From positions 1 to 58,758 of the forward strand of contig CAYWEX010000005.1 in assembly GCA_964457785.1 (NCBI GenBank): DNA of 58,758 bases, in the 5' to 3' direction. The notes beneath the pieces were generated by a model that saw only the letters and a program-made list of their open reading frames with translations, had not been told where the DNA came from and made no database searches. Both the position numbers and the translations under genes were made by a program. The stretch comes from Candidatus Woesearchaeota archaeon. GTDB lineage: Archaea > Nanobdellota > Nanobdellia > SCGC-AAA011-G17 > JACPIM01. Below, piece by piece: positions 1 through 58,758 of this stretch (its first letter is position 1; the number at the start of each line of letters is the position of its first letter).

Positions 1-10
1 TTTATAAGCT

Positions 11-574
11 TTACTGCTCTTTATAATTTTCTTTTAATAAACCATAAAAATATGCGTTTTTTAATTTTCCATCTGCCTTGGATCTTTTTGCTTTTAGCTT
101 AAAACCTTCTTGCTTAAATCCAAATTTTTGTAATAATTTTCCTGATGAAGGATTTCCTTGAAAAACTTCTGCTTCAAGTCTTCTTAATCTTAATTTCTTA
201 AAACCAAATTTGATAACGGCCTTTAATGCTTCTGATCCATATCCCTTGTTGTGATATTTTGATCCTATCCAATAGCCTATTTCTGCTGTTTCTTGATATT
301 TTTCAATTTTATGAATTCCCATTCCCCCAATTAGTTTATGTTCTTCTTTTAATTCTATTCCGAAAGTATAGTTCTTTCTTCTCTTTTGCTTTTCTTCTTT
401 TTGAGAGTTTTTAATCCAGAAAAAGGCATCTTTTAGTCTATATGGAAAAGGAACTAAAAGCAGCCATTTAGAAATATTTATGTTATTGATGTTTTCAACT
501 ATGCTTTTTGCATCTGCTTTTTTTATTGGTCTAAGCAATAACCTTTTTGTTTCTAATTTCATAATTTTTAACAT
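11..574 (-). CDS. GNAT N-acetyltransferase, RimJ/RimL family
   Basis: LETKRLLLRPI start, AEIGYWIG..YHNKGYGSEA acetyl-CoA motif, N..S.KLLQKFGF. Confidence 0.9.
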   Translation of the reverse strand: MLKIMKLETKRLLLRPIKKADAKSIVENINNINISKWLLLVPFPYRLKDAFFWIKNSQKEEKQKRRKNYTFGIELKEEHKLIGGMGIHKIEKYQETAEIGYWIGSKYHNKGYGSEALKAVIKFGFKKLRLRRLEAEVFQGNPSSGKLLQKFGFKQEGFKLKAKRSKADGKLKNAYFYGLLKENYKEQ

Positions 575-617
575 TTTTTAAATTTAAAAGCCTTGTTATA
601 TTAGGAAGTTTTTTAAA

Positions 618-1142
618 GTGTTTAATTTGAATATTGGGATGGAAAAGTTAATACCAGTATTGGCTTTTTTAGGAATATTTGTAGGCATTCTAATTGCAAA
701 ATTCACAAGAGAAGAAATAAGAAACAACAGAAATTACCTGCTAATTTTAAGCAAAATAATTATTGGGATTTTGATATTTACAGTAATTATTTTCAGCAAA
801 AACTTTTCATTATTATTTATTGGTGTTTTATTGGGATTTTTGAGCGCTTATGTAGTATCAGAATTTTTATTTTTAGGACTAGCATTAGGAATAAGTTTAT
901 TTTTGAAGAAAGATATCAGTTTAGCTACCTCTTCACTTGTTTTTATGTATGCTTTGGTTTATGGAAGCTTATTAAGAATAAGCACATTAAATTTTTCTAA
1001 AATCTTAATTCTATTTATCATGTTTTTTCTCCCGTTTAGTGTATTTTTATTAGATGGAGTTTTATTATTGGATTTAGTTATTGGTTTTGTTGCTGGGGGA
1101 TTAAGCAATTATTTAATAGGAAACAAATTTGCTCTTTTTTAG
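618..1142 (+). CDS. multi-pass membrane protein, unknown function
   Basis: 174-aa ORF of consecutive hydrophobic segments; ends 4 bp before dph5; the ATG at 639 is an alternative start. Confidence 0.7.
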   Translation: MFNLNIGMEKLIPVLAFLGIFVGILIAKFTREEIRNNRNYLLILSKIIIGILIFTVIIFSKNFSLLFIGVLLGFLSAYVVSEFLFLGLALGISLFLKKDISLATSSLVFMYALVYGSLLRISTLNFSKILILFIMFFLPFSVFLLDGVLLLDLVIGFVAGGLSNYLIGNKFALF

Positions 1143-1145
1143 AAA

Positions 1146-1868
1146 ATGCTGCATATTATATCATTAGGGTTATTTGACAAGAAAGACATTAGTGTAAAAG
1201 GACTAGAAACCTGCAGGAAATGTGATTTTCTTTATTTAGAAAGGTACACTAACTTTTTTGACAATACTGCCAAGGAATTAGAAGAATTTATAGGAAATAA
1301 AGTTATTGAAATTAAAAGAGAGGATTTAGAGAATAAAAGTTCTGAACTAATTAAAAAGGCAATAGATTCTGAAGTAGGAGTTTTAATTCCTGGAGACTGC
1401 TTTAGTGCAACAACACATTTTTCCTTATTACAGGAAGCTAAAAAAGAAAACATCAAAGTAAATATAATTCATGGATCAAGTATTTTAACTGCTATTGGCG
1501 AGACTGGATTAAGCTTGTATAATTTTGGAAAAACAACCACTATTCCTTTTGAAAACAAGAACTTGAAAAGCCCTATTGAAGTTTTAAATAATAATTTAAA
1601 ATTAGGAATGCATACTTTATTTTTATTAGATGTAAAGGAAAATAGATGGATGAGCATTAATGGCGGGTTAAAATATTTAATTGAGAATAAAATTGATGAA
1701 AATACATTGGTTGTTGGATGCTGCGGATTAGGAAGCGAGAAAAAAGAAATTAAAGCTGGAAAAATAAAAGATTTAATTGATTATGAATTTAAGATTTATC
1801 CACAATGTTTTATTATTCCAGGAAAATTGCATTTTACAGAAGAAGAAGCTTTAGAATTATTATACTAA
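1146..1868 (+). CDS. dph5: diphthine synthase (diphthamide methyltransferase)
   Basis: IISLGL..KDISVKGLE, LERYT, PGDCFSATTH, SLYNFGKTTTIPF, GMHTLFLLD, IIPGKLHFTE motifs. Confidence 0.93.
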   Translation: MLHIISLGLFDKKDISVKGLETCRKCDFLYLERYTNFFDNTAKELEEFIGNKVIEIKREDLENKSSELIKKAIDSEVGVLIPGDCFSATTHFSLLQEAKKENIKVNIIHGSSILTAIGETGLSLYNFGKTTTIPFENKNLKSPIEVLNNNLKLGMHTLFLLDVKENRWMSINGGLKYLIENKIDENTLVVGCCGLGSEKKEIKAGKIKDLIDYEFKIYPQCFIIPGKLHFTEEEALELLY

Positions 1869-2240
1869 GCCACTGTAATCATTTAAGTTATGCCCATTAT
1901 AATCAAAAGAAATTATCTCGCCGTGGTTTATTTCTTTTAATCCATTATATTGTGAAGAATTAACTTCTGCAACTACTTGTTCAATTGCGTAGACATAACG
2001 ATGCCTAATATTTTTGCCTCTTAAAAATGTAAATAAATTAGGATGTTTTTCAGCAATAATCGCCTCTGCTTTTTTTCGTTCATCTCTAGAAACCTTACTA
2101 TCCTTAATAGTTATAAGAACCGGAATTACATCTCCATTTGTTAATGCAGCTATTTTTTCTTCTAATTTTTGAGAAATTCTAGGTACGGTTTGACACCGGG
2201 GCAGTTCTTCAACTGCTGATGAGTCTTGATTTTGTTCCAT
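1860..2240 (-). CDS. hypothetical protein
   Basis: 126-aa ORF on otherwise unoccupied sequence, ordinary composition. Confidence 0.6.
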   Translation of the reverse strand: MEQNQDSSAVEELPRCQTVPRISQKLEEKIAALTNGDVIPVLITIKDSKVSRDERKKAEAIIAEKHPNLFTFLRGKNIRHRYVYAIEQVVAEVNSSQYNGLKEINHGEIISFDYNGHNLNDYSGLV

Positions 2241-2285
2241 TTTTATAATTAGTAAATATTTTTTGTATTTAATTATTTATAAAGC

Positions 2286-2762
2286 TTATTGTTTTGTGAA
2301 CGGAGAAATAATTTGGTCTTCAACAACTTCTGAATTCCCATCATTAATCCTTAAATTTATTACATTCAGATTTCTCAAAACTACTGTGACATTCCACAAG
2401 ATATTCCTATCTCTTGATTCAAGAGAAATAATCATCTTTGAGAAGTTTTCTTCTTTGTATTTTTTAACCAACAAGAAATTAGCTATTGAAACTGCTTCTT
2501 TTTCTTCTAATTTTAGATTTCCCAAGAATAATTCTTCTGGATTCTGATTTTTAGACAACAATATGTTTGTATCTTTCAGAATAACTTCATCATTATCTAC
2601 AAAAAAAGTGTATGTTGATTTTGTTTCAGCTGAGAAATAATTAAATTCCCATAATCTTTTTATCTGAGCATCATTCAGGAAACAACTTACCAACCTGGCT
2701 CTTGATATTATGGCCTTAAATTTCTCTGAATTTCTTATCTTATCAAAGTCTTCTTTTATCAT
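2286..2762 (-). CDS. hypothetical protein
   Basis: 158-aa ORF starting 3 bp after the thrS stop, probably co-transcribed. Confidence 0.7.
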   Translation of the reverse strand: MIKEDFDKIRNSEKFKAIISRARLVSCFLNDAQIKRLWEFNYFSAETKSTYTFFVDNDEVILKDTNILLSKNQNPEELFLGNLKLEEKEAVSIANFLLVKKYKEENFSKMIISLESRDRNILWNVTVVLRNLNVINLRINDGNSEVVEDQIISPFTKQ

Positions 2763-2764
2763 TT

Positions 2765-4948
2765 TTATAGTTTAGAATTAATGCTTCTAGATGAGACTTC
2801 TTCTTTTAATAAGCTTAAGAATTCTTCTGTTTTGACATTAAATTTAACCTTACCATCTCTTGTCCTTATTGCCAAGGTTTTATTTTCTGTTTCTTTGTCT
2901 CCTATTGTAATAATATAGGGAATTTTCTGCATTGTAGCTTCAAGAACTTTCTTCCCCAAAGTTTCCGGCTTGTCATTTAATTCTACCCTGATATTATTTT
3001 CTTTAAATTTGCTTTCAATTTCTTTTGCAAAATTTATTGATCTGTCTGTAACTGTTATAATTTCTGCTTGAACAGGAGACAGCCATAACGGCATCTTACC
3101 TGCAAAATGCTCTAACAAAAAAGCCATGAATCTTTCATGAGTTGATAAAGGTGCCCTGTGAATTACAAAAACTTCATTGTTTTCTTTTCCTTCTTTATCA
3201 TTGTATTTTAAATTGAAGTTTTTCTTTGCTGCAAAATCCAACTGGATTGTTGACATTGTTTCTTCTCTTCCAATTACAGATTTAAATTGTATATCTAATT
3301 TAGGACCATAGAAAGCAGCTTCATCTGGCTTTTCAATAAATTTAACATTTAATTTTTTCAATACATTTCTTAAAACATTTTCTGTAAATTTCCAATTTTC
3401 CGGCTGGTCAATATATTTTGCCTTATTTCTTGGATCATGCAAAGATAATCTAAACCAGAAGTCCTTAAGACCAAAAGTTTCAAAATATTCTTTTGTCATA
3501 GAAACTACATTCTTGAATTCTTCTTCTATCTGGTCTTTAGAACAATAAATGTGTGCATCATTCATTGACAGCATTCTAACTCTTAACAAGCCAGCCAATG
3601 TTCCTGATAATTCATTTCTATAAACTGTACCGTATTCTGCCAATCTTAATGGCAGTTCTTTATAGCTTCTCGCCCTGGAATTAAATATAATATGATGAAG
3701 AGGGCAGTTCATCGGTTTAATATAATATGTACCGTCATCCAAATTCATTTCTGGGTACATGCCATCTTTGTAGTAAGGCAAATGACCGGACTGCAAATAT
3801 AATTCTTTTTTAGCCAAGTGAGGAGTTGAAACTCTTACATAGCCATATTTTTCTTCTGTTTCAATTACGAATTTTTCAACTTCATTTCTAATTAAAGTTC
3901 CTTTTGGCAGCCATATTGGCAATCCTTTTCCAATTAAATCTGAAAATGTGAATAATTCAAGCTGTTTTCCCAATGTTCTGTGATCTCTTTTTTCTGCTTC
4001 TTCCTGTTGTTTTAAATAAATATCCAAATCTTTTTGATTTTCAAAAGCAATACCATAAATTCTCTGCAACTGCTTATTGTATTGAGAACCTTTCCAGTAA
4101 ACGCCTGATGTTAACAATAATTTGAAAACAGAAGTTTTAGGAATTTCTTCCAACGCTTCACCTAATATTACATCTTCATATCCATCCAGCTCATATATTT
4201 TAGTTTTTTTAATATCTTTCAAGATTTCTTTTTTATACAACTTGTCTTTAAATTTTGATTTTGCTTTTTTTAATTTTATTCCTTTTTGAAGAAGTTCGTG
4301 CATCTTTTTTTCTATTCTTTTGATATCATCTGGATTAAATGGATTGGGCTTTTCAAAATCATAATAAAATTTGTCTTCATCCAAGTAATTTAAAGCTGGC
4401 TTAGAATTTGGAAACAATGACAGAACTGCTTTTCCCAACAATAAAGTAAAAGCATTTCTTAGTTTGTCTAATTTATTTAATTCTTTAATCTGAATTTCCA
4501 AGGGCTTGTCTATTTTTTCTACACCTTTTGAGTCTGCCAAAATTTCCCTTGATAATTCTGACAAAGGATGGCCTTTTGTTGATATTTCAAATGTTTTGTA
4601 ATGGCCGAAAGGAGCCCTAGTTACTTTGAAATCTTTTTTTAGTTTAGATTCTGCATCTTTTAACATCTGCAAAGCAAATTTAGGAGAAGATAATTTAGAG
4701 CTTAAATGAGCATAAGGATAAATAACTATATTTTTTTCCTTAACTTGGTCTGAAATTAACTTAATTTCTTTTACCAAATTATCAAGAATAATTTTTGGAT
4801 TTTTTTCATCTTCTGATTCTACTGCTGTAAAGATTACCAGACATTCATTTACTTTAACTTCCTTGTTAGAAACTTCCTCAGCCTCTTTTATTGCAACTTT
4901 TACGGGCTTGAATTTCAAGTGGTCAGCGTGTATAGCCAGTATTTTCAT
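2765..4948 (-). CDS. thrS: threonine-tRNA ligase, chimeric (archaeal editing domain + degenerate bacterial N2 domain + bacterial-type core)
   Basis: N-terminal YPYAHLS/APFG.YK/KGHPLSELSR; core KPMNCP, YRNELSG..GLLRVR, DAHI, FYGPKLD, IHRA; C-terminal anticodon-binding domain. Confidence 0.96.
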   Translation of the reverse strand: MKILAIHADHLKFKPVKVAIKEAEEVSNKEVKVNECLVIFTAVESEDEKNPKIILDNLVKEIKLISDQVKEKNIVIYPYAHLSSKLSSPKFALQMLKDAESKLKKDFKVTRAPFGHYKTFEISTKGHPLSELSREILADSKGVEKIDKPLEIQIKELNKLDKLRNAFTLLLGKAVLSLFPNSKPALNYLDEDKFYYDFEKPNPFNPDDIKRIEKKMHELLQKGIKLKKAKSKFKDKLYKKEILKDIKKTKIYELDGYEDVILGEALEEIPKTSVFKLLLTSGVYWKGSQYNKQLQRIYGIAFENQKDLDIYLKQQEEAEKRDHRTLGKQLELFTFSDLIGKGLPIWLPKGTLIRNEVEKFVIETEEKYGYVRVSTPHLAKKELYLQSGHLPYYKDGMYPEMNLDDGTYYIKPMNCPLHHIIFNSRARSYKELPLRLAEYGTVYRNELSGTLAGLLRVRMLSMNDAHIYCSKDQIEEEFKNVVSMTKEYFETFGLKDFWFRLSLHDPRNKAKYIDQPENWKFTENVLRNVLKKLNVKFIEKPDEAAFYGPKLDIQFKSVIGREETMSTIQLDFAAKKNFNLKYNDKEGKENNEVFVIHRAPLSTHERFMAFLLEHFAGKMPLWLSPVQAEIITVTDRSINFAKEIESKFKENNIRVELNDKPETLGKKVLEATMQKIPYIITIGDKETENKTLAIRTRDGKVKFNVKTEEFLSLLKEEVSSRSINSKL

Positions 4949-4986
4949 AAGTTATTAAAGCAAAAAGAAAGTATATAAAGATTTTT

Positions 4987-5589
4987 ATGGATAGAAATAA
5001 CATGAGAAAAATCATACTGGCTTCTAACTCGCCAAGAAGAAAGCAATTATTAGCGCAATTAATTGGAGATAATTTTGAAATTAAAACTGGAAATTATGTT
5101 GAAGACAATAACCTGCCTAAAAAGCCTGAAATTCTAGTGAGGTATCATGCCTTACAAAAGGGAAGGGATGTTGCGAAAAATTTAAGAGAAGGGATAATAA
5201 TTTCAGCAGATACATTAGTTTTTTATAAAAAAAAGGCTTTGGGAAAACCACATACAGAAGAAAAAGCAAAAGAAATGCTTAAATTACTTAGTGGGAAAGA
5301 AGTTGAAATATATACAGGATTAGCAGTTATTGATGTGAAAAATAAAAAAGAGTTACAAGACTACGGTTTTGTTAAAATCAAATTAAAAAAATTATCTGAA
5401 AAAGAAATAGAAGAATACATAAAAACTGGAGAGCCTTTGGATAGAGCTGGCGCTTTTGCTGTTCAGGAAAAAGGAGTTGTTTTTATAGAAAAAATAGATG
5501 GAGATTATCCAACTGCTGTTGGCTTACCTTTATTTAAATTAAGTAAATTACTAGATAAATTGGGAGTTTCTATTTTTGATTACAGATAA
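4987..5589 (+). CDS. maf: Maf family nucleoside triphosphate pyrophosphatase
   Basis: IILASNSPRRKQLL, ISADTLV, LGKP, GEPLDRAGA, VGLPL. Confidence 0.95.
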   Translation: MDRNNMRKIILASNSPRRKQLLAQLIGDNFEIKTGNYVEDNNLPKKPEILVRYHALQKGRDVAKNLREGIIISADTLVFYKKKALGKPHTEEKAKEMLKLLSGKEVEIYTGLAVIDVKNKKELQDYGFVKIKLKKLSEKEIEEYIKTGEPLDRAGAFAVQEKGVVFIEKIDGDYPTAVGLPLFKLSKLLDKLGVSIFDYR

Positions 5590-5662
5590 AGTTTATTATT
5601 TAGGTGACTACAACTATATTATAATAATAAGATATTTAAAGAAAAGGGTATGGATTTAGACT

Positions 5663-7504
5663 ATGAAAAGAGTGTTTTTGGCTTTAAGTTTTCTATTAAT
5701 TATTCTGCCTAGTTCTTTTGCTTTAATTGAAATTAATGAAATTACCCCAAAAGTCTATAATTTAGGTGATAAAATCAAAATAGCTGCGTCAATTACAAGA
5801 GAAACTAGTTTTGACGGCTTATTAAAAATAAATATGGCTTGTAAGGAGGAAACTCCTGTCATATCTCGGGTTTTAGATTTAAGTGCTACTGAAAAATATA
5901 ATTTTCTGGAAGAAATCACTATTCCAAATATAGGAACTGGAGAATGCAAGCTGAGAGTCTTTTTAGATGAAAATGGAAATTTAATAGAAGAAAAGAACAG
6001 TGATATTTTTCAAGTTACAAAAGAATTAAATGGAAATTTTGTTCTAGTTAACAGCAGAGTTCAATTAGGAAGTGATGTTGACATTAAGGGAGATATTTCA
6101 AAAGTAAATGGGAAAAAAATTGATGGTATTGCTACAACTCACTTTAAAAAAGACAAAAATGTTTTATTTGTTGATACTGAAGATGTGAAAGAAGGAAGTT
6201 TTACATTTAATATTCCTTCTAACTATACTAATGCTGGAAGTTATTCAGTTGATTTTAATGTGAGAGACGCTAGTGGAAATGAAAAATTATTTACTGAAGC
6301 TATTGTCTTCGATATTACTAATTTACTTAATGTAGACTTAAAATTAAATAAAAATCAGGTAAAACCAGGAGAACTCTTTGAAGTTACTGGTGTTGTTACA
6401 GATACTTATGGAAATAGAGTGAATCCTGGAAGTTTTACTGTGAAATTCAATGACAAAGAACTAAAAGGAAAAATCCTGCTGGGGGATATTTATTTAGAAA
6501 TAGCTGCTGACAATAATTTAAAATCTGGATTTCATAATATTTTAGTAAATGTTATGGATGATTTTGGAAACAAAGGATCAGGAACATTAAATGTTGAAAT
6601 TTTGTCTAAAGCAGAGAGAGCTGAATTAAAAATTGATAAAGATTCTTACAAACCAGGAGAAAATGTAAAAGTAACTGCTTTTGTTTATGACCAAGGAAGA
6701 GATCTATTTGACAAAGATATTGAAATTGAAATAAGGGATTCTTCTGGTGTAAAAAGAGCAGATGAAATCATAAAAAGAGAATTTACATTTGCCTTGCCCT
6801 TAATTTCCAAGCCTGGAGAATGGGCGATTAAGGCAACTTCCGGCGCTTTAAAAGATGAGAAGAAATTTTATGTTACAGAAGTAAAAGAAATTAGCTATAA
6901 AATTGAGGGACAAATGCTGATAGTTACAAATATCGGCAATGTTGCTTATGATGATATTTTAGATTTGGATTTAGATGGAGTTAGTGAAACTGCTTCTTTT
7001 AATGAAAAAATTTATTTAGAACCTGGAGAAAGCGAAAGCATTGATTTGGGAAAAGATGTTAATACTGGAATTTATAAGGCTACTATTAATAATAAGTTAT
7101 TTGATAATGTAAGAATTGAAGGAAGGAAATTTGGAGATTATGGGAAAAACCTTAATTTAATATTTGTTTTTATTGTTTTATTAGTTCTTGGAATTTTACT
7201 TTACATGAAAAAAGGAATTAAATTACCAAGTTTAGGAAAATTCTTCAAAAAAGAGAGAAAAGAATTCAGCTATATTGATGATGTAAAAAAAGTTTTGCAT
7301 GAAAAAATGGAGCAAAAAGAAAGATTTGTGAAAAAAGAAATGCAGCATCTTAAAACTAAAGAAAATGTTTTTAAAGAATATATAACCATAAAGCCAAGAG
7401 ATGAAAAATTAAATGATTACAGACAAAAGAGTTCTTATTTGAAAAGAAGAGAGAAAGAAAAGGGTGGAGAATTTAAAGAAGGCATGTTCAATATGTTTAA
7501 ATAA
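5663..7504 (+). CDS. secreted, membrane-anchored beta-rich (Ig/MG2-like) protein
   Basis: N-terminal signal peptide, DKDSYKPGENVKVTAFVYD MG2-like segment, TM helix near aa 500, charged tail. Confidence 0.7.
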   Translation: MKRVFLALSFLLIILPSSFALIEINEITPKVYNLGDKIKIAASITRETSFDGLLKINMACKEETPVISRVLDLSATEKYNFLEEITIPNIGTGECKLRVFLDENGNLIEEKNSDIFQVTKELNGNFVLVNSRVQLGSDVDIKGDISKVNGKKIDGIATTHFKKDKNVLFVDTEDVKEGSFTFNIPSNYTNAGSYSVDFNVRDASGNEKLFTEAIVFDITNLLNVDLKLNKNQVKPGELFEVTGVVTDTYGNRVNPGSFTVKFNDKELKGKILLGDIYLEIAADNNLKSGFHNILVNVMDDFGNKGSGTLNVEILSKAERAELKIDKDSYKPGENVKVTAFVYDQGRDLFDKDIEIEIRDSSGVKRADEIIKREFTFALPLISKPGEWAIKATSGALKDEKKFYVTEVKEISYKIEGQMLIVTNIGNVAYDDILDLDLDGVSETASFNEKIYLEPGESESIDLGKDVNTGIYKATINNKLFDNVRIEGRKFGDYGKNLNLIFVFIVLLVLGILLYMKKGIKLPSLGKFFKKERKEFSYIDDVKKVLHEKMEQKERFVKKEMQHLKTKENVFKEYITIKPRDEKLNDYRQKSSYLKRREKEKGGEFKEGMFNMFK

Positions 7505-7545
7505 ACTTATAATATAAAAGAGTTCTCGAAAAATAACTTATGTTT

Positions 7546-8457
7546 TTAATCCAATAATTTTAATTTATCTGCCAACTTGCAGGCCTGACAAATCTCCTGA
7601 GAACAGGGTTCAGAACAGATTTTACATGCTTTTATTTTTTTAAAATCAAGATGCTTTCTTAAAATCGGCTGAATTTCCATAAATGAATTTATTATAGAGT
7701 GTTTTGTACCTGGATATTTTGCTTCTATTTCATTTAACCAGTCCCTTAAGTTGCATCTATATGATAAAGCAGCATTTGGACATTCTATATATTCATCTTT
7801 TAAATTATTCAAGAAAGCAAATGCAGCTATTTCCCTTTCTGTCAAGAAATATAATGGTTTAATTCTTCTAATAAATCTTTTATCTTCTATTACTCCCGTA
7901 ATTGGGCCTAATCTTGCTGAGGCAGCTATATTCCTTCTAAATTGGTTCATTAGAATAGTCTGGGCTTCATCATCCAAATTATGACCTGTTGCCAGCTTAG
8001 TAATTCCTAATTGTTTTGCTTTTGTATTTAATAAATATCTTCTAAATACACCACAAATTGAACAAGGCTTTTCATTAGTTATTTTAAGCATTTTATCCAA
8101 AGTTTGGCCAAATTCTTTTTTATATGAAAAAGTATGCAAATCTATTTTATTTTCTTTGCAGAAGTTTTTTAAGAAAGTTAAATTTCTATATCCTTCAATA
8201 CCTTCATCTATTGCCAGGGCCATTACTTTTATATTTTGGGGCTTAAGTATTTTATTTAGAATATACAAAGTTGACATTGAATCCTTGCCTCCGCTTGCAG
8301 CGACCCCAATTACATCTTTCTTGTCAATTAACTTATAGATCCTTATTGTCTTTCTTACTTTCTTTTCAAAATACCTGTTGAAACATTTTCTGCATTGATA
8401 GATATTACTATTTGGGAGCTTTATTACTGGATTTTTTTCACATATTTTACATGACAT
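7546..8457 (-). CDS. ncsA: tRNA 2-thiolation protein NcsA/TtuA (TIGR00269-like)
   Basis: N- and C-terminal Cys zinc fingers, SGGKDS PP-loop, CSICGVFRR, TGHNLDDEAQ. Confidence 0.9.
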   Translation of the reverse strand: MSCKICEKNPVIKLPNSNIYQCRKCFNRYFEKKVRKTIRIYKLIDKKDVIGVAASGGKDSMSTLYILNKILKPQNIKVMALAIDEGIEGYRNLTFLKNFCKENKIDLHTFSYKKEFGQTLDKMLKITNEKPCSICGVFRRYLLNTKAKQLGITKLATGHNLDDEAQTILMNQFRRNIAASARLGPITGVIEDKRFIRRIKPLYFLTEREIAAFAFLNNLKDEYIECPNAALSYRCNLRDWLNEIEAKYPGTKHSIINSFMEIQPILRKHLDFKKIKACKICSEPCSQEICQACKLADKLKLLD

Positions 8458-8475
8458 ATTTCTAATATTATTCCC

Positions 8476-9630
8476 TTAGTTTAATATTCTCTTTACAATT
8501 GCATTTTTTATTGCTTTTTCAATTAAAACATTCTTGCTTAATTTAGATTCTATTCTTTTAATTTCTTCTGGATCTGATTTTGTTGCAGGATGTTCTGCTA
8601 TCATAAAAGAACAGCAGTCTTCATAAGGAAGAATTGACAATTCAAAAGTCTTAATTTTCTTTGCAACATTAATAATTTCTTCCTTATCAAAGCCAATTAC
8701 TGGGGATAAGACAGAATATTTTGTTGCTCCTTGAATTACATTTAAATTTGAAAGAGTCTGACTGGCTACCTGGGCTAAATTGCTTCCATCAACAATTGCT
8801 CCGGCATTTTCATTTTCCAATATTTTCTCTGCTATCATTAACATGAACCTCTTGTAAATTATCATTCTGTATCTTGAATTAATTTCCTTAATGATTTCTT
8901 TCTGGATTTCTTCAAATGGAACTAGATATAATTTTGTCTTGAACTGGTATTTGCTTAAAACATTAACAATATCAATTACTTTTTCCATTGACTGCTTTGT
9001 ATTTATGGTTGAATTATAAAAGTGAACATAAATTACTGAGCAGCCACGTTTCATCATAAAATATGACGATACAGGAGAATCTATGCCCCCAGATATTAAA
9101 GAAACTACTTTTCCAGATACTCCAACTGGCAGACCACCAAGAGATTTTATTTTTTCATTATAAATAAAAGAATTGTTCTCTGTTATTTCAACATATATTG
9201 TTGTATCTGGCTTTTCCAGATTTACTTCTAAACTTTTATTTTTTTGAATATATTCGCCCAAAATATTATGCAGATCTCTAGATGTATATTGATAATTTTT
9301 ATTTGATCTTGAAGCATTTATCCTGAAAGATTTAATATTTTCCGGGATTAACTCTGAAGCTGTTTTCTTTATTTCTTCCAAATCTAAAGAAGATTTGACT
9401 GCAAATGAAAAATGAGTAATTCCAAATATATTAGACAGCTTTTCCTTTAATTCGGCAGCATTATAATCTTCTTTAATCTCAATTACTATTCTTCCATAGA
9501 ATCTTTTAACAGAGATAAATTTATCTTTTAAATTCCATTTTATGTTTTCAACTAGCTTTTTCTCGAAAAAGGAACGATTTTTTCCTTTAGTACCGATTTC
9601 TCCGTAATGAACAACTATAGAATTATACAT
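8476..9630 (-). CDS. thiI: tRNA 4-thiouridine synthase, short form without rhodanese domain
   Basis: HYGEIGTKGKNR, THUMP domain, GGLPVG, SGGIDSPV, QVASQTL, EDCC. Confidence 0.95.
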   Translation of the reverse strand: MYNSIVVHYGEIGTKGKNRSFFEKKLVENIKWNLKDKFISVKRFYGRIVIEIKEDYNAAELKEKLSNIFGITHFSFAVKSSLDLEEIKKTASELIPENIKSFRINASRSNKNYQYTSRDLHNILGEYIQKNKSLEVNLEKPDTTIYVEITENNSFIYNEKIKSLGGLPVGVSGKVVSLISGGIDSPVSSYFMMKRGCSVIYVHFYNSTINTKQSMEKVIDIVNVLSKYQFKTKLYLVPFEEIQKEIIKEINSRYRMIIYKRFMLMIAEKILENENAGAIVDGSNLAQVASQTLSNLNVIQGATKYSVLSPVIGFDKEEIINVAKKIKTFELSILPYEDCCSFMIAEHPATKSDPEEIKRIESKLSKNVLIEKAIKNAIVKRILN

Positions 9631-9635
9631 TTATT

Positions 9636-9833
9636 CTATCCGCCTGAAATGACAGGTAAAATCCTTAATTTATCATTATTATTTAATTTTGTTTTATCTG
9701 TAATTAATTCATTGTTTCTTATTATCAAAGAAGCTTCTGGATTAAGATTTAGCTTTTTGAATAATTCATTCAGATCATTAATTTCCAGATCCTTAGATTC
9801 TCTTGTCCTTTCAAGGAATACTGTTATTTTCAT
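9636..9833 (-). CDS. ubiquitin-like sulfur carrier (MoaD/ThiS/SAMP family)
   Basis: 65 aa ending PVISGG; first gene of an apparent operon with thiI and ncsA. Confidence 0.9.
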   Translation of the reverse strand: MKITVFLERTRESKDLEINDLNELFKKLNLNPEASLIIRNNELITDKTKLNNNDKLRILPVISGG

Positions 9834-9869
9834 AGATCAAGGGCTTTTATGGGGATTTATAATATTTTT

Positions 9870-9878
9870 GATTTATAT
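9870..9878. repeat. target-site duplication of element 1, left copy (GATTTATAT; right copy 11170-11178)
   Basis: identical 9-mer directly outside both inverted repeats; 10 bp if the adjacent T is counted. Confidence 0.9.
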
Positions 9879-9966
9879 GGCTTTGCACATAAATTCAAAT
9901 TTAAGAAATCTTTAAAATAAATCCGTAAACTTTTCGGTGTTTATTACTTTATAATTAAACAACAAG

Positions 9967-10030
9967 TTATATATAAATTTCACTGGACAAATTCACTGGA
10001 CATTTCGTGGACCTGCCTATCGCTTATAAA
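9967..10030 (+). promoter_or_regulatory. two TATA-like boxes flanking 13-bp-period direct repeats upstream of tnpB
   Basis: TTATATATAAA 9967-9977; TTCACTGGACA at 9979 and 9992 plus a degenerate third; CTTATAAA 10023-10030; same layout at 24238-24301. Confidence 0.5.
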
Positions 10031-10056
10031 TAAAATTGTCTTTTTCTTATTTTAAT

Positions 10057-11136
10057 ATGAAAAAAGAGATAAAATTAACCAAAGTAATCAAAGCATCTGT
10101 AATTAATCTAACTAATAGAAAGAGAGATTTATTGGATAATGATTATAATAATTATCAGTGGTGGATGATATTTGGTGTTGATAATGGATTATTAAGTTGT
10201 TTTAAAGCAGCAAAAGGATGGAAACAGGAAAAAATCAAATATAAAAATTACTCGTTACCATTATGGTCTTCTTTGATTAAAGACTGGTTTAGAAAAAGAA
10301 AAACTAAATTAACTGAAGACTGGATTAAGATTCCCTGCAGCAAAAGAAAAGGGCAGGGTTTATGGTTGCCATTAAAATTTCATCAAAAACTACCTGAAAA
10401 ATACAAATTAAAAGATTCTTTTCTAGTTAAAAAGAATGACAAATACTATATTTATTTCACAATAGAATTAGATTGTCTTAAGTTGTATAAACCTAAAGAA
10501 GTAATTGGAATAGACTTAGGATTAAAAAATCCAGTTACTTTAGTAAATATCAATAATAAACAAACTAAATTCTTAGGAAGAGAATTAAAGAAAGTTAAAG
10601 GCAAATATTATTATTTAAGAAAGAAGTTAGGACAAAGCAAGAATTTAAAACAAATCAAGAAAATTAGAAATAAAGAGAAGAGAAAGATTAATTCTATATT
10701 GCATACCTTATCAAAGGCCATTATACTAGAAGCTTTTAACAATAAATCAGCTATTGTAATTGGAAAATTAAAAGATTTAAAGAAAAATAAGGGAAGGAAG
10801 TTTAACAGAAAGTTATCTACTTTTTCATATTATCAGTTTACCAAGTTTTTAGAATATAAATCTCAACAATTAGGTATTCCATTCATAAAAGTAAATGAAG
10901 CATATACAAGCAAGACCTGTAGTGTTTGTAACAGTCCAGGTACTAGAATAAAGAATTGGTTTAAGTGTAATACATGTGATTATGGAGATAATGCAGATAG
11001 AAATGCTGCAATAAATATAGGAAAACGGGGTTCAAGCTATATGTTTGGATCAGGGGCAAATGCTTTTGCCCAGAAGCCTATCCAGAATAGGCAAGCACAA
11101 CCATTTAATAATTTGAAAAACAAACAAATTTTGTAA
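10057..11136 (+). CDS. tnpB: TnpB-family RNA-guided endonuclease, compact, rearranged RuvC-II
   Basis: VIGIDLG (RuvC-I), IVIGKL, VNEAYTSKTC, CxxC..CxxC, NADRNAAINI (RuvC-III); start set to ATG 10057 by homology to the second copy. Confidence 0.93.
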   Translation: MKKEIKLTKVIKASVINLTNRKRDLLDNDYNNYQWWMIFGVDNGLLSCFKAAKGWKQEKIKYKNYSLPLWSSLIKDWFRKRKTKLTEDWIKIPCSKRKGQGLWLPLKFHQKLPEKYKLKDSFLVKKNDKYYIYFTIELDCLKLYKPKEVIGIDLGLKNPVTLVNINNKQTKFLGRELKKVKGKYYYLRKKLGQSKNLKQIKKIRNKEKRKINSILHTLSKAIILEAFNNKSAIVIGKLKDLKKNKGRKFNRKLSTFSYYQFTKFLEYKSQQLGIPFIKVNEAYTSKTCSVCNSPGTRIKNWFKCNTCDYGDNADRNAAINIGKRGSSYMFGSGANAFAQKPIQNRQAQPFNNLKNKQIL

Positions 11137-11189
11137 ATTTGTTATAATTGTTAATTTATGTGCAAAGCTGATTTATATAGAAGAAGTAG
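11042..11189 (+). ncRNA. predicted omega-RNA scaffold plus flank-derived guide, element 1
   Basis: hairpins 11054-11071, 11076-11092, 11123-11143; 60 nt (11042-11101) identical between the two copies; boundaries inferred. Confidence 0.55.
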
Positions 11190-11204
11190 TAAAAAGCACT
11201 ATTT

Positions 11205-11315
11205 TTATTGTGCTCTGCAGTTTAAACAATAAAAGAAATCTAATTCTTCTTCATCTTCTTTTATATTATACTTTATTCCGCAGTTTTCACATACTCTTTT
11301 TTTGATTTTAATCAC
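11205..11315 (-). CDS. small zinc-ribbon protein (36 aa, not in ORF track)
   Basis: manual translation VIKIKKRVCENCGIKYNIKEDEEELDFFYCLNCRAQ; two CxxC pairs; GTG start within AGGTGA. Confidence 0.55.
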   Translation of the reverse strand: MIKIKKRVCENCGIKYNIKEDEEELDFFYCLNCRAQ

Positions 11316-11326
11316 CTATTTTTTTA

Positions 11327-11632
11327 CTAACAAGGACCCTTATAATATGATTCTATTTCCATACAAGCAAAACAGCCATTACTATATTCTTTTCCATTAC
11401 TGCACACAGGATCATATAAAGTTATGCATACTTCGGGCTTTTTTTCAGGACATTTTTCTGCTTGCACACATGATTTTTTGTTAAAATTACACAAATAATT
11501 TTCAGGACATGCTGGATTTTCTTGTGAGCAATTATTTTTAGTTAGTATTGAAAGTATAATATCAAAGATTACAATAAAGAAAAAAATTGACAATACAATC
11601 AACAATGTCTTAAATATTTTTTTTATCATCAA
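11327..11632 (-). CDS. membrane-anchored Cys-rich protein with Kazal-like domain
   Basis: N-terminal TM helix; CITLYDPVCSNGKEYSNGCFAC..YYKGPC Kazal pattern. Confidence 0.75.
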   Translation of the reverse strand: MMIKKIFKTLLIVLSIFFFIVIFDIILSILTKNNCSQENPACPENYLCNFNKKSCVQAEKCPEKKPEVCITLYDPVCSNGKEYSNGCFACMEIESYYKGPC

Positions 11633-11771
11633 TTAAAAAATACATTACTTATATAAAAATTTTTCTTAAAGAAATATTTTTGCTAAAAAATTTCAAAACA
11701 AAAACTATTTAAATGAAAAAAAGCATATATTTTATAATTAATTATTGAAAAAAAGAGGTGAAATTAAAAAT

Positions 11772-11861
11772 ATGGCAGCAAGAAAACGAAGAAAAGCAGC
11801 ATCTTCAAGAAGAAAATCTTCAAAGAGATCAACTGCTTCTAGGCGAAAAAAGAGGCGATAA
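11772..11861 (+). CDS. protamine-like Arg/Lys/Ser-rich peptide (29 aa, not in ORF track)
   Basis: MAARKRRKAASSRRKSSKRSTASRRKKRR; GAGGTG Shine-Dalgarno at 11755-11760; hairpin downstream. Confidence 0.75.
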   Translation: MAARKRRKAASSRRKSSKRSTASRRKKRR

Positions 11862-11870
11862 ATTTTTTGG

Positions 11871-11898
11871 AGTGCTCAGGCATTCGTGTTTGAGCACT
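11871..11898 (+). terminator. 12-bp stem with UUCG loop after the basic peptide gene
   Basis: AGTGCTCAGGCA-TTCG-TGTTTGAGCACT (two G-U pairs), flanked by T-rich sequence. Confidence 0.55.
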
Positions 11899-11984
11899 TA
11901 AAGTTTTAAATTATTTTTTTCTAAACAAATTATATTTTTTTATAACAAATTAATAAAATTTATCTGTAAAAAATATTATAATAA

Positions 11985-12968
11985 TTAAGTCCAAGAAAGG
12001 GGGTTTTGTTGTGTTTGATTCTGTTGAAGATTTGAAGATGAGGCTGCATTCTGGCTTATTTGAGAAGCTGATTTCTTTATTGTAAATTTAGAATCTGCAC
12101 CATTAAACCCCACTGTACATTCAAAGTTCATGTCTCTATAATTAAATGCTGCTGTTGGTTTTTTCTTAGTAATCTTTTGCCCAGCTGAAAATAATCCTGG
12201 CGGCTTAGATCTGCTGGTCAATTCATAAATAAAATTATCAAGATCTTCTTTTTTTGTATACAGAATATTAGTTTCTAATAATTTATCTGTGAATCTTACT
12301 TTAATCGGCTTATTTGCACCTTCACAAATAATTTCTGTTATATCTTTATCATAAACCAACGGCTCTATTTTGCCTATGCCAAAAAGAAAATTAACAACAT
12401 AATATTTTATATTTGTAAAATGATCTGGCTGGATATTGAATTTCTTGCCATATTTTGTAATTACTTTCCAGCCTTTTTCCATATTCTTTGGTTTTTTTCT
12501 CAAAACTTTTAGAAGAGCTTTATTATCATTATCATCTATTTGAGGTTCGACTAAATAATATTTATCTGTGACTTTTACATATGCAAGAACCTTGTCAGTT
12601 ACCTTGTCTAAAATTAAATTTTTTTGAATGATTTCTGGTTCTTTTGGTTTTTCTGGAATTTTCTCCTGTGGTTTGATTTCTGGTTCTTTTGGTTTTTCTG
12701 GAATTTTCTTTACTACTGGCTGAATATCTTTCTTTCCAAATAACTTATTCAATAAAGATATGGGGGCTTGCTTAATATCTGGTTTTTGGATTTCCTGCTC
12801 TGAAACTAAAGGAGTTTTTACAAAAGATCTTACTGCTCCCCACATTATTGTCACAAGAACATCTGCTTTTTCTTTAGTTGCTATATCTTCATCCATAAAA
12901 TCAATAATAGACTGGAGCTCTTTTCTATTTTTTTCTAATTCTTCATCAAAAATGAATTTAACAGACAT
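11985..12968 (-). CDS. protein resembling the N-terminal domain of type II/IV secretion ATPases (FlaI/TadA), no ATPase domain
   Basis: YYLVEP, FGIGKIEPLVYDKDITEIICEG..PIKV, TNILY; no Walker A; PEKPKEPEI repeat linker. Confidence 0.65.
   Translation of the reverse strand: MSVKFIFDEELEKNRKELQSIIDFMDEDIATKEKADVLVTIMWGAVRSFVKTPLVSEQEIQKPDIKQAPISLLNKLFGKKDIQPVVKKIPEKPKEPEIKPQEKIPEKPKEPEIIQKNLILDKVTDKVLAYVKVTDKYYLVEPQIDDNDNKALLKVLRKKPKNMEKGWKVITKYGKKFNIQPDHFTNIKYYVVNFLFGIGKIEPLVYDKDITEIICEGANKPIKVRFTDKLLETNILYTKKEDLDNFIYELTSRSKPPGLFSAGQKITKKKPTAAFNYRDMNFECTVGFNGADSKFTIKKSASQISQNAASSSNLQQNQTQQNPLSWT
12630..12709. repeat. intragenic 35-bp direct repeat, 45-bp period
   Basis: GATTTCTGGTTCTTTTGGTTTTTCTGGAATTTTCT at 12630-12664 and 12675-12709. 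Confidence 0.9.
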
Positions 12969-12969
12969 A

Positions 12970-13272
12970 TTATAATTCTTGGTTTTCTTCGTTGTATAAT
13001 GGGGAAGAGAATGATGCTTTTTCTTTTACATATCTTTCCAATAATAGCAAACCACGGGCTATTTTCTTGTTTTGCTCAAGCAATTCAGATAATTTTACAG
13101 CCAAAGGCTCTTTAACATCGCCTTTTTCAATATGAGAAGCTGCTTTTGTAAAAATATCAACTAGAGAATCTACTTTTTTTGCCAATTGATTCATAGAATT
13201 TAGTAGCTCTATATTCTTCTTTTCCAAAGAAATATTGGTTTTAATTAATTCTTTCATTACCTCTTTTGACAT
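12970..13272 (-). CDS. hypothetical coiled-coil protein
   Basis: 100 aa, heptad-like pattern, stop 1 bp from the next start. Confidence 0.7.
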   Translation of the reverse strand: MSKEVMKELIKTNISLEKKNIELLNSMNQLAKKVDSLVDIFTKAASHIEKGDVKEPLAVKLSELLEQNKKIARGLLLLERYVKEKASFSSPLYNEENQEL

Positions 13273-13323
13273 AAAATTATAATTGGGTTACTTATTTATA
13301 TAACTTACTCTTGCCATTTTTTT

Positions 13324-13651
13324 ATGGAAATTAAGAAAACAGAACTTTTGGCAATAGGAAAAAAGCTATTTATCGAAGAAAATGGAGTAGAAATAGCCAG
13401 AGCTTATCTATATTTTCTTAAAAATGATTTACATAAGAAACCTTTTGGATTTATGGAAGATGTTTTTGTTCAAGAAAAATAGGGGAAGGGGGATTGGTTC
13501 CAGATTAGTAAAAGCTGTGATTGAAGAAGCTAGAAATAATGGATGTTATAAATTAATTTGCACAAGCAGACATGAAAAACCAGAAGTTCATAGGTTATAT
13601 GGAGAATTAGGTTTTAAAAATCATGGACTAGAATTTAGAATTGATTTTTAA
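13324..13651 (+). pseudogene. frameshifted GNAT acetyltransferase
   Basis: frame 1 MEIKK...FMEDVFVQEK then TAG; continues in another frame as RGRGIGSRLV..; an apparent 2-nt loss near 13480 explains it. Confidence 0.8.
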
Positions 13652-13692
13652 TCACAATAAATCTTAAATATGATTATCTTTAAAATAAATTT

Positions 13693-14097
13693 ATGTCTAC
13701 GCCACCAAAAAAAGAACCTGATTCCAGGGAATTTGATTATAGGTACAGGGGTTTGGAAGCTATTGCAAAGCATCATAATATAACTGAGAATGAATTAGTT
13801 CTTATTGGAAGGATCATGTCTTTGGCTGAGTTAAATGGTGTTGAAAAAATAGATGAACATGTAAATGTAAAAGGAGAAAAACGTTTGGGAAAGTATGATG
13901 TGTTATTAGCTGACAGAATTTCAAAATATTATTTTGAAGGCAAATTAAGAATTGTAGGATTGCCAGTACCAGAAGTTTTAATTGAAAATGTAAAAGAGCC
14001 TGTTTATTCTTTTACTCAAAATGGCGGATTAGAAATAGAAGTTCATGTAAAGAGACAAGAATCCTGGAGAACAAGACCGACTTACAAAGAAAAATAA
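13693..14097 (+). CDS. hypothetical protein
   Basis: 134-aa ORF with upstream TATA-like CTTAAATA. Confidence 0.65.
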   Translation: MSTPPKKEPDSREFDYRYRGLEAIAKHHNITENELVLIGRIMSLAELNGVEKIDEHVNVKGEKRLGKYDVLLADRISKYYFEGKLRIVGLPVPEVLIENVKEPVYSFTQNGGLEIEVHVKRQESWRTRPTYKEK

Positions 14098-14098
14098 A

Positions 14099-14353
14099 TT
14101 ATTCTTTTAAGTTTCTTATACTACTGGATATTTTCTCCAAATTTTTATTGACTGTAACAAAACCCAAAATAGTTATGCCAGTTATTAAAATAACAAGCAA
14201 AGTATACGGCATCCATTTCTCTAGATTTAATATTAAAGCAGCTAGATAAGCAACTAAACTTCCGGCACCAATAATTAAAACTGCATTTAAATACTGTAAA
14301 TTTTTCTGATATTCCAAATCCAACCTATTTTTTTCCAAATGAGTACTTTTCAT
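14099..14353 (-). CDS. small two-TM membrane protein
   Basis: start reassigned to ATG 14353 (MKSTHLEK), which overlaps the upstream TGA as ATGA. Confidence 0.65.
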   Translation of the reverse strand: MKSTHLEKNRLDLEYQKNLQYLNAVLIIGAGSLVAYLAALILNLEKWMPYTLLVILITGITILGFVTVNKNLEKISSSIRNLKE

Positions 14354-14511
14354 TTTTGTGAAGAGAATATACCTATACCAATAGCAAAACATAAAATTCC
14401 AATAATTACAAACAATAAATTATCGCTTAATACTGTGCCTTTATTAAAAAAGTACATACCAAACAAGACAAGTCCAATTCCACCACCAAATTTGTAAGGA
14501 TTAATTTCCAT
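14350..14511 (-). CDS. small membrane protein (53 aa, not in ORF track)
   Basis: manual translation MEINPYKFGGGIGLVLFGMYFF...GIGIFSSQK; ATGA coupling to the next gene. Confidence 0.6.
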   Translation of the reverse strand: MEINPYKFGGGIGLVLFGMYFFNKGTVLSDNLLFVIIGILCFAIGIGIFSSQK

Positions 14512-14604
14512 AACCTAGCAAATTACTGGCTTGTTTAAATAGATTTTGTAAAGATTTACGGAAAAACTGAAAGACTTTCGGAAATTTTACGAATAAATTT
14601 TTCT

Positions 14605-14934
14605 TTAATTTACTCTTTTTACTGGAAAACCACAGACAAATGTAAAATAATTAGGATTAATAGGTCTCAATGCACTAATATATTTTTCAATTTCATAAGG
14701 TGGTTCTCCTTCAAGAAATTCAGCAACGTTCTTATTTCTTGGTGTTGTTAAAATGATGGCTTCGACGCCTTTATTTATCAAAGTAGAAGGAAGAGAATTT
14801 GTTTTTCCAACAAATCTAAAACCAGAATAATCAGGAACTGCTCTTACTTCAATTCGTGGTCCATTTATTTCTACCTTTGCACCTATATATTTTTCATATT
14901 GTTCTTTGTTTCCTTGAAATAAAGTCAAACTCAT
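14605..14934 (-). CDS. hypothetical protein downstream of thermosome
   Basis: start moved to ATG 14934 (MSLTLFQG), 1 bp after the chaperonin stop, removing the overlap. Confidence 0.6.
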   Translation of the reverse strand: MSLTLFQGNKEQYEKYIGAKVEINGPRIEVRAVPDYSGFRFVGKTNSLPSTLINKGVEAIILTTPRNKNVAEFLEGEPPYEIEKYISALRPINPNYFTFVCGFPVKRVN

Positions 14935-14935
14935 T

Positions 14936-16570
14936 TTACATACCCATTCCAGACATGTCGGGCATTCCGCCTGGCGGCATTCCGGGCATTTGGTTTTTTG
15001 ACAAACCAGATGCTGCAATTACGTCATCAATTCTCAATAATAATTCTGCAACTTCTGTTGCTGATTTTATTGCCTGTGTTTTTGTTTTCAATGGTTCAAT
15101 TACACCAGCTTTCCAGGCATCCATTACTTTGGATGAATTTGCATCAACACCAGCCCATTTGTTTCCTTTGTCATGCTGAACTTTTAATTCTGTCAAGACA
15201 TCAATAGGATCAAGACCAGCATTTTCTGCAAGTGTTCTTGGTATAATTTCAAGAGCATCTGCAAAAGCCAATACTGCAAGCTGTTCTCTGCCAGATAATT
15301 TAGCAGCATATTCTCTTAACTGCCTTGCAACTTCCATTTCAGTTGAACCTGCACCTGCAACTATTTTTCCTATTTTCAATGCTGCAGCAATATCTCCAAG
15401 AGCATCTTTCATTGCTCTTTCAATTTCATCAATAACATGCTCTGTTCCACCTTTTAGCAATATAGTAACTGCCTTAGGATTTACGCAGTCTTTTACATAT
15501 GTCATCTGCTCATCGCCAATTTTCATTTCTTCAACTGTGCCTGCTTTTCCTAAATCAGAACTTGACAAATCAGATAATTTGCTTAAAATTTTAGCGCCTG
15601 TTGCTTTTGCTAATTTTTCCATATCTGATTTTTTAATTCTTTTTGAAGCGTAAACATTTGCCTTGGCCAAGAAATGAGCAACTAAATCATCAACGCCTTT
15701 TTGAGTAAATACAACATTTGCTCCTGACTTAATTACTTTGTCAGCCATATCTTTCAACATTTTTTCTTCCTGGTCCATAAATAACTGCAATTGTGCTGGA
15801 TCAGAAACCTGTATTTTTGCATCTGTTTCTGTATTTTTTATTTCCAAAGCAACATCTAACAAAGCAATTTTTGCATTCTTAACTGTTTTCGGCATTCCTG
15901 GATTAGATCTGTCTTTATCTAACACAATACCCTGAATTAATTCAGAATCATTTATTCCGCCACCAACTTTCTTTTCTAATTTAATATCATCCAAATCTAA
16001 ATCATCATTTTCAAGAACTTGCTTAACTGCTTTTACTGCCAAATCTGCAAGTATATCTTTTGCTGACTCTGCTCCTTTACCAGTCATAGCTGTTGCTGCA
16101 ATTTTCTTTAAAGTTTCCTCATCATCTTTAGAAATATTTTCACAAATCTTATTTAAGATTTCCATAGCTTTTTCAGCTGCCAGACCATATCCTTTTGTAA
16201 TAACAGTTGGGTGAACTTCTTTATCTAATAAAGCTTCAGCATTTTTCAATAATTCGCCTGCCAAAATAACTGCTGTAGTTGTTCCATCACCTACTTCGTC
16301 TTCCTGAGTTTTAGCAACTTCTACTATCATTTTTGCAGCTGGATGTTCTATCTGCATTTCTTCCAGGATTGTAACACCATCATTTGTAACTATAATATCA
16401 CCAACAGAATCCACTAACATCTTGTCCATTCCTTTTGGACCTAAAGTTGTTCTGACTGTTTCAGCCACTAACTTAGCAGCCATTATATTATTTCTTTGAG
16501 CATCTCTGCCTTTGTTTCTTTGCGTATTTTCAGCTAAAATGAATATTGGTTGATTTTGTGCTTGAGCCAT
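14936..16570 (-). CDS. ths: thermosome subunit (group II chaperonin)
   Basis: [40 protein letters not shown]-rich tail. Confidence 0.98.
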
Positions 16571-16658
16571 TTTTATTCCCCCGAATTTATTATAAAAATA
16601 AGTAAAATTCTTATAGAAAAGCGGTATATAAAAGTTACGGTTAGCAGGTTTAAAGGAG

Positions 16659-16850
16659 TTAAAAGGCTTTATACAAATCAGCTAATTTAGCTAAAGTATA
16701 ACTAGAAAGCAAGATAATTCCAACTGCTGGAAATAATGTCTCGCATATACCAAAGTAATTATCAATTTGAACTTTAGTCTCTCCTGAATCTTTTTCTCTT
16801 CTAGAATACTTAAATTCTTTTTCCAAAGTTATCGCTGTTTCTAGTTTCAT
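16659..16850 (-). CDS. small hypothetical protein with C-terminal hydrophobic helix
   Basis: 63-aa ORF with TATA-like sequence upstream. Confidence 0.5.
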   Translation of the reverse strand: MKLETAITLEKEFKYSRREKDSGETKVQIDNYFGICETLFPAVGIILLSSYTLAKLADLYKAF

Positions 16851-17011
16851 AGGAAAAAAACTTTTTAGTTAATATATAAAGATTATGACAGAATTAAGAT
16901 ATTTAATTATAAAATGACACAAATAAGTCAAAATTGATATAAGCTATTTGTAATTATTTTTAAGTAGTTAAAAATAGGAAGACTTATAAATTAATATATA
17001 GCTAAAATGCT

Positions 17012-17527
17012 ATGAAATCTAAAGAAACAATTAATAATCCAATTATTCCAAATGGTGAAATGAATCTTGTTAGATCTGACGAAAGAAGAAAATTAGAAGA
17101 TATTTTTCATAGACTAGCTGAAGGCGGAAAAAAACCAATTTATGGTGAAAGAGATCATGCTAAATTTGAAGGCTGGTTTTACAGAATAGAATATGATTTT
17201 TGGAGAGAAACTCCAGATTCTCCTGAAAATGTGGAAATACTTTCTTTTGATGGAGATGAAGAATTTGGATTTAGACATGGATCTGAATTGCAAGATTCCT
17301 GGAAATTAATGTTTAATTATCATATAAGAAGAGCTTATTTCGAAGAAAGTATGAATTTCTTAAGAAGTTTAGATTTAGATATTGCAAGAACACTAATTGA
17401 TAGAGATTTATGGTCTCAAGCAGATGAAAAAAATACTGTTGTTTCAACAAGCATATCAATTCCAAATTTTAATGAGATTTATCAATTTATAAAAGAACAT
17501 ATAGATTATACAATAAAAAAACACTAA
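17012..17527 (+). CDS. orphan protein A1 (paralog of 32757-33278)
   Basis: shared KLEDIFH, YGER.HAKF.GW, IRRAYFEESM.FLR, RDLWSQADEKNTVVST, YT.KKH. Confidence 0.85.
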   Translation: MKSKETINNPIIPNGEMNLVRSDERRKLEDIFHRLAEGGKKPIYGERDHAKFEGWFYRIEYDFWRETPDSPENVEILSFDGDEEFGFRHGSELQDSWKLMFNYHIRRAYFEESMNFLRSLDLDIARTLIDRDLWSQADEKNTVVSTSISIPNFNEIYQFIKEHIDYTIKKH

Positions 17528-18067
17528 TTATAATTCATCATGCGTAACTATAGCTTCAAATTTTATTTTTTTCTTTTCTTTGTCCCAGCTATAAATTATT
17601 CTTAAATTATCATCTAGTCTAGCATGATAACGTTTTTTCCAATTTCCTTCTTTTAAAAATTCATGCAATTTTTTCTGATAAACAGGAGATTCTAAAATTC
17701 TTTTTTCTACAGTTTGAATATTTTTATCAGGATATCTTAAACAATCAGTTTTATATCTATCGCTTCTACTAACATCCTCTTTTAAATTAATGTCCAAATA
17801 ATTTTTATGAGTTTCTCTAAATTTTGAGATAAAAGGTAAGAATTCTTCTAAATATTTTTTTATTTTATTTTGATCTTTTATAACTAAAAGTTCTTTAGCC
17901 TTTTTTTCTATATTGAATTTTAAATTACTATCTTCTATTTTTTCACAAAAAAGCACAAGATCTGAAAAAGTATTATAAATAAACTGAGAGTCATTTATTT
18001 TATTTTTTGCTAATTTAATAACATTTTCAAGAATCACCAAATTTTTGTTATCGTTTTCTGAAAGCAT
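17528..18067 (-). CDS. protein B1: helical N-domain plus C-terminal RelE/ParE-like domain (paralog of 32206-32760)
   Basis: C-terminal HARLDDNLRIIYSWD..IKFEAIVTHDEL resembles the RelE fold; fold call by eye. Confidence 0.65.
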   Translation of the reverse strand: MLSENDNKNLVILENVIKLAKNKINDSQFIYNTFSDLVLFCEKIEDSNLKFNIEKKAKELLVIKDQNKIKKYLEEFLPFISKFRETHKNYLDINLKEDVSRSDRYKTDCLRYPDKNIQTVEKRILESPVYQKKLHEFLKEGNWKKRYHARLDDNLRIIYSWDKEKKKIKFEAIVTHDEL

Positions 18068-18075
18068 TTTTCAAA

Positions 18076-20529
18076 TTATTCCAAGTAAATTGCAGGCTTT
18101 CCCGGCTTTGTTTTGGAAGATTTGTTTTCTGGATCATACTTGCTCTTATCTGCGACTGAAAATACTTTTATTTCCAAATTTGTCCTTTTCTGAATTTCAT
18201 TTAGAGAATTAGAATAATTTTCAAGTTCTTTTGGTAGAACATAAAGAAAAGCTTTTGAGACTTCTTTTTCTTTTTCCTTAAATAACCTTACGATATTATT
18301 AACATCATTAATTAATTTTTCAATTAATTTTTCCTCTTCTTCAAATTTATTATTTATTTTTTTCTCATCCCATTCTGGCCATGATTCCAGTGATATAAAA
18401 GATTTATTTCCAAGTTTATGCCACAATTCTTCTGCTGTATGTGGGCAGAATGGAGCAAATAGCTTTAATATTTTTCCTATATCTTCTTTAGATATCTCTG
18501 CCTCGAGTGAATCAATCAATGCTCTTAACTTAATAACTGCGCTATTATATCTAAGATATTCTATATCTGCGCTTATTTCTTTAACAGCCTTGTTAACTTT
18601 GTGTGAAATTTTAGCGCTTGATGCTCCCATATTTATATTTTTCAAAATATTATAAGCCTTTAAGATAAATTTGTGCGTGCTTTCTATTCCAGTACTGCTC
18701 CAAACTGAATCTTTATCAGGAGATGCCATTGAAACTAAGAAAGCCCTAAGAGTGTCTGCCCCATATTTTTTGCTTATATCAAGTGGATCAATAACATTTC
18801 CCCGAGATTTTGACATAACAAAACCATCTTCACCATGAACCATCCCCTGGTTAAATAATTTGGTGAAAGGCTCATCAAAATCCAGGTATCCTAAATCTCT
18901 CAATACTTTTGTAAAAAATCTTGCATAAATTAAATGCATACAAGCATGTTCTGCTCCACCTGTATAGAAGTCAACTGGCATCCAGTATTGTGCGTTTTTC
19001 TTATCAAATGGCATTTTCTTGTTCTGACTATCAGTAAACCTAAGATAATACCAGCTGCTGTCGAAAAAAGTATCCATGGTGTCTGTTTCTCTTCTTGCCC
19101 TGCCAGAGCACTTAGGACATTTTGCTTCAACAAATTTCTTGTTTGTTTCTAGAGGGTTTCCTTCACCGAACTCTACTTTTTCAGGCAGAAGTATTGGCAG
19201 GTCTTTTTCGTTTACTCCCTGTATACCACATTTATCACAATAAACAACTGGAATCGGTGTTCCCCAATATCTTTGCCTGCTAAGAAGCCAGTCTCTTAGT
19301 TTATATTGAACAACTTTCTTTCCTAAACATTTTTTTTTCAGAAAAACAAAAATTTGTTCGCGTGCTTCATCACTCAATAATCCATTAAATAATCCTGAGT
19401 TTATTAATTTCCCAGGCCCTGTATAAGCTTTATCTGAATTTGAAATATTTTTTTCTTCTGGTTTTATGACTACATTAATTGGTATGCTATATTTTTTAGC
19501 AAAATCAAAATCTCTCTCATCATGTGCTGGAACAGCCATTACTGCTCCTGATCCATAATCAGCAACTACAAAATTTCCAGACCATACAGGAATCTTTTCT
19601 TTTGTAATTGGATGAATTGCATAACTTCCAGTGAATACTCCTTCTTTTTCCAAGTCAATAGCGTCTTTCTCGCTTGTGCTTTTAATTTTCTTTAAGAAAT
19701 CTTGAACTTGTTTTTTCTGCTCTTTTGTAACTAGTTCTGCTAATTTAGGATGCTGAGCTGAGACAACTAAGAAAGTTACTCCCATCAATGTATCTGCTCT
19801 TGTGGTAAATATTGGCCATTTCTCTTTATTAATCTCAAACAAAATTTCCACACCTTCACTTCTTCCAATCCAATTTTCCTGCATTGTCTTTATTCTTTCT
19901 GGCCAGTCTAATGATGAGACTTTTGTTAGAAGTTCATCAGCATACTTTGTTGTTCTTAAGAACCATTGTTCTAAATGCCTTATCTCCACATCTTTGCTAG
20001 TATGTCTCCAGCATTTGCCTTGATGCACTTGTTCATTTGCAAGCACTGTCTTGCAATCAGAGCACCAATTAACTGGAGATTTCTTTCTGTAAACAAGTCC
20101 ATTTTTCAAGAATTCTAGAAAGAACATCTGATTCCATTTGTAATATTCTGGATCATGGCTTTGCAGTTTTCTGCTCCAATCATAACTAAGGCCTAAAGAT
20201 TTTTGTTGTCTTATAAAATTCTCAATAGCCGCATCAGTAAATATTTTTGGGTGTGATTTTGCTTTTATTGCAGCATTTTCTGCTGGTAAGCCAAATGAAT
20301 CATAGCCCATTGGGTGAAGAACATTAAATCCCTGCATTCTCTTAAATCTAGCATAAATATCACCAATAGTGTAATTAAAAGCATGACCTATGTGCAGCCC
20401 TGATGCACTTGGATAGGGGTACATCGCTAAGGCAAAAAATTTGGGTTTTTTATTATTTAGTTTTACTTCAAATATTTTAGATTTTTCCCATTCTTTTTGC
20501 CACTTTTTCTCTATTTCATTAAAATTCAT
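18076..20529 (-). CDS. leuS: leucine-tRNA ligase, bacterial-type core with archaeal-type C-terminal tail
   Basis: YPYPS..LHIGH, GYDSFGLPAENAAI, TTRADT CP1, MSKSRGN; ends YDPENKSSKTKPGKPAIYLE; start set at MNFNEIEKKW. Confidence 0.96.
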   Translation of the reverse strand: MNFNEIEKKWQKEWEKSKIFEVKLNNKKPKFFALAMYPYPSASGLHIGHAFNYTIGDIYARFKRMQGFNVLHPMGYDSFGLPAENAAIKAKSHPKIFTDAAIENFIRQQKSLGLSYDWSRKLQSHDPEYYKWNQMFFLEFLKNGLVYRKKSPVNWCSDCKTVLANEQVHQGKCWRHTSKDVEIRHLEQWFLRTTKYADELLTKVSSLDWPERIKTMQENWIGRSEGVEILFEINKEKWPIFTTRADTLMGVTFLVVSAQHPKLAELVTKEQKKQVQDFLKKIKSTSEKDAIDLEKEGVFTGSYAIHPITKEKIPVWSGNFVVADYGSGAVMAVPAHDERDFDFAKKYSIPINVVIKPEEKNISNSDKAYTGPGKLINSGLFNGLLSDEAREQIFVFLKKKCLGKKVVQYKLRDWLLSRQRYWGTPIPVVYCDKCGIQGVNEKDLPILLPEKVEFGEGNPLETNKKFVEAKCPKCSGRARRETDTMDTFFDSSWYYLRFTDSQNKKMPFDKKNAQYWMPVDFYTGGAEHACMHLIYARFFTKVLRDLGYLDFDEPFTKLFNQGMVHGEDGFVMSKSRGNVIDPLDISKKYGADTLRAFLVSMASPDKDSVWSSTGIESTHKFILKAYNILKNINMGASSAKISHKVNKAVKEISADIEYLRYNSAVIKLRALIDSLEAEISKEDIGKILKLFAPFCPHTAEELWHKLGNKSFISLESWPEWDEKKINNKFEEEEKLIEKLINDVNNIVRLFKEKEKEVSKAFLYVLPKELENYSNSLNEIQKRTNLEIKVFSVADKSKYDPENKSSKTKPGKPAIYLE

Positions 20530-20591
20530 TAAGAACATGAAATTTAAGATATATTTAAATGTTATTTGATTCAATTTTCGAAACATTTAAA

Positions 20592-20617
20592 TATTACAAA
20601 TGTTTACATATGTAATA
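20592..20617 (+). promoter_or_regulatory. imperfect inverted repeat (putative operator) at the PIN gene start
   Basis: TATTACA-A-ATGT-TT-ACAT-A-TGTAATA between a TATA-like box and the ATG. Confidence 0.45.
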
Positions 20618-21099
20618 TGTTTGTATCAAATACATCTACTTTGATATTATTAGCTAAAATTACTTTATTTTATAAATTTATAGAGAATTCACCCAAGATT
20701 GTAATTCCAAAGGAAGTTAGAAAAGAATATTTGGGAAAAGAATCTTTTGAAACTGCATTAATTGAAAAAGAAATTGAAAAGGGAAATATAAAAGTTGCTG
20801 AAAATCCAAATTTACGAAATAACTTAACAGAGCAATTTCATCTTGACAAGGGAGAGGCAGAAGCCTATAACTTATTTAAGCAGGACAAATATGAGGCTTT
20901 ATTAACAGATGACGGCGAACTAATAAAATTATGTAAACTTGAACAAATTCCATTTATTTGTGCATTGGCTATTGTATTAAGATTGTATGAAAAAGGAGCA
21001 ATAAAAAAAGAAGAAGCTTTAGAAAAAATGGATAATTTAGTAAAGGTTGGAAGATATAAAAAAGAAATTTATGAATATTATAAAGGCGAGGTAAAATAA
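20617..21099 (+). CDS. PIN-domain protein, DUF3368-like
   Basis: MFVSNTSTLILLAK, IPKEV..E, LDKGEAEA, LLTDD. Confidence 0.85.
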   Translation: MFVSNTSTLILLAKITLFYKFIENSPKIVIPKEVRKEYLGKESFETALIEKEIEKGNIKVAENPNLRNNLTEQFHLDKGEAEAYNLFKQDKYEALLTDDGELIKLCKLEQIPFICALAIVLRLYEKGAIKKEEALEKMDNLVKVGRYKKEIYEYYKGEVK

Positions 21100-21383
21100 T
21101 GGATGTTTTGTCTGTGAGAATAAATACAAATGACTTACATTTATTTTCTAAAGTATTAAAAGAAAATAAATCAAGAGTACTTAGAGAGTTAGTTACTGAA
21201 GGAAAGAAGCATAAAGCTGCTTATTTATATAAAGAAAAAAAAGTGAGTTTAGGGTTGGGAGCAAGATTAGCTGGAGTAACATTAAGTGAGTTTATTGATT
21301 TATTAAAAGAGCATAATATAAATTTAAATGTTGAAAAAGAAGATGTCCAGGAAGCATTAAAAACAGCAAGAAGATTTTTATAA
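21099..21383 (+). CDS. UPF0175-family putative antitoxin
   Basis: A..LYKEKKVSLG.GARLAGV.LSEFIDLL; coupled to the PIN gene. Confidence 0.85.
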   Translation: MDVLSVRINTNDLHLFSKVLKENKSRVLRELVTEGKKHKAAYLYKEKKVSLGLGARLAGVTLSEFIDLLKEHNINLNVEKEDVQEALKTARRFL

Positions 21384-21575
21384 ATCTTTATTTAAAAATT
21401 CAAATGGATTATCTAAAAATGTTGGATCAAAAGCCATTACTTCTTTAGTTTCTATATTTTTAATAATATTGTATTTTTCTTTTAAGTAATAAAAGATTTT
21501 TTAAATTTATTCTTCAATATATATTTTACAGACTAATAGAAATTTATATAAATGTCTAATTTATATTAAAAGTAA

Positions 21576-21902
21576 ATGAATCCTTATCAAGAAACAAATA
21601 TAGATTTAATGTTTAGTGATGGAATAAAACAAGAGGCAATTTTTTTTCTTTTAGGAGTTTATGTTGGAATAAGGGACTATAATGGGTTAGCTGATTTGTC
21701 TGATACTAAGAGTGGGGTTTTTTTAATAAGCGAATTAGAAAGAGCAGATTATCTCAAGAGGGGAAAAGACAAGAACAGATCATTAGAATTAACAGAAAAA
21801 GGAATAAAATACTTAATTTCGAAGAAATTTATCTTAGAGGAAAAAGAAGAAGAAATTAAACTGGGAAAATTAGAAAGACAATTAGTTACATCTGCAGCTT
21901 AA
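21576..21902 (+). CDS. hypothetical protein, possible winged helix
   Basis: LERADYLKR..LELTEKG wing-like segment. Confidence 0.55.
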   Translation: MNPYQETNIDLMFSDGIKQEAIFFLLGVYVGIRDYNGLADLSDTKSGVFLISELERADYLKRGKDKNRSLELTEKGIKYLISKKFILEEKEEEIKLGKLERQLVTSAA

Positions 21903-21940
21903 AGATTAAGTTTAAATATAATTCTTTTTTATTAATTATC

Positions 21941-22429
21941 ATGATTTTAAAAAATTTAAAGAATATTTTGAGAAACAAAAAATATTTAGGGTTGTTTATT
22001 TTATTGACAATCTTATTTTCTATTGGGAGCTATTATTTAACAATATATAAAATAGTAAATATTAGCAATTTTGTTTATGTAAATGGATTAAAATTCAGCC
22101 TTGTTTATTTTACACTGAGCTTTTTGACAGCAACTTTACTGGGGCTATATATAAGCCTGTTTTTTTATAAATATGAAAAACTAAAAAAAATAGATTATAA
22201 AAACAGCACAACAAGTTTCTTTGGAGCTTTTATCGGAGCTTTGGGCAGCGGGTGTGCCGGGTGCAGCTTTACTTTGTTTTCTGGTGCAGCTTCTTTTTTA
22301 GGATTGAGTTTAGGGCTAGCGAGTCTGCCTTTAAAAGGATTGGAATTAAAAATGTTTAGCGTCTTATTTTTATTTGGAGCTAATTATCTTGGGTTAAAAA
22401 GTCTTGAAAAAAGAATCTGCAAGAAATAA
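21941..22429 (+). CDS. membrane protein with CxxC (GCAGC) motif
   Basis: four hydrophobic segments, GSGCAGC. Confidence 0.75.
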   Translation: MILKNLKNILRNKKYLGLFILLTILFSIGSYYLTIYKIVNISNFVYVNGLKFSLVYFTLSFLTATLLGLYISLFFYKYEKLKKIDYKNSTTSFFGAFIGALGSGCAGCSFTLFSGAASFLGLSLGLASLPLKGLELKMFSVLFLFGANYLGLKSLEKRICKK

Positions 22430-22479
22430 CTTTTCTTTTACAGGAATTTATTTAAATAAGAAAATAAATAAAAAGGAAA

Positions 22480-23016
22480 ATGAAAATTGGTGTAAGGGTT
22501 TTGGATGCTATGACAAAAAATCCAGTAGTTGTCAATGCAAATATGTCTATTTCTGAATGTGCGAGAGTCATGGAAGAAAATAAGGTAGGGAGTGTTATTG
22601 TAAAAGATGAGAATTTACTAGGAATAATAACAGAAGAAGACATAGTAAGAAAGGTGGTTTCAAAAAAACTTAATCTAGAAACTACGAATACAAAAAACAT
22701 AATGGTAAGCAATTTATTTACTACTTCTGGAAAAGAAGACATTTATGATGCTTTGATGCTGATGAAAGACAAGAAAATAAACCACCTTCCTGTTGTCCAG
22801 AATAATGAATTAATAGGGTTTTTAACTTTAAAAGATATTTTAAAAATCCAGCCAAGATTAGCTGAACTTGTTGTTGAAACTTTTGATTTAAGAGAAGAAG
22901 ACAAGAAATCTGAGTTATTCAAGAAAAAAATTGAGGGAGACTGCGACAACTGCAAAAACTTTTCAGTTTTACATTATTCTAATTCTAAATGGGTTTGTGA
23001 AGAATGCCTAGAATAA
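22480..23016 (+). CDS. CBS-domain pair protein with C-terminal zinc ribbon
   Basis: two CBS repeats (GIITEEDIVRKV, HLPVV..GFLTLKDIL), CDNC..CEEC. Confidence 0.92.
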   Translation: MKIGVRVLDAMTKNPVVVNANMSISECARVMEENKVGSVIVKDENLLGIITEEDIVRKVVSKKLNLETTNTKNIMVSNLFTTSGKEDIYDALMLMKDKKINHLPVVQNNELIGFLTLKDILKIQPRLAELVVETFDLREEDKKSELFKKKIEGDCDNCKNFSVLHYSNSKWVCEECLE

Positions 23017-23097
23017 GCTTTTAGAAAAAGCTTAAGCAAAAATAAGAACTAACCCTTTTCGCGAAAAGCGTTAACGGAAAGGTTCTTATCAACTCCT
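23014..23097. repeat. modular palindromic intergenic repeat, copy a
   Basis: TAAGCTTTT..AAAAAGCTTA, then TAAGAAC..GGTTCTTATCAACTCCT; modules recur at 23221, 23963, 32132, 45361, 47744, 53401, 57374, 58668. Confidence 0.85.
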
Positions 23098-23283
23098 AAA
23101 AATTGAGTGAAAGATTTTTATTTGATTTAAAAATAATTTGAAAGATTTACGAATATAATCCTAAAACCGGAAATGTTTCGAAAATTTCTCAGAACTTATT
23201 ATAAACAATTAAACCCTTTAAACCTTTTTGAAAAAAAGCTTTACCAAAAAAGCGTTTACGGAAAAAGAAAAATGATGTGAAAA

Positions 23284-23355
23284 GCCAGCATAGGTTAATG
23301 GTAAACTAATGGGATTGTCACTCCATGGATGCGGGTTCGATTCTCGCCGATGGCT
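23284..23355 (+). tRNA. tRNA-Asp(GTC)-like, non-canonical or degenerate
   Basis: good D-arm and T-arm (GCGGG-TTCGATT-CTCGC), loop TTGTCAC; two acceptor-stem mismatches, one extra nt in the anticodon stem, T at the discriminator. Confidence 0.6.
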
Positions 23356-23419
23356 CACAATAGCTAAAAGCTATCAAGAATAATTTAGTATTTAGAATTT
23401 ATAAGGTTTTTGGAAAAAT

Positions 23420-23923
23420 TTATGGTGTGATTAAACCAAGATTAGACTTCACATTATTTATTAAATCATTTGTATCAACATAGATATCGGCAGCATATTT
23501 TGTCCATAATCTTTTCCTGAAAATATATTTATGATAAAAATTTCTCAATGCTTTTCCTATCTGGCCATATTTTTCAAAATGATTTCTATAATCTGCTTCC
23601 ATTGACCCATTTATTCTTACCTGGATTTCTCCCTGGTATAAATTTTCCTTTGGAGAAACTTTGGTTGTCCTTAATGCCCAAATTTCTACATTAATTTCAT
23701 ATTTTATATAATCATTAACTTCCTTAGTAGCAATAAAATCGATTTTGTGATCTTTTCCAGTTGGTCTTACTAGCTCTACATGTATTTTTTCATTAAAAAA
23801 ATAGCCTTTTGACTTAAACCAGTTTACTATTCCCCTATAAAACTTATCAAAATCATAAAGACCAATATAACTTACCTTTATTCTTGCTGATTTTGTACCA
23901 ACAATAGGAACTTGAAAACCCAT
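23420..23923 (-). CDS. hypothetical protein
   Basis: 167-aa ORF with TATA-like sequence upstream. Confidence 0.75.
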   Translation of the reverse strand: MGFQVPIVGTKSARIKVSYIGLYDFDKFYRGIVNWFKSKGYFFNEKIHVELVRPTGKDHKIDFIATKEVNDYIKYEINVEIWALRTTKVSPKENLYQGEIQVRINGSMEADYRNHFEKYGQIGKALRNFYHKYIFRKRLWTKYAADIYVDTNDLINNVKSNLGLITP

Positions 23924-23962
23924 ATTAAATTAAAACAAGGACTATATAATAAGGTTTTCTAT

Positions 23963-24097
23963 TAAGATTTTTATTAAAAAGCTTAAGCAAAAATAAGAAC
24001 CCAGGTTCTTATCAACTCCTCATAAAAAGAACTAACCCTTTAAACATTTTAAAAAAAGCTTTACCAAAAATAAGAACCAAGGTTCTTATCAACTCCT
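23963..24097. repeat. modular palindromic intergenic repeat, tandem double copy
   Basis: two rounds of AAAAAGCTT..CAAAAA-TAAGAACC-NN-GGTTCTTATCAACTCCT. Confidence 0.85.
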
Positions 24098-24159
24098 AAT
24101 GAAGTAAAGTAACATAAAAAAAGTAAGCTAGAAAATTATATAAATGTCGTTTAATAACT

Positions 24160-25435
24160 GGCTTTGAACATTAAATTCAAAATTAAAATAAATCCGGAAA
24201 CTTTCCGGAGTTTATTACTTTATAATTAAACAACAGGTTATATATAAATTTCACTGGACAAATTCACTGGACATTTCAGGGACCTGCCTAGTGCTTATAA
24301 ACAAATTAGTCTTTTTCTGATTTTAATGAAAAAAGAGATAAAATTAACTAAAGTTATCAAAGCTTCTGTAATAGATTTAACTAAAAATAAAAAAGAATTA
24401 TTGGATAAGGATTATAATAATTATCAATGGTGGATGATATTTGGTATTGATAATGGATTATTATCTTGTTTTAAAGCAGCGAAAGGATGGAAACAAGAAA
24501 AGATAAAATATAAAGAATATAGTTTACCATTAGAATCAAGGTTTATTAAAGACTGGTTCAGGAAAAGAGATACTAAACTAACTGAAGACTGGATTAAGAT
24601 TCCTTGCAGCAAAAGAAAAGGACAGGGATTATGGCTTCCATTAAAATATCATCAGGAATTGCCTGACAAATATACTTTAAAAGATTCCTTTTTAGTAAGA
24701 AAGAATGATAAATATTATATTTATTTCACAGTAGGGGTAGATTGTCCTAAATTGTATAAACCAAAAGAAGTAATTGGAATAGACTTAGGACTTAAAAACC
24801 CAGTTACTTTGGTTAATATTAATAATAAACAAACTAAGTTCTTGGGAAAAGAATTGAAGAAAGTTAAAGGAAAATATTATTACTTAAGAAAGAAGTTAGG
24901 ACAAAATAAAAATCTTAAACAAATAAAAAAGATAAGAAACAAGGAAAAAAGAAAGATTAATTCTATATTGCATACTTTATCCAAAGCAATTGTATTAGAA
25001 GCTTATGATAATAAATCAGCTATTGTTATAGGAAAATTAAAAGACTTAAAGAAAAATAAAGGAAGAAAGTTTAACAGAAAGTTATCTAATTTCTCCCATT
25101 ATCAATTTACTAAATTCCTAGAATATAAATCTCAACAATTAGGTATTCCATTCATAAAAGTAAATGAAGCATATACTAGCAAGACCTGTAATGTTTGTAA
25201 CAGTCCAGGTATAAGAATAAAGAATTGGTTTAAGTGTAATACTTGTAATTATGAAGACAATGCAGACAGAAATGCTGCAATAAATATAGGAAAACGGGGT
25301 TCAAGCCATGTGTTTGGATCAGGGGCAAATGCTTTTGCCCAGAAGCCTATCCAGAATAGGCAAGCACAACATTTAATAATTGAAAAATAAACATATTTTG
25401 TAAATTGTTTAATATATTAATTTATGTGCAAAGCT
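24160..25435 (+). mobile_element. non-autonomous TIR element 2 carrying tnpB
   Basis: left end GGCTTTGAACATTAAATTC, right end AATTTATGTGCAAAGCT, TSD TTAATAACT at 24151-24159 and 25436-25444; interior homologous to element 1. Confidence 0.9.
24326..25390 (+). CDS. tnpB: TnpB-family RNA-guided endonuclease, compact, rearranged RuvC-II (copy 2)
   Basis: D153, G236, E281, D314, zinc finger C288/C291/C304/C307; about 34 aa differences from copy 1 by manual alignment. Confidence 0.93.
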   Translation: MKKEIKLTKVIKASVIDLTKNKKELLDKDYNNYQWWMIFGIDNGLLSCFKAAKGWKQEKIKYKEYSLPLESRFIKDWFRKRDTKLTEDWIKIPCSKRKGQGLWLPLKYHQELPDKYTLKDSFLVRKNDKYYIYFTVGVDCPKLYKPKEVIGIDLGLKNPVTLVNINNKQTKFLGKELKKVKGKYYYLRKKLGQNKNLKQIKKIRNKEKRKINSILHTLSKAIVLEAYDNKSAIVIGKLKDLKKNKGRKFNRKLSNFSHYQFTKFLEYKSQQLGIPFIKVNEAYTSKTCNVCNSPGIRIKNWFKCNTCNYEDNADRNAAINIGKRGSSHVFGSGANAFAQKPIQNRQAQHLIIEK

Positions 25436-25455
25436 TTAATAACTTTATTTAATCA
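25323..25455 (+). ncRNA. predicted omega-RNA scaffold plus guide, element 2
   Basis: hairpins 25323-25340, 25345-25361 and TAAACA/TGTTTA 25388-25411; boundaries inferred. Confidence 0.55.
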
Positions 25456-25469
25456 AAAAGGGGAAATTT

Positions 25470-27635
25470 ATGAGAATTAGTTTAAAAAAGAGCTTATTTA
25501 AAAAAATATTATTTCTTTTTATATTCATATTAATAATAAATTCTGTTTCTGCAGCTACTATTATTGATTTTTTTAGCGAGAAATTTTATCAATTTTACAA
25601 TAAGAATGATGGGAATTTAATTACTGGAAATGTAGTTGTAAATGGTGCCTTAACTATCCAGAAAAATGGAATTGGAAATATAAACTCAAATGTTCTTGGA
25701 ATGACTTGCGATAATGCTAGATGTATAGGAGATTTCAATCAAGATGTATTTGTTACATTAACTGTTACTTCAGATCAAACATCTACGTTTACGGGATGGA
25801 GCACTTCTTCAATTACATGCGCTCCAGGTAATTCAGATTGTTCCTGCAGCGGAACGCAAAGTCCATGTTTTATCCATTTCATATCAACCCCAATAACAAT
25901 ATCTGCTAATTTTCAAAATTCAAATGCTGGTGGTGGGTCTGGAGGAACAAATAATAATCTTAAGTTAGAGATAAAAAGAGGAACAAGTACACCACCAACA
26001 GAAATAGCTGAAACAAAAGAGTGTACAATTAGTAATACTAACTTAGAATGTATAAGCAACAATAATTGGGAAGATTTAGTTAATACAATTCATTCTGGTC
26101 GTGAGGTGAAGGCTTCTTTTATGCAGAGTGCTGGTGATTCATTTATAATTGAAAAATTATTTATTGGAAGTAATGAAATTAAAAATTGTGTTCAACAAAC
26201 TTTTTGTGCAATATCACCTTCTCTTAATAATCAAGGTTTAATAAAAGCCAAATTAGTATCAAGAAGCCCTGGTAGTGGAAGTACATCGACAATCCCAAAT
26301 CTTAAATTAGAAATAAAAAAGGGACAAAATTTTCCATTAACAGTTGTTGAAACAAAAGATTGTACAATTAGTAATAGTAATTTAGAATGTGTGAGTAATG
26401 GCAATTGGGAAACTATAAGTTCTGAGCAATTGCCTAATTATGAAGTGAAGGCTTCTTTTATGCAGAGTGCTGGTGATTCATTTATAATTGAAAAATTATT
26501 TATTGGAAGTAATGAAATTAAAAATTGTGTTCAACAAACTTTTTGTGCTGAAACACCACTTCTTCCCCCAACAAATACTGGAAAAGTAAAGGTTAAATTA
26601 TTACCTAGAAGTCCTAGTGGTTCTGGTGGTGGTGGGGCAACTCCTTGTAATGTCCCTGCTGATTATAATTGTGGTGCTTGTGGGATTAATGGAGTTAATA
26701 CATGTACAAAAAAACAAGGAATAACTTGTTTAGGCAGTGATCAAATAACGTGTGCAACAGGAACTGGAGGAGGAAATACTGGTGGAACGGGAATAGGTAC
26801 TGGAGGTACTGGATCTGGGACTGTTGGATCTGGAGACTGTATAAATTCATTACCTTCAGATAAACAAAATATTTTAGAAGGAATTATCAAATGCTGGGAA
26901 AAATATACTACTACCTGTTTAAATGTAATAGATCCTGTTACAAATAAAAAATGCAGTGATAAAAAATTTGGAGAGAAAAATATATGTAAAAGAGATTGCA
27001 GAGTTAGTATCAGAGATTGTTTAACAAAATGCAGAGAAGATTTTATAGAAAAATCAAGACTGGCAGGATCTTCTGGAACTGGATCTTCAGCTGGTGGTGG
27101 ATCAACAAGCGGATCTGGATCAGGTACTGGCGGTTCTGGAACAGGAACTGGTGTGACTGGGACTGGCGGCGGAAATACAGGAGCTGGAACTAGTACTGTT
27201 GAATTAATGGAAGCTGAAGATGCAACAAAAGTAAGGATAACAGAAAATAATCAAAATGACGGTTTTAGAATAGAACACTATACTTTTGAGGGTGCAACTT
27301 CTTTAAAAAATATTAATGAAAATGATATGTTTTCAATTTCTTATAATGTTCCACAAAATGGAAATTATGAATTAAAAGTAAGAACTTGGAGAGGCCTTTC
27401 TGGAACTCCCGAACTTATAGTAAAAGTAAATAATAATGAAGTTGGCAGAATAGGAATTGCACAAACACAAAATGGTGGATTGGGATTAAATTTTGCTGAA
27501 TATAAATTAAACAATATTGCTTTAAATCAAGGTGTTCAAAATATAGAATTAAAAGTAAATAGTGCGGGTTCATCAATACAGGGTGGATTTGGACTTTTTT
27601 TAATTGACTGGATTAAAATTACAAAGATTTCATAA
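25470..27635 (+). CDS. large secreted surface protein with Gly-rich linkers, duplicated Cys domain and C-terminal CBM6/35-like module
   Basis: signal peptide, B-repeat-like TLTVTSD..FTGW, 113-aa tandem repeat, MEAEDA..GNYELKVR..IDWIKI. Confidence 0.8.
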   Translation: MRISLKKSLFKKILFLFIFILIINSVSAATIIDFFSEKFYQFYNKNDGNLITGNVVVNGALTIQKNGIGNINSNVLGMTCDNARCIGDFNQDVFVTLTVTSDQTSTFTGWSTSSITCAPGNSDCSCSGTQSPCFIHFISTPITISANFQNSNAGGGSGGTNNNLKLEIKRGTSTPPTEIAETKECTISNTNLECISNNNWEDLVNTIHSGREVKASFMQSAGDSFIIEKLFIGSNEIKNCVQQTFCAISPSLNNQGLIKAKLVSRSPGSGSTSTIPNLKLEIKKGQNFPLTVVETKDCTISNSNLECVSNGNWETISSEQLPNYEVKASFMQSAGDSFIIEKLFIGSNEIKNCVQQTFCAETPLLPPTNTGKVKVKLLPRSPSGSGGGGATPCNVPADYNCGACGINGVNTCTKKQGITCLGSDQITCATGTGGGNTGGTGIGTGGTGSGTVGSGDCINSLPSDKQNILEGIIKCWEKYTTTCLNVIDPVTNKKCSDKKFGEKNICKRDCRVSIRDCLTKCREDFIEKSRLAGSSGTGSSAGGGSTSGSGSGTGGSGTGTGVTGTGGGNTGAGTSTVELMEAEDATKVRITENNQNDGFRIEHYTFEGATSLKNINENDMFSISYNVPQNGNYELKVRTWRGLSGTPELIVKVNNNEVGRIGIAQTQNGGLGLNFAEYKLNNIALNQGVQNIELKVNSAGSSIQGGFGLFLIDWIKITKIS
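26106..26548. repeat. 104-bp identical intragenic direct repeat
   Basis: 26106-26209 equals 26445-26548 (339-bp period). Confidence 0.9.
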
Positions 27636-27636
27636 A

Positions 27637-30600
27637 ATGAATTTAAAAATTAAAGAAAAAAAGAGAATTTTGATTTTATTATTTGTATTTATAATTTTAA
27701 TTAATGTTAATGCACAAACTGTTGGAACTCCTTTTAAAATAGTAATTTTCCCCGAAACTTTTCAGGCAGAAGATTATGATCTTGGTGGAGAGGGAGTTGG
27801 ATATCATGATATTGATAGTATAAACTTTGGAAGAACATCATATCGTCCAAATGATGGCGTAGATATAGAATTTGTAGATGGAAAATATAGTGTTGGTTGG
27901 GTAGGTAAAGATGAGTGGCTAAAATTCACATTTGATGTTCCATCAAATAAATTAGGCAATTATAAAATAGCTGCAAGAGTTGCTAAAGAAACAACAATAA
28001 CAACTGATTTAGCTTTAGAACTTGATGGGATTCCTAAAGGAAAAATTCGAGTTCCTATAACAGGAAGTTGGCAGACTTGGACAATAGCATCAAATGATGC
28101 AAATCAAAATCCTATTTTTATTGATATAACTAGCCCAGGAACACATGTATTAAAAGTAATTATGACTAGTCCAACAGTGGGTGGATCTGGTGCAGCTTTA
28201 TTAAATTTTGACTGGATTAGTTTTCAAATTCCAACACAGAGCTATAATTTTGTGGGTTGTTATAATGATGATGATAATCCCCCTACTAGACCAAGAGCTA
28301 TGACGTGGATAAATCAAGGACAATCTTACACTATTGAGGGTTGTTATACTGAAGCACTAACAAGAGGTTTTACTTATTTTGCCATGCAATATCCCCAAGA
28401 TAATCCAAATCCTAATGATGCCCAATGCTTTGGTTCAAATGGGGGTTATGATAGATACGGAGCAGTTACTTGCACTAGTAGAATTAATAGTGCTGGACAA
28501 ATAATGGGTGATGGCTGGCAGAATGCAGTTTATCAAATAGTAAATCCAAATTCTCAATATCAATTAACAGTTACAAAAGTTGAAAGTAGTGGTTCATCTC
28601 CAGGAAATACAATAACAGCAAGCCCTCCATTTGGATTAACTGATTGTGCGGGAAATACATGTACTAAAAGATTTAGTCCTGGAACTTCTGTAACTTTAAC
28701 TGCGAGTCCTGATCAAACTTCTGTACCAAGATTTAAATTTGATGGGTGGTTGAGTAATGGACAACCAATAACTGGATGCACTGGTACTGTCGGAAGTCCT
28801 CCTCTTTCATGTCCTATTGTTATGAATTCTGATAAACAGATAAGTGGTAGTTTTAGTTTAGCGCCTTTAGAACAATTTAATATTGCGGTTGCAAGTACTG
28901 GGTCTGGAACTATTAATTCAAATGTTGGATTTAATGGAATAAATTGTGGTAGTGGTGGAACTGATTGTGGAGAGACAAATATTAATGAGGGAACTTCTGT
29001 AACTTTAACTGCTGTAAAAGGACCTGGTGCTGATTTTACTGGATGGAGTGGTGGAGCTTGTACAGGATCATTATTAACATGTACTTTTATTGTAAATCAA
29101 AATAATTGTCCTACTCTTGCAAGCGGAACATCAAATAATAAAATTTGTAATATAGGTGCAAGTTTTAGTACGCCAGTAAGCAGATTTTTATCAGTAAATA
29201 TTAATCCTACTGATGGAAGCGGGGGTGGAGTATTGTCTAAAAATCCTGATGGAAGTAATTCTCTTGAAATTATTTGTGCAAGTCCTGCATTTGATTGTCA
29301 AGAAAATTATAATAACCAGGTTTCTGTTATTTTAAGAGCCCAGCCTGCAAGTACTTCTTTCTTTACTGGATGGACTGGGGCTTGTGCTGGAACAGCTCAG
29401 GATTGTACTGTAACTATGAGCATTAGTCAAAATGTTGGAGCCACATTTTCTCCTAAGGCTAAGTTAATTGTCAACAAAGTAAGTGCAACAGGAACTACTG
29501 GATCTGGAAGTATAAGTTCAAGTCCACTTGGGTTAACTTGTCCGAGCACTGGAAATACATGTGATGGTGATTTTGCTTCTGGAAGTCCTGTTACATTAAC
29601 AGCAAGTCCTGACAGCACGTCAAGTTTTATTGGATGGACTGGAGATCCTGCATGTGCTGGAACTTCAATTACATGTATAGTAATTGTAACTCCTGGAAAA
29701 ATAATGACTGCTACATTTGGAGCGTTTTCAGCTGGAGGAGGAGGAACTGGTGGAACAACAAGTACAATATCTTCTGTTGTGATTAAATCATTTAACAATA
29801 ATTTATTCAATAAATATGTAACAGCAACAAACGAATTTACAGTTCCAATTTATGCAAATAAAGATACTCAAGGAAATTTTGAGACATTTAATATTCATGA
29901 TTTAAATGGCGGAAGTTTAACAAGTGGAGATCAAGTTAGTATTGAAACTTATGATAGAAAATTTTTTACAAGCGCCCCTAGTGGTGGGACTTTGGCTGTA
30001 ACAAAAACAGCTACAACTTTAGCAACAGCTGACAAATTAGTTATTAGAAAAATAACTGGTACAGGAACTATTAATAGGGGAGATATAATTTCATTCCAAC
30101 ATACAAGTACTAATAAGTTTATGGTTGCAGAAGGTGGGGGAGGTGGAGTTGTAAATATAAACAGAGATGCTGTTGGAGACTGGGAAAAATTCAAAGTAGA
30201 AATTTTATCAAGTGCAGTTAGTGGTGGAACTTTATCAGTAAGTACAACTGGGCCTGGAGTTGTAAAAACTTTAAATGATTTAACTCAAATAAATTGTGGA
30301 GAAACATATTTACTAGGAAGACCTGACAGAAGATTTACAATTTGTACACATACATATTCTTCTCCAACAAATGTGGTATTAACAGCAGAATTTTCTGATT
30401 TTGGAAATACTTTTTTAGGATGGGGTGGAGATTGTTCTGGAACAAGCACAACATGCAATTTAAATTTAGGAGGAAGCAAAACTGTTTCTGCCAGATTTGG
30501 ACCTGCTGGAACTGGTGGGGGAACTGGAGGAGTTAGCAGTTTAGGTTTGCAATGGTCTGAAAATGGGCCAATTGCTGGAAAAACCTGTGTAAGAATAGAT

Positions 30601-32103
30601 GAACCTAATGAAGTTGTAGGATCTGGATGGAAAGATGATTCTCCGAATTATCTATGCAGCACTAATGATATTGGATTAACATGGAAAAATGACGGGCAAA
30701 TTAATGGAATGTACTGTATAAATATTAAAGATAAATTAAAATCAGGAAGCAGCGGTTGGGGTAATAATTTCTTATGCACTCAATATGATATTGGATTAAG
30801 ATGGTATGATGGTCCTCCAGCACCACAATCAATTGCAAATTGTATAGCAATTACTGAAGCTCAAGATCTTGGATGGAAAGATAATTATATTTGCGTAGAA
30901 CAAAGTACAGAAGGATGCAGTGAGGAAGAAACATTATTTAGATTTAAATCTTATACAAATTCACATGCTGCTTTATATGACAAAACAAATTATCCTTTGA
31001 AAGCTTGTGTAAAAGATACCGGAGCAGTATTAATTGACAGGACATGCACAGCTTCAAATGAGATAATAAGATTAAGCAGTGCTGAAAATGCTCATGTTCA
31101 GACAACAGGCACTTATCCTGAAAAAATTTGTTCTGATAATTTAGAATGTTCTTATAAAACAAATTGCGATTCTGATGAATCTTGTATTGTTTCTCTTTCA
31201 AGCGAAGACAATGCACATGTTGCATTATGCAGTGATAGTTTGTATACTAAAAAACTTTGCTGCAAAAGTTCTGGATGTACAATAAGCAGCTGTGGAAGTG
31301 CAATATGCAGAGAGGATGGAAGAACTTCTTGTGAGACTAATGCTGAAACAGGAACTGCAACTGGATGCACTTGGATTGGTGATAAAGAGGCAGATGGAAC
31401 AGAAAGTGATACAGATGGGGGATGCTGCCAGCCTGGAAAAATTTATGATAAAAGAAGCGGGGCTTGTATTTATGATCCATTTGGAAACAAAATTACATTA
31501 AGAGTTGGGGAAGTTGAAGAATTTATTTTTAGAAATGAATTACATGCATTAAGCTTTGATGGATTTTTAGATACACAAACTGCTATTATTACTGTAAGTT
31601 CATTGCCTGAAACCAAGACTTTGAAAGTAAATGATGTAGCTGAATCTAATTTAGATGAAGATGCCAGTAATGTAAATGATTTTAGAGTAAGACTAGATTC
31701 TATTGAAAGCCAAGGAACAACAACATTTAATCCTTTAACTGGAAGAGCTACTTTTACTTATATTTTGGGAGACAATGGATTGTGTCAAGGAAGTAATGGT
31801 TGTACTGGAAATAATCCTGCTAATAGTATTTGTAATTATGGTCCTGCTTATTGTACTATTGGAACTGAATGCAACTGGTTTAAACCAAATACATTAGGAA
31901 ATCAAGGTGGATGCTGTCCTCGAGGACAAAGATGGAACGCTAATGCTCCAGGTGGCGGTAAATGTGAAGATAATGCTGATCCAGTATGCTTATTTTTCCC
32001 TCCAGATCCAAGAGCTTATGTTAATTTACCATTACCTTATGAACAAGCATGCTGCCAAGTTTCAACAACTTATGGATTTTTAGATCCTGTTACAACTTAT
32101 TAA
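27637..32103 (+). CDS. giant multidomain adhesin-like surface protein (CBM6, WSC-like, InlB-B-like repeats, fascin-like, Cys-rich C-terminus)
   Basis: FQAEDYDLGGEGVGYHD, FVGCYND..YFAMQY..QCF, repeated VTLTA..FTGW.GAC, AEGGGGG.VNINRDAVGDWEKF; start set at ATG 27637. Confidence 0.82.
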   Translation: MNLKIKEKKRILILLFVFIILINVNAQTVGTPFKIVIFPETFQAEDYDLGGEGVGYHDIDSINFGRTSYRPNDGVDIEFVDGKYSVGWVGKDEWLKFTFDVPSNKLGNYKIAARVAKETTITTDLALELDGIPKGKIRVPITGSWQTWTIASNDANQNPIFIDITSPGTHVLKVIMTSPTVGGSGAALLNFDWISFQIPTQSYNFVGCYNDDDNPPTRPRAMTWINQGQSYTIEGCYTEALTRGFTYFAMQYPQDNPNPNDAQCFGSNGGYDRYGAVTCTSRINSAGQIMGDGWQNAVYQIVNPNSQYQLTVTKVESSGSSPGNTITASPPFGLTDCAGNTCTKRFSPGTSVTLTASPDQTSVPRFKFDGWLSNGQPITGCTGTVGSPPLSCPIVMNSDKQISGSFSLAPLEQFNIAVASTGSGTINSNVGFNGINCGSGGTDCGETNINEGTSVTLTAVKGPGADFTGWSGGACTGSLLTCTFIVNQNNCPTLASGTSNNKICNIGASFSTPVSRFLSVNINPTDGSGGGVLSKNPDGSNSLEIICASPAFDCQENYNNQVSVILRAQPASTSFFTGWTGACAGTAQDCTVTMSISQNVGATFSPKAKLIVNKVSATGTTGSGSISSSPLGLTCPSTGNTCDGDFASGSPVTLTASPDSTSSFIGWTGDPACAGTSITCIVIVTPGKIMTATFGAFSAGGGGTGGTTSTISSVVIKSFNNNLFNKYVTATNEFTVPIYANKDTQGNFETFNIHDLNGGSLTSGDQVSIETYDRKFFTSAPSGGTLAVTKTATTLATADKLVIRKITGTGTINRGDIISFQHTSTNKFMVAEGGGGGVVNINRDAVGDWEKFKVEILSSAVSGGTLSVSTTGPGVVKTLNDLTQINCGETYLLGRPDRRFTICTHTYSSPTNVVLTAEFSDFGNTFLGWGGDCSGTSTTCNLNLGGSKTVSARFGPAGTGGGTGGVSSLGLQWSENGPIAGKTCVRIDEPNEVVGSGWKDDSPNYLCSTNDIGLTWKNDGQINGMYCINIKDKLKSGSSGWGNNFLCTQYDIGLRWYDGPPAPQSIANCIAITEAQDLGWKDNYICVEQSTEGCSEEETLFRFKSYTNSHAALYDKTNYPLKACVKDTGAVLIDRTCTASNEIIRLSSAENAHVQTTGTYPEKICSDNLECSYKTNCDSDESCIVSLSSEDNAHVALCSDSLYTKKLCCKSSGCTISSCGSAICREDGRTSCETNAETGTATGCTWIGDKEADGTESDTDGGCCQPGKIYDKRSGACIYDPFGNKITLRVGEVEEFIFRNELHALSFDGFLDTQTAIITVSSLPETKTLKVNDVAESNLDEDASNVNDFRVRLDSIESQGTTTFNPLTGRATFTYILGDNGLCQGSNGCTGNNPANSICNYGPAYCTIGTECNWFKPNTLGNQGGCCPRGQRWNANAPGGGKCEDNADPVCLFFPPDPRAYVNLPLPYEQACCQVSTTYGFLDPVTTY

Positions 32104-32131
32104 ATTTTTAGAATCAGCACTAAAGAAAAAG

Positions 32132-32157
32132 AAGAACCACGGTTCTTATCATCTCCT
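32132..32157. repeat. palindromic repeat module
   Basis: AAGAACC-AC-GGTTCTTATCATCTCCT. Confidence 0.8.
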
Positions 32158-32205
32158 GAAAAGTTTAATCCAAAAATACTTAAATTACTATTAGGTTTCT
32201 AATTT

Positions 32206-32760
32206 ATGCTTTCAGATAATGATAAAAAGAAATTAAAAGATATCAAAAAAGGCCTTAAATCTATTGAAGCAAATCTGGATAATTTGGGTTTTGTTTACAA
32301 GGTTGCTAGTAATTTATTTAGAATTTCAGATAACTTAGAAGATAATAATCTAAAATCAAATATAAAATGTGAATTAACAAAAATTACTCAAACACAATAT
32401 AAGGAAGAAATTCAACAAAAAGTGCTATCTATTTTTACCTTAATTTCAGAAGCAGAGAAAATGCAAAATATAAAGAGATATTTTCAAAATCCTTCTATAA
32501 AGAAAACTGAAGAATATGAAGAAGATTGTAAAAGCCATTCTAATTTAAAAAAGAATATTGAAGAATTAGAAAAAAAGATAATAAAGTCAGAAACTTATCA
32601 AGAAAATCTTCATGAAAAAATGAAACAGGGAGTAAGATGGAAAGATCATCTTCATGCACGATTAACAGGTAATTTAAGACTGATGTATATTTGGGATCCA
32701 GAAACAAAATTACTTACATTTAAAGGAATTATTACTAAAAATGAATTAGAAAAAGATTAG
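32206..32760 (+). CDS. protein B2: helical N-domain plus RelE/ParE-like C-domain
   Basis: MLSDNDKK start; HARLTGNLRLMYIWD..LTFKGIITKNEL; paralog of 17528-18067. Confidence 0.65.
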   Translation: MLSDNDKKKLKDIKKGLKSIEANLDNLGFVYKVASNLFRISDNLEDNNLKSNIKCELTKITQTQYKEEIQQKVLSIFTLISEAEKMQNIKRYFQNPSIKKTEEYEEDCKSHSNLKKNIEELEKKIIKSETYQENLHEKMKQGVRWKDHLHARLTGNLRLMYIWDPETKLLTFKGIITKNELEKD

Positions 32761-33278
32761 TGCTTTTTTACAGTATACCTTATAGATTCTCTTATAAATA
32801 GATATATTTCATTAAAACTTGGAATTTTTATGTGTGTTGAAACAACAGTATTTTTCTCATCTGCTTGAGACCACAAATCTCTTCTAATTAAAGTATGTGC
32901 GATTTGTAAATCTAGAGTTCTTAAGAAATCCATACTTTCTTCAAAGTAGGCTCTTCTTATTGTATAGTCAAGTGTTGGCTGTGATTCTTTTAACTCATTT
33001 CTAAAAGAAAATTCTTCATCCCCTTCAAAGCTAAGTATTTCAGCATCTTTTGGGTCTTCATCTGTTTCTTTCTTCCAAAAATCATATTCGACTTTATAAT
33101 GCCAGCCATCAAATTTAGCATGTTTTCTTTCACCATAAACTTCTTTCTTTCTATATCTAGCTAATTTATGAAAAATATCTTCTAATTTTAACATAGATTT
33201 TGGATCAACTTTTTCCATTCTTCTATTTAATCCATTAGAACTATTAATACTTTTGATAGGACTTAGTTTAATTTTCAT
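32757..33278 (-). CDS. orphan protein A2 (paralog of 17012-17527)
   Basis: same conserved blocks as A1; 4-bp stop overlap with B2. Confidence 0.85.
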   Translation of the reverse strand: MKIKLSPIKSINSSNGLNRRMEKVDPKSMLKLEDIFHKLARYRKKEVYGERKHAKFDGWHYKVEYDFWKKETDEDPKDAEILSFEGDEEFSFRNELKESQPTLDYTIRRAYFEESMDFLRTLDLQIAHTLIRRDLWSQADEKNTVVSTHIKIPSFNEIYLFIRESIRYTVKKH

Positions 33279-33342
33279 AGTAACCCTACCTTAACTATTA
33301 TTTATAAGCCTTTCTTTTTTAACTACTGTTAAAGCATTACAA

Positions 33343-34671
33343 TTATCTTATTCTGTATGCGTCTGGATTAGCATCACGAATTCCATTTACGGATTTATTT
33401 CCGGGTGGTCTTTTATATAATATTTTTCCCAGATCTAAATCTTTTTGTTCGAGATAGTCTATAGTTTGAGGATCATCAAATATAGAAGTTGCAGGATAAA
33501 AAGAAGTTAGAAATTGCTGTATATCACTTCTTGCACCAAAAGATTGAGTAATTTCTTGTCTATAAACATATAATAGCTGGCTTCCAGTTAAGCCTGTTTT
33601 CATTCTAGCATAAGCCCCAATAATTTCATTTCCATTAAGAGTTTCTGCATGTCCACCCAAACCACCTGTTGCATCGTCCCAATAAATTTCTATAATTCCT
33701 TGAGTCCCAATAGGAAGGCTTGTGCCTCTTGTAATTTGAATATTCGCATTTGTAAATCTATTATTAAATCTTGGAATATCATTTATTAAAATATTCTCAA
33801 CTAATCCTACTTCAGTTGATAGATCGGCGAATGGTCCATTCTTTCCTGTTGGCTCTCTATTTGCACCCATTCCAGTTCCAGTATAAATATAAATTTGAGG
33901 AACAGTTAACCATTTTTGAGTTTGACTTCCATTTCCGGGATTTCTTGCTATTTCATCAAAAAAATCCATGTTAAATGAATTTGGAATTAATTCAAAATTA
34001 ACATTAACTTCATCCCTAATAAGATTAATTAATCCAGCCCTATGTTTAATATATCCACCTGAAAGATCTTCTAAAGTAACTCTATAAAATTTATTATTAG
34101 GTATTCTTGAAAATTCATAAGTTCCGTCTGGTCTTGTTGCTGTCTGAAATGGTAATGTTGATAAGGGATTTCCGAACTGGTCTGTTTCTTCTAAAAGAAC
34201 ATTTATTCCTGATAATTTTTTATTTTCATCAAGAATATCATTTACAGTTCCTGTAATTTTATCTAATGTATTTATTACTGACAAATTTAAGTTTTTACTG
34301 GTTACATCTTTAGCATCTGAAACTTGTATTATTACTGGATGATTTCCAAAAACAGGATTATTCCATGAAATATTTTTTCCAGAATTTGTCATTCCATTTG
34401 GTCCTGAAACAGAATAAGTTAAAGAATCATTATCAAGATCAGAAGCATCAATTGAAGTAGTGTATTGTTCTCCTTCTTCTGCTGAAGGCAATGAACTTGT
34501 ATTTATTTTAGGTGGATTATTTGTTTGTTGTGGAGGACTACTTCCACCTCCATTTTTACAACCTGTTAAATAAGAAGGCAAGAATAAACTTCCAGCTGCT
34601 ACAAAACCAATTTTAAATAAATCTCTTCTAGATAAATTTTCTCTGTCTGTTATTTTTTCTAAACCTGACAT
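33343..34671 (-). CDS. putative Tat-type lipoprotein with cadherin/Ig-like, CarboxypepD_reg-like and DUF2927-like regions
   Basis: SRRDLFK, LTGC lipobox-like, DASDLDNDSLTYSV, RQEITQSFG. Confidence 0.65.
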   Translation of the reverse strand: MSGLEKITDRENLSRRDLFKIGFVAAGSLFLPSYLTGCKNGGGSSPPQQTNNPPKINTSSLPSAEEGEQYTTSIDASDLDNDSLTYSVSGPNGMTNSGKNISWNNPVFGNHPVIIQVSDAKDVTSKNLNLSVINTLDKITGTVNDILDENKKLSGINVLLEETDQFGNPLSTLPFQTATRPDGTYEFSRIPNNKFYRVTLEDLSGGYIKHRAGLINLIRDEVNVNFELIPNSFNMDFFDEIARNPGNGSQTQKWLTVPQIYIYTGTGMGANREPTGKNGPFADLSTEVGLVENILINDIPRFNNRFTNANIQITRGTSLPIGTQGIIEIYWDDATGGLGGHAETLNGNEIIGAYARMKTGLTGSQLLYVYRQEITQSFGARSDIQQFLTSFYPATSIFDDPQTIDYLEQKDLDLGKILYKRPPGNKSVNGIRDANPDAYRIR

Positions 34672-34795
34672 TTTATTCTTTAAAGTGAATTTTGGATTTA
34701 AATCTTGTGTTATTTTGATTTATAAATTTTATGATATATTACTATTTAGTGGTTAAAATAGAAAGGCTTATAAATATAATATTTAATCCAAAGTT

Positions 34796-35320
34796 ATGCT
34801 AAAAACATATAAGTCTAATGAACCTATTATAGCTATGGAAAAGCTAGAAGAATTACCTTTAATTGTAGAACAAAAAAGATTTTTAGAATATTTACTAAAT
34901 CCTAATAGGATAGAAGAATTACATTATTTAGATCCTAAAAGTTATCTAGAAGGAGAACCGGAAGAATTTAAAGAAAGAGTTTCCTTTTTGTGTTTAAGGG
35001 GCTTAAGAGAAGGTCTTTTAGATTTATTAGAAATAAATAGGTTTTCAGACTTATCAAAAATAGCTTATTCAGAGGAATATGCAGAAAAGAAATATGATCC
35101 TGTTAAAATGAAGATGGTAAAAACTGAAAAAGAAATTGATCCTATTGAAGAAAGAATTAAAAGAAGGCTAATTGAAGATGAATTAGTTAAAAAATATCTC
35201 TCTTGGAATGGTTCTCAAGAATTATTTGAATCAAATTGTAAAGATATAGCTTCTGGAGTATCAACTCATTATGCGTATTTAACTAGAGAAAAGGAACTTA
35301 AATTAAGAGGAATCATATAA
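34796..35320 (+). CDS. hypothetical protein
   Basis: 174-aa ORF with upstream TATA-like CTTATAAA. Confidence 0.7.
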   Translation: MLKTYKSNEPIIAMEKLEELPLIVEQKRFLEYLLNPNRIEELHYLDPKSYLEGEPEEFKERVSFLCLRGLREGLLDLLEINRFSDLSKIAYSEEYAEKKYDPVKMKMVKTEKEIDPIEERIKRRLIEDELVKKYLSWNGSQELFESNCKDIASGVSTHYAYLTREKELKLRGII

Positions 35321-35885
35321 CATCTGTATGTCCAATTAACCACATTTCTTTTACAAACTTTTTATTTTGAATTGAAGAATTATAAATGCTTTTGATTTTT
35401 TCATATTCTTTTTCTGAAATAATCTTTTTATTATAGAGCTCGTCTAAATCTTTTATTTTTACATTATCATCAATATCACGAAACCTAATAAACCCATCCC
35501 TGGATTTTTCATTAAAATCAAAAAAACTTTTTACTTTGTAATTGACTATAGATATTTTGTTGATTATGCTTTTATCATCTCTGAGGTAATTATTTTTATT
35601 TTCAAGAATTTTTTCGATAATCTTTCTTATAATCTCCTTTTCAGGAATATTTACTTCATCTTCTACAATTATTGTAAATTCTTTATTATCATTAGGTGTT
35701 TTTTGACAATGTTTTTTATAAAATTCTCGAAAATCATTTTCTGTATAGATTATAATTAGCTTTCCTTTTCTATTTTTTATTAAATTTTTAAGAGCTAGTT
35801 CTTTTATCTTATCTTTATCGTCTACTACTTGAAAATTATCTGTTCTTACAAATAAATTATCAATTTCTCTCTGCACAAAACCCAT
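35313..35885 (-). CDS. hypothetical protein
   Basis: 190-aa ORF, 8-bp convergent overlap with the previous gene. Confidence 0.65.
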   Translation of the reverse strand: MGFVQREIDNLFVRTDNFQVVDDKDKIKELALKNLIKNRKGKLIIIYTENDFREFYKKHCQKTPNDNKEFTIIVEDEVNIPEKEIIRKIIEKILENKNNYLRDDKSIINKISIVNYKVKSFFDFNEKSRDGFIRFRDIDDNVKIKDLDELYNKKIISEKEYEKIKSIYNSSIQNKKFVKEMWLIGHTDVI

Positions 35886-36013
35886 AATAACTCCAAATTA
35901 AAAGATAATATAAATCTTGTTCTAATTTATTTTATTGGGTTGTTCAGTTGTTTTTTGATTAAACTTTTTTCCAATAATTCTTTATTCATTTTTAATCAAC
36001 ATAATTTAATTAA

Positions 36014-36478
36014 TCATTTCGGCTTTCTTTGCAATTCAAAAGCCTTTAAAATATATTCTTTAACATTTGGTGGGAATTCCATAGTATTAATTTCTTCTTT
36101 TGTAGCCCATTTACAGTCAATAGTATCTTCTAATGGTCGAGCTTCTCCAGATTTATATTTACATTTAAATATCATTGCAACTACATGTTGTCCATTTGAC
36201 CTTACAAAAGTATTATTAGATATAAATTCAACCTTTTCTTCAATTTCTACACCTGTTTCTTCCATTACTTCTTTTTTTAAAGTATCTTCAATTATATTAA
36301 AAACAACATCTTCTTTTTGCCATTCTACTTTTCCACCAGGGACTGTCCATTTTCCAGGTTCATGTTGTTCTTCAAAACTCCTTTGAGAAACCAAAACTTT
36401 ATCCCTTTTGAAAACAACGGCATTAACAAGAATTGAATGCATTGTTTTATCAAATTCCTTGTCTGTTTTTTTATCCAT
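36014..36478 (-). CDS. NUDIX hydrolase
   Basis: WTVPGGKVE..TLKKEVMEETGV Nudix box. Confidence 0.92.
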   Translation of the reverse strand: MDKKTDKEFDKTMHSILVNAVVFKRDKVLVSQRSFEEQHEPGKWTVPGGKVEWQKEDVVFNIIEDTLKKEVMEETGVEIEEKVEFISNNTFVRSNGQHVVAMIFKCKYKSGEARPLEDTIDCKWATKEEINTMEFPPNVKEYILKAFELQRKPK

Positions 36479-36479
36479 T

Positions 36480-37568
36480 TTATATTAATGCTTTAAGATT
36501 TCTTTTAATATTTTCTTTAAATCCTGGAAGATCATTTTTTTTAAAAGAGGCACCTGCTGCTGGTATATGTCCTCCTCCAGAGGCATTTTCAAATCCTTCA
36601 ACTGATTTTTTCATCAATTCTGCTAAATTTATTTTTCCATCTTGTCTTCTTGCATCGGCGGAAAAAGTTTTATCATTCTCCTGCAAAACAATCAGTGTTT
36701 TATTTGGCATTTCTCTAAAACTTATTATTGTTGATAACGGAGAGCCAACTTTATATTTTGGTTTTATTTGATAAAAAACTAAATCTAAGTCTGAATAAGC
36801 TTCTGCTTTTGAAGAAAATTCTTTTATTAATTCTTCTATGCAAATATCTACATCTCTTTTGAATCTTCCTAAATCTGAAATTAAAACTTCCCTTGGTTGT
36901 TTGGATTTGGACAATATTTCAAAGCATTCTTTATAATTTGAAGGATCAACTATCATTGCAGAACTTAAATATGAAGATATTAAACCTAAATCAGACTGCC
37001 ATATATTTTCCTCAGATCTTAATTTATATTTTTGCACTACTTGATCTACAAAATCTTTCCAAGTTTTATATGAACTGTCTGCAATTACGCCAATACTACA
37101 TATCCAGTCTAAGTCATGGACATCAACAAAATCAGAAGCTAAATCGAAAACTATTTTTGAGGTTGGATATTGGGCTGAGGCAATATCTGAAAACTTATTT
37201 GGTTTAATAAATAAAATTCTTTCAGAACTTAAATCTCTTACGATTTGGTGATGATCTATTACTAATGTATCATATTTAGTGAGCTCTTCCAATGTATTTT
37301 TGTCTGCATTATCTATTGCAATATCTAAAACAATCAACTTATTTATTTTATTTTCCTGCAAAAATCTTTTATTTTCTTCACTAATTCCAGGTTTATTTGT
37401 TTTTTCTGCAATTAGATAGTCTATACTTCTTCCATTTTGTCTTTCAAATATTTTAGAAAACAAGACAGAAGAACAAATACTATCAGAATCTGGACCACAA
37501 TATACCATTACTTTATCTTTTTTAGAAATTTTTCCAAGATATTCTTTAAATTCTTCTGATATTTTCAT
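36480..37568 (-). CDS. DHH/DHHA1 family phosphoesterase (RecJ-like)
   Basis: DSD motif I, LDI, IDHH, GVIAD, GGGHIPAAG. Confidence 0.9.
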   Translation of the reverse strand: MKISEEFKEYLGKISKKDKVMVYCGPDSDSICSSVLFSKIFERQNGRSIDYLIAEKTNKPGISEENKRFLQENKINKLIVLDIAIDNADKNTLEELTKYDTLVIDHHQIVRDLSSERILFIKPNKFSDIASAQYPTSKIVFDLASDFVDVHDLDWICSIGVIADSSYKTWKDFVDQVVQKYKLRSEENIWQSDLGLISSYLSSAMIVDPSNYKECFEILSKSKQPREVLISDLGRFKRDVDICIEELIKEFSSKAEAYSDLDLVFYQIKPKYKVGSPLSTIISFREMPNKTLIVLQENDKTFSADARRQDGKINLAELMKKSVEGFENASGGGHIPAAGASFKKNDLPGFKENIKRNLKALI

Positions 37569-37570
37569 TC

Positions 37571-38623
37571 TTATTCCTTTAAATCGATTAATATTTGATC
37601 ATACCGTCTGTTTGGTTTTCTTTCATTTGTGGCAAGATTCATGTTTTTTAATTGACCTAAATAGGCTGAAACTGTACTTAGATTCATATTTAAAGCCTTC
37701 GCTATATTTAAAGAAGTATTATTTCCATTACAAAGCCTTAGAATTTTAATTTTGTTTTCATTAAGATGTTTTATTTTCATATTGGATTTATCTTGATGCA
37801 ATAATATTTTATTTTTTACATTTTTATTTTCCTTAATTGATTTTTCAATTTGTAGGAAATATTCTATAAAGTTATAGGATAATAATTCAGTTATAATTTG
37901 CTTGTCACTTATTTTTAATTTTCTTAAAAAAGATTCCTTTTCAAGCATTTCATTTTTAAATTTAAATTTATCAATTTTTTTGGCTAAAATTTCAACTATT
38001 TCATTTAAAAATGCAGAATTCATTTCTTCTTTTTCAAAATAATTTGTCAAAATATTCTGAATTTCATCTAAACTAGAATTTAGGCTTGGAATTATTTTTG
38101 TTTTAGGACAACGAATAAAAGGAAATGTTGGAGTATAAACTGGTTTTGGAAGTTTAAGCGATGCATCTTCTTTTTTCAATATTTTCTCTATCACTGGGTA
38201 AAATAATTTAAATCTTTCAGAAGTAAAATAAATATCTGGTTTTTCCAAATTAAGTTCAGGATAAAGTTTATCAAAAAAAGTGGCTATCAAATAATCTATT
38301 ATTATATTAAGGAAATTTGACAAAGTCATTTCGCTATAGATTAATTCTTTTACCCCAAACACTTCTTCCAAATTTTTCATAGAAATGTTTGCTAAAATCT
38401 CTAAAAAGAGATTATAATATTCCTTATCTTTTAATAATCTTTTACTAGCTTCACTATAAGTTATAGAATTAAAAGGAATACTACTAGAACTAATTATTTT
38501 CTCAAATATAAAAATGTTTTTTGATATTTCTTTAAATTTATTTGAGCCATATAATTTATCACTAATAAAGTGCTCAAAAGCATAATTATCCCAAAAATTC
38601 ACATAAATTCTTTTAGGATTCAT
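37571..38623 (-). CDS. hypothetical protein with C-terminal helix-turn-helix
   Basis: TSLNIAKALNMNLSTVSAYLGQLKNMNL; start set at MNPKRIY. Confidence 0.7.
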   Translation of the reverse strand: MNPKRIYVNFWDNYAFEHFISDKLYGSNKFKEISKNIFIFEKIISSSSIPFNSITYSEASKRLLKDKEYYNLFLEILANISMKNLEEVFGVKELIYSEMTLSNFLNIIIDYLIATFFDKLYPELNLEKPDIYFTSERFKLFYPVIEKILKKEDASLKLPKPVYTPTFPFIRCPKTKIIPSLNSSLDEIQNILTNYFEKEEMNSAFLNEIVEILAKKIDKFKFKNEMLEKESFLRKLKISDKQIITELLSYNFIEYFLQIEKSIKENKNVKNKILLHQDKSNMKIKHLNENKIKILRLCNGNNTSLNIAKALNMNLSTVSAYLGQLKNMNLATNERKPNRRYDQILIDLKE

Positions 38624-38915
38624 ATCAAAAATTAAGAAAAAGTGATTAAAATTTGGATAAACCAATGCTATTGGAACTGTATTAGTATATATTATGCTCA
38701 AATTTCCCCCCTTATAAATATTCTCTCTTGTTTACATATTTGTAAACTTAATTTATATATAAATGTAAAGCATAACAAAAATATGCTTTATGATAATTTA
38801 AACTTATCTATTGAATTAATCAAATATCCAAGAAAGAAAAGACGCTTGCCCGCAATATTAAATGAATCTTCTGAATTTAAACTTAATAAAAAATATGAAA
38901 TAAGCCCACATAGAA

Positions 38916-39683
38916 ATGGTAATTAATGCTCTAGAAATAGTAAAAGATATTGAAGATCACGAACTAAAAGGATTAGAAAAATTATGTTTTCTATACAGAG
39001 ATTTTGAAGCTAATTTTCATTATGATCCGAATAAGGGGGGCTCTTTTTTTAATAGAGTAAGGCAAATTAGATCTAATAATAGTTCTTTTCAAGAATTATT
39101 AAAAAGAATAGATTCTTTTTATGTGGATTTAGGAATAAATCCAGCAATTTCTTTTAATATAGCCACAACACCCAGAGATTTAGAAAAAAAATTCTCAGAA
39201 GAGTATAAAAAAGATATTATTCACGTTTTTGTTTATAATAAAGATTTCTTGAACGAAAATGGAAGTTTGGACAAAAACATTGATATCTCAATTACTCAGG
39301 ATACTGATGAGTTTGGCAAGGTTTTTATTGAAGTTTTCAAAAATCCGGAAGAAGATATTGAAACGTTAAAGAAGAAAATCCAGTATAATTTTAATTTCCA
39401 GGAAAACCTGCACTTGGTTGGCAGATATGGTGGGCAGTTAGTTGGCTCTGTTGGAAGTATTTGTTTTAATGGTGTTTATGTAATTTATGGTTTAGCAGTT
39501 AGAGAAGAATTTAGAGGTAATGGTTTTGGCAAGGCTATTGCAAAAGTTGCTATAAAAGAATTATTAAAAAATAAACCAAAACTAATTTACTTTAAATCAA
39601 GAAATCAGTTTATTATAGATTCAGCTGCTTGTTTTGGTTTTGAAAAAGCTTATGAGCAAATTTATTTTCAGAGAATAAAATGA
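38916..39683 (+). CDS. GNAT acetyltransferase
   Basis: YGLAVREEFRGNGFGKAI. Confidence 0.85.
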   Translation: MVINALEIVKDIEDHELKGLEKLCFLYRDFEANFHYDPNKGGSFFNRVRQIRSNNSSFQELLKRIDSFYVDLGINPAISFNIATTPRDLEKKFSEEYKKDIIHVFVYNKDFLNENGSLDKNIDISITQDTDEFGKVFIEVFKNPEEDIETLKKKIQYNFNFQENLHLVGRYGGQLVGSVGSICFNGVYVIYGLAVREEFRGNGFGKAIAKVAIKELLKNKPKLIYFKSRNQFIIDSAACFGFEKAYEQIYFQRIK

Positions 39684-40570
39684 AAATATTAATTTTAGAA
39701 GCTGGGGGTGGCTGCGGAATATCAACTATACAGATAGTAAAAGAATCTTTACCAAAAATTTGGGTGGTGGCTGCGGATTGCAACAAGTATGCCCGGGGGC
39801 TATTTTTAGCTGATAAAAAAGTTATACTTCCTAAATCCTCAGATAATAATTATTCGGAATCTTTAATAAATTTATGTAAAGAAGAAAATATTGATCTTAT
39901 AATGCCCACATTCGAAAATGGTTTTGAAAAAATGCAAAATCTTGAGCTTCCCTTTATTACTGATTTTGAGAGCGCAATTTTATGCAAAGATAAATTAAAT
40001 TTTTCAAAGATAGCGAGAGAAAATCATCTTAATGTGCCAAAAACAGAACCTCTTGAGAAAACTGATATATGCCCACCATTTTTTGTTAAACCCCGATTCG
40101 GTTCTGGCGGTAGAAATATAGGTATTATAAAAAATGAAGAAGATAAAAAATTCTTTTTGAATCAAAATATTGAGTTTATAGCACAGGAATTACTATTTGG
40201 AGAGCCTTGGAATATTGATGTTCTTGTCAAAGAAAATAAATTTATCACTGCTGTTCCGCGCAGAGATATTTTAATAAAATCAGAAGAATCACTTACTATT
40301 GAAATTAGAAAAAATTATAAATTATTAGAAGCCGCCAAGATAATTCAAAAAAGATTAAATATAAAATCTCCATTTAATATTCAGGGTTTTTTACATAATG
40401 ATAAATTTCTCATTCATGAAATTAATGTCAGGTTTGCAGCGGGAATAATTTTTTTATATCACTCGGGAATAAATTTCCCAAAAATACTAATCGAAAATAA
40501 AATTATAAATGAATTAGAGGTTAAAGAGGGGGTTTATTCCAAAATACCCTTTGTTAAAAAAATAATATGA
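39680..40570 (+). CDS. ATP-grasp ligase (PylC/CarB-like)
   Basis: FVKPRFGSGGRN, FIAQELL, NIQGF, IHEINVRFAAG. Confidence 0.88.
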   Translation: MKILILEAGGGCGISTIQIVKESLPKIWVVAADCNKYARGLFLADKKVILPKSSDNNYSESLINLCKEENIDLIMPTFENGFEKMQNLELPFITDFESAILCKDKLNFSKIARENHLNVPKTEPLEKTDICPPFFVKPRFGSGGRNIGIIKNEEDKKFFLNQNIEFIAQELLFGEPWNIDVLVKENKFITAVPRRDILIKSEESLTIEIRKNYKLLEAAKIIQKRLNIKSPFNIQGFLHNDKFLIHEINVRFAAGIIFLYHSGINFPKILIENKIINELEVKEGVYSKIPFVKKII

Positions 40571-40968
40571 ATTATGTTGGACTTATTTTGGAAAAAGAAG
40601 ACGGAAAGATATTATTTCAATTAAGAGATAATAAGCTTGGAATTTTAAATCCTAATAAATGGTCACTTTTTGGTGGTGGTATAGAAAAAAACGAAGAACC
40701 TAGACAAGCAGCAACCAGAGAACTATATGAGGAGCTTGGAATAAAAAGTAATAAAAATCAATTAAAATTATTTATAACTTTCTACGGATTTAAAAAAACG
40801 CGATATATATACAAATTAGAAGATAATAATTTCAAATTAAAACTAAATGAAGGTTCTTCAATGGGGTATTTTTCGCCAAGAGAGATGCTTTTTAAAAAAA
40901 ACGTTGTCCTTTCTTTGAGATTGTTTCTTTTGATTTATCCTTTTTTAAATCTAATAGTAAAAAAATAA
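40567..40968 (+). CDS. NUDIX hydrolase
   Basis: LQLRDNK..WSLFGGGIE..EPRQAATRELYEELG. Confidence 0.9.
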   Translation: MNYVGLILEKEDGKILFQLRDNKLGILNPNKWSLFGGGIEKNEEPRQAATRELYEELGIKSNKNQLKLFITFYGFKKTRYIYKLEDNNFKLKLNEGSSMGYFSPREMLFKKNVVLSLRLFLLIYPFLNLIVKK

Positions 40969-40970
40969 AA

Positions 40971-41471
40971 TTATAAATCATCACTATAATCAGGATCTGG
41001 TTTTTCATGAAACTCAATCAACTGTTCGTTATCTTTGGAAGAAATCATATTAATATATCTCCAAGCTATACTTAGAAATATTTCTTTATTTTTTCCTATA
41101 ACTTTAGACAGAAAGTTTCCAGGATCATATGAAAAAAGAGCCCCAATAACCTGTTTACCAAATTTTATTCGTTTATTTGAAGGTAAACTGCGACCATAAA
41201 ATCTTACATTATCATTAAAGATTACTGTTGGTTCTCTTTGTCCCTGATTAACTGAAATTGATTTAATGCAATTTTTAGGAAAATTTGTAGACAATTCAAC
41301 CCCCCTAGGAGTTATTTTTAAAAATTTATAATTGTCTTTGTCAATACCTGAATAGACTACAAATTCAGAAAAGTTTACAGTTATGCCTTCATATCCTTTT
41401 TCTGATTCTTTTACTCTTAATTCTAAGCTCATTTTATGCTGCTGACATATAGCTAGAAAAGACTTTATCAT
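40971..41471 (-). CDS. hypothetical protein
   Basis: 166-aa ORF; true start probably the internal MSLEL. Confidence 0.6.
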   Translation of the reverse strand: MIKSFLAICQQHKMSLELRVKESEKGYEGITVNFSEFVVYSGIDKDNYKFLKITPRGVELSTNFPKNCIKSISVNQGQREPTVIFNDNVRFYGRSLPSNKRIKFGKQVIGALFSYDPGNFLSKVIGKNKEIFLSIAWRYINMISSKDNEQLIEFHEKPDPDYSDDL

Positions 41472-42240
41472 AATCTATTAAAAGGTTTTCTTTTTGCCTG
41501 TTTGTTAGGCCGTGAACTTGGTTAAAAATCTCAATAAGATTTGAAAAAGTATTTTTAAGTTTATATTTCCAGCAAACCGCTTCATGCAATCTTTTTATTT
41601 GAATAACTTTTGTATAAAGCTCAACCCAATCATTAAATTCGTTAATTCTTCTTTTATCAAAAATATTTAAATTTTTATCAAGATTTTCTGGCTGTCTGCA
41701 ATAAAAAAGTTCTACTGGTAGATTTTCAAGCGCCTTTAGTTTATACAAGTCATCATCAATATAGATTCTTGGCCTAAGTTTTTTAACAAAATAAAACTTC
41801 TCTCTTAAACCTATTTTCTTTTTGTTTTTAGAATCTGAGAAACTAACATTATGCATATTACTAATTAAATTACCATAGTTTTGTTTTATGAAAGCTTCTG
41901 CATATGGATATTCTTCATCTGTTCTTGATGTTATTACAGTAAATCTGAAATTCTCCTTAAATAATTTAAATAAAACTTCTTTACAATTTAAAGGAAGTTC
42001 ATATTCCAAAGTTCTTTTAACAACTGCTTTTGTAAACTCAGCATAAGATAAGTCTTTTCCTAAAGAGCTAATTAACTTTTCAAAACCTTCTTTTTTTGTC
42101 TGACCTAATTTTAAATTTAGATTAAATAATTCTTTAGCATATTTTATCTTGGCTTTATAATTTTGAGCAAGAACACCATCAAAATCAATCCCAATAATAA
42201 AATAATCAGCTATATACGGCTTACTTTTTTGGAAAAACAT
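41434..42240 (-). CDS. HAD-superfamily 5'(3')-nucleotidase-like protein
   Basis: IGIDFDGVLA motif I, ITSR motif II, IYIDDD motif IV. Confidence 0.8.
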   Translation of the reverse strand: MFFQKSKPYIADYFIIGIDFDGVLAQNYKAKIKYAKELFNLNLKLGQTKKEGFEKLISSLGKDLSYAEFTKAVVKRTLEYELPLNCKEVLFKLFKENFRFTVITSRTDEEYPYAEAFIKQNYGNLISNMHNVSFSDSKNKKKIGLREKFYFVKKLRPRIYIDDDLYKLKALENLPVELFYCRQPENLDKNLNIFDKRRINEFNDWVELYTKVIQIKRLHEAVCWKYKLKNTFSNLIEIFNQVHGLTNRQKENLLIDYDKVFSSYMSAA

Positions 42241-42280
42241 TTTTTTAAAAATACCAAGAAGTTTAATAAATTTTCTATAA

Positions 42281-42487
42281 TTAAGCTATTTGTGCTTCTT
42301 CAATGACTTTTTTATTTAATGTTTTACTTGCATTTAATATTTCAACACCCAAAAGCTTGCCATCTTTATCATAATCTAAGAAAATATTTTCATTAATTTC
42401 AACTGTTTTTTTAACTTCCTTATCTTTTATAGGGAATACTAGATAAATGTAAGCTGCGTCCACTTCCTTATCATATTCAATTTTCAT
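42281..42487 (-). CDS. DUF2283-family putative antitoxin
   Basis: MKIEYDKEVDAAYIYL..LDYDKDGKLLGVEILNAS. Confidence 0.9.
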   Translation of the reverse strand: MKIEYDKEVDAAYIYLVFPIKDKEVKKTVEINENIFLDYDKDGKLLGVEILNASKTLNKKVIEEAQIA

Positions 42488-42488
42488 T

Positions 42489-42701
42489 TTATATAATCAA
42501 AGTAACTATCCTTATTAAGTTTTCTTCTTCAACAAAGAATATCCTTATATATTTATTATTTACTTTACCAAAAGCTTCTTTAGTTCCATCACGAGATTTT
42601 TTTATATATTCTGAATAAGATAAAATATGCCCTATTTCTAATTCTGTAATCCCTCTTTGCTTCATTCTCTTTGTAGCATGATCAGAGTAAACTATTAACA
42701 T
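42489..42701 (-). CDS. DUF4258-family RelE-like putative toxin
   Basis: YSDHATKRMKQRGIT..IRIVT; directly upstream of DUF2283. Confidence 0.87.
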   Translation of the reverse strand: MLIVYSDHATKRMKQRGITELEIGHILSYSEYIKKSRDGTKEAFGKVNNKYIRIFFVEEENLIRIVTLII

Positions 42702-42892
42702 TCACTTTTATAATTCAAACTTCTTAATAATAATTACTGAGAAAATTTCGCAAATCTTCCGAAAATAATTAATTAAAACTGCAAATATCCTATTTTTGTT
42801 TTTATATCCGATAAATATTTTACAATTGAAGTAATTAATAAATAATAAAAATAATAGCAATATTTAAATAATCGAATAATTTTATTTTTGAA

Positions 42893-43036
42893 ATGGGATG
42901 TTCAAAAAAAGACATAGATAAGGTACAAAAAGTGTATCGTGAGCAGCTTGCAGTTTTAGAAGCAAAGTGCAAAGAAGGAAATGCATCAAAAGAAGAATAT
43001 AAATTATTAAACAAATTACGTGAAAAAAAGAAATAA
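42893..43036 (+). CDS. small hypothetical protein (47 aa, not in ORF track)
   Basis: manual translation MGCSKKDIDKVQKVYREQL...EKKK; TATA-like TTTAAATA upstream. Confidence 0.4.
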   Translation: MGCSKKDIDKVQKVYREQLAVLEAKCKEGNASKEEYKLLNKLREKKK

Positions 43037-43089
43037 TTTTTAATTTGTCTTATTTTCTATATGTGGTAAGTCATTAATATCAAGTTTTA

Positions 43090-43758
43090 TTATTTTCTTA
43101 GCTGGCTTATCTTTCTAACTTTGTCAATATCTATATCAAATTTTTTTTCCATAAATACTCCCTTAAATGAATCACTGAAATTTTTATCATTTGTAACTCT
43201 ATACAAATTAGACAGATTTTCATAAAGTTGGTTAATGTTCCCAATAAACAGAAATTTTTTTATCAAATCCAAATTGCTATCTTTTGCCAAAGCAGCTATA
43301 TCCCTAAAGTCTGTTAATCTTCCTGAATGTATTTTTGTTACAATTAATAACTCCTTAATTGGAATTCTGGCTAAAACTTCTTTTTCAATTCCAACTATCT
43401 TCTTTTTAAGAGAATTATTAAAAAGCAGATCATAGCTAAATGAAGTACTAGTTGTTCTAGAAGCCAAGGCATTAACAAGAATATCTATGCTTGCATAATT
43501 CTTTTCATACCGGATAAATTTAGAAGAGTAAACGTTTTCCAGCTGCTTTGTTATAGTTTTTCTAAAATCTTGTTTTTTTAGTATTTCTTCAAACTCAGCC
43601 AAATTTTCTGATTTAATAACAATGTCAGCATCAACAGAAAATCTATGCTTAAATGCAGAAACAGCATAACCACCAATAACAATAAAGTCCAAGCCATACC
43701 TAATAAATTCAATTAATATTTCAAAAATATCATTTTCTTTTTTTACTAATTCTTCCAT
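43090..43758 (-). CDS. nucleotidyltransferase, AbiEii/DNA pol beta superfamily-like
   Basis: IVIGGYAV..RFSVDADIV, TKIHSGRLTDFRDI. Confidence 0.8.
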   Translation of the reverse strand: MEELVKKENDIFEILIEFIRYGLDFIVIGGYAVSAFKHRFSVDADIVIKSENLAEFEEILKKQDFRKTITKQLENVYSSKFIRYEKNYASIDILVNALASRTTSTSFSYDLLFNNSLKKKIVGIEKEVLARIPIKELLIVTKIHSGRLTDFRDIAALAKDSNLDLIKKFLFIGNINQLYENLSNLYRVTNDKNFSDSFKGVFMEKKFDIDIDKVRKISQLRK

Positions 43759-44396
43759 TATAAATGATTAATTTCCCTATAGGTTATATTCAATTTCTTG
43801 CCATACATTTCTTTGATCATCTCCAAGGCAGGTTCAAAATTGTAAATATTTTCCTGCATAAAATGTATTGTTTTTTCCAATGGTTCAACATTAAATCCAT
43901 TTTTCTTAATAAATTTAAAATTGTCTGAAAACTCAGCAACAAAAAATGCACCTTTACAAGAATTAATTTTTAATCCTAATCTTTTACAATATTCCAAAAA
44001 AATAGAGTAGTCTTTCTTGTTGACTTTAATAAAAATAGGATAGTATCCCTTATATCTCGCCACATTATATCTTCCTTCTGTCCATAAATAAACTGCATCT
44101 GTTTTTGTAAAACAATAATTTATTCCAAATAATTGCAAAGCAGAGTAATAGAAATTAATATTAGTCAAATTATCCCTTACAAAGGAAATTATTTTTTTAT
44201 AGCTTTCATTCTCTTCATATAAAACAATTCCTCTCCATTTTTCCCTTAAAATTCCTTCTTTAATTAATTCTTTTATCCATTTATATGTCCAGCCATAAGA
44301 CAAGCCAATTCTTTTAGAAACAGAGCTAATGCTATCTTCCTTTCTTACTGATATCAATATTTTTATTACATGTGGGTTTAATAAGGCTATTTTCAT
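43758..44396 (-). CDS. HTH protein, putative antitoxin/regulator of the nucleotidyltransferase
   Basis: SISSVSKRIGLSYGWTYKWIKEL; coupled to the NTase gene. Confidence 0.7.
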   Translation of the reverse strand: MKIALLNPHVIKILISVRKEDSISSVSKRIGLSYGWTYKWIKELIKEGILREKWRGIVLYEENESYKKIISFVRDNLTNINFYYSALQLFGINYCFTKTDAVYLWTEGRYNVARYKGYYPIFIKVNKKDYSIFLEYCKRLGLKINSCKGAFFVAEFSDNFKFIKKNGFNVEPLEKTIHFMQENIYNFEPALEMIKEMYGKKLNITYREINHL

Positions 44397-44418
44397 ACTA
44401 TCATTATAGTGATAGTAT
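44395..44418 (-). promoter_or_regulatory. perfect 9-bp-arm inverted repeat (putative operator)
   Basis: ATACTATCA-N6-TGATAGTAT between a TATA-like box and the start codon. Confidence 0.55.
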
Positions 44419-44461
44419 ATTTAAATGTTTCGCTCGTATGGGGTTTGCTGATATTGAAAAA

Positions 44462-45358
44462 CTAAATATGATAAGTCATCAAAGCCCCATTTAGGTCAAA
44501 AGTAGTATTAAATATATTATTCAGGAAAAACAATATGTGCTTGTCTTGTTTTGAATTTAGGGATTTATTTATTACTTCTCTTAATTCATTTCTTTTTTTA
44601 CCAAATTCCTCAACAGTTTCAAGATTAAACTTGTAAAATGTTTCATAAAAAGAATTAAAAAATTCATTTACTCTCTGATAAATCTCCAAAGTTTCCTTGT
44701 CTAATTTTAGCTTGTTTTCATAAATATACAAACATAAGTCACGATACATGTCGCCTAATTTTTCCAATTGCTCTATAATATGATATAAAGGAGAATTTTT
44801 TTCTGAAATAGATTTTTTATTTAAAATTCTCCTGCAAAAATCAGAGTACTTGTTTATGTTATGGTCTCTTAAAGTTATATTTTTTAGAGAGTCATAATCT
44901 TGCTTTTTTATTGAATCTAGGGAATCATTTGCAACTGACAATAGAAACAAAAAATTTCTTCTTAATACATTTTCAAATTCATGATGTTCTGGTTTTGATA
45001 TCTCTTTAATTATAATAAAATTTTTAGACTGCTCAATAATTTCAAAACCAAGGCAAGTTTTTCGCAATACATCATAAATTGTTTCTAACTGCTTTGGATT
45101 ATTGAAAATTATCTTTACCTGCTCATATCCTGCCTTGTATACTGATCCAATTAATCTGTAAAGCATTAAATCAAGAGAAGAAACATTAATTTCAAGTTCT
45201 TTTTTTAAAATTTCATTTTGAGTAGAAACTATTAAGTTTTCATTATTTTCTGTTATCTCTAATTCATTGCCTTTGTTTAAATTAAATTTTTTAGCCCACT
45301 TGCTAGGCAAAGATATCATTAATGTACTTGGACCAATTTTAGCTATTTTTCTCTTCAT
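44462..45358 (-). CDS. archaeal phosphate uptake regulator (AbrB-like N-domain + PhoU repeats)
   Basis: MKRKIAKIGPSTLMISLPSKWAKK, DHNINKY, LEKLGD. Confidence 0.88.
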   Translation of the reverse strand: MKRKIAKIGPSTLMISLPSKWAKKFNLNKGNELEITENNENLIVSTQNEILKKELEINVSSLDLMLYRLIGSVYKAGYEQVKIIFNNPKQLETIYDVLRKTCLGFEIIEQSKNFIIIKEISKPEHHEFENVLRRNFLFLLSVANDSLDSIKKQDYDSLKNITLRDHNINKYSDFCRRILNKKSISEKNSPLYHIIEQLEKLGDMYRDLCLYIYENKLKLDKETLEIYQRVNEFFNSFYETFYKFNLETVEEFGKKRNELREVINKSLNSKQDKHILFFLNNIFNTTFDLNGALMTYHI

Positions 45359-45360
45359 GA

Positions 45361-45387
45361 TAAGAACCCAGGTTCTTATAATCTCCT
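45361..45387. repeat. palindromic repeat module
   Basis: TAAGAACC-CA-GGTTCTTATAATCTCCT. Confidence 0.8.
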
Positions 45388-45563
45388 GATCTATGAATTC
45401 CTGATGCTTTGATTTTATAATTTCTGAGTTTAAATTATTATATTTGTAGGATATTTAAAGTTTTTGTAAATATTATAATATTATAATCAATTATTATAAT
45501 ATATTAATCAAATATAAATGGTTTTTCTACTTTTAGTGTAATAGTTTCAAAGGAGGCGAAAAT

Positions 45564-46028
45564 ATGATGAGGAGAAAAGAACTAATGATCTTATCAAATT
45601 TAAGACAAAATGGAAGAGAGAAATTAACTGCAATATCAAAGGCAACCAGCATTCCTGTAAGCACTATTTTTGACAAGATAAGAAATTATGAAGAAAACGA
45701 TGTAATAAAAAGACACAGCTGTTTATTGAATTTTAATAAATTAGGGTATGACATAGATGTTTTAATTTTGTTAAAAACTGAAAAAGAAGAAAAAGAGAGA
45801 TTAAGAGAATTTCTTGATGAGCAGGACTGTTTAAACAGCATTTTCAAATTAAGCAACAGCTATGATTTTCTTATAGAGGCTGTATTTACAGATATGCAGG
45901 ATTTGCAGGATTTTGTTGATGATCTAGAGGAAAGATTCAAGCTAATAAGAAATGATGTTTTGCATATTACATCTGATCTGAAAAGAGAGGATTTTCTAAA
46001 AAATCTTTTGGGAGGAAAAAATGATTGA
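45564..46028 (+). CDS. Lrp/AsnC family transcriptional regulator
   Basis: LSNLRQNGREKLTAISK..STIFDKIR HTH plus RAM domain. Confidence 0.92.
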   Translation: MMRRKELMILSNLRQNGREKLTAISKATSIPVSTIFDKIRNYEENDVIKRHSCLLNFNKLGYDIDVLILLKTEKEEKERLREFLDEQDCLNSIFKLSNSYDFLIEAVFTDMQDLQDFVDDLEERFKLIRNDVLHITSDLKREDFLKNLLGGKND

Positions 46029-46425
46029 TAAAATTGAATTAGAAGATAATGAAACAATAGGTTATTTTGTTGGGAGAGCAACTTCAAGCAGAGGATTTGC
46101 TTATTTATTAGCTACTGCATTAAGTTTTACAACTGGGTTCTTAAGCAAGGGATGTGAAAGAAAAGAAAAAAGAGAATATGATACTGACAATACATCAATA
46201 GTATCAAAGGCAGTTGGAAATGAATTTTCAGGCGAGTTAGAAAGAACTTTCTTAAAAGTAAACAGGGGAGAATACTATATTCCGAGAACAGAAAATGGGA
46301 AACTTGAAAGTTTTTTACAAGCAGAGGAAATTATAACAGAATTAAAAAGTGGAAATCTAGTAATAAGAGGAACTCAATATAATTTAACTGCTGTTGGTAA
46401 AGGAGAGATTCATGTTAAGAAATGA
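46021..46425 (+). CDS. hypothetical membrane-anchored protein
   Basis: hydrophobic helix followed by GC; overlapping start/stop with neighbours. Confidence 0.65.
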   Translation: MIDKIELEDNETIGYFVGRATSSRGFAYLLATALSFTTGFLSKGCERKEKREYDTDNTSIVSKAVGNEFSGELERTFLKVNRGEYYIPRTENGKLESFLQAEEIITELKSGNLVIRGTQYNLTAVGKGEIHVKK

Positions 46426-46622
46426 CAGATAATTTTTTAGATAAACATCCAGTAATTACAATAATTAGTATTATTGGCGTAGTTACTGCTATGTTTAGTT
46501 TATTTGAGCTTGATAAATTTGAGCTTCTTGTTATTGCTTTTTTTACCTCTTTTATAGTAATGTTTATATATTTTGATAATCGCATATCTAAATTAGAAAA
46601 AAATGGAGAAAATTTAAAATGA
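46422..46622 (+). CDS. small two-TM protein
   Basis: ATGA coupling on both sides. Confidence 0.6.
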   Translation: MTDNFLDKHPVITIISIIGVVTAMFSLFELDKFELLVIAFFTSFIVMFIYFDNRISKLEKNGENLK

Positions 46623-46711
46623 TAGATCTAAAAAATATAACTCCTGTAACCTGGACTATTATAGCAATACTTCTTATTTTGCTGATTATCTTTTTAAGAA
46701 ATTATCCTTAA
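46619..46711 (+). CDS. 30-aa single-TM peptide (not in ORF track)
   Basis: MIDLKNITPVTWTIIAILLILLIIFLRNYP; ATGA overlap with the upstream stop. Confidence 0.5.
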   Translation: MIDLKNITPVTWTIIAILLILLIIFLRNYP

Positions 46712-46753
46712 ACAGGCGAAATATTTTTATATTGTAAACAGGATTTATTATTC

Positions 46754-47755
46754 ATGAAAAAGGGTGTTTTTTGGTTATTATTCTTAATTTTATTTAGTTT
46801 AAATGCGTTTGCAACTCATGATCCGAACGAGCTTCATGGAGCAAATATCTGCAATTTACAAGGATCTTGTGATCCTTCTGCAGATGGTTTTTGCTTTGGA
46901 GAATGCGGGAATAATAATGATGGAATTTGTCCTTCTGATTTTTTTCCAAATGATAAAAAATGTTATATAAGAGATGAAGACTGCTGTAACATAGCTATAG
47001 ACAGCAGTGAACTTCAATTGGGATGGAGTTCGGATGAAACTCAGTTTGTATCTCTTACAGAAGCTATTGAAGGAGAGAATATTTTTATTTTTGTTGAAAC
47101 TACTGACAAATGCATTGGAAAAGATGCTTATATTGATATTTATTTAATTGAACCAGGATTATTAAGAGATAGAGAACTAGAAACAAGAGACTTAAATCTT
47201 CCAGCTGGGGCTGGACCTTATAGAGTGCCTTTTTCAAAAATAGTTGCTATTCCATGGGTTGCTTATACTGATCCTGGTGTTGTCAATGATGGAATTTCTA
47301 AATTTAAATTTAGAGTAAGAATAAATCCAGTTGAGTTTTCCCCAATACTGGATGTTTTGACAAGTGAAGCTGCACAGGGAAATGTTAATATAAATTCCTG
47401 CAATGATTTAATAGATAATGATGCTGACGGATGTGCTGATGAAGATTTAGATTGCGATCCAGATGGAGTTGAGAGTACAGTAGATTCTACACAATGTCCA
47501 GAATATTCTGCTCTTTGTGCTAACTGGAAATGCAGTGTTGGTGACTGCCTGGAAGGGAAAAAAAGCGTTTCTTGTCCAGCTTTACCATGTGATGGTACTG
47601 GATTGAATTGCTGCAGATTAACTATACCACCAAAATTTGTAAAATGCTATGAAAAAACAGTGCCTTTTCCTTTTTATGACAACTTTAATTTAGTGTTGTC
47701 AATATTTTCCTTAATTGGATATTATGGAATAAAAATATTTAGGAAAAAGCGTTAA
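46754..47755 (+). CDS. secreted Cys-rich protein with C-terminal membrane anchor
   Basis: signal peptide, CNDLIDNDADGCAD motif, PF..TM..YY-KKR tail. Confidence 0.75.
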   Translation: MKKGVFWLLFLILFSLNAFATHDPNELHGANICNLQGSCDPSADGFCFGECGNNNDGICPSDFFPNDKKCYIRDEDCCNIAIDSSELQLGWSSDETQFVSLTEAIEGENIFIFVETTDKCIGKDAYIDIYLIEPGLLRDRELETRDLNLPAGAGPYRVPFSKIVAIPWVAYTDPGVVNDGISKFKFRVRINPVEFSPILDVLTSEAAQGNVNINSCNDLIDNDADGCADEDLDCDPDGVESTVDSTQCPEYSALCANWKCSVGDCLEGKKSVSCPALPCDGTGLNCCRLTIPPKFVKCYEKTVPFPFYDNFNLVLSIFSLIGYYGIKIFRKKR

Positions 47756-47797
47756 CGGAAAAAAATTATTTAGAAAAAAATATTAATTAATAAGTAT

Positions 47798-49477
47798 TTA
47801 AATTAATTTAGAAACATAAACACCATCTTTTTTATAACCCAACTTGTTTATATAATAATTTTTTACGCCAATTCCTGAAATTACCAATAATTTATTTATA
47901 TTATATTCTTCTTTTGCAATTTTTTCTGCTTCCTGCATTAATTTTATACCAAGACCTTTATGCTGAACATTATCATCTTTTTCGCCTATTTTAACTGCCT
48001 GACCATACACATGCAATTCTCTTATTCCAGCTGAAGTTTTTGTAATTTCCGACCTAAATGGTTTGTATGGAATTCTTAATCTTACAAATCCCAATAAAAT
48101 GTCATTTTTTTCATCTTCATATGACAAGAAAATTTCCTGGCCTTTAGATGCTTCATAATCTAGTCTTTTTAATTTAATGTTTTCCCAGGAAATTTTATTT
48201 AATTTTGGTTCACGACATCTAATGCAATTACATTTTATATTTCTTTTTTTAATTTCTTCATCTACATATTGCCTTAAATTAGTTTTTCTAACTCCAGCTT
48301 CGGACATAAAAGTAGGTATGTCCCTGTTAACTCTCATTATTCTGCAGTATTTTGGAATGTGCTTTTTTGCTTCACAGATAATATCAACTATCTGATCCAT
48401 TGTAAATACTTCATGTTTTCCTTCTTTCCACAGATTATATAACTCTGTTCCCTTAAATACCAGACAAGGATATATCTTTATTGAATCTGGCCTATAATCT
48501 GGATTATCAAATATTTCGTTTAATTCATATTTATCATTTTCAATTGTTGATCCTGGCAAGTTCAGCATATTATGATATGTTACTTTCAAGAAAGAATCTT
48601 TTAGCAATTGAGTTGCTTTTATTGAATCCTGGTTTGTATGGCCTCTTTTTATTAATTTATGAATTTCATCAGATAAAGTTTGTACACCTATTTCAACTCT
48701 AGTTGTTCCATAATCCAGCATTTCTGAAATATGATCTTCAAAAGAGTAATCAGGACGAGTTTCCAAGCACATTGCAACACACCTAGAAAAAGCTGTTTCA
48801 TTTCTTAACTGCTCTTTTTCCAAAGTTGTATCTTGTTTTAATATCTTTAATTTTTCCTTAATCCTTGATACTCTTTCATTATCTTTTATTGAAGCAGGAA
48901 GTTCAAAGAATTCTATGAATTTTTTAAAGTCAATTTCATTATTTTTTACAAACATTTCTGAGAAATCATTTAAGGCTTTCAAGCAAAATTTAATAAAATC
49001 TTTTTTGTATTTAGCATCAAAAAATAAGAAAGTTGAGCCCATTACTATGAATTCAACTTTTGTAATATCCTGATTTAACAAAACATAATGCTCTAATCTA
49101 TTAAATACCTGCAGATAGGGATCATAATCATTTCTAATTGCTCTTATAATTCCTGGAGAATTTCCTGGGTAAGACTTTGGAGTATTGCCAAAAACAGAAT
49201 TTATTCCACCAGGACAGTAAATGCACTTAGCTTGAGAAGGACAATTTGCCGGCTTGGACATTATGGAAACTGGAGTAACACCTGAATTTGTTCTTGTCGG
49301 CTTAGTTAAAAGTATTTTAAAATCCAGGTTTTTTATATTTGTTAATAAATCAATATTGCTAAAACCTTTATTTAACTTGTATTTTTTAGCTAAATCTGAT
49401 TTTAATTGCTCTAACTGTTTTTTGGTTTTTATTTTAGGCAGATTTGCCTGTATTTCCTGAATTAATTCTGAGTTCAT
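47798..49477 (-). CDS. elp3: Elp3 tRNA U34 carboxymethyltransferase (radical SAM + KAT)
   Basis: TRTNSGVTPV, C..CIYC, ETRPD, VEIGVQT, IKIYP, RELHVYG, QHKGLG..L. Confidence 0.96.
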   Translation of the reverse strand: MNSELIQEIQANLPKIKTKKQLEQLKSDLAKKYKLNKGFSNIDLLTNIKNLDFKILLTKPTRTNSGVTPVSIMSKPANCPSQAKCIYCPGGINSVFGNTPKSYPGNSPGIIRAIRNDYDPYLQVFNRLEHYVLLNQDITKVEFIVMGSTFLFFDAKYKKDFIKFCLKALNDFSEMFVKNNEIDFKKFIEFFELPASIKDNERVSRIKEKLKILKQDTTLEKEQLRNETAFSRCVAMCLETRPDYSFEDHISEMLDYGTTRVEIGVQTLSDEIHKLIKRGHTNQDSIKATQLLKDSFLKVTYHNMLNLPGSTIENDKYELNEIFDNPDYRPDSIKIYPCLVFKGTELYNLWKEGKHEVFTMDQIVDIICEAKKHIPKYCRIMRVNRDIPTFMSEAGVRKTNLRQYVDEEIKKRNIKCNCIRCREPKLNKISWENIKLKRLDYEASKGQEIFLSYEDEKNDILLGFVRLRIPYKPFRSEITKTSAGIRELHVYGQAVKIGEKDDNVQHKGLGIKLMQEAEKIAKEEYNINKLLVISGIGVKNYYINKLGYKKDGVYVSKLI

Positions 49478-49515
49478 AATAGAAATTTATTAATTGGTAT
49501 TTTTAATAGTTTCTT

Positions 49516-49866
49516 TTAGGAAGAACTATAAGAAGGTAATTTGGGAAGACTTTTAGCTAAAATTGGGGATTGTTTTTCTAAATTTTGTAATAAAAGAGAA
49601 TATATATCATCGGATAAATTTAATTTAAATTCGATTTCATAATTTCCTTCATGTGTTTTTCCCTTGCCTACTAATTTGGCGGCTTCTTTTATTGTACCCT
49701 GACTATAAATTAATATAATTCCTGATTTTGGTTCCCATTTATCACCAACTAATTCTTCTGTAGTTGAATCAAAATGTTCCTCATTTTTTAGAATCTTATT
49801 TAATACTTTCTCTAATACATCAATTTCTCTTCTAGGAATGTCTTTTAACTTTCTCTCAATTTGCAT
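49516..49866 (-). CDS. hypothetical protein
   Basis: 116-aa ORF. Confidence 0.6.
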   Translation of the reverse strand: MQIERKLKDIPRREIDVLEKVLNKILKNEEHFDSTTEELVGDKWEPKSGIILIYSQGTIKEAAKLVGKGKTHEGNYEIEFKLNLSDDIYSLLLQNLEKQSPILAKSLPKLPSYSSS

Positions 49867-49897
49867 TTTAATTATTAAGATATTAAGCTATAAATAC

Positions 49898-50293
49898 TTA
49901 TTCTTTAATTAGAAAGCTTAAAGGATCATTTAAAAAGCTTGTGAAAGTCGTCTCTTCTTTTAAATTCATGTTAATTATTTTATCTTCTTTTTTAGAAACT
50001 CTTAAAGTATTAACTTCAGAGAAAGCTAGATTATAAATGGTAAAAATTTTTTGTTGATTGTTTTCAATATATTTCTTATGAAAATCTAATTGTTTTTTAG
50101 CTTTTCTTTCTTTTTTTCCAGTTTTTATCTCAAAAATAAATAATTTAAAGCCAATTAAAATTAAAAGATCTACCTGATATTCCTGCGGCTTGCCTTTTAT
50201 CCGATAAGTAAAATTCTTTTCTGCTGTTATTTTAGTTTTTTGCTTAAAAGAACTTATAATTTCTTCAATTATTTTATCATGTTCTTCTTCCAT
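49898..50293 (-). CDS. PD-(D/E)XK nuclease-fold protein
   Basis: QVDLLIL..IFEIKTG, A.KQL. Confidence 0.65.
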   Translation of the reverse strand: MEEEHDKIIEEIISSFKQKTKITAEKNFTYRIKGKPQEYQVDLLILIGFKLFIFEIKTGKKERKAKKQLDFHKKYIENNQQKIFTIYNLAFSEVNTLRVSKKEDKIINMNLKEETTFTSFLNDPLSFLIKE

Positions 50294-50372
50294 AAAAGCT
50301 TCTAGAATTTTGTTCTTTTAATAGTTTCTTTTACAATAAAGCTTAAATATTGATTTTTTCTAAAAAGGTGGA

Positions 50373-50819
50373 ATGCTTAAGGAAGGAGATTTTGCACCAA
50401 ACTTTTTTTTGAAATGCACACAAGGAAATTACCATAGTTTAAACAGCTTTCTGGGGAAAAAAGTTATATTATATTTTTATCCAAAAGATGATACTCCTTT
50501 CTGCACAAAAGAGGCGTGTGGTTTTAGAGATGATTACAAGGAAATAAGAAGAAAAAATGCAGTTATCATAGGAATTAGTGCTGACAGCATTAGCAGCCAC
50601 ATAAATTTTAAAGAAAGGCACAAACTGCCATTTATGCTACTTTCTGACTCTGAATATAATACTGCCAAGAGATATAATGCTCTGAAAAGATTTCTTGGTT
50701 TTAATTTAAAGAAAATAAGAAGATGCACCTTTATTATTGATGAGCAAGGGAAAATAATAAAAACATTTTCTGATGTAAATGTTGATTCACACAGCAAAGA
50801 AATTTTAAATTTATTATAA
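50373..50819 (+). CDS. bcp: peroxiredoxin, BCP/PrxQ family
   Basis: FYPKDDTPFCTKEACGFRD, RCTFIID. Confidence 0.95.
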   Translation: MLKEGDFAPNFFLKCTQGNYHSLNSFLGKKVILYFYPKDDTPFCTKEACGFRDDYKEIRRKNAVIIGISADSISSHINFKERHKLPFMLLSDSEYNTAKRYNALKRFLGFNLKKIRRCTFIIDEQGKIIKTFSDVNVDSHSKEILNLL

Positions 50820-50856
50820 AGAGAAGATTTATATTAATTGATATACAGATAAAATT

Positions 50857-51171
50857 ATGAATATATTATTTATCTGCAACCAAAATAAGCACAGAAGCAA
50901 GACAGCAGAATTCTTATTTAAAGATAAATTTAATACCAAGTCTGCAGGATTATTTAATGATAATCCTGTTTCAGAAAAACAAGCTGAATGGGCTGATAGG
51001 ATAATTGTTATGGAAGAATTTCAAAGAGATGAGATGATAAAAAGATTCCCCAATATTTATTTTAAGAAACAAATTATATCTCTAAATATCCCTGATGCTT
51101 ATCAATATAATCAACCGGAACTAATAGATTTATTAAAAATTAAAATCAAAGATCAATTCAGCCATTCGTAA
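50857..51171 (+). CDS. low-molecular-weight protein-tyrosine-phosphatase-like protein
   Basis: LFICNQNKHRSKTAE, SAG, WADRIIVM, IPD.Y. Confidence 0.88.
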   Translation: MNILFICNQNKHRSKTAEFLFKDKFNTKSAGLFNDNPVSEKQAEWADRIIVMEEFQRDEMIKRFPNIYFKKQIISLNIPDAYQYNQPELIDLLKIKIKDQFSHS

Positions 51172-51329
51172 AATTGCTTTTCGGCTTCTTCTTTTGAATT
51201 AAAAATTCTTGTTTCAGAAACAGATAATTCTGGAATCCTTCTTGTTACTTTGAAAAAACTTTTCTCTTTTTTATTATATTCATAAATAGAAACAATCCAT
51301 TTTTTAGTCCTGTGCCGTTCTATTTTCAT
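51153..51329 (-). CDS. small hypothetical protein (58 aa, not in ORF track)
   Basis: manual translation MKIERHRTKKWIVSIYE...FNSKEEAEKQFYEWLN. Confidence 0.55.
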   Translation of the reverse strand: MKIERHRTKKWIVSIYEYNKKEKSFFKVTRRIPELSVSETRIFNSKEEAEKQFYEWLN

Positions 51330-51394
51330 TTACTTAGTTAATAGAAATTTGTATAAAATTATTTATTTTAACTTTAAAGTAGTTTGGAGCTATT

Positions 51395-51472
51395 TTCGGA
51401 AGATTTCCGGATTAGCCGGAAAGTTTACGGATTTACCGGAAGATTTACGGAATTGAATTTATGTGCAAAGCC
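51395..51472 (-). mobile_element. solo left end of the tnpB TIR element family
   Basis: 51453-51472 is the exact reverse complement of 9879-9898; preceded by three tandem 20-nt CCGGAA..TTT(A/C)CGGA units. Confidence 0.8.
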
Positions 51473-51519
51473 TTTGTTATAGCAAGGTTTATATATTTTC
51501 AGATAGAATTTTATAATTA

Positions 51520-51951
51520 ATGAAGCTAAAAAAGATAGTGGCTCCTGTAAAGTTGTGGAAAAGGGTGGCTGCTTATTTTATTGACGTTATCATTGTAAAC
51601 TTAATTATAGTTTATCCTTTCAAGGATTTTTTTGGGAATTTTGAAGAAGACTTATTTTTTAAAGAATTTAGTTCTGAAATACTTATGGCTTTTTTAATAA
51701 TCAGTTTATTAACTATTTTATATTGGGCTGTATTGGAGTATTTTTTAAAACAAAGTGTCGGAAAATCTCTAATGAATATTTATGTTAGAAGCACTGAGAA
51801 TGAACTAAATTTCTGGCCATGCGTATTAAGAAATTTATCAAAAGTTTCTACTTTACTGCTTTTAATTGATTCATTGGGAATTATATTTAAAAAAGACTAC
51901 CAGAGGTTTTTGGAAAGATTAAGCAAGACAGAGGTTGTTGACGGTGAATAA
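51520..51951 (+). CDS. RDD family membrane protein
   Basis: WKRVAAYFID, QSVGK, RNL. Confidence 0.88.
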   Translation: MKLKKIVAPVKLWKRVAAYFIDVIIVNLIIVYPFKDFFGNFEEDLFFKEFSSEILMAFLIISLLTILYWAVLEYFLKQSVGKSLMNIYVRSTENELNFWPCVLRNLSKVSTLLLLIDSLGIIFKKDYQRFLERLSKTEVVDGE

Positions 51952-52831
51952 AAATTTAAAGATGCTATTAATAGTCGGGTTATTTTTTTTAATTAGTTTA
52001 TTATTGTCTCAAAATTTCAATACAATTGATTTTTCTGACAAAGTTGTTTTTATTCCTTTAAAAGGCACTATTGTCTCAAGCAGCAGCGATGGATTTTTTG
52101 ATGAGCAACAAGTTACATCAAGCGGAGCTATCAAATATTTAGACAGGGCAAAAAATGACAACACGATAAAAGCAATTATTCTAGAAATTAACAGCCCTGG
52201 CGGAGAAGTCCTGGCAAGCAGAGAAATTGTTGAAGCTGTAAAGAAAATAGACAAACCAGTTGTTGCATGGATAAGAGATACAGGTGCTTCAGGAGCTTAC
52301 TGGGTTGCTTCTGCTTCTGATGCTATTGTTGCTGATGAGTTAAGTGTTACTGGAAGCATTGGTGTATTAGGATCTTATTTGCAATATGAAAAATTGATGG
52401 ACAAATATGGAGTAAAATATGAGAGACTAATTGGCGGAAGGTACAAGGATTTAGGAAGCTCTTACAAATCACTAAGTGCTGAAGAAAGAGCAATTTTACA
52501 GAAAAAAATTGATGCTATCCACAAAATATTCAGTGATGATGTAAGCAAAAACAGAAAAAAAGATTTAAGCAAATATGCTACTGGAGAATTTTTCCTGGGA
52601 TTTGAAGCAAAAGAAATTGGGTTAGTTGATTATCTGGGTGGAAAGGAAATGGCCATAAATGCAACAAAAAAATTAACTGGCTTGGAAAAACTAAGAATAG
52701 TAACTTTTAAAGAGAAAAAAAGTTTTTTCAGTTCTTTAGACAAATATTTTACAAAATACAGCTATTTTATTGGAAAGGGAATTTCTGAGGGGTTTTTAGT
52801 TAGAAGTGAAGAATTTGAAATTATTTCTTAA
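51935..52831 (+). CDS. sppA: signal peptide peptidase SppA (S49)
   Basis: INSPGG, ASGAYWVA, TGSIGV, YK, GLVD.LG. Confidence 0.93.
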   Translation: MLTVNKNLKMLLIVGLFFLISLLLSQNFNTIDFSDKVVFIPLKGTIVSSSSDGFFDEQQVTSSGAIKYLDRAKNDNTIKAIILEINSPGGEVLASREIVEAVKKIDKPVVAWIRDTGASGAYWVASASDAIVADELSVTGSIGVLGSYLQYEKLMDKYGVKYERLIGGRYKDLGSSYKSLSAEERAILQKKIDAIHKIFSDDVSKNRKKDLSKYATGEFFLGFEAKEIGLVDYLGGKEMAINATKKLTGLEKLRIVTFKEKKSFFSSLDKYFTKYSYFIGKGISEGFLVRSEEFEIIS

Positions 52832-52872
52832 AAACAATAATCTTTTTATAGAGATTTTTTATATTTTTTATT

Positions 52873-53403
52873 ATGGTTAATTTAACTTGGAATAAATCCA
52901 GTGAAGCTGAACTGGAAAAAGCCTATAGGTCAACTGACAATATAGGGGATAAAACTCCGTATTATGGCACTCCAATAGTTTACCGAGGAAATACTGGTTT
53001 ATTTAGCGGTGATGACGGGGTATTAAACTGGTTATTTGGAAACAGATATTTATTTTTAGTTATAGAAACTAAAAGAGAGAAAATGGGGGCTGGAGGCATT
53101 CATTATATTGGCTGCAAGCAAAATGTTTTTTCTTTCAGGTCCTCAAGACAAAACTATAATAGATCTGACGTAATCAGGGATTTTAATTTAATGCTTGAAT
53201 TAATTGGTGTGGGAAGAACAGAATTTTTCGAGTCTTTAGAAAATATTTTTGAGAAAGAGAGTACAGAACAAAAAACTTTAGAAAGTTTAATCAACATGTT
53301 AAATCCTAATGACTTTGGCAAAGCAGAAAAGGAATTAGCTAAACGACACAAAGAGGCATTAGCAGAAAAAACAAATAAAGATAAAAAAGAAATAACTGAA
53401 TAA
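52873..53403 (+). CDS. hypothetical protein
   Basis: 176-aa ORF. Confidence 0.65.
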   Translation: MVNLTWNKSSEAELEKAYRSTDNIGDKTPYYGTPIVYRGNTGLFSGDDGVLNWLFGNRYLFLVIETKREKMGAGGIHYIGCKQNVFSFRSSRQNYNRSDVIRDFNLMLELIGVGRTEFFESLENIFEKESTEQKTLESLINMLNPNDFGKAEKELAKRHKEALAEKTNKDKKEITE

Positions 53404-53437
53404 AGCTTTTTTCTAAAAAGCTTTACCAAAAAGGAGA
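53401..53437. repeat. palindromic repeat module overlapping a stop codon
   Basis: TAAAGCTTTTT..AAAAAGCTTTACCAAAAA. Confidence 0.75.
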
Positions 53438-53450
53438 AATTGTAAAAAAC

Positions 53451-53575
53451 TGGGCCCGATCAGATTTGAACTGACGACCTTTGGCTTTCTTAGATATGTA
53501 TGTTAGAGTGCCATATAAGACTTGCACAACTTCAATTGAAGTTACAATGCTCTAACCAGGCTAAGCTACGGGCCC
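53451..53575 (-). tRNA. tRNA-Ile(UAU) with two BHB introns (29/30 and 37/38)
   Basis: exons 53575-53545, 53521-53514, 53486-53451 give a 75-nt cloverleaf with anticodon TAT and A73; both introns form BHB motifs. Confidence 0.88.
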
Positions 53576-53647
53576 AAAGTTTTTGGAAAAGTTTAATCAA
53601 ACTAGACCAAAAGATATTAAGAAATGATTTTGGATTGTTTATAAAGT

Positions 53648-54232
53648 TTATTCTAGTTTTTCGGGCTTGTTTTCAGCATTATTCTCTGGTTTGTTTTCTA
53701 TTACTTTTTCTGTCTCTTCTGCCTTTTTTCTTAATAACAAAAATAAAAGGGCAAAAACAACAACAAAAGCTATAAACAAGTACATTAGATTTTTAAGAAA
53801 GTTATCTTTTTCAAACTGGCTTTTTGGAAATACCACAAGATTTTTGTCTGGGCCTATTGGAAGCTGGAATAAAACTGATACTGCAGAACTATTTGAATTC
53901 TTATATATAACATTTAAGTCTGGATTTCCATCTTTTTCAACATCTAATTTAAGAAATTTTTTCGAATTTAAATTAGTATAAACTGGAACTTTTTGAGAAA
54001 TATTTTTATCTTCTATACTTGTAAATACAGCAATATCAACACTATCTAATTTTATTTTTTTTATTAATATTGTGTGCAAAGAATCTTTTAAATTAAATTG
54101 AACTCTGTCTCCATCTTTTAAGCCAACCAAGTAAGCTGGATTTTCCTTAAAATCCAGAGTATATGTTTCTCCAGCACCAGCTATATTAATTAACAACAGA
54201 AAAATCAAAAATAATACAATTCTCTTTTTCAT
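53648..54232 (-). CDS. secreted protein with C-terminal TM anchor
   Basis: N-terminal signal peptide, C-terminal TM helix and charged tail. Confidence 0.75.
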   Translation of the reverse strand: MKKRIVLFLIFLLLINIAGAGETYTLDFKENPAYLVGLKDGDRVQFNLKDSLHTILIKKIKLDSVDIAVFTSIEDKNISQKVPVYTNLNSKKFLKLDVEKDGNPDLNVIYKNSNSSAVSVLFQLPIGPDKNLVVFPKSQFEKDNFLKNLMYLFIAFVVVFALLFLLLRKKAEETEKVIENKPENNAENKPEKLE

Positions 54233-54275
54233 GGAATTATTTTATGTTAAAAAGCATTATATTAAGTTTTTGGTT

Positions 54276-55316
54276 TTATTTCTTAAATATTATCTGGGCT
54301 TCTTTCTTTTCTATTAAATAAAATTCAAAGAAAACAGTTAAGATTGCCAGACTTAGGGGCCCTATTACAATCCCTATCAGCCCAAATATTTGAAGACCAC
54401 CCAATATACCCAACAAAGCAAGAACTGGATGCATTTTTGATTTCTTACCCATTAACATGGGCTTCATTATATTATCAATTGAACTTATTACTAAAATTCC
54501 ATAAATTATCAAACCCACACCATTAAAATTTTCACCAGCTATAATCTTAAAAATTGCAACAGGCAACCATATCAAAGCAGAACCAACGAAAGGAAGCAAA
54601 GCAGCTAAAAAAATCAAAAAAGCCAAAAATAAGGGTGAGCTAACCTTGAAAATATAAAATCCTATCAAAGCAAATAGGGTCTGTAAAAAAGCAGCACCTA
54701 AAACACCATAGACTGTTGCATAAACTGTTTCACTAAATTTTTTAATTAAATCCTGCTTATATTTCTCCCTTAACGGAAGTTCTTTTTTTATTCTTTCTAC
54801 AACTTCTTTTCCATCTTTAAACAAATAGAAGATTAGAAAGAACATAACAAAAAAATTAATTACTTTTGAAGGAAGAGCAATAATGAAATTATCTGTCCCC
54901 TGAAGAATTTCTATAGATAATTTACTTAAAGCATTTTTTATATAATTTGTTATATCTACATTTTCACTCAAATATTTGAAGACAAAGGTATTTGTAAGGT
55001 CTATAACCCCTGTATTAAGATCCCTAATCAAATAAAACAAACCTGCAGATTCCCTAATTAATGAATTTGCCAAAATGATTATTGGTATTGTTAATAAAAT
55101 TAGAATTAACAAGGACATTAAAAAAGAAGCCAGGTTTTTATTTTTTGTAAATATTAATAATCTATCATAAATTGGGTAAAATATATAGGCAATTACAATG
55201 CTGCCTAAAATTGTAGTAAAAAATGGCCAAACAATTACAAGAGATATTAGAACTAGAAGTACAAAAGAAGCAATAAAGAAATACTTAGAGTGGCCTTTTA
55301 TCTCTATTTTTTCCAT
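54276..55316 (-). CDS. AI-2E (PerM) family transporter
   Basis: AYIFYP, FYLFKDG, LPFVG..LIWLP, IDN.MKP, G.LGG..FG.IG..GP. Confidence 0.92.
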   Translation of the reverse strand: MEKIEIKGHSKYFFIASFVLLVLISLVIVWPFFTTILGSIVIAYIFYPIYDRLLIFTKNKNLASFLMSLLILILLTIPIIILANSLIRESAGLFYLIRDLNTGVIDLTNTFVFKYLSENVDITNYIKNALSKLSIEILQGTDNFIIALPSKVINFFVMFFLIFYLFKDGKEVVERIKKELPLREKYKQDLIKKFSETVYATVYGVLGAAFLQTLFALIGFYIFKVSSPLFLAFLIFLAALLPFVGSALIWLPVAIFKIIAGENFNGVGLIIYGILVISSIDNIMKPMLMGKKSKMHPVLALLGILGGLQIFGLIGIVIGPLSLAILTVFFEFYLIEKKEAQIIFKK

Positions 55317-55444
55317 TAAAATCTAATTTATTAAAAGTCAATTTTATTTATAAATTTTCGTATAGGTTTAAAAAAATGTAGTATCTGGTTATTTTTGCAT
55401 ACCACATAGAAAATATTTATAAATGGTAGAAATACAATAATTGT

Positions 55445-56146
55445 ATGGATGTGGCTATACTATATAGCGGTGGAAAAGACAGTACTTTAGCTATTGAATA
55501 TGCCATAGAAAAAAACTGGAATATAAAATATCTTATTTCTGTAAAGCCTAATAGAACTGACTGCTATTTATTTCATTTTGCAACTGTTGAATTAACTAAA
55601 AAAATGGCTGAGGTTTTAGGAATAAAGCATATTTATACAACTTGCACAGAAGCAGATCCTCAAAAAGAAGCTATGATTGTGAAAAAGATTGTAGAAGAAA
55701 ACCCTGTAGATTCTGTAATTTTGGGTGGAATAGGACTGCAGGAAACACAGATTAAGAGCATAAGAGATGCTTTGTTTCCATTAGGAATAGATGTATTTGC
55801 AAGCCATGCTGGTTATGATCATACAAGATTAATGACAGACATGTTAAGAAAAGGCTATGAAATTATTATTACAGAGGTAGCTGCAGAAGGTCTAGGAAAT
55901 AACTGGCTAGGGGAAAGATTAACTTTGAAAAATATTGATGAATTTGTAAAAACTGCAGAAAAGTTTGGCTTTCATCCTGGTGGAGAAGGAGGACCTTATA
56001 ACACATTAGTTGTAGATGGTCCTATTTTTTCCAAAAGATTAGAAATACTATCCTTTGATAAAGTAATGGATGGAGACTTTAGCGGATATGTTGAAGTAAA
56101 AGAAAGCAAAGTAATTAATAAAATTATTTCTTTAAAAAGCCAATAA
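55445..56146 (+). CDS. dph6: diphthine-ammonia ligase / PP-loop ATPase (MJ0570 family)
   Basis: LYSGGKDS, GEGGPYNTLVVDGPIF. Confidence 0.85.
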   Translation: MDVAILYSGGKDSTLAIEYAIEKNWNIKYLISVKPNRTDCYLFHFATVELTKKMAEVLGIKHIYTTCTEADPQKEAMIVKKIVEENPVDSVILGGIGLQETQIKSIRDALFPLGIDVFASHAGYDHTRLMTDMLRKGYEIIITEVAAEGLGNNWLGERLTLKNIDEFVKTAEKFGFHPGGEGGPYNTLVVDGPIFSKRLEILSFDKVMDGDFSGYVEVKESKVINKIISLKSQ

Positions 56147-56164
56147 GCTTTTCTTAACAAGAAA

Positions 56165-56209
56165 ATGTTACAAGTCTATGACTTTAACATAAGTTCAGCA
56201 GAGCTGAAC
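56165..56209. other. two adjacent hairpins in a convergent intergenic region
   Basis: ATGTTA-C-AAGTC-TAT-GACTT-TAACAT and GTTCAGC-AGA-GCTGAAC. Confidence 0.5.
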
Positions 56210-56329
56210 CAAACCTTGGAAAAGAAAATTTCAATAATTAACTTTTAGAAAAAAGTGTTTATGGAAAACTATTTTTTTAAGAAAATTTAATTCTAAGAAT
56301 TTTATTAAGAATAATTAAAAAAGAAAAAA

Positions 56330-56779
56330 TTAATACCCAGGAGGATATCCTGAGGATTGCACTATTGTTATTGTATTTGATCTAAATTCCTTATTAGAAT
56401 TATCATCTTTTACCAATAAGTAGTATTGTCCTTCTCTATCGCCTTGGCTGAAAAGTCTGTTTACTATGTGTTTACCTTCTCCACACTCAGACTTTTTTTG
56501 ACAAAGATTTACTTCTTTTCTGCCACCACTTGGACCAGGACCATATAAAAATGCAGTTCCTTGAACTTTTCCACTTTTAACATCAACAGTAAATGTTACT
56601 TGGCTACTAGAAGTTGACGCCATTTCAAAAAACTCTAATCTTGCTGGCGATGCAGTTACTGTTACATCAGAGCTTTCTTTTATCTGATTTCCTGTTAAAG
56701 TACTACTGAAATTAAAAGAAAGCATACCAACTAATAATATCAAGACTGCGCCTAAAACAATTTTATTATCTCTCTCCAT
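56330..56779 (-). CDS. membrane-anchored secreted protein (paralog of next gene)
   Basis: N-terminal TM..LSFN..TGNQI, beta-rich body with a Cys pair. Confidence 0.75.
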   Translation of the reverse strand: MERDNKIVLGAVLILLVGMLSFNFSSTLTGNQIKESSDVTVTASPARLEFFEMASTSSSQVTFTVDVKSGKVQGTAFLYGPGPSGGRKEVNLCQKKSECGEGKHIVNRLFSQGDREGQYYLLVKDDNSNKEFRSNTITIVQSSGYPPGY

Positions 56780-56816
56780 TTTTTATTAACACCTCGCGTT
56801 TTTTAATTAAATATTT

Positions 56817-57314
56817 TTATAGTATTTCTCTTTCTGATTTAAATTTTTCTCTTATTGTGAATGAGTCACATACAAAACCTCTTTGCAATGAGTAGTCACC
56901 TTTTTCTTTTTGATCCTGCTCTTTTTCATAATCTTCAACACAAATATTGTATATACCTGGCGGAAGACTTGTTGCCAAACTAAAATAAAATGTGACTGGG
57001 CTTTTTGCATCACCCAAACATTTGTAATGCCTGTTTGTTTTTTCAACATTATCATTGCATACTGAATTTGTAGTAGCAACTCGAGAATTATGATCATAAA
57101 GATAAGCTCTTTCATTAACTCCAAACTTACCTGTGATAACTTCTACTTTAACTCTTTGACCTGAACCTTCTTCAACAACTTTAGGAGAAATTGTTACAGA
57201 AGGCTTATCTGAGTCTCTTATAGTAGAACCTGAGATAGTATCTAAATTAAAAGACAATAAAGTTACAAATATCAATAATATGATTGCTACAAGAACTCTA
57301 TTGTTTTTATCCAT
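56817..57314 (-). CDS. membrane-anchored secreted protein (paralog of previous gene)
   Basis: N-terminal TM..LSFN..SGSTI, beta-rich body with Cys residues. Confidence 0.75.
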   Translation of the reverse strand: MDKNNRVLVAIILLIFVTLLSFNLDTISGSTIRDSDKPSVTISPKVVEEGSGQRVKVEVITGKFGVNERAYLYDHNSRVATTNSVCNDNVEKTNRHYKCLGDAKSPVTFYFSLATSLPPGIYNICVEDYEKEQDQKEKGDYSLQRGFVCDSFTIREKFKSEREIL

Positions 57315-57373
57315 TAAAACACCACCTTTTTTACTTACTAATAAGAATATTTTGGTTTATATACTTTTCTCTG

Positions 57374-57410
57374 AACTTTTTAAAAAAAGCTTCACCAAAA
57401 TTAAGGAGAA
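57374..57410. repeat. palindromic repeat module
   Basis: AACTTTTT-AAAAAAAGCTTCACCAAAA..AAGGAGAA. Confidence 0.7.
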
Positions 57411-57411
57411 A

Positions 57412-57879
57412 TTATTTCCTGCGATAGTAAAGGCCCATTAAAACTGATTCTTTTAATATATGTCCTTTCATAGCTTCTTCTACTTGTTTTTTTGATGCTC
57501 CTTGGTTTAAATTTAATTCTATATCTAATGCAAAGAGTTTGAAAAAATATCTGTGCTGCTTATCTGGGGGACAGGGACCTGAATAAGAAAGTTTAGTGTT
57601 TGTATTAATGCCTAATTTTCCTTGTGGATTTATGCCTTCTTCTATTTTTGTTATATTTGGCGGTATATTGAATACGATCCAGTGATCCCACATACCATCT
57701 GCTCTTATTGTTTTTGGAACATCCGGATCTTCCATTATCAATACCAATGATTTTGCTTCTTTTGGAACATCTGAAATTTCCAAGGGAGGAGATATATTCT
57801 TGCCATCACAAGTATATTCTTCTGGTATTTTTTTGCCATTTTCAAATCTTGGACTTGAGATTATCATAGAACATAACAT
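57412..57879 (-). CDS. YbhB/YbcL (PEBP) family protein
   Basis: CDGKNISPPL, EDPD, WDHW, YSGPCPP, HRYFFKLFALD; start may be the ATG at 57867. Confidence 0.93.
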   Translation of the reverse strand: MLCSMIISSPRFENGKKIPEEYTCDGKNISPPLEISDVPKEAKSLVLIMEDPDVPKTIRADGMWDHWIVFNIPPNITKIEEGINPQGKLGINTNTKLSYSGPCPPDKQHRYFFKLFALDIELNLNQGASKKQVEEAMKGHILKESVLMGLYYRRK

Positions 57880-57899
57880 GACTTTAGAATATATTAAAC

Positions 57900-58586
57900 T
57901 TATTTTTTTAAATAAAACTTTCTTTTTTCTTCATCAAATTTTTCAATAGCATATCTTAAAGCTGTTCTAGGCATTTCCTTTTTGTATTTATTTAAGAATT
58001 CCAATTCTAAATTTAAATCTTTTTTTCCGACTTCCCGCAACATCCAACCCAGCGCCTTATGAATTAAATCATGAGAGTCATTTAACAAGATTTTTGAGAT
58101 CTCTAATGTGTCTTGAAAATTATTATTTTTAATAAATGTATAAGTTGAAATTATAGAAATTCTTCTTTCCCACAAACTATTGGATTTTGCTAATTTATAC
58201 AAGATATCCTTGTTTTTATCAAATAAATATTTGCCCAAAATATTTGGGGCAGACAGGTCGACTAAGTCCCAATTATTTACGAATTTTATGTTTTTTAAAT
58301 AGAAATCAACTATATTTTTTTCATGATTTTTTTTGAATTTTTCAACTAGGATTAATAATGCGGTTAATCTGTGTTCATGAATATTAGACTGCAATAAATT
58401 TTCCAAATCTTCTAAAACTAAAGATAAATATTTTTTTGCTATTTTTCTTTGATCTGGGACTGTTATACCTAAAAAAGAATCTCCCTCCCCATATTGTCCT
58501 TTGCCTGTCTTAAAATATTTTGATAAAATAACAGCTTTTTCCTTATCTGCTAAATTGTTTAAATCTTGTTTTAACTGACTTAACAT
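57900..58586 (-). CDS. alkD: DNA alkylation repair glycosylase, AlkD family
   Basis: GEGDSFLGITVP, NNWDLVD, LWERR, LIHKALGWMLRE, MPRTALRYAIE. Confidence 0.9.
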   Translation of the reverse strand: MLSQLKQDLNNLADKEKAVILSKYFKTGKGQYGEGDSFLGITVPDQRKIAKKYLSLVLEDLENLLQSNIHEHRLTALLILVEKFKKNHEKNIVDFYLKNIKFVNNWDLVDLSAPNILGKYLFDKNKDILYKLAKSNSLWERRISIISTYTFIKNNNFQDTLEISKILLNDSHDLIHKALGWMLREVGKKDLNLELEFLNKYKKEMPRTALRYAIEKFDEEKRKFYLKK

Positions 58587-58641
58587 TTATCATTCAAAAA
58601 CCAATACCTTTAAAAAATTATATTTTCACTAAAAAAACTAA

Positions 58642-58757
58642 GCTCCTGTAGTCTAGCCCGGTCAAACTAAGCTTTTAAAAAAAGCTTAATCAAAAATTAG
58701 GACCAAGGACAACGGCCTTTCGCGCCGTGAACCCGAGTTCAAATCTCGGCGGGAGCA
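58642..58757 (+). tRNA. tRNA-Glu(UUC) with a 41-nt BHB intron in the D-loop (21/22)
   Basis: exons 58642-58665 and 58707-58757 give a 75-nt cloverleaf; BHB central helix GGTC/GACC, outer helix CTAA/TTAG. Confidence 0.9.
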
Positions 58758-58758
58758 T

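What the first reader, a model, noticed from the sequence alone, without database searches (positions are those of the whole stretch)
53451..53575. tRNA-Ile(UAU) hidden by two introns with mutually overlapping BHB motifs
Seen: intron 1 (53544-53522, 23 nt, position 29/30) has central helix GCAT/GTGC, bulges TG|T and AA|G, and an inner palindrome AACTTCAATTGAAGTT. Intron 2 (53513-53487, 27 nt, position 37/38) has central helix CTTA/TAAG. The middle exon is only 8 nt (GTCTTATA) and is used by both motifs; BHB 1 also needs D-stem bases. Known: most archaea read AUA with agmatidine-modified tRNA-Ile(CAU) made by TiaS; UAU isoacceptors are rare. Inference: splicing must be sequential with refolding, and this organism may have lost tiaS.
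Basis: partly seen in the sequence, partly recalled or inferred. Interest (0 to 1): 0.7.

Follow-up and report, generated by a model that had tools for sequence, protein, structure and literature searches.

The report
Two-intron isoleucine tRNA gene (UAU)
This is a real isoleucine tRNA gene of a tiny Woesearchaeota-type (DPANN) archaeon, interrupted by two short spliceable introns whose recognition structures overlap; it reads the very common AUA codon directly, which is the usual solution in this group of archaea and not a new one.

Summary
Window 53451-53575 (- strand) is a 125-nt tRNA gene (Rfam tRNA, 45.8 bits). Removing a 23-nt intron at position 29/30 and a 27-nt intron at 37/38 gives a perfect 75-nt cloverleaf with anticodon UAU, and my search found no other solution. 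Both introns sit in bulge-helix-bulge (BHB) motifs that share nucleotides 30-33 of the 8-nt middle exon. BHB 1 also uses the 3' strand of the D stem.

Seventeen orthologues in the same order keep the 37/38 intron, and ten keep the 29/30 intron. In those ten the BHB 1 core is 100% paired, with compensatory changes at 5 of 10 pairs.

The body matches this genome's tRNA-Ile(GAU) at 55 of 58 positions outside the anticodon arm. AUA makes up 39.5% of Ile codons. TiaS is absent from this genome, from 41 relatives and from 151 genomes of the phylum. One single-unit EndA and RtcB are encoded.

Folding energies favour BHB 1 first, but the splicing order is inferred only, because no RNA data could be reached.

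UAU tRNAs without TiaS, multi-intron tRNAs and single-unit EndA are already described for DPANN archaea. This is a new member of a known kind.

The parts
53451..53575 (-). pre-tRNA-Ile(UAU) gene, 125 nt; no CCA encoded
   Evidence: Rfam RF00005, 45.8 bits; single splice solution
53545..53575 (-). exon 1: tRNA positions 1-29 (acceptor 5' strand, D arm, A26, U27-G29)
   Evidence: identical in G001, G002 and G003
53522..53544 (-). intron 1, 23 nt, position 29/30, in a strict hBHBh' motif (outer helix 3 bp, central helix 4 bp, inner helix 6-7 bp)
   Evidence: core 100% paired with 5/10 compensatory pairs in 10 orthologues
53514..53521 (-). exon 2 (micro-exon GUCUUAUA): positions 30-37; shared by both BHB motifs
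53515..53517 (-). anticodon UAU (positions 34-36)
   Evidence: loop CUUAUAA
53487..53513 (-). intron 2, 27 nt, canonical position 37/38; central helix CUUA/UAAG, inner helix only 2 bp
   Evidence: present in 17/17 orthologues, central helix 100% paired
53451..53486 (-). exon 3: positions 38-73 (A38, anticodon stem 3' strand, variable loop AGGUC, T arm, acceptor 3' strand, A73)
   Evidence: T arm and acceptor identical to tRNA-Ile(GAU) at C6:29672-29807
53444..53449 (-). run of six T starting 2 nt after A73: likely archaeal transcription stop
   Evidence: read directly from the sequence; the role is inferred
53576..53601 (-). 5' leader TTTGATTAAACTTTTCCAAAAACTTT: A/T-rich, a possible TATA-like element, and a degenerate reverse copy of the genome's dispersed hairpin module
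   Evidence: similar to intron modules listed; the role was not tested
53401..53425 (.). hairpin TAAAGCTTTTT-AGA-AAAAAGCTTTA between the tRNA 3' end and the convergent ORF that ends at 53403; a copy of the dispersed repeat module
   Evidence: earlier notes e1-5243895 and e1-2788488

Best explanation
This is a functional gene for the AUA-reading isoleucine tRNA (anticodon UAU) of an AT-rich archaeon of about 0.8-0.9 Mb, labelled Woesearchaeota in public records and placed in the GTDB phylum Nanoarchaeota. That phylum has no TiaS, so it cannot make the agmatidine-modified CAU tRNA used by most archaea.

The primary transcript carries two protein-spliced introns. The genome's single-unit (alpha4-type) splicing endonuclease EndA cuts in the 3-nt bulges of each BHB motif, and RtcB joins the exons.

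The two complete motifs compete for nt 30-33, and BHB 1 also takes the 3' strand of the D stem, so the precursor has to change conformation between the two cuts. The most likely route has three steps. First, the transcript folds into the more stable BHB 1 conformer and loses the 29/30 intron. Second, the D stem and the full 5-bp anticodon stem form, which completes BHB 2. Third, the 37/38 intron is removed.

Shown here: gene, exon and intron borders, both motifs and their conservation, Ile-type body, high AUA use, absence of TiaS, presence of EndA and RtcB.

Inferred: actual cleavage, the order of the two splicing events, charging with isoleucine, and any modification of U34.
For: Rfam tRNA hit at 45.8 bits. 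Single splice solution with perfect stems, U33 and A37. 0 of 400 shuffles do as well.

Orthologues were found in 17 genomes of the order. 17/17 have the 37/38 intron. 10/17 have the 29/30 intron, every one with 4/4 central pairs and inner helices of 3-7 bp built from different sequences.

BHB 1 core: 100% of cells paired, 5 of 10 pairs changed on both sides, slid controls 20-46%. BHB 2 core: 94.8% paired, slid controls 9-53%.

Compared with the same-genus genome G002, exons are 73/75 identical and the two changes are a compensatory pair in the T stem, while the introns differ in length and in many positions.

Body is 55/58 identical to tRNA-Ile(GAU) outside the anticodon arm. AUA occurs at 36 per 1000 codons, 39.5% of Ile codons.

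TiaS FLD: 0/1, 0/41 and 0/151 genomes, with positive archaeal controls.

EndA is a single protein of about 196 aa with N- and C-terminal domains. No paralogue was found. There is one strong hit per genome in 16 of 17 relatives, including genomes assembled in 1-2 contigs. RtcB scores 543 bits.

Energies: BHB 1 conformer -34.6 (full motif) or -37.3 (central helix plus inner hairpin), BHB 2 conformer -25.0, MFE -37.6 kcal/mol. BHB 1 is the more stable conformer in 9 of 10 orthologues.

Literature: DPANN (ARMAN) archaea carry tRNA-Ile(UAU) and lack TiaS and tRNA-Ile(CAU) (PMC3239211). Alpha4-type EndA in DPANN goes with heavily disrupted tRNA genes (PMC5829648). In Cyanidioschyzon the anticodon-arm BHB is the last one processed (PMC3728597).
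Against: The outer helix of BHB 1 (AGA/UCU) is made of invariant exon bases, so covariation cannot test it. Without that helix the overlap with BHB 2 shrinks to G30, and a joint conformer exists at -26.2 kcal/mol.

The inner helix of BHB 2 is weak: 2 bp here and 71% paired across orthologues.

The genome is 86% complete and many of its tRNA genes are hard to find, so a hidden tRNA-Ile2(CAU) cannot be strictly excluded.

The energies are nearest-neighbour predictions for naked RNA.
Confidence: 0.85

Rival explanations
1. Same gene and same product, but no obligatory order. EndA needs only the central helix plus the inner hairpin of BHB 1 (an HBh'-like substrate). That reduced motif can coexist with BHB 2, so the two introns are removed independently or in random order without a large refolding step.
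For: A conformer holding BHB 1 (central helix plus inner hairpin) and BHB 2 together is allowed at -26.2 kcal/mol. BHB 2 is already detectable in the unspliced precursor with a 2-bp outer helix. After either intron is removed, the other motif lies within a few kcal/mol of the MFE. In G020 the BHB 2 conformer is slightly the more stable one. The outer helix of BHB 1 never varies, so it is untested.
Against: The joint conformer is about 11 kcal/mol above the MFE. G30 would have to sit in BHB 1's bulge and in BHB 2's outer helix at once. The enzyme is a single-unit, M. jannaschii-like EndA without the Tyr-His insertion seen in N. equitans and ARMAN-2, a type reported to need strict BHB motifs (PMC5829648).
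Confidence: 0.25
2. A decaying or non-functional tRNA gene copy whose apparent introns are insertions that are never removed.
For: No expression data. The gene is flanked on both sides by copies of a dispersed repeat.
Against: Exons are identical or change only by compensatory pairs across the genus, while introns diverge. BHB pairing is kept through compensatory changes across at least 6 families. No other AUA decoder was found although AUA is 39.5% of Ile codons and TiaS is absent. The cloverleaf is perfect.
Confidence: 0.03
3. A different mature product, for example ARAGORN's tRNA-Pyl(CUA) with a single 33-nt intron, or another anticodon produced from other splice sites.
For: ARAGORN with its intron option reports tRNA-Pyl(cta) i(37,33). 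Other chance BHB-like pairings exist in the precursor.
Against: None of the other BHB-like sites restores a cloverleaf; the search gives only the UAU solution. The micro-exon GUCUUAUA and the intron borders are conserved in all 17 orthologues. The body is Ile-type.
Confidence: 0.02

Closest known systems
pre-tRNA-Ile(UAU) of Candidatus Micrarchaeum (ARMAN-2) and of ARMAN-4/-5 (Fujishima et al. 2011, PMC3239211)
   Same: A DPANN archaeon with a genomically encoded UAU anticodon, a BHB intron at 37/38, no TiaS and no tRNA-Ile(CAU). Cleavage of the 37/38 hBHBh' motif was shown in vitro for ARMAN-2.
   Different: The ARMAN-2 substrate has one intron and is cut by a three-unit epsilon2 EndA. Here there is a second intron at 29/30 whose motif overlaps the first, and the enzyme is a single-unit (alpha4-type) EndA.
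tRNA-Ile(UAU) of Nanoarchaeum equitans and Korarchaeum cryptofilum (PMC6000648)
   Same: The rare archaeal UAU isoacceptor. In Korarchaeum it is nearly identical to the tRNA-Ile(GAU) of the same genome apart from the anticodon region and an intron, as found here (55/58).
   Different: Those genes were described with at most one intron. N. equitans uses a heterotetrameric (alpha-beta)2 EndA.
Multiple-intron pre-tRNAs of Crenarchaeota (Sugahara et al. 2007; Tocchini-Valentini et al. [quoted passage not shown] Both are cited in PMC3728597 and PMC3978253 but are not held in the library; their content is from my own knowledge.
   Same: Two or three BHB introns in one tRNA gene, non-canonical positions, and removal in sequence because one motif is complete only after another intron is gone.
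   Different: As I recall, those introns are nested and the organisms have (alpha-beta)2 EndA. Here the introns lie side by side around an 8-nt exon, both motifs can form alternately in the primary transcript, and the enzyme is alpha4-type.
Disrupted tRNA genes of Cyanidioschyzon merolae, including a multi-intron tRNA-Ile(UAU) (PMC3728597)
   Same: Several BHB motifs in one precursor. Processing order correlates with motif stability, and the anticodon-arm BHB is processed last, which matches the order predicted here.
   Different: A eukaryotic nuclear genome and a different endonuclease complex. In that case the motifs can fold independently.
Alpha4-type EndA of DPANN lineages associated with heavy tRNA gene disruption (Kaneta et al. 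2018, PMC5829648)
   Same: A single-unit EndA in a Woesearchaeota-type genome in which most tRNA genes carry non-canonical or multiple introns and standard tools find only an incomplete tRNA set.
   Different: That paper links broad specificity to an 'L3' insertion. In this EndA the stretch between the catalytic Tyr and His has the same length as in M. jannaschii, and lacks the insertions seen at that place in N. equitans and ARMAN-2.

Membership tests
Archaeal BHB (EndA-spliced) tRNA intron | 4-bp central helix flanked by two 3-nt bulges on opposite strands, with splice sites after the 2nd bulge base | tested here: met
   Intron 1: GCAU/GUGC with bulges UG|U and AA|G. Intron 2: CUUA/UAAG with bulges UA|U and AA|A. 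Kept in 10/10 and 17/17 orthologues respectively.
Archaeal BHB (EndA-spliced) tRNA intron | Outer (h) and inner (h') helices flank the motif (strict hBHBh') | tested here: met
   BHB 1: outer 3 bp, inner 6-7 bp. BHB 2: outer 2 bp (5 bp after intron 1 is removed), inner only 2 bp and 71% paired across orthologues, so it is borderline strict.
Archaeal BHB (EndA-spliced) tRNA intron | Removal restores a canonical cloverleaf | tested here: met
   75-nt product with 7/4/5/5 bp stems, U33, A37 and a 5-nt variable loop; the only solution found.
Archaeal BHB (EndA-spliced) tRNA intron | The genome encodes the splicing endonuclease and the RtcB ligase | tested here: met
   EndA at C13:20822-21511 (PF01974 at 103 bits, PF02778). 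RtcB at C3:62471-63784, 543 bits.
Archaeal BHB (EndA-spliced) tRNA intron | Cleavage and ligation observed in vivo or in vitro | not testable with these tools
tRNA-Ile(UAU), the AUA decoder of TiaS-less archaea | UAU anticodon in a 7-nt loop with U33 and a purine at 37 | tested here: met
   Loop CUUAUAA; the block GUCUUAUA is invariant in 17 orthologues.
tRNA-Ile(UAU), the AUA decoder of TiaS-less archaea | Isoleucine-type body (shared with tRNA-Ile(GAU), discriminator A73) | tested here: met
   55/58 identical to the GAU tRNA outside the anticodon arm, against 31/58 for the CAU tRNA.
tRNA-Ile(UAU), the AUA decoder of TiaS-less archaea | No TiaS | tested here: met
   PF08489: 0/1, 0/41 and 0/151 genomes; all four archaeal controls are positive.
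tRNA-Ile(UAU), the AUA decoder of TiaS-less archaea | No tRNA-Ile2(CAU) | tested here: inconclusive
   Only two CAU tRNAs were found: an initiator-like one at C1:14127-14283 and an elongator-like one at C13:13376-13450. Only two genes with the Ile-type T arm and acceptor occur in each of the four genomes of the genus. However, the genome is 86% complete and many tRNA genes are cryptic.
tRNA-Ile(UAU), the AUA decoder of TiaS-less archaea | Charged with isoleucine; reads AUA but not AUG | not testable with these tools
   Needs biochemistry.
Multiple-intron pre-tRNA with ordered splicing | One motif can form only after another intron has been removed | tested here: inconclusive
   The complete motifs exclude each other because they share nt 30-33, and BHB 2 gains its full 5-bp outer helix only after intron 1 is removed. 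Even so, each motif can form in the primary transcript. BHB 1 is favoured by about 8-9 kcal/mol here (full motifs; up to about 12 with the reduced BHB 1) and in 9/10 orthologues.
Alpha4-type (homotetrameric) EndA | A single gene of one unit (N-terminal plus catalytic C-terminal domain) and no second subunit gene | tested here: met
   About 196 aa with PF02778 and PF01974. No paralogue among the six-frame ORFs. One strong hit per genome in 16/17 relatives. Nearest solved structures are N. equitans alpha (3iey_A) and M. jannaschii alpha4 (1a79).
Alpha4-type (homotetrameric) EndA | DPANN 'L3' insertion near the catalytic triad (PMC5829648) | tested here: inconclusive
   The Tyr-to-His spacing equals that of M. 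jannaschii, while NEQ205 and ARMAN-2 carry insertions there. The exact position of L3 could only be taken from the paper's text.

The most novel reading that the evidence does not exclude
The two introns may be more than tolerated insertions; they could form a built-in maturation programme. The 29/30 intron sequesters the D-stem 3' strand and U31-U33. This keeps the transcript out of the cloverleaf and blocks the anticodon BHB until that intron is removed. The 37/38 intron is kept in all 17 UAU orthologues but in only about 2 of 6 GAU genes seen. It holds C32-A35 in a helix, which could allow an intron-dependent modification of U34, analogous to the intron-dependent pseudouridine 34/36 of eukaryotic tRNA-Ile(UAU) (from my own knowledge). 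Such a modification would stop this very heavily used tRNA from misreading AUG.
Probability: 0.12. Interest if true: 0.65.

Novelty: new member of a known kind. Interest (0 to 1): 0.3.

Why it matters
The gene supplies the only visible decoder for AUA, which accounts for 3.6% of all codons in this organism. Annotation that misses it leaves the genome apparently unable to read its second most frequent Ile codon.

The find adds a clean, covariation-supported example of two side-by-side BHB introns with competing structures in a lineage that has only a plain single-unit EndA. That makes it a convenient substrate for testing whether alpha4 enzymes impose a splicing order.

It also extends the absence of TiaS from N. 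equitans and ARMAN to every sampled genome of the phylum (0 of 151).

It does not change current understanding, because each ingredient has been described before.

Tried and rejected
- Default ARAGORN misses the gene. With its intron option it calls tRNA-Pyl(CUA). I rejected that call because it follows no BHB motif and does not restore a cloverleaf.
- My first genome-wide run of the BHB solver timed out. A restricted run worked, but it mis-solves genes whose central helix has a mismatch. tRNA-Ile(GAU) had to be solved by hand and tRNA-Arg(UCU) at C11:4010-4140 by eye.
- A genome-wide regex scan for CAU anticodon hairpins was mostly noise in this AT-rich genome. Its only useful result was the initiator-like gene.
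- Tocchini-Valentini 2009 (PMC2787110), Sugahara 2007 (PMC1852824) and Marck & Grosjean 2003 (PMC1370505) are not held. What I say about them is from memory and from citations in other papers.
- Whether position 29/30 has been reported before as an intron site could not be looked up.
- The flanking proteins gave no functional link: an AI-2E family transporter, an S49 peptidase and two ORFs without Pfam hits.
- The pseudogene and alternative-product readings were rejected; see the rival explanations.
- The pattern used to collect orthologues is narrow and hit only 16 of 240 genomes. It therefore says nothing about how many genomes of the order lack the gene.

Full report
**1. What is there**

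On the minus strand, window 53575-53451 reads GGGCCCGTAGCTTAGCCTGGTTAGAGCATTG / TAACTTCAATTGAAGTTGTGCAA / GTCTTATA / TGGCACTCTAACATACATATCTAAGAA / AGCCAAAGGTCGTCAGTTCAAATCTGATCGGGCCCA. The Rfam tRNA model matches exactly these coordinates at 45.8 bits (gathering score 29). It aligns the acceptor, D and T arms and the outer three pairs of the anticodon stem, and leaves 61 nt unaligned where 11 are expected. Default ARAGORN does not report the gene. With introns allowed it miscalls it tRNA-Pyl(CUA).

**2. The two introns**

I wrote a script that lists every BHB-like site, removes up to three of them recursively and tests the product against a cloverleaf. A site needed a 4-bp central helix between two 3-nt bulges plus an outer or inner helix. 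The script returns one solution.

| | Intron 1 | Intron 2 |
|---|---|---|
| Window coordinates | 53544-53522 | 53513-53487 |
| Length and position | 23 nt, 29/30 | 27 nt, 37/38 |
| Central helix | G24 C25 A26 U27 with GUGC | C32 U33 U34 A35 with UAAG |
| Bulges | U28 G29 \| U and A A \| G30 | U36 A37 \| U and A A \| A38 |
| Outer helix | A21 G22 A23 with U33 C32 U31 | G30-C40 and U31-G39 in the primary transcript; the full 5-bp anticodon stem once intron 1 is gone |
| Inner helix | hairpin AACUUC/GAAGUU | 2 bp |

The product is a 75-nt cloverleaf with full stems and anticodon loop CUUAUAA.

In 400 shuffles of the 61-nt insert, 113 gave some cloverleaf under my lax criteria but none gave one as good as the real sequence. 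The lax criteria alone therefore mean little. The perfect solution and the comparative data below carry the argument.

**3. The organism and its tRNA genes**

The window is contig C5 of an 802-kb assembly with 19 contigs, 29% G+C and 86% estimated completeness. Close relatives of its EndA gene lie in records titled Candidatus Woesearchaeota, Nanoarchaeota or Nanoarchaeia archaeon.

The gene is not an oddity within this genome. Most tRNA genes I could find carry one to three introns, mostly at non-canonical positions. Examples:
- tRNA-Ile(GAU), C6:29672-29807, with introns at 27/28 and 45/46.
- tRNA-Arg(UCU), C11:4010-4140, with three introns (solved by eye).
- tRNA-Gly(GCC), C12:13766-13939, 174 nt long.
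- An initiator-like tRNA, C1:14127-14283, interrupted in the acceptor/D region, the D arm and the T arm.

Only about 30 tRNA genes are visible. This fits the remark of Kaneta et al. (PMC5829648) that incomplete tRNA sets in new DPANN genomes point to unidentified disrupted genes.

**4. Comparative support**

Pattern searches in related genomes and extraction of the loci gave 17 orthologues across at least ten families of the order.
- All 17 have the block GUCUUAUA and an intron at 37/38. Bases -5 to -2 before the 3' splice site read UA(A/G)G, so they pair with C32-A35.
- Ten have an intron at exactly 29/30: this genome, three congeners, and members of five other families. Six have an uninterrupted anticodon stem there, and one has a D-loop intron instead.
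- In all ten, BHB 1 has 4 of 4 central pairs and an inner helix of 3-7 bp built from unrelated sequences, for example AACUUC/GAAGUU, GUCUU/AAGAC, AUCAAU/AUUGAU and AGU/ACU.

For BHB 1 the register was fixed only by the exon borders. On a gap-free core alignment built that way, 100% of cells form standard pairs and 5 of 10 pairs change on both sides (for example A26-U to G26-C). Sliding the partner strand gives 20-46% pairing.

For BHB 2 the core is 94.8% paired, against 9-53% when slid. Its central helix and the anticodon stem are 100% paired, with three covarying stem pairs, and the inner helix is weak at 71%. One caveat applies to BHB 2. I chose its 3' border with the condition that the central helix pairs, although A38 plus the 39-43 complement already fix that border.

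Within the genus, G002 has exons that are 73/75 identical to this genome's. The two changes are a compensatory pair in the T stem. Both introns differ in length and in many positions. That pattern indicates purifying selection on a working gene.

**5. Isoleucine identity and the need for this tRNA**

The spliced sequence is identical to the spliced tRNA-Ile(GAU) of the same genome at 55 of 58 positions outside the anticodon arm, including the whole acceptor stem, the T arm and A73. The CAU tRNA at C13:13376-13450 matches at only 31 of 58. The same relationship was described for Korarchaeum (PMC6000648).

In 453 long ORFs, AUA occurs 36.1 times per 1000 codons. That is 39.5% of Ile codons and more than twice the frequency of AUG.

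The TiaS-specific FLD domain (PF08489) gives no six-frame hit in this genome, in 41 genomes of the order or in 151 genomes of the phylum of about 90% completeness or more. All four archaeal control genomes score above the cut-off each time.

Each of the four genomes of the genus holds exactly two genes with the Ile-type T arm and acceptor, one UAU and one GAU. I found only two CAU tRNAs, an initiator-like one and an elongator-like one. A cryptic third cannot be excluded in an 86% complete genome.

**6. The machinery**

There is one EndA gene, at C13:20822-21511 on the minus strand. The protein is about 196 aa from the likely start and has the N-terminal and catalytic domains. It sits head to head with an RNase Z-like metallo-beta-lactamase gene (named from the HWHGDH motif, no family search was run).

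No paralogue exists among all six-frame ORFs. Sixteen of 17 relatives, including assemblies of one and two contigs, have exactly one strong hit in an open frame of 177-239 aa. This is the single-unit architecture that forms alpha4 homotetramers; the oligomeric state itself is inferred.

The nearest solved structures are the N. equitans catalytic subunit (3iey_A, E = 8e-37) and M. jannaschii alpha4 EndA (1a79, E = 1e-31). The stretch between the catalytic Tyr and His has the length seen in M. jannaschii and lacks the insertions that N. equitans and ARMAN-2 carry there.

Both introns of this gene form strict or nearly strict BHB motifs, so a strict enzyme should suffice for this substrate. RtcB is present at 543 bits.

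**7. How it probably works**

The complete BHB 1 needs A21-U27 and U31-U33. The cloverleaf D stem needs G22-C25, and BHB 2 needs G30-A35. The two complete motifs therefore exclude each other, and BHB 1 also excludes the D stem.

Constrained folding of the 125-nt transcript gives these energies in kcal/mol:

| Conformer | Energy |
|---|---|
| Full BHB 1 | -34.6 |
| BHB 1 central helix plus inner hairpin only | -37.3 |
| Unconstrained MFE | -37.6 |
| BHB 2 with the D stem | -25.0 |
| Reduced BHB 1 together with BHB 2 | -26.2 |

BHB 1 is the more stable conformer in 9 of 10 two-intron orthologues. After either intron is removed, the other motif lies within a few kcal/mol of the MFE.

I therefore favour removal of the 29/30 intron first, followed by formation of the D and anticodon stems and removal of the 37/38 intron. 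The same 'anticodon-arm motif last' order was observed experimentally in Cyanidioschyzon (PMC3728597). From my own knowledge, sequential removal has also been shown for crenarchaeal multi-intron pre-tRNAs (Tocchini-Valentini et al. 2009, not held). The order here is an inference from predicted energies, and nothing in the sequence makes it obligatory.

**8. Comparison with what is known**

- tRNA-Ile(UAU) together with loss of TiaS and of tRNA-Ile(CAU) was reported for the three ARMAN lineages, and the ARMAN-2 37/38 intron was cleaved in vitro (PMC3239211).
- UAU genes are known in N. equitans and Korarchaeum (PMC6000648).
- Alpha4-type EndA combined with heavy tRNA gene disruption in DPANN, including a Woesearchaeota genome, is described in PMC5829648.
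- Earlier notes of this scan on other genomes reached the same view of DPANN tRNA-Ile(UAU) genes. I read them after forming mine, and they are not independent evidence.

What is specific here is modest:
- a side-by-side 29/30 plus 37/38 pair around an 8-nt exon, with competing motifs;
- conservation of this arrangement in patches across an order;
- a host enzyme that looks like a plain alpha4 type.

**9. Verdict**

This is a new member of a known kind.

Noticed in passing
window 53401-53425 and 53576-53601; also inside tRNA introns at C1:67186-67300, C5:58642-58757, C9:15804-15916, C12:13766-13939, C14:5-114 and C6:9936-10048: A dispersed module of about 25-30 nt (hairpin AAGCTTTT-N3-AAAAGCTT or AAACTTTT-N3-AAAAGTTT, followed by AAKCAAAA) flanks this tRNA gene on both sides. 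It also forms the core of many tRNA introns at different positions in this genome. In relative G008 a copy sits inside the 37/38 intron of the UAU gene itself. It looks like a copy-prone element that survives inside tRNA genes because BHB splicing removes it.
   Followed up: partly
G000 C1:14127-14283 (+): An initiator-like tRNA(CAU) with anticodon arm UCGGG-CUCAUAA-CCCGA is interrupted right after the acceptor 5' strand, in the D arm and in the T arm. Neither ARAGORN nor the Rfam search found it.
   Followed up: partly
G000 C4:53886-53961 (-): An intron-less tRNA with anticodon loop UUAACGC, that is tRNA-Val(AAC) with A34. A34 tRNAs are almost absent from archaea (PMC6000648), though ARMAN-4/-5 have some (PMC3239211). 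GAC and UAC Val tRNAs are also present.
   Followed up: no
G000 C13:20822-21511 (-) and the neighbouring + strand ORF (L001 2036-3004): The single EndA gene lies head to head with an RNase Z-like gene (HWHGDH motif; no family search was run), so two tRNA-processing enzymes are paired. The EndA has a Lys-rich N-terminal extension of about 30 aa that is absent from M. jannaschii EndA.
   Followed up: partly
L006 (G008:C17:12756-12784), about 850 nt from the UAU gene of G008: An exact second copy of the last 29 nt of tRNA-Ile (T arm plus acceptor 3' strand) with no 5' half within 230 nt. It may be the duplicated attachment site of a small integrated element, or a stray 3' half.
   Followed up: no
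G000 C6:29672-29807 (+): tRNA-Ile(GAU) carries two non-canonical introns (27/28, 30 nt; 45/46, 31 nt). Its orthologues carry different intron sets: a D-loop repeat-module intron in G001 and G002, only the 27/28 intron in G003, and 37/38 introns in G008 and G039. Intron gain and loss is therefore fast even within a genus.
   Followed up: partly
G003: end of contig C26 and start of contig C5: The assembly of relative G003 breaks inside its tRNA-Ile(UAU) gene. One contig ends in the T loop and another begins at the micro-exon, and the two overlap.
   Followed up: no

Follow-up and report, generated by a model that had tools for sequence, protein, structure and literature searches.

A dispersed gene-boundary hairpin occupies the distal part of a tRNA-Glu intron in a Woesearchaeota-type archaeon

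At the very end of the window (the whole 58,758-nt stretch of DNA analysed) lies a tRNA-Glu(UUC) gene whose D-loop is interrupted by a short intron. The initial annotation proposed that this intron encloses a copy of a repeat, here termed M1, that is dispersed in the intergenic DNA of the same window. Is the resemblance genuine, and does the intron owe its existence, or only its content, to the repeat? The features of the locus are as follows.

58607-58617, + strand: TATA-like element CCTTTAAAAAA, at about -35 to -25 of tRNA-Glu
58642-58665, + strand: 5' exon of tRNA-Glu(UUC), positions 1-21, with acceptor strand, D-stem GUCU and D-loop AGCCCGGUCAA
58660-58663, + strand: 5' strand of helix H, GGUC, exonic, with the 5' cleavage site 2 nt downstream
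58666-58706, + strand: intron of 41 nt, D-loop position 21/22, relaxed BHB (predicted)
58668-58696, + strand: M1 copy, hairpin UAAGCUUUU-AAA-AAAAGCUUA followed by the tail AUCAAAAA
58701-58704, + strand: 3' strand of helix H, GACC, intronic, with the 3' cleavage site 2 nt downstream
58707-58757, + strand: 3' exon, from D-stem GGAC to discriminator A; the contig ends 1 nt further on

The unspliced gene was missed by ARAGORN and by Rfam at the gathering score. After removal of 58666-58706, ARAGORN recognised a 75-nt cloverleaf as tRNA-Glu(ttc), and positions 1-75 of this spliced 75-mer aligned with the uninterrupted tRNA-Glu(UUC) of relatives (89% for G023; also G009). The intron junction is thus defined by uninterrupted orthologues. 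The 5' exon is 100% identical to those of G001, G003, and G008, three relatives of the genome under study (G000). The TATA-like element is kept upstream of tRNA-Glu in G001, G002, and G003, and a TTTAWAWA element lies at equal distance upstream of most other tRNAs; this putative promoter probably also serves the divergent gene 57900-58586 (- strand). Interruption is common in this genome, affecting 25 of the 32 tRNA genes recognised, which accounts for the large fraction of tRNA genes that standard finders overlook in genomes of this kind.

On the predicted fold, the splice motif of tRNA-Glu(UUC) is a relaxed BHB. The minimum-energy structure contains the D-stem together with helix H, the central 4 bp, and cleavage would be symmetric, 2 nt 3' of the helix on both strands; this geometry is consistent with a relaxed BHB. 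The pairing of helix H is kept in G003 and G008 and, by eye and with one G-U pair, in G001. The BHB had been described as intact, which is right only in part: the 4-bp helix and the symmetric placement of the cleavage sites are present. The canonical 3-nt 5' bulge forms only in an alternative fold (h', CUAA/UUAG) that lies 2.8 kcal/mol above the minimum, and the 3' site falls within a 2x5 internal loop beside the D-stem. The genome encodes a single EndA of 195 aa, with N- and C-terminal domains (PF01974 and PF02778), on contig C13.

Within the intron, the M1 copy leaves hardly anything else: the intron amounts to the module plus 12 nt. The M1 consensus (TAARCTTTT-NNN-AAAAGYTTA-AnCAAAA) combines a short AT-rich hairpin and a conserved tail. 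The unit spans ∼28-35 nt, in which the two hairpin arms make up the "inverted repeats". Its other copies in the window are listed below.

23014-23042, + strand: M1, the closest relative (27/29); its hairpin begins at the stop TAA of the upstream gene
23221-23250, + strand: M1 of the TACC subtype, upstream of tRNA-Asp and followed by an M3 module, AAGCGTTTACGGAAAAA
23963-23993, + strand: M1, with the M2 hairpin TAAGAACCCAGGTTCTTATCAACTCC directly after
24040-24070, + strand: M1, with an M2 hairpin after
53401-53432, + strand: M1 flush with the stop of gene 52873-53403; the orthologous site in G001 and G003 lacks M1
53578-53600, - strand: M1-like, reverse oriented, adjoining the 5' end of tRNA-Ile (53451-53575, - strand)
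57374-57401, + strand: M1 between the stop of gene 57412-57879 (- strand) and the conserved TATA of gene 56817-57314 (- strand), in this genome only

The 29-mer at 58668-58696 differs from 23014-23042 at two positions, and none of 100 dinucleotide shuffles gave two such matches; the intron therefore holds a genuine member of the dispersed family, as first proposed. The accompanying description of the matches as near exact applies to 23014 alone. The copies at 23221, 23963, 24040, 53401, and 57374 agree with the 29-mer at 23 to 26 of 29 positions with 1-3 small indels, though they are clear family members.

M1 is dispersed through this genome in some 70-100 copies. The pattern matched 98 times, compared with ∼9 (6-12) matches under a Markov expectation, and 90 of the 98 (∼92%) lie outside coding sequence. 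Chance or low complexity was excluded by the shuffles, the Markov expectation, and reversed-pattern controls. Copies adjoin stop codons, opposite-strand start codons, and the ends of tRNAs. Based on crude gene calls (ATG-initiated ORFs of at least 70 aa), a gene end is 8-19 nt away for 25/44 copies, and the start of a gene or tRNA is 12-18 nt away for 13/36. Of the 82 copies classed as intergenic, 62 have a stem of at least 6 bp, and nested and tandem copies occur. The tail base and the C/T position of the 3' arm vary together, which subfamily descent could account for. Target-site duplication was not seen at two "empty" orthologous sites (53401 and 57374), where the genomes are ∼25-30% diverged, so that insertion and deletion are not rigorously polarised there.

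Outside this genome, high M1 numbers are confined to scattered lineages of the order, the only ones with module-bearing Glu introns. Genus g1, G008, G019, and G047 contain 47-85 copies each, while ∼50 other relatives contain 0-4 (reversed-pattern control, 0-2). Different families of the order share an identical consensus, and in three further families M1 is likewise found inside tRNA genes. Near-identical M1 sequences also stand at gene boundaries in virophage-like and NCLDV-type (giant-virus-like) contigs, including eight copies in a virophage-like contig of 14 kb. This occurrence in virus-like contigs is no less compatible with a functional signal than with a selfish element.

The tRNA introns of this genome are strongly enriched in M1. 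They hold nine copies in ∼1,072 nt, compared with 0.97 expected at the intergenic density (Poisson, 9e-7), which corresponds to ∼8.4 copies per kb of intron and ∼0.9 per kb of intergenic DNA (about nine times). A search of the other tRNA introns for the module, as suggested in the initial annotation, thus found at least eight more that carry it; the assembly contains no rRNA genes. Intron copies are the best formed, with a mean hairpin length of 8.9 bp versus 6.9 bp, and they occur in both orientations. The tRNA-Gly(UCC) intron (contig C9, 15863-15890) shares an identical 28-mer with that of tRNA-Glu(UUC) between unrelated flanks, the tRNA-Trp(CCA) intron is 91% identical to it over 35 nt, and in G003 one 32-mer is common to a T-loop intron of tRNA-Glu and the D-loop intron of tRNA-Arg(GCG). 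Matches in BLAST ended at the module edge in 37/60 cases, and those to intergenic copies never included the splice-site flanks. An AATC/GCTT subtype of M1 was found only in two tRNA introns of this genome. Rfam returned no match for the M1 copy at position 70146 of contig C3, which sits in a hidden tRNA-Trp. We also considered a depletion of T-runs in intron copies, as termination avoidance might produce, and set it aside; runs of at least five T were present in 3/8 scored intron copies and 45/82 intergenic copies, and the intron copies of relatives often carry T5.

Comparison with sister genomes, proposed at the outset for tRNA-Glu(UUC), revealed that the content of an orthologous site can differ: some hold M1, sense or antisense, others a different hairpin module or a short intron with no module, and in some the intron is absent. 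The Glu site itself varies among M1, other cores, short module-free introns, and absence. In the D-loop intron of tRNA-Phe(GAA), M1 is antisense in this genome and sense in G002, G003 and G008 have unrelated hairpins, and G001 lacks the intron. For tRNA-Arg(GCG), three species carry M1 and G003 an M2-like core, and tRNA-Arg(UCG) displays five different arrangements. The intron of tRNA-Glu(CUC) is a module-free 15 nt here and of M1 type in sister species. Glu(UUC) intron cores pair this genome with G003 and G001 with G008, while protein identities pair G001 with G003 (77.5%). The Glu introns of this genome and G003 are identical at 39/41 positions, while the flanking intergenic DNA differs at many (by eye). 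Intron cores are thus probably swapped between related species, with tRNA introns serving as landing sites for a small repeat. Selection on a function of the sequence could, however, be reflected in the identity of the two Glu introns or in the consensus shared across families.

We consider it on balance probable that M1 is a portable gene-boundary hairpin, carried as a passenger on the tip of a relaxed-BHB intron that is competent for splicing. The archaeal splicing endonuclease would remove the Glu intron by way of a relaxed BHB formed from exonic GGUC and the last 10 nt of the intron; 28-29 of the 41 nt, all that lies beyond this base, make up one M1 copy. At gene boundaries, M1 flush with gene ends may supply an oligo-T terminator and a promoter-like sequence. 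Copies would be gained, lost, and exchanged between species, and would accumulate at tRNA intron tips in either orientation because there they are cut out with the intron at no cost. Tolerance of the insert would follow from a splicing reaction that recognises just the BHB at the base of the intron. That an element in the intron is tolerated through BHB splicing had been suggested at the outset, and it fits the comparative data, in which introns at the same site are module free or have differing cores. We infer that M1 arrived in, or was converted within, an intron that could already be spliced.

Whether the element also created the intron is a separate matter. Under one alternative, which we regard as quite improbable, M1 inserted into an uninterrupted tRNA-Glu gene and could be spliced out immediately or shortly afterwards. 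The scant 12 nt beyond the module would suit this, as would the uninterrupted tRNA-Glu(UUC) found in the same family (G009) and order (G023). Such an insertion would, however, have to bring a 4-nt inverted exon match and the correct spacing at the same moment, and site 21/22 of tRNA-Glu carries module-free introns of 15-24 nt in the module-poor G016 and G040 and in the tRNA-Glu(CUC) of this genome itself. At Glu(UUC), the intron thus probably predates the module or is independent of it. Elsewhere the case differs: a T-loop intron of tRNA-Glu with module cores is found in G001 and G003 only and is missing from G000, G002, G008, and the outgroups, which points to a recent gain in G001/G003. The direct link between intron gain and a mobile repeat drawn in the initial annotation is therefore reduced to an indirect one at this site, while the T-loop intron provides one probable gain that favours it. 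More broadly, we give a small chance to the idea that new BHB introns originate and expand by means of M1-type hairpins. A copy would land in a tRNA gene at the DNA level and be spliceable at once, with the hairpin giving the intron-side helix and a few flanking bases pairing with the exon. If true, the origin of archaeal tRNA introns would become directly testable, and the copies in virus-like contigs would point to virus-borne spread.

Two further explanations concern the family as a whole. M1 might be purely a cis-signal (bidirectional terminator and/or promoter), selected and immobile, with convergence producing the similarity and the intron copies serving as an antisense or 3'-half promoter, an attenuator, or the intron-side helix for cleavage. 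The archaeal BRE/TATA core promoter has an AT-rich box ∼26 nt upstream of the transcription start, in front of transcription units throughout a lineage, and the geometry fits reverse-oriented, start-abutting M1 copies. By eye, their T-rich end precedes the start codon or tRNA 5' end by ∼30-35 nt, roughly where other tRNAs have the TTTAWAWA box, and for 8 of the 13 copies next to a start, no second TATA-like element is present within 70 nt. G001 and G003 share the copy upstream of tRNA-Ile, with changes that preserve the hairpin, and G002 lacks it; the invariant consensus across families and the eight copies in a 14-kb virophage-like contig, with little room for junk, argue in the same direction. 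Yet M1 is missing from most genera of a family that shares its basal machinery, and at 57374 it is an extra, found only here beside a TATA and Shine-Dalgarno sequence conserved in all species. A plain lineage promoter consensus, which we also considered, is not a full explanation given this redundancy and the patchy distribution. Nested and tandem copies are likewise hard to reconcile with a pure signal, and a terminator or promoter within a tRNA gene would be harmful, not useful. Since intron copies also take both orientations, and orthologous introns hold unrelated hairpins or nothing or are missing, we judge a pure cis-signal rather unlikely.

We find it highly improbable that the introns were instead the source, their excised RNAs (stable circles in archaea) being copied into DNA to seed the intergenic copies. 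The density and hairpin quality of M1 peak in introns, the AATC/GCTT subtype is confined to two of them here, and this genome contains a reverse-transcriptase fragment. Intergenic copies, however, have neither splice-proximal flanks nor a circular-junction permutation, and intron copies run in both orientations. Among module-rich genomes, G001, G002, G019, and G047 lack reverse transcriptase, which does occur in module-poor ones. The earlier suggestion that excised introns seed the family thus finds no support: matches to intergenic copies never reach the splice-site flanks, and reverse transcriptase is uncorrelated with M1 abundance.

With M1 read as a passenger, the distal part of many tRNA introns would be an exchangeable cassette whose repeat family also marks the boundaries of genes, with sister species differing in cassette type, orientation, and the presence of the intron. 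A 2026 census of Asgard archaea identified no general route by which tRNA introns arrive (bioRxiv 10.64898/2026.10.13.758758). This lineage of tiny groundwater archaea of Woesearchaeota type provides a concrete, datable system for the arrival and change of tRNA introns, and some 200 complete genomes of Nanobdellota have become available (bioRxiv 10.64898/2026.05.13.725050). A 28-nt element common to archaeal genomes and virus-like contigs calls for explanation.

The initial annotation described the element as REP/MITE-like. Bacterial REP, BIME, and REPIN sequences, which RAYT transposases mobilise, are, like M1, short extragenic palindromes placed after genes in tens to hundreds of copies; they likewise occur singly, in tandem, or as inverted doublets, have expanded in particular lineages, and may terminate transcription or stabilise mRNA. 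Unlike in the REP/RAYT system, the host of M1 is archaeal, copies lie inside tRNA introns, and the presence of a Y1 transposase is unrelated to abundance. Y1 transposase (PF01797) was not found in G000-G003, G019, G047, or G020 (G000 is 86% complete and G001-G003 are 96-98% complete), while the module-poor G004, G006, and G023 do encode it. REP/RAYT identity fails because the genus lacks the cognate Y1 (HUH) RAYT transposase. Among the compared genomes, no cognate Y1 transposase or reverse transcriptase tracks M1. MITEs, which are non-autonomous cut-and-paste transposons, have terminal inverted repeats and a target-site duplication around each copy; for M1, the inverted repeats are hairpin arms, and no duplication was visible at 53401 and 57374 on comparison with the diverged empty sites.

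Rickettsia palindromic elements (RPEs) are ∼100-150 bp long and remain in the gene product. Like M1, they are small palindromes repeated in a reduced genome, and essential genes, those for RNAs among them, tolerate them because function survives the insertion; M1 is shorter, and its insert would be removed by host intron splicing. The gene-end hairpins of giant viruses (the Mimivirus "hairpin rule") are not known to be sequence specific. They too are AT-rich palindromes directly after stop codons, whereas the tail of M1 is conserved and its consensus, shared with archaeal genomes, is fixed.

As for the intron itself, Thermoproteales-type intron transposition provides one counterpart: in both systems, highly similar introns occur in different tRNAs of one genome. 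In the Thermoproteales case described by Fujishima in 2010, the similarity reportedly spans the whole intron including the splice-site region, whereas the shared unit here is only the distal 28-32-nt module and the BHB-forming flanks are specific to each tRNA. According to the summary in PMC4090602, the mechanism of that transposition is presumed to act at the DNA level, and the case serves as a positive control in bioRxiv 10.64898/2026.10.13.758758. The second counterpart comprises the relaxed-BHB D-loop introns processed by broad-specificity EndA, including the alpha4 enzymes of DPANN with the L3 loop (PMC5829648; PMC3239211), which are of the same intron type. Those systems likewise resemble this genome, with its one two-domain EndA of ∼195 aa and heavy tRNA disruption, and intron cores forming a dispersed repeat family are not reported in either paper. 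Whereas summaries of the Thermoproteales case (e.g., PMC4090602) describe no copies outside tRNA genes, M1 is far more numerous there, at gene boundaries.

The initial annotation had placed a tRNA-Glu gene with a 41-nt intron at position 21/22 of the D-loop at the end of the window, and this assignment is borne out both by ARAGORN and by uninterrupted relatives. The features are as follows:

58642-58757, + strand: tRNA-Glu(UUC) with intron, reading GCTCCTG...GGGAGCA
58666-58706, + strand: D-loop intron, 41 nt, position 21/22, placed from the cloverleaf after removal and from uninterrupted relatives

The interrupted gene was detected neither by ARAGORN nor by Rfam at the gathering score, and an E-value search gave only a weak tRNA match covering its 3′ part. 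Without 58666-58706, the remaining 75 nt form a regular cloverleaf, called tRNA-Glu(ttc) by ARAGORN, and every position of them aligns with the uninterrupted tRNA-Glu(UUC) of relatives such as G023 (89%) and G009. The window comprises all of C5 (58.8 kb), one contig of the source assembly G000 (802 kb, 29% GC, 19 contigs, estimated 86% complete), whose closest public relatives are MAGs labeled Woesearchaeota or Nanoarchaeota. Two of its contigs end 1-4 nt from an intron-bearing tRNA gene (window 58757-58758; C14 positions 5-114). Contig breaks thus seem to coincide with tRNA flanks, and repeated modules adjoining tRNAs may be the cause.

The bulge-helix-bulge (BHB) splicing motif had been described as intact, a claim that stands in part. 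The minimum-energy fold of the precursor (z = -3.4) retains the acceptor, D, anticodon, and T stems and extends from the D-loop a 4-bp helix, GGUC(58660-63)/GACC(58701-04), plus a 9-bp hairpin, UAAGCUUUU-AAA-AAAAGCUUA. Each splice site is 2 nt away from the helix on its 3′ side, giving the symmetry that a BHB should have. However, the 5′ site has a canonical 3-nt bulge only with CUAA/UUAG pairing, at a cost of 2.8 kcal/mol, and the 3′ site lies inside a 2x5 internal loop adjoining the D-stem; thus, the motif is relaxed. G000 has one splicing endonuclease (195 aa, with both Pfam domains), which fits the association drawn by Kaneta et al. between heavily disrupted tRNA genes and single-subunit DPANN endonucleases (PMC5829648). 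Its gene, on C13 (locus L031), lies head-to-head and in slight overlap with a metallo-beta-lactamase-fold gene whose HWHGDH motif makes it look like RNase Z; if so, the two would constitute a small tRNA-processing gene pair.

The intron was also said to carry a near-exact match to several intergenic sites. This holds for 23014-23042, which is identical to the intron 29-mer (58668-58696) at 27/29 positions (two such matches occurred in 0/100 dinucleotide shuffles), while the remaining sites named match at 23-26/29 positions with small indels. Genome-wide, the core pattern AAAG[CT][CT]TnAnCAAA occurs 98 times, versus 6-12 in Markov-1 simulations, and 90/98 matches fall in the 11% of G000 outside crude ORF calls. 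A stem of at least 6 bp lies directly upstream in 62/82 copies classed as intergenic and in 8/8 copies in recognized tRNAs; matches within ORFs mostly lack such a stem, and their number is near chance expectation. The consensus of this 28-29-nt hairpin-plus-tail module, M1, is TAA(G/A/C)CTTTT, a 3-5-nt loop, AAAAG(C/T)TTA, and then A-n-CAAAA. When the intron and its flanks were searched by BLAST, matches started between TAA and the T-run, and 37/60 best hits ended at the end of CAAAAA. Because matches end at module edges, the repeated unit is the module and not the intron.

Across G000, the C/T of the M1 3′ arm (AAAAG[C/T]TT) covaries with the variable tail base: GTTT is paired with AATC in 44/49 copies, and GCTT with C or G there in 43/46, which could reflect subfamily descent or structural coupling. 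Other hairpin modules occur as well. M2 (TAAGAACCnnGGTTCTTAT; ∼20 copies, e.g., C5 45362, C1 70127, and C10 8154) frequently has a GGAG Shine-Dalgarno-like sequence on one side and, on the other, the ATG of an opposite-strand gene, so that its folding would move the ribosome-binding site nearer to the start codon. At window positions 23044-23087, an M2 hairpin (AAGAAC...GGTTCTT) contains M3 (CCCTTTTCGCGAAAAGCGTTAACGGAA) in its loop; modules are thus able to sit within each other's loops, as M1 does in intron loops.

The link between the repeat and tRNA introns, proposed from tRNA-Glu(UUC), extends to further genes. A structure-guided search of G000 gave 32 tRNA genes, 25 of them interrupted (intron total, ∼1,072 nt), with M1 in nine introns:

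M1 copies in tRNA introns of G000
Glu(UUC), D-loop intron, sense
Gly(UCC), D-arm intron, sense
Arg(GCG), D-loop intron, sense
Gly(GCC), D-loop intron, sense
Gly(GCC), 37/38 intron, sense
Thr(CGU), 37/38 intron, sense
Trp(CCA), 37/38 intron, sense
Phe(GAA), D-loop intron, antisense
Arg(UCG), 37/38 intron, antisense

At the intergenic density of 0.9 per kb, 0.97 copies would be expected (Poisson tail for nine, 9e-7), and tRNA introns are the densest M1 compartment. An identical 28-mer is common to the Glu(UUC) and Gly(UCC) introns, whose flanks are unrelated. Further hairpin modules of G000 are likewise intronic, for instance M2 (TAAGAACCnnGGTTCTTATCAACTCC) in a tRNA at C4 64876-65009. Such density might suit tRNA introns as the source of the M1 family, as the initial annotation had suggested, but with the module and not the intron as the repeated unit, we regard this origin as the least probable reading, and a remote one. 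Standard finders (ARAGORN and Rfam) missed the 158-nt tRNA-Trp(CCA) gene (C3 70076-70233; L032 6077-6234), which apparently has three introns (D-arm, 37/38, and T-arm); the 37/38 intron is an M1 copy with, by inspection, a canonical hBHBh′ motif, and two further M1 copies follow the gene. Also missed by standard finders was tRNA-Pro(GGG) (C13 3769-3865), with an intron within the T-arm (CCCGG/ATAGTTATATTGAACTAGGGAAC/TTCAAATCCGGG).

Introns were compared with those of three genomes of the same genus (G001, G002, and G003) and a further relative (G008). Pairwise identity over five syntenic proteins (1,231 aligned positions) was 77.5% for G001-G003, ∼70% for G000 to G001 or G003, ∼61% for G002 to these three, and ∼58% for G008 to the others, making ((G000,(G001,G003)),G002),G008 the likeliest species tree. 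The Glu(UUC) D-loop intron occupies the same site in 5/5 genomes, with cores discordant with that tree.

Intron cores at orthologous tRNA sites
Glu(UUC) D-loop: G000 and G003, AAGCTT-type M1, 39/41 nt identical; G001 and G008, AAAC/GTTT type, with a compensatory G-C to A-U change versus the AAGCTT type; G002, different hairpin
Glu(CUC) D-loop: G000, 15 nt, module-free; G001 (35 nt), G002 (31 nt), and G003 (41 nt), M1-type; G008, not recovered
Phe(GAA) D-loop: G000, M1 antisense; G001, no intron; G002, M1 sense; G003 and G008, unrelated hairpin
Arg(GCG) D-loop: G000, G001, and G002, M1; G003, M2-like 32-mer; G008, not recovered
Arg(UCG) 37/38: G000, M1 antisense; G001, hairpin only; G002 and G008, sense plus antisense M1; G003, M1 sense
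Gly(GCC) D-loop: G000 and G003, M1; G001, no intron; G002, not recovered (16-nt intron at that site in a Gly(CCC) gene); G008, not recovered

Taken with the 39/41 match of the G000 and G003 introns, whose flanks differ, by eye, at many positions, the discordance points to replacement or conversion of intron cores or to selection on their sequence. Intron content also varies. A second tRNA-Glu intron (T-loop, 59/60), with the common 3′ end ...ATGAAAG, was found in G001 and G003 but not in G000, G002, G008, or the outgroups, which indicates a probable gain. G001 has an M1 core there and G003 an M2-like hairpin; the G003 intron contains the 32-mer of the Arg(GCG) intron of that genome. The BHB-forming 3′ end of the tRNA-Phe intron, GGCTAAG, is conserved in intron-bearing G000, G002, and G008. 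In G001, tRNA-Phe(GAA) is precisely uninterrupted (L075) and tRNA-Gly(GCC) lacks the D-loop intron (L089), while the closest relatives are interrupted there, which suggests clean losses.

The more distant, module-poor G016 and G040 have 21-24-nt introns without M1 at the Glu 21/22 site, and G009 and G023, likewise module-poor, have an uninterrupted Glu(UUC); the same intron was thus not seen where the repeat family is lacking, a finding that would have spoken against the initial proposal. Without the module, the Glu(UUC) intron would be 13 nt long, close to the Glu(CUC) intron in length (15 nt). Given this remnant and the module-free introns at the same site elsewhere, M1 most likely sits in an already spliceable intron. 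That M1 created the Glu intron, as an insertion into the gene would imply, might be argued from the M1 core of the 59/60 intron in G001, but for Glu(UUC) we consider it improbable. The endonuclease would read only the BHB at the intron base, with everything distal removed, so M1 could accumulate at intron tips.

Intergenic copies also differ among genomes. M1 fills the gap between a stop codon and the tRNA-Ile 3′ end at 53401-53432, where the orthologous gap in G001 and G003 is module-free and only 13-18 nt. At 57374-57401, M1 has a stop codon on one side and, on the other, a TATA-plus-Shine-Dalgarno promoter conserved in all four species; the orthologous sites of G002 and G003 lack the module. 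A reverse copy abutting the tRNA-Ile 5′ end is retained in G000, G001, and G003 with hairpin-preserving changes and is absent from G002, which has an ordinary TATA there. No target-site duplication was evident in these comparisons, and because the DNA of the sister genomes differs by ∼25 to 30%, they do not rigorously separate insertion from deletion.

In its own orientation, M1 sits with its hairpin side flush with the neighboring feature. By crude gene calls, 25/44 copies following a gene end lie 8-19 nt away, the stop codon TAA often being the hairpin's first three bases, and for copies facing a start (opposite-strand ATG or tRNA 5′ end) the distance is 12-18 nt in 13/36. Reverse-oriented copies place their T-rich end (TTTTTGGTnAAGC), by eye from printed contexts, ∼30-35 nt upstream of the start, roughly where other G000 tRNAs have a TTTAWAWA box; in 8/13 start-abutting copies, the 70 nt around M1 hold no further TATA-like sequence, and T4-T7 runs occur on both strands. 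Together, these features make it plausible that M1 serves gene boundaries as a promoter, a terminator, or both. Near-identical flanks surround tRNA-Asp(GTC) (23284-23356) and tRNA-Val(GAC) (C9 27663-27736, - strand), namely aaagcgtttacggaaaaagaaaaatRatgtgaaaa (5′) and acaatagctaWagctatca... (3′). Both genes are intron-less, the Asp T-arm is GGTTCGATTC versus the usual GGTTCAAATCC in G000, and the pair resemble a tRNA cassette that was duplicated and may be foreign.

The 16-mer AAAAGYTTNANCAAAA is present in 47-85 copies in the genus (G000-G003), 69 in G008, 52-64 in G019 and G047 (another family), 10-17 in G020, G017, G045, and G034, and 0-4 in the 50 remaining relatives, among them the other genera of the family (reversed-pattern control, 0-2). 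In G047, G019, G020, and G017, a long tRNA match encloses an M1 coordinate, so the intron association holds in three further families. Y1 (RAYT/IS200-type) transposases are absent from the genus, G019, G047, and G020 and present in some module-poor genomes; REP/RAYT membership was rejected on their absence from the genus. Reverse transcriptase presence did not correlate with M1 abundance among the genomes compared, and rRNA genes are absent from the G000 assembly.

In IMG/VR, the hairpin-plus-tail pattern was found in 75 stretches (L105-L179; of special note, L107, L105, L150, L114, L123, L137, L145, and L160), many with multiple copies or tandem arrays, versus 7, all single, for the reversed pattern. 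Several M1-bearing contigs are genuinely virus-like, with capsid genes: L105 and L150 encode NCLDV-type capsid proteins, and L107 encodes two Sputnik-type capsid proteins, collagen and ankyrin proteins, and a DUF5906 domain protein (below the Pfam threshold), with 8 M1 copies at gene boundaries in the geometry seen in G000. None of the proteins tested from four such contigs matches G000; only the 28-37-nt module is common to both, at 91-96% identity. These copies may represent a promiscuous element or viruses with Woesearchaeota-type hosts, and they make a functional role of M1 as a gene-boundary signal more probable. A purely functional signal nevertheless seems to us unlikely, if the least so of the alternatives weighed here, with copies differing between sister genomes and intron copies lying in both orientations. 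The reading that fits best is a portable hairpin element of gene boundaries, with turnover of its copies.

Our literature search found no published account of DPANN archaea in which tRNA introns and gene boundaries have repeats in common, and a 2026 Asgard census states the route of tRNA intron arrival as open (bioRxiv 10.64898/2026.10.13.758758). The closest described phenomenon is intron "transposition" in Thermoproteales, with similar introns in different tRNAs (summarized in PMC4090602). There the introns themselves are similar, whereas in G000 what recurs is a module smaller than the intron and found mainly outside genes.
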